Source of the DNA: an uncultured Clostridia bacterium
GTDB taxonomy: Bacteria > Bacillota > Clostridia > TANB77 > CAG-508
Assembly: GCA_944388715.1 (NCBI GenBank)
Contig: CALXJV010000036.1
Coordinates: 1-15,964, forward strand
DNA: 15,964 nucleotides
Reading direction: 5' to 3'
In this document: piece by piece, positions 1 through 15,964 of the stretch
Numbering within the stretch: position 1 is the stretch's first letter
Layout: each line of letters opens with the position of its first letter
Translations under genes and position numbers: made by a program
Notes under the pieces: generated by a model
The model's input: the letters and a program-made list of their open reading frames with translations, nothing else
What the model was told of the DNA's origin: nothing
Databases searched by the model: none

Positions 1-89
1 TTTTTATCTGTCGAAAAATATTTTTTACTGTTCTACACTTCTACTCTCATCTATTATTTATACATCGAAAAAAATTCCAAATAAGTCTA

Positions 90-428
90 CTAGTTTTTGT
101 CATAATAACTTTCAAGAGTAGATATAAATCTAAAAATTAATTTTAATTGCTTTTTATTACATCTATCTAAAAAATTATCTATTAATTTCCTTATTTTCAA
201 ATTATTTGTTTTACTATTTCCATATAAAATATAATCTGTTGTTGAACCCGTCGCGGAACATATTTTATTCAAGGCACTTATGCTAATTTGTAAAGCACCA
301 CGTTCTAATTTTCCAAGATGATTTTCAGAAAGTCCACAACGTTCTGCAAATATTTGTCTTGGCTCATTATAATTTTCTTCTCTTATTTTTCTTATTCTAG
401 CACCGATTTCTATATTATCTAATACCAT
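90..428 (-). CDS. XRE-family helix-turn-helix transcriptional regulator (Tn916 Orf9-like repressor position)
   Basis: 112-aa ORF preceded by a GGAGG Shine-Dalgarno (reverse complement of cctcc at ~436-440). It has an N-terminal HTH_3-type motif (IGARIRKIREE...LSENHLGKLERG...ISALNKICSATGSTTDYILYG). It is divergent from the sigma-like gene. Confidence 0.85.
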   Translation of the reverse strand: MVLDNIEIGARIRKIREENYNEPRQIFAERCGLSENHLGKLERGALQISISALNKICSATGSTTDYILYGNSKTNNLKIRKLIDNFLDRCNKKQLKLIFRFISTLESYYDKN

Positions 429-859
429 TTTTTAAGCCTCCTGTTCCTAATGCTACTATTTTATATTGCTTTTTAAGAATATTACATACCATAATAATGC
501 CAAAATAATAGCATTATTAGGAATTTTGTGTACATAAAAAAGCACATAAATACATAATTAGACAATTTTTGTATTTTCCAAAAGTGTTATCTTAGCAATA
601 TATAATACTAGTTTTCGACAAATTTTACACTTCCATTTTTGTATAATTCTGTTGGGTTTATATACCTATTTAAAAGAACATAAATTGACTGACAAAAGAG
701 GTAGTTTTAAAGCACAAATGATTATGTTTTTTATTACTAAATAGGTATAATAGGCTCATTTTTTATATATTTTTATGGAAGGAGGTTTTTATTTTTGATT
801 TGTGTTCCTTTTAGATAGGAATATTAAACCCAAATTCAAGAAATTTGGGAGGAACACTT

Positions 860-1267
860 ATGGAAAGTAAAAACGATTACAGAGAGGAGAAGTTTGATAG
901 CTACCTTAATAAAACTATTATTTTGTCATCTAGGACATATTTTAAAAAACAAATGAATACAATAAACAAAGAAAGGACTATTGTTGATGACGTAGACTAT
1001 TCAGCTCTATTGCAAGATTTCGTCAATGCTAATAGTTCTTTTTCTAGTTTTGACGATATTGATTCTAAACTAGAATTATCAAGTGCATTAAGTACACTGT
1101 CTGTTATTGAGCAGGCAGTTATTTTTTTGTTATTTCAAGAAGATTTAACACAAAATGAAGTAGCAGAAATTCTAAAAATATATTCAAAAACTGTTAGTAA
1201 AATAAAAAATAGAGCAATGGGAAAGTTAAAAAAGTATTTGAAGGGAGATTTTGAAAATGAAAAATAA
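860..1267 (+). CDS. Small sigma-70 region-4 (ECF-like) DNA-binding protein, Tn916 Orf7-like
   Basis: The C-terminus LSVIEQAVIFLLFQEDLTQNEVAEILKIYSKTVSKIKNRAMGKLKKYL is a typical sigma region 4.2 HTH. The ORF track opens at a TTG at 845, but GGGAGG at 846-851 followed by ATG at 860 (in frame) is the more likely start. Confidence 0.7.
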   Translation: MESKNDYREEKFDSYLNKTIILSSRTYFKKQMNTINKERTIVDDVDYSALLQDFVNANSSFSSFDDIDSKLELSSALSTLSVIEQAVIFLLFQEDLTQNEVAEILKIYSKTVSKIKNRAMGKLKKYLKGDFENEK

Positions 1268-1436
1268 AAGTTTATATGAACTAGGAAAATTAGCACAAAA
1301 AGGAAATGATATAGCAATACTAGAAATTATTGAAAGAAAAAGAAAGATGATTAAAAGATACAGTTTTGAAGATGAAGATCGTTACCAATTTATAATTTTA
1401 AAACTAATAGAAGGTATAAAAAATTATAAATTTTAA
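1251..1436 (+). CDS. Small sigma-region-2-like / conjugative-transposon HTH protein, Tn916 Orf8-like
   Basis: 61-aa ORF overlapping the stop of the preceding gene by 17 nt, which suggests translational coupling. The motif LAQKGNDIAILEIIERKRKMIKRY resembles the N-terminal sigma region-2-like segment of Orf8-type proteins. Its position directly after the Orf7-like gene also fits. Confidence 0.5.
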   Translation: MKMKNKSLYELGKLAQKGNDIAILEIIERKRKMIKRYSFEDEDRYQFIILKLIEGIKNYKF

Positions 1437-1463
1437 AAATTTTTTTAAAATCAGGGGAGAATT

Positions 1464-1491
1464 TTGTCGAGATACTCACTGTATATATAAT
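1464..1491 (+). promoter_or_regulatory. Candidate promoter TTGTCG-16 nt-TATAAT upstream of the 56-aa membrane ORF
   Basis: TTGTCG at 1464-1469 and TATAAT at 1486-1491. The -35-like element is part of the recurrent TTTGTCGA octamer. Confidence 0.4.
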
Positions 1492-1589
1492 GAAGGGCAA
1501 ATTTAAAGGAAGCACTATATTAAAAAAGGACAGGTTGGACTAGCTCTTATCTGTCCTTTATCTAAATTTAAGAAAGGAGAATATAAAAT

Positions 1590-1760
1590 ATGTTTTTTAG
1601 ATTTGTATTGTTAGGAATATCCCTTGTACTATTGCTTTTTATATTTGATATTTTAGTACCCAAATTAAAATTAAAATATCGACTATATAAAGAATTAAAA
1701 GAAAAGCAAAAAAGACAACAAGCATTTAAAAAGAAAATGGAAGAATTAGAGATTAAATAG
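1590..1760 (+). CDS. Small (56 aa) single-pass membrane protein with a lysine-rich tail; not in the supplied ORF track
   Basis: AAAGGAGA SD at 1573-1580, then ATG at 1590 and TAG at 1758-1760. My translation is MFFRFVLLGISLVLLLFIFDILVPKLKLKYRLYKELKEKQKRQQAFKKKMEELEIK, a hydrophobic helix followed by a basic tail. Confidence 0.45.
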   Translation: MFFRFVLLGISLVLLLFIFDILVPKLKLKYRLYKELKEKQKRQQAFKKKMEELEIK

Positions 1761-1833
1761 TTTCTCTAATAGTTCCGTCATATCTAAAAAGTGTCGACAA
1801 AAAATTAACCACTAAATATATAAGGCGGTATTT

Positions 1834-2256
1834 ATGGGAATTTTAAAGGAAAAAATACTTAATCTATTTTATATTGAACATTTAAAAGTAAAAGAAATAG
1901 CAGAAAATACAAATGTATCATCTGCTTATATAACAAAGGTAATAAAAAAAGATACAAGATACAAGAAAGAAAAAGAATTTAGAAAAAATAAATCAAAAGA
2001 AAAAAGAAAAATTGATCAAAACAATTTTGTTAAGAAAAAAAGAGAAATAAAAAAGGTAGAGGATAACTACGAATTTGTCGAAACACAGCACATACAAGCA
2101 GTTATGGAATTGTCAAAGTGTAAAAGATTAAGTGATGAGAATTATAGGAAATGGAATAAAAGTGCTTATAACTATAACCCTTCAAAACATAGGTACGAAT
2201 TTAAAGAAGAATTAGGTCGATCATATGATGTACCTAAATATATAAAAGAAAGGTAA
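1834..2256 (+). CDS. Lysine-rich putative DNA-binding protein with an N-terminal HTH; function unknown
   Basis: The N-terminus LNLFYIEHLKVKEIAENTNVSSAYITKVIKK looks like a sigma-region-4/LuxR-type HTH. The remainder is highly basic. It sits between the Orf8-like gene and xis, the Tn916 orf5 neighbourhood. Confidence 0.5.
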   Translation: MGILKEKILNLFYIEHLKVKEIAENTNVSSAYITKVIKKDTRYKKEKEFRKNKSKEKRKIDQNNFVKKKREIKKVEDNYEFVETQHIQAVMELSKCKRLSDENYRKWNKSAYNYNPSKHRYEFKEELGRSYDVPKYIKER

Positions 2257-2289
2257 ACAAGTAATTTACTTGTTAAAAGGTACAAATTT

Positions 2290-2535
2290 ATGGAAGAAAA
2301 ATTGTTAAAAGTATTTAAACTAGCAGATAAATTAAACAATAAGCAAAGTAAAATATATGCAGAAATTAATTATACTGCTAATGATAAACAAAAGCTAGAA
2401 ATATCTATCAGGAGAAAAAAAGATTTTTCTTATGTTGAAAAATGCGAAATTTGTATTAGAGATAATTCAGAAGAAAAATGGGACAATATTGTTACATTAT
2501 TTGAAACTTTTATTGGAGGTGTTAAAAATGAATAA
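2290..2535 (+). CDS. Hypothetical protein (81 aa)
   Basis: Intact ORF on the same strand as its neighbours. Its stop overlaps the next start (ATGAATAA at 2528-2535). I recognise no motif. Confidence 0.45.
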   Translation: MEEKLLKVFKLADKLNNKQSKIYAEINYTANDKQKLEISIRRKKDFSYVEKCEICIRDNSEEKWDNIVTLFETFIGGVKNE

Positions 2536-2746
2536 GAAAGAATCCGTCGCATATGGCCAGATAGCTTTGGAATCAATGTTACATTCTACATATAAAAAAG
2601 AAATTAACTTACAAAATTTTGCTATTGAAATGAAACAAGCATTTAAACTATATCCAAAAAATATTGTATTGAATATTGCAGAAAGCAAAGTGTTTGCTGA
2701 AAAAAAGTTAGATACAATAGAAACTGGAAGTGATATAAATGAATGA
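2528..2746 (+). CDS. Hypothetical protein (72 aa from ATG 2528)
   Basis: The ORF track opens at 2432. However, GGAGG at ~2516-2520 followed by an in-frame ATG at 2528 gives a start coupled to the upstream stop. The 3' end overlaps the xis start by 8 nt. Confidence 0.45.
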   Translation: MNKKESVAYGQIALESMLHSTYKKEINLQNFAIEMKQAFKLYPKNIVLNIAESKVFAEKKLDTIETGSDINE

Positions 2747-2936
2747 TGAAAAATTAAGTCTTTCTGTAACAGAAGCTGCTGAATTACTTGGCATTGGAAG
2801 AAATTTAATGTTAAAACTCGTCACTGTTCCAGGTTTCCCTGCCATACGTTTTAAAAAAAAGATTTTAATAAATAAAAATAAATTACAACAATGGTTTGAT
2901 GAAAATACCGGCACTTATGGAAATTATAAATATTGA
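2739..2936 (+). CDS. xis: Excisionase-family (MerR/HTH_17-type) DNA-binding protein
   Basis: 65 aa. LSVTEAAELLGIGRNLMLKLVTVPGFPAIRFKKKILINKNKLQQWF is the classic excisionase-family HTH followed by a wing. It lies immediately upstream of the integrase. Confidence 0.8.
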   Translation: MNDEKLSLSVTEAAELLGIGRNLMLKLVTVPGFPAIRFKKKILINKNKLQQWFDENTGTYGNYKY

Positions 2937-2947
2937 TGACTTCAACA

Positions 2948-2976
2948 TTGTTTTTTTAGAGGTATTATTATATAAT
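2948..2976 (+). promoter_or_regulatory. Candidate promoter TTGTTT-17 nt-TATAAT upstream of int
   Basis: TTGTTT at 2948-2953 and TATAAT at 2971-2976. The 13-mer TTTTAAAGCACAA (2980-2992) sits at the predicted transcription start. Confidence 0.35.
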
Positions 2977-3041
2977 AAATTTTAAAGCACAAGCTGTTCT
3001 ATTTATAATTATATCTCTTTAAAACATTGGAGGTATGATAA

Positions 3042-4748
3042 ATGGAAAAAATGATTACAACACCGAAGATGTCAAGAATAGACCTAAATAAAATGTGTTT
3101 TAAAATTCTTTTAAGTATGAAAGGAGATAAATTTAGGGCAAGATCTGAAATATTATCACAAATACCTAATATAAAAAATAATAGACCTGAAGCTACAAGT
3201 ATAAAGTCTTATAATGATGCAGTGCAAAAATTAATCCCAAAAATTCAAGATTCTTTAAAAGATACTGATAAAAAATTGGGAGAAATTTATCAAGATGAAA
3301 GTGGAAATATTATATTTTATGTTCATAATATAGTATATAGCGAGCAAAGAGCGATATTTTATAATAATTCTAATAATGTGTCTACTGATATATCGTCTAT
3401 GTCAAATATGTTTAATATGTTTTTAGCTTTTATGTCTAGCAACAATAATATTCCTCAAAAAAATGTAATTAATCTCTCTACAAATAATTTAGATAAATTA
3501 GAAATATCTAATCAAAATAATATAATTAGCAATAATAAAAAATTATTTAGTGAAATTATTGTTGAATGGTTGAGATACTTAAATAATAGAACAAAATTGG
3601 ATTGCGATAGTGATGAATATTTAAGTCCAACAACATTAGAAAGTTATAATAGAAATTTATGGGCATATGTTTTCCCTTATTTAGAAAAGCATCCAGAATA
3701 TAATGATATTTCAATTTTTTCTTCTAGTGTCATTGATGACATTTTTAAAGGAATAAAATGCTTAGATACTAAAAGGGTTTTACTTGTTTCTTTTAAATTG
3801 ATTTTTGAATATGCTAAGAAACATAACTATATAAGTGTTAATACTATATCTGATAAAAAATTAAAGAAAAATAGCAAAAATAGAAAATCAAAAGCAGATT
3901 ATGAATTTATAGAAGAAGATTGTAGAGCACTTTGGATTGACTATATGATAAAAGACTTTCAAATTAAAGAAAAAATTTATAATGATGCTCCTTTAGCATT
4001 CTTATGTACGTTACTGCATGGTAATAGACCAGAAGAAACTTGTGGTACAAAATGGAAAGATTTTGATTTTGAAAAAAATACTTATCATATTCAAAATGCT
4101 TATAAGAAAATTCCTATCTATGATGAAATAACAATGAAAAGAATTGGTTGGGATAAAGGTGATGGACCTTTGAAAACTCCGGAAAGTAATAGAATACTAT
4201 CATTAGATTTACTATTTAAAGAATTATTACTTGAACATAGAGAAAATCAAAAGAAATATTTTAAAAAAATCGGAAAGAAATGGTCTGATGATGAATATGT
4301 TTTTAGAAACCGCTATAATGAGCCATATACTCCTGATATACTTTCAAAGAATTTTACTAAATTTGTTAAAAGACATAAAGATTTATCTCATATAGTTATT
4401 TATTCTTTAAGACATAGTTTTGCTACACATTGTAAAAATAACGGTATGTCAGCCGAAGTTTTGGCAAGAATTATGGGACATACAGAATATGAAACAACAC
4501 AAAGATATTATATACATATTTCAAGTAAACAAAAGAAAGAAGAATTAGAAAAAGTACAAAAACAAGATCTTAACAAATATTTAGGTAAAGATAATAGTGA
4601 ACTAGTACATCTTCAAAACAAAGTTTCAAATTTACAAGAATTACAACAAGATGATATTATAAATTATGTACAATTAGATAATAATACATTATCAACTTTA
4701 ACAACAATACTTACAAAAATTATTCAAAAGCAAAGAGTTGTTGCCTGA
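3042..4748 (+). CDS. int: Tyrosine recombinase / phage-type integrase (568 aa; long N-terminal region and C-terminal tail)
   Basis: GGAGG SD at ~3029-3033. The catalytic-domain motifs are HGNRPEE (Arg I), SLRHSFATH (Arg II/His), IMGHTEYETTQRYYIH (His and nucleophilic Tyr). A SAM-like core-binding segment starts around FSEIIVEWLRYL. Confidence 0.9.
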   Translation: MEKMITTPKMSRIDLNKMCFKILLSMKGDKFRARSEILSQIPNIKNNRPEATSIKSYNDAVQKLIPKIQDSLKDTDKKLGEIYQDESGNIIFYVHNIVYSEQRAIFYNNSNNVSTDISSMSNMFNMFLAFMSSNNNIPQKNVINLSTNNLDKLEISNQNNIISNNKKLFSEIIVEWLRYLNNRTKLDCDSDEYLSPTTLESYNRNLWAYVFPYLEKHPEYNDISIFSSSVIDDIFKGIKCLDTKRVLLVSFKLIFEYAKKHNYISVNTISDKKLKKNSKNRKSKADYEFIEEDCRALWIDYMIKDFQIKEKIYNDAPLAFLCTLLHGNRPEETCGTKWKDFDFEKNTYHIQNAYKKIPIYDEITMKRIGWDKGDGPLKTPESNRILSLDLLFKELLLEHRENQKKYFKKIGKKWSDDEYVFRNRYNEPYTPDILSKNFTKFVKRHKDLSHIVIYSLRHSFATHCKNNGMSAEVLARIMGHTEYETTQRYYIHISSKQKKEELEKVQKQDLNKYLGKDNSELVHLQNKVSNLQELQQDDIINYVQLDNNTLSTLTTILTKIIQKQRVVA

Positions 4749-4788
4749 AAAATATTTCATTTGCTTTTTATTAAGAGCATTATTTTTT

Positions 4789-4823
4789 GGGGACTATGTG
4801 GGGACTTTTTGGGGACTTGTGGG
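4789..4823 (+). repeat. Array A: three perfect GGGGACT motifs at exact 11-bp phasing, plus a degenerate GGG run
   Basis: GGGGACT at 4789, 4800 and 4811; GGG at 4821-4823. The units are GGGGACTATGT, GGGGACTTTTT and GGGGACTTGTG. Confidence 0.9.
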
Positions 4824-4919
4824 TCGCTCGGAGAAATTTATAAATTATCACAAAGCCAGTAAATATGTCTATTCCGTAGATTATTAAATTTTCTACTTTT
4901 CATAATTTAATGATTTTGT

Positions 4920-4963
4920 GGGGACTTTCTGGGGACTTTTTGGGGACTACGTGGGGACTAGAT
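4920..4963 (+). repeat. Array B: four perfect GGGGACT motifs at exact 11-bp phasing
   Basis: GGGGACT at 4920, 4931, 4942 and 4953. The units are GGGGACTTTCT, GGGGACTTTTT, GGGGACTACGT and GGGGACTAGAT. It has the same orientation as array A and is separated from it by ~95 bp of AT-rich DNA. Confidence 0.9.
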
Positions 4964-5018
4964 GAAAAAATGAATTAAAATTAGTCTTAAAAAATGATTA
5001 TTTTTTGATTTTGGGCAT

Positions 5019-5060
5019 AAAAAAAAGCCAATAATCAAGCCCTTCGCAAGACTAATGACC
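5019..5060 (-). terminator. Rho-independent terminator of the tRNA operon
   Basis: On the minus strand, directly after the tRNA-Thr CCA, there is an imperfect ~14-bp stem (GGUCAUUAGUCUUGC...GGGCUUGAUUAUUGGC). A run of eight U follows (the A-run at 5019-5026 on the plus strand). Confidence 0.55.
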
Positions 5061-5063
5061 TTG

Positions 5064-5140
5064 TGGAGCCACTTATCCGATTCGAACGGATGACCCTCGC
5101 ATTACAAGTGCGATGCTCTGGCCAGCTGAGCTAAAGTGGC
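5064..5140 (-). tRNA. tRNA-Thr (anticodon UGU), CCA encoded
   Basis: The reverse complement is GCCACTTTAGCTCAGCTGGCCAGAGCATCGCACTTGTAATGCGAGGGTCATCCGTTCGAATCGGATAAGTGGCTCCA. It folds as a cloverleaf with a 7-bp acceptor stem, anticodon stem TCGCA/TGCGA, loop CTTGTAA and T-loop TTCGAAT. Confidence 0.9.
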
Positions 5141-5154
5141 ATATTAAATTATGT

Positions 5155-5229
5155 TGGTGACCCGTACGGGAATTGAACCCATGTCTCCGCCGTGAAAGGG
5201 CGGTGTCTTAACCTCTTGACCAACGGGCC
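5155..5229 (-). tRNA. tRNA-Glu (anticodon UUC), CCA encoded
   Basis: The reverse complement is GGCCCGTTGGTCAAGAGGTTAAGACACCGCCCTTTCACGGCGGAGACATGGGTTCAATTCCCGTACGGGTCACCA. Anticodon stem CCGCC/GGCGG, loop CTTTCAC, T-loop TTCAATT. Confidence 0.9.
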
Positions 5230-5237
5230 GTATATAT

Positions 5238-5276
5238 AAAGAACTAAATAATTAGTCTAAAATTATTTAGTTCTTT
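5238..5276 (-). other. Perfect 16-bp AT-rich hairpin filling the spacer between tRNA-Lys and tRNA-Glu
   Basis: Arms at 5238-5253 and 5261-5276 are exact reverse complements (AAAGAACTAAATAATT / AATTATTTAGTTCTTT), with a 7-nt loop AGTCTAA. The hairpin begins at the nucleotide after the tRNA-Lys CCA. Confidence 0.6.
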
Positions 5277-5352
5277 TGGTGAGCTATCCGCGACTCGAAC
5301 GCGGGACAACTTGATTAAAAGTCAAGTGCTCTACCACCTGAGCTAATAGCCC
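5277..5352 (-). tRNA. tRNA-Lys (anticodon UUU), CCA encoded
   Basis: The reverse complement is GGGCTATTAGCTCAGGTGGTAGAGCACTTGACTTTTAATCAAGTTGTCCCGCGTTCGAGTCGCGGATAGCTCACCA. Anticodon stem CTTGA/TCAAG, loop CTTTTAA, T-loop TTCGAGT. Confidence 0.9.
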
Positions 5353-5380
5353 ATGTACGTTTCATTCATAACGCCTTTAT

Positions 5381-5409
5381 AGTTTACAATATTTTTTTAA
5401 GCTTGTCAA
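5381..5409 (-). promoter_or_regulatory. Candidate sigma-A promoter of the tRNA operon (TTGACA-17 nt-TAAACT)
   Basis: On the minus strand, TTGACA lies at 5409-5404 and TAAACT at 5386-5381, about 30 nt upstream of the tRNA-Lys 5' end. Confidence 0.45.
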
Positions 5410-5637
5410 TACTTTTGTGAAAATTTTGTGAATTTTTTTTAGAATATGACAATTCACATTTAATTCAATAAAATTCAAAATTATATTATAGTATTTTTTG
5501 CTGTTATTTGTAACAAAATATTTTATTGACTTCTTAAATTTAATAATTTGGAATTCAAAGGAACAAACCCAATTTCAAATTATTTAATATTAAAAATCTG
5601 TCCCTTTGGTTCCATTTTGGAACGATTTAGCACGTCC

Positions 5638-5823
5638 CTAAGCATTTAATTTTTCTACAACTTCTTCTACATCTATTCCATGTACATCACAAGCTTCTTC
5701 TAAAGTTTCCATTTGAGATGCAGGACATCCTATGCAGTGCATTCCAACATTTAATAAAATCTCTGCTTTTTCTGGAGCTTTTTCTAATATTTCTCCAATT
5801 CTTGTATCTTTATCAAATTTCAT
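5638..5823 (-). CDS. DUF1858-type small redox disulfide protein (hybrid-cluster-protein-associated family)
   Basis: 61 aa with an AAGGAGG SD. The sequence IGEILEKAPEKAEILLNVGMHCIGCPASQMETLEEACDVHGIDVEEVVEKLN contains the characteristic H-C-x-G-C-P motif of this family. Confidence 0.8.
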   Translation of the reverse strand: MKFDKDTRIGEILEKAPEKAEILLNVGMHCIGCPASQMETLEEACDVHGIDVEEVVEKLNA

Positions 5824-5925
5824 AAATATTCCTCCTTAAAAAATTATTTGTTTTAAATTAACAAAAATTTCAGTCGTTAAAATTGACTATTTTTATAAAT
5901 TTTATCACAAATTTTCAAAAAAGTA

Positions 5926-5954
5926 TAGACAAATGCAAAAAAATATTGTATTAT
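5926..5954 (+). promoter_or_regulatory. Candidate promoter TAGACA-17 nt-TATTAT for the T4SS-like block
   Basis: TAGACA at 5926-5931 and TATTAT at 5949-5954, with TG immediately upstream. This leaves a ~170-nt leader before the SD at 6126-6133. Confidence 0.35.
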
Positions 5955-6190
5955 GGTAAAAATTGTAAGGTGGTGATGATATTTTTACACTTGTAGATTT
6001 ATTTTTTATATCTCTTATTATTAATCTTTTCATCAGTTTATATTCAATTTACACTTTTATCGAGATAAAAATTTTTCATAATCAACAAGGTTCCAAATTA
6101 AAAATCAAGCAAAAATACACTGAAAAAGGAGGTTCTTAGTTTATCAAAAAGTTTTTTACAATAATATTATTTACATTCATACTTATTTTT

Positions 6191-15964: not shown

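Follow-up and report, generated by a model that had tools for sequence, protein, structure and literature searches.

Phased TGGGGACTW repeats as probable integrase arm-type sites of an integrative element in tRNA-Thr(UGU) of uncultured gut Clostridia

Amongst the closest described systems is phage lambda, the attP site of which carries arm sites P'1–P'3 in tandem, plus P1 and P2. In Tn916, the N-terminal domain of Int binds short direct repeats that are subterminal and are found in both arms of the element. The attP site of ICEMlSymR7A contains five P/arm-type IntS motifs (TGKTGGTATC), and five arm-type sites are required (PMC11963761). Here we describe a locus of comparable layout in the window (the whole 15,964-bp stretch of DNA analysed, from an uncultured Clostridia bacterium), in which two arrays of phased repeats lie between a tyrosine integrase gene and a tRNA gene. 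The arrays most likely occupy the int-proximal arm of the att site of an integrative, probably conjugative, element in tRNA-Thr(UGU). That they are accessory (arm-type) protein-binding sites on this arm, with the element inserted in the 3' half of the tRNA gene, is the reading we favour from sequence comparison, with a probability of roughly 0.6. The features of the region are as follows.

2739–2936, plus strand: xis, encoding a 65-aa excisionase-type helix-turn-helix protein, candidate recombination directionality factor
3042–4748, plus strand: int, encoding a 568-aa tyrosine recombinase (PF00589, E 4e-18)
4789–4817, plus strand: array A, three perfect TGGGGACT sites at 11-bp spacing, putative distal near-arm set
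4821–4833, plus strand: degenerate fourth copy and G+C-rich box (GGGTCGCTCGGAG) closing array A, read directly
4834–4919, no strand: AT-rich inter-array spacer
4920–4959, plus strand: array B, four perfect TGGGGACT sites at 11-bp spacing, putative conserved near-arm cluster
4960–5016: near-arm linker from array B to the att repeat, with roughly helically phased A/T tracts, read directly
5017–5109, no strand: element-borne att identity segment, from the same segment at the far junctions of relatives
5064–5140, minus strand: tRNA-Thr(UGU), integration target, from ARAGORN and empty-site comparison

Like lambda attP, the locus and its relatives have short conserved sites that are distinct from the core, lie on both arms, and belong to the element but are missing from attB; the three tandem sites on the int-proximal arm of lambda and the two on its other arm equal the minimal 3 + 2 layout seen here, and in both systems the xis gene adjoins int. 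The differences from lambda are that the motif (TGGGGACTW) is unrelated, the sites lie further from the crossover (~150 bp on both sides), the near-arm copy number rises to 6–8, the far-arm pair is contiguous, the N-terminal domain of Int is without detectable homology to that of lambda, and the target is a tRNA anticodon loop. The gene order at the element end is XRE (on the opposite strand), sigma-like, small ORFs, Xis and Int, which is the order of the Tn916/Tn1549 module (in the related locus L122, the ORF following the sigma-like gene is HTH_16), and Tn1549 Int has the closest catalytic domain. Whereas Tn916 has AT-rich targets, coupling sequences and no tRNA duplication, the element here is specific for tRNA-Thr and has a flanking repeat of ~93 nt; its Int is 568 aa long, with an N-terminal region that matches no model of the Tn916 Int DNA-binding domain. 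Rather than low-specificity insertion of the Tn916 type, a displaced tRNA-Thr fragment flanks the element in L037, L089, L101 and L142, and these four loci resemble CIME-type remnants and tandem accretions (ICESt1/ICESt3; Islander tandem islands, PMC4383910). ICEMlSymR7A is likewise a tRNA-gene element with several short arm motifs on both sides of the core and a winged-helix directionality factor, but its integrase subgroup and motif differ from those here, its sites are scattered instead of forming strictly phased tandem runs, and its RDF gene is away from int whilst the xis gene here adjoins it.

A search of both strands of the whole window found seven copies of GGGGACT, all on the plus strand, starting at 4789, 4800 and 4811 and at 4920, 4931, 4942 and 4953. 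Dinucleotide-preserving shuffles of the window gave a mean of 0.34 copies and a maximum of 3, and none of 200 shuffles reached seven, confirming the claim of a first-pass annotation that seven perfect plus-strand copies at 11-bp spacing are a strong outlier. The 11-bp period is exact inside array A and inside array B, and the two arrays are out of register with one another (4811 to 4920 is 109 bp). That annotation had taken GGGGACT as the unit; the heptamer is real, but the true site is larger. The preceding base is T in 42/42 distinct family sites and the following base is A or T in 40/42, and three mid-spacer bases are unconstrained across the same 42 sites; the unit is therefore the 9-bp TGGGGACTW with an 11-bp period. 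This site is under base-specific constraint, T-GGGG-A-C-T-W being near-invariant against three free spacer bases. A further GGG had been pointed out at 4821: it is present, as GGGTCGC (4821–4827), but it falls 10 nt past the previous copy, not 11, and matches the motif poorly. The GTCGC box after array A recurs in L068 and L142.

By comparison of relatives, array A is a lineage-specific extra array: it is restricted to the lineage of the window, L068 and, in decayed form, the left element of L142, and is absent from L078, L037, L101, L125, L022, L055 and L119 amongst the relatives compared. A 52-nt unit of array A matches the beginning of array B at 81% identity, and a duplication of ~131 bp probably accounts for this. 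The spacer between the arrays is alignable by eye in part, and clearly diverged, in L068 and L142; within it, at 4852–4862, the 'AAAGCCAATAA' start of the att repeat recurs in degenerate form. From the proximal edge of array B it is 105 nt to the tRNA 3' end and ~145–150 nt to the anticodon loop; with runs of A or T at ~4965, 4976, 4988, 5000, 5008 and 5018, the near-arm linker may be intrinsically bent DNA.

Promoter-like hexamers in the spacer (TAGACA-16-TGtGATAAT, minus strand, 4871–4844) bear on the proposal that the arrays are an operator for Int, Xis, XRE or sigma-like regulators, acting on int read-through, on a promoter in the spacer or on transcription across the circle joint. No terminator is predicted from int to the arrays, and in ICEMlSymR7A attP-bound IntS represses intS (PMC11963761). 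Promoter-like matches are nevertheless at chance level (2 found against 2.2 expected), the hexamers are not kept in L068, and in most relatives there is just one array, with no spacer, so that regulation would at best be a secondary role of recombination sites. We consider an operator improbable as the primary function.

Comparison between contigs places the arrays inside the mobile DNA. Window positions 78–5124 are 100% identical in L001, L003 and L004, as is the portion spanned by L006 and L007; the earliest polymorphism between contigs is at 5125, and beyond the tRNAs identity falls to 70–74% in L003 and L006. The empty-site contigs L140, L141 and L143 encode an identical DUF1858 protein and have gyrA/DnaC-like/DnaD-like/VirD4-like synteny in common; tRNA-Thr is present in all three, with no int and no GGGGACT beside it. 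Both the break from 100% to ~70% identity at the tRNA and the lack of the repeats at these unoccupied sites (attB) show the repeats to be element-borne. The att identity segment is made up of ~47 nt that normally lie downstream of tRNA-Thr and the 3'-terminal 46 nt of the tRNA itself, reaching as far as the anticodon loop. Within the tRNA, the T-stem of the window (ATCCG/CGGAT, 5075–5091) differs by compensatory changes from the native CCCAG/CTGGG at L140, L141 and L143, and the crossover was therefore mapped to ~5093–5109, at the anticodon loop (5102–5108). On this comparison, the tRNA-Thr of the window is chimeric, with an element-derived 3' part and a chromosomal 5' part. The predicted crossover within 5093–5109 falls into the anticodon-centred class of attP (PMC4383910). 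Metagenome contigs often break exactly at this att point.

Leftward of the window arrays, 10–15 kb of sequence (L001, L002 and L010) holds neither a direct repeat of the att region nor a second GGGGACT cluster, so the intact element is larger; its other end is >21 kb away. Further in, genes for SSB, PcfJ and ArdC-N are found in L136, a 71% relative reached through the Gp3-like protein, with no element end on that contig, and P0090, the representative of the 100%-identity Gp3-like cluster, is on record on a 1.8-kb contig only. The label 'ICE', given to the element at first reading, is reasonable, for an element known from its int end, in view of these three genes in relatives. Matches to positions 4700–5060 were absent from phage and plasmid collections (blastn), and tblastn of Int returned catalytic-domain matches only, at up to 31% identity.

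The same empty sites bear on whether the arrays are replication-origin iterons, or a parC-like centromere, around an AT-rich unwinding region that serves the excised element. Two 11-bp direct-repeat arrays do surround ~100 bp of AT-rich DNA, plasmid R1 parC and iteron origins have similar arrays around AT-rich stretches, and DnaD-like and DnaC-like genes are present within the window. These genes lie outside the element, however, because they are also found in the empty-site contigs L140 and L141 in the same synteny, and they are only ~70% identical between strains that have a 100% identical element. The spacer and array A, and hence the two-array layout, are lineage-specific, with one array in most relatives; moreover, the repeats survive in small remnants that have no replication genes (L089, L101 and L142) and keep a fixed distance from the crossover on either side. 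The origin proposed in the first-pass annotation is thus not supported, and an origin or centromere role for the arrays is highly improbable.

Conservation of the repeats follows that of Int. The Int family comprises 89 clusters at 27–100% identity, 87 of which are full-length at ≥34%. In every relative of at least 44% identity, 3–6 phased copies are found directly 3' of Int (genome scan and look-ups), with the proximal copy starting 91–118 nt from the tRNA 3' end in all of them, and int adjoins tRNA-Thr in all examined relatives at 44–100% identity. The phased cluster is kept in L037 (Int 90% identity) and in L022, L055 and L079 (52–53%); there are six copies in L078 (82%) and 3 + 3 in L068 (81%), whilst the cluster reads GGGGAAT/GGGGAAT/GGGGACT/GGGGACC in L125 (69%) and GGGGATT/GGGGACT/GGGGACT in L119 (44%). 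The initial suggestion that the arrays are integrase arm-type or Xis sites is therefore supported by the comparative data throughout: the repeats are element-borne, absent from empty sites, kept beside Int at 44–100% identity and, in related elements, found on both att arms.

The number of copies is also informative about G-quadruplexes, which had been proposed to form in the displaced plus strand or in the RNA of the int 3' UTR. Array B is GGGG-N7 four times over, and ViennaRNA with its G-quadruplex term favours such a fold for the array B RNA (−21.0 versus −8.3 kcal/mol); to this extent the pattern match and the RNA prediction stand. None is predicted for array A RNA, though, and the four-run pattern is not conserved: no more than three G-runs are present in 6 of 11 lineages (L037, L022, L055/L079, L119, L089 and L068), and two on the far arm. 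No variation is seen at the flanking T or at A-C-T, where the loops of a quadruplex should vary freely, and an exact 11-bp period would be meaningless for one. It is thus very unlikely that the arrays act as quadruplex formers.

A triple-pattern scan of 185,000 genomes gave 92 genome matches, and 99 loci when viral loci were counted together with those of genomes. Some 70 of these 99 loci exceed 45% G+C. Amongst the loci listed, L053, L106, L113, L114, L117 and L118 show the same spacer sequence throughout, which makes them plain 11-bp tandem repeats; the high-G+C loci were set aside as relatives, being attributed to search ascertainment. GGGGACT in three to four copies also follows distant tyrosine-recombinase genes, both intact (L061 and L110) and fragmented (L103/L116), and adjoins a recombinase fragment in L027. 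The recombinases of L061 and L110 have conventional-looking N-termini, and a reader protein in common with this Int was considered for such loci, but their N-termini are not alignable with that of this Int. As unrelated arm motifs could share a 7-mer by chance in 185,000 genomes, and the N-termini are unalignable, these loci illustrate layout only; judged from their sequences, phased triplets downstream of int are a frequent arrangement of att sites.

The first-pass annotation had named in advance a search for the same motif at the other end of the element, and it is present on the far arm of four relatives. These far-arm data come from the decayed or tandem relatives L037, L101, L142 and L089, and do not include the intact element of the window. 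The int gene is missing or truncated in L089, L101, L037 and L142, small islands that are bounded by the att repeat and have retained their arm sites, and L142 consists of two elements in tandem. At each of the four far junctions a displaced tRNA fragment, part of the att segment ending in '...cattacaagt', is followed by a pair of repeats in the same orientation: GGGGATTttgtGGGGACT at +151/+162 in L037, L101 and L142, and GGGTAATaaatGGGGACT at +164/+175 in L089. Between L037 and L101/L142, conservation stops ~13 nt beyond the pair. The same motif is thus found on both arms, ~150 bp either side of the core, with the far arm known from the remnant and tandem relatives. Scanning metagenomes with the far-arm pattern TTTTTGGGGATTN4GGGGACTT gave seven matches, all unrelated.

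The main rival to arm-type sites for Int is that the repeats are Xis sites. Xis would here form a head-to-tail polymer, with one subunit per helical turn, that bends the arm and drives excision, and the Int sites would be elsewhere or overlapping. The xis product, encoded by a gene kept immediately upstream of int in all relatives, matches Pfam HTH_17 (E 4.8e-7) and is Tn916-Xis-like at a sub-threshold level (E 7.5e-4, 20.1 bits against the Pfam cutoff of 22.9 bits). Lambda Xis binds X1-X1.5-X2, and runs of 3–6 exact 11-bp head-to-tail repeats are typical of such proteins. Xis/BldC/RdfS arrays resemble those here in having three or more direct repeats in a row, one per helical turn, as well as in the HTH_17 gene beside int; BldC and RdfS filaments take up one DNA turn per subunit (PMC11963761). 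Against the arm-site reading, an Int tetramer could not fill seven or eight sites on a single arm simultaneously, and strictly periodic head-to-tail repeats are also targets of winged-helix proteins of the Xis/BldC type. Variable numbers of copies are easier to reconcile with a filament than with a tetramer. Across the elements compared, moreover, Xis is 67–92% conserved against 33–86% for the Int N-terminal domain, with the identical motif kept.

Both arms carry sites, placed in mirror image about the core, and this tells against Xis, as directionality-factor sites are classically restricted to one arm. Known Xis/BldC/RdfS arrays occur on one arm or at promoters, usually with a weak consensus, whereas the site here is a near-invariant 9-mer on both arms, and neither arm shows a second repeated motif as a candidate for Int arm sites. 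Two further clades may point the same way. That of L119 keeps the arrays, with Xis 70% and the Int N-terminal domain 46% identical, whilst L122–L124 (Int 36% identity), in which int adjoins tRNA-Lys(CTT), have a homologous Int N-terminal domain (33% identical) yet no array on the int-proximal arm, although the Xis of the L122 clade is still 67% identical. The arrays may thus track Int rather than Xis, in a comparison that covers the int-proximal arm of L122; the lack of an array beside a homologous N-terminal domain also counts against the arm-site reading. On balance, Xis sites are an unlikely, if serious, alternative, and the protein that reads the repeats would be the N-terminal domain of Int rather than Xis.

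Int is laid out as a predicted N-terminal domain (residues ~15–100), a variable N/S-rich linker (~105–170), the core-binding and catalytic domains, and a C-terminal tail. The Pfam match spans residues 319–493, and the solved structures nearest to the catalytic domain are those of Tn1549 Int (6EN0/6EMZ, E 1.5e-6); by this comparison the catalytic domain is nearest that of a member of the arm-binding IntTn916 subgroup. AlphaFold2 models residues 1–110 with a pLDDT of 83.5 as strand-strand-strand-helix plus a hairpin, after which comes the variable low-complexity linker. Three strands followed by a helix is the secondary-structure order of arm-binding domains (PMC8138268). The N-terminal domain gave no Pfam match, no significant Foldseek match in PDB or BFVD, no match in PDB sequences and no hhalign profile match to the canonical integrase N-terminus. 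From the order of its modelled secondary structure and its position, it is a candidate arm-binding domain.

If the arrays are arm-type sites, Int would act as a heterobivalent integrase, its core-binding and catalytic domains working at the anticodon-loop crossover (~5093–5109) whilst the N-terminal domain, on its long flexible linker, docks on the 9-bp TGGGGACTW. On the int side, docking would take place at a tandem cluster ~150 bp from the crossover, namely array B, with array A as a lineage-specific extra; on the far arm it would take place at the phased pair, again ~150 bp from the crossover. Arm DNA rich in A/T tracts, Xis and host bending proteins would fold the arms back, letting Int protomers bridge arm and core and so setting the direction towards integration or excision. 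Copy number (3–8) would probably do no more than tune efficiency. A bolder version, which we regard as rather doubtful, is that the first ~100 residues of Int are a DNA-binding module unrelated to known arm-binding domains that reads a G-rich 9-mer in a 25% G+C genome, that the near-arm cluster, by growing from 3 to 8 sites and by its duplication, provides a tunable excision/integration device, and that the four-run versions may form a quadruplex on the displaced strand.

The mechanism is conceptually standard for heterobivalent tyrosine integrases, and the arrays are an ordinary feature of a new family. What is added is the attachment-site architecture of a previously undescribed family of integrative elements that is common in low-G+C uncultured gut Clostridia in human and rabbit metagenomes: an anticodon-loop target in tRNA-Thr, a flanking repeat of ~93 nt, the TGGGGACTW site, and a geometry of ~150 bp on each side of the crossover. 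Motif and geometry together provide a signature by which elements and int-less remnants can be delimited in metagenome assemblies, and the two arms, xis and int make up a minimal parts list for a mini-element or integration vector. A chloramphenicol acetyltransferase gene is present in the tRNA-Lys clade, which is without repeats beside int, and resistance cargo is therefore moved by the wider Int family.

The window contains seven copies of the heptamer GGGGACT. All are on the plus strand, in two arrays (A and B) that lie between the gene for a tyrosine recombinase (int) and a tRNA-Thr gene. The copy number, two-array arrangement and 11-bp spacing reported in the first-pass annotation were all confirmed: the mean expected number of copies is 0.34, and 0 of 200 dinucleotide-preserving shuffles reached seven. 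The GGG at 4821 that had been added to array A is present, but proved to be a poor, out-of-phase match (GGGTCGC). When 42 distinct sites were pooled, taken from the window as well as from related loci, the motif was found to be preceded by T in 42/42 and followed by A/T in 40/42, with no constraint on the three central spacer bases; the selected unit is thus the 9-bp TGGGGACTW, present once per helical turn. The arrays and their neighbours are arranged as follows.

Features of the int end of the element
90-428, opposite strand to int: XRE repressor-type gene
845-1267: sigma-70 region-4 protein
between the previous and the next gene: several small ORFs
2739-2936: HTH_17 excisionase-type protein (Xis; weaker, sub-threshold match to Tn916 Xis)
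3042-4748: int, 568-aa tyrosine recombinase
4789, 4800, 4811, plus strand: array A, GGGGACT at exact 11-bp spacing
4920, 4931, 4942, 4953, plus strand: array B, GGGGACT at exact 11-bp spacing
5064-5140, minus strand: tRNA-Thr(UGU), then tRNA-Glu and tRNA-Lys, also minus strand

The genes upstream of the arrays form a Tn916-like regulation/recombination module, and int is faced by the 3′ end of tRNA-Thr. Metagenome contigs with an identical Int (L001-L009) match the window at 100% identity in every overlap within 78-5124, a block spanned in full by L001, L003 and L004; where L003 and L006 run past the tRNAs, identity to the window drops to only 70-74%. These comparisons place the repeats within a mobile element that ends in tRNA-Thr. 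At its other side, the identical block ends at ~78, just past the XRE stop codon, and to the left of this point two different contexts are found among the contigs with identical Int, which indicates variable cargo and suggests that cargo is exchanged at ~78, much as in the accessory region of Tn916-family elements. One context is shared by the window and L005; the other (L001, L003 and L004; junction at L001 6960-7040) contains a 72-aa ORF, a Spo0A_C-domain response regulator and a 747-aa Glug-domain protein. The cargo region of one element variant is split by an IS21-family insertion encoding an rve transposase and an IstB ATPase (L002 286-2332; L012 9746-11792). A paralogue of the element's XRE gene, with a similar N-terminal HTH and the ‘DYILYGN’ motif, lies at the right edge of the window (15626-15964) and may mark another element beyond it.

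Further contigs were reached via the gene for the backbone DUF1858 protein (5638-5823). Three of them (L140, L141 and L143) are unoccupied and have the synteny of the window (gyrA, DnaC-like, DnaD-like, VirD4-like, DUF1858, tRNA), and after their tRNA-Thr neither int nor any GGGGACT was found. The tRNA-Thr T-stem reads CCCAG/CTGGG at the empty sites as opposed to ATCCG/CGGAT in the window (5075-5091), both versions being self-complementary, whilst window and empty sites are identical from 5093 onwards; the 3′ part of the window tRNA-Thr therefore comes from the element, and the tRNA is chimeric. Since the displaced native tRNA fragment at far junctions ends ‘...CATTACAAGT’, one base past the anticodon loop (5102-5108), the crossover falls at ~5093-5109. 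This position puts the element in the class of tRNA-gene integration that is centred on the anticodon, where an island is delimited by the regenerated gene and its displaced fragment (PMC4383910). The genes beside gyrA (5638-12114: DUF1858, a VirD4/TraG-like coupling protein, T4SS-pilin-like small membrane proteins, DnaD-like and DnaC/IstB-like) lie outside the int-bearing element, as their synteny is the same at empty tRNA-Thr sites, and are only ~70% identical between strains whose elements are 100% identical; the group looks like a resident conjugation/replication module, possibly old or domesticated. An earlier proposal that the repeats are origin iterons around an AT-rich region is not supported: the DnaD-like and DnaC-like genes belong to the backbone and also occur at the empty sites, the two-array layout is not conserved among relatives, and the repeats remain in remnants that carry no replication genes.

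Relatives were sought by scanning one genome per species for GGGGACT-N4-GGGGACT-N4-GGGGACT and by looking up Int homologues. In every clade with an Int identity of at least 44%, an array lies directly 3′ of int and is followed by tRNA-Thr.

Near-arm (int-side) arrays in related loci
L037, Int 90%: 3 copies
L078, Int 82%: 6 contiguous copies
L068, Int 81%: 3 + 3 copies, spacer homologous to that of the window
L101, int truncated: 4 copies
L125, Int 69%: GGGGAAT, GGGGAAT, GGGGACT, GGGGACC
L022, L055, L079, Int 52-53%: 3 copies
L119, Int 44%: GGGGATT, GGGGACT, GGGGACT

The start of the copy nearest the core is always 91-118 nt from the tRNA 3′ end, or ~150 nt from the anticodon loop, and array B is the window's counterpart of this conserved cluster. 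Array A plus the spacer is an addition confined to the window lineage and L068, with a decayed version in L142; array A and the start of array B share 81% identity over the first 52 nt of A, suggesting a duplication of ~131 bp. In a sister clade with 36% Int identity (L122-L124), int lies ~50 nt from tRNA-Lys(CTT), and no GGGGACT array was found in the 49 nt that separate them. This clade carries a chloramphenicol acetyltransferase gene and, together with a 515-aa Int, the XRE / sigma-like / HTH_16 / Xis / Int module seen in the window (L122 160-5950; also L123 and L124).

The intact element reaches >21 kb leftwards, with no second GGGGACT cluster within 15 kb to the left, and leftward contig searches did not recover its far end. 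Genes found further in among relatives (SSB, PcfJ, ArdC-N and DUF3846) fit a conjugative element. The expectation that the motif recurs at the other element end was borne out in the four related loci where far junctions are visible: GGGGATTttgtGGGGACT lies inward of the displaced tRNA-Thr fragment, at +151/+162 nt and in the orientation of the near-arm arrays, in L037, L101 and L142, as does the equivalent GGGTAATaaatGGGGACT at +164/+175 in L089. Conservation ends ~13 nt past the far-arm pair (L037 compared with L101 and L142). The minimal layout in the family thus comprises a tandem of three sites on the int arm and two on the opposite arm, each ~150 bp from the crossover. Roughly phased A/T tracts can be read between sites and core in both arms, and may bend the arm DNA. 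All four loci are small islands (1.9-5.4 kb; L089 3563-6320; L142 1-640 and 2000-2330, reverse strand; L101; L037), bounded by the tRNA-Thr att repeat, in which int is lost or truncated and both kinds of arm sites are still carried; they resemble the int-less remnants of other integrative elements. L142 is a tandem: the first element ends in int and decayed arrays A and B, and a single att repeat joins it to the far arm of the second. This junction has the organization expected of an attP (near-arm sites, core, far-arm pair). The islands and the L142 tandem look like cis-mobilisable remnants and like accretion at one tRNA gene.

The placement of the repeats on both arms, their travel with int and their absence at empty sites make it close to certain that they are accessory recombination sites of the att arms, read by Int or by Xis, as one option in the first-pass annotation had it. 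We favour Int arm-type sites, with a probability of roughly 0.6. The layout is that of arm-type sites in heterobivalent tyrosine integrase systems. In phage lambda these comprise P′1-3 plus P1/P2, and in Tn916 subterminal repeats serve as arm-type sites. Five P sites are present in ICEMlSymR7A (PMC11963761). Among solved structures, the Int catalytic domain is closest to Tn1549 Int, which belongs to the arm-binding IntTn916 subgroup (PMC8138268). The family keeps the N-terminal ~100 residues, after which comes a variable N/S-rich linker; the AlphaFold2 model of residues 17-96 is confident (mean pLDDT 83.5) and has three strands, a helix and a hairpin, and arm-binding domains have the order three strands plus helix (PMC8138268). 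This N-domain had no match in Pfam, PDB sequences, Foldseek or profile comparison that would support homology, and its predicted fold points to a candidate arm-binding domain. The main rival, that the 65-aa Xis reads the repeats, is less likely: winged-helix proteins of Xis type do bind head-to-tail at one-turn spacing (PMC11963761), but the presence of sites on both arms speaks against Xis as sole reader, as does the lack of any other visible candidate for an Int arm motif. Moreover, Xis is 67% identical in the L122 clade, which lacks the array, and 70% in the L119 clade, which has it, whereas identity of the Int N-domain drops from 46% to 33% from L119 to L122. At its other end, Int has a ~65-residue tail after the catalytic tyrosine (residues ~500-568; window 4542-4748), with many heptad-like L/Q/N repeats, that is kept in clades with at least 44% identity and shorter in the 36% clade. 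The main value of these results is that they define the att site precisely for a family of gut Clostridia elements that had not been characterised.

Phased GGGGACT triplets or quadruplets also occur 3′ of genes for distant tyrosine recombinases (catalytic-domain identity 24-28%).

Loci with 3-4 GGGGACT copies at 11-bp spacing in att-like settings
L061, 2480-2530: Ruminiclostridium, directly after a distant recombinase gene
L103, 7194-7260: Desulfosporosinus, directly after a fragmented recombinase gene
L110, 4394-4422, reverse strand: Bacillota MAG, directly after a distant recombinase gene
L027, 2366-2420: Tissierella, att-like setting
L090, 3817-3865: Oscillospiraceae, att-like setting, no int adjacent

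In L061, L103 and L116 the array is followed by an inverted copy and, by eye, a 3′ tRNA-like fragment (T-arm, CCA end), at which ARAGORN called no tRNA. L027 has an inverted copy, with a recombinase fragment just downstream on the opposite strand; L110 has none, and the Int N-termini of L061 and L110 look conventional. A pneumococcal prophage att sequence contains GGGGAATtggcGGGGACT (quoted in PMC8637289). Many of the 92 genome hits to the triple pattern come from high-G+C genomes, and of 99 loci, genomic and viral together, ~70 exceed 45% G+C; among the loci listed, several have identical spacers and are thus plain 11-bp tandem repeats. With the high-G+C hits treated as search ascertainment, the distant cases are taken only as evidence for a common att architecture with phased triplets just after int, and not for a shared reader; GGGGACT may be a widely used Firmicutes arm site, or reflect ascertainment.

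The claim that both arrays could form G-quadruplexes is not supported as an explanation of the repeats. Array B matches the pattern, and a fold is predicted for its RNA, but array A is not predicted to fold, nor are four runs conserved: only three G-runs are present in 6/11 lineages and two in the far arm, and non-G bases are among the invariant positions. The inter-array spacer contains a promoter-like match (TAGACA-16 nt-TGtGATAAT; 4844-4871, minus strand), antisense towards int; a regulatory role is not supported, as such matches occur at chance frequency in AT-rich DNA and this one is not conserved in L068. Array A ends in a box rich in G+C (4821-4833, GGGTCGCTCGGAG; L068 counterpart GGTCGCCCCGGCT), which is present in all three lineages with array A (window, L068 and L142).
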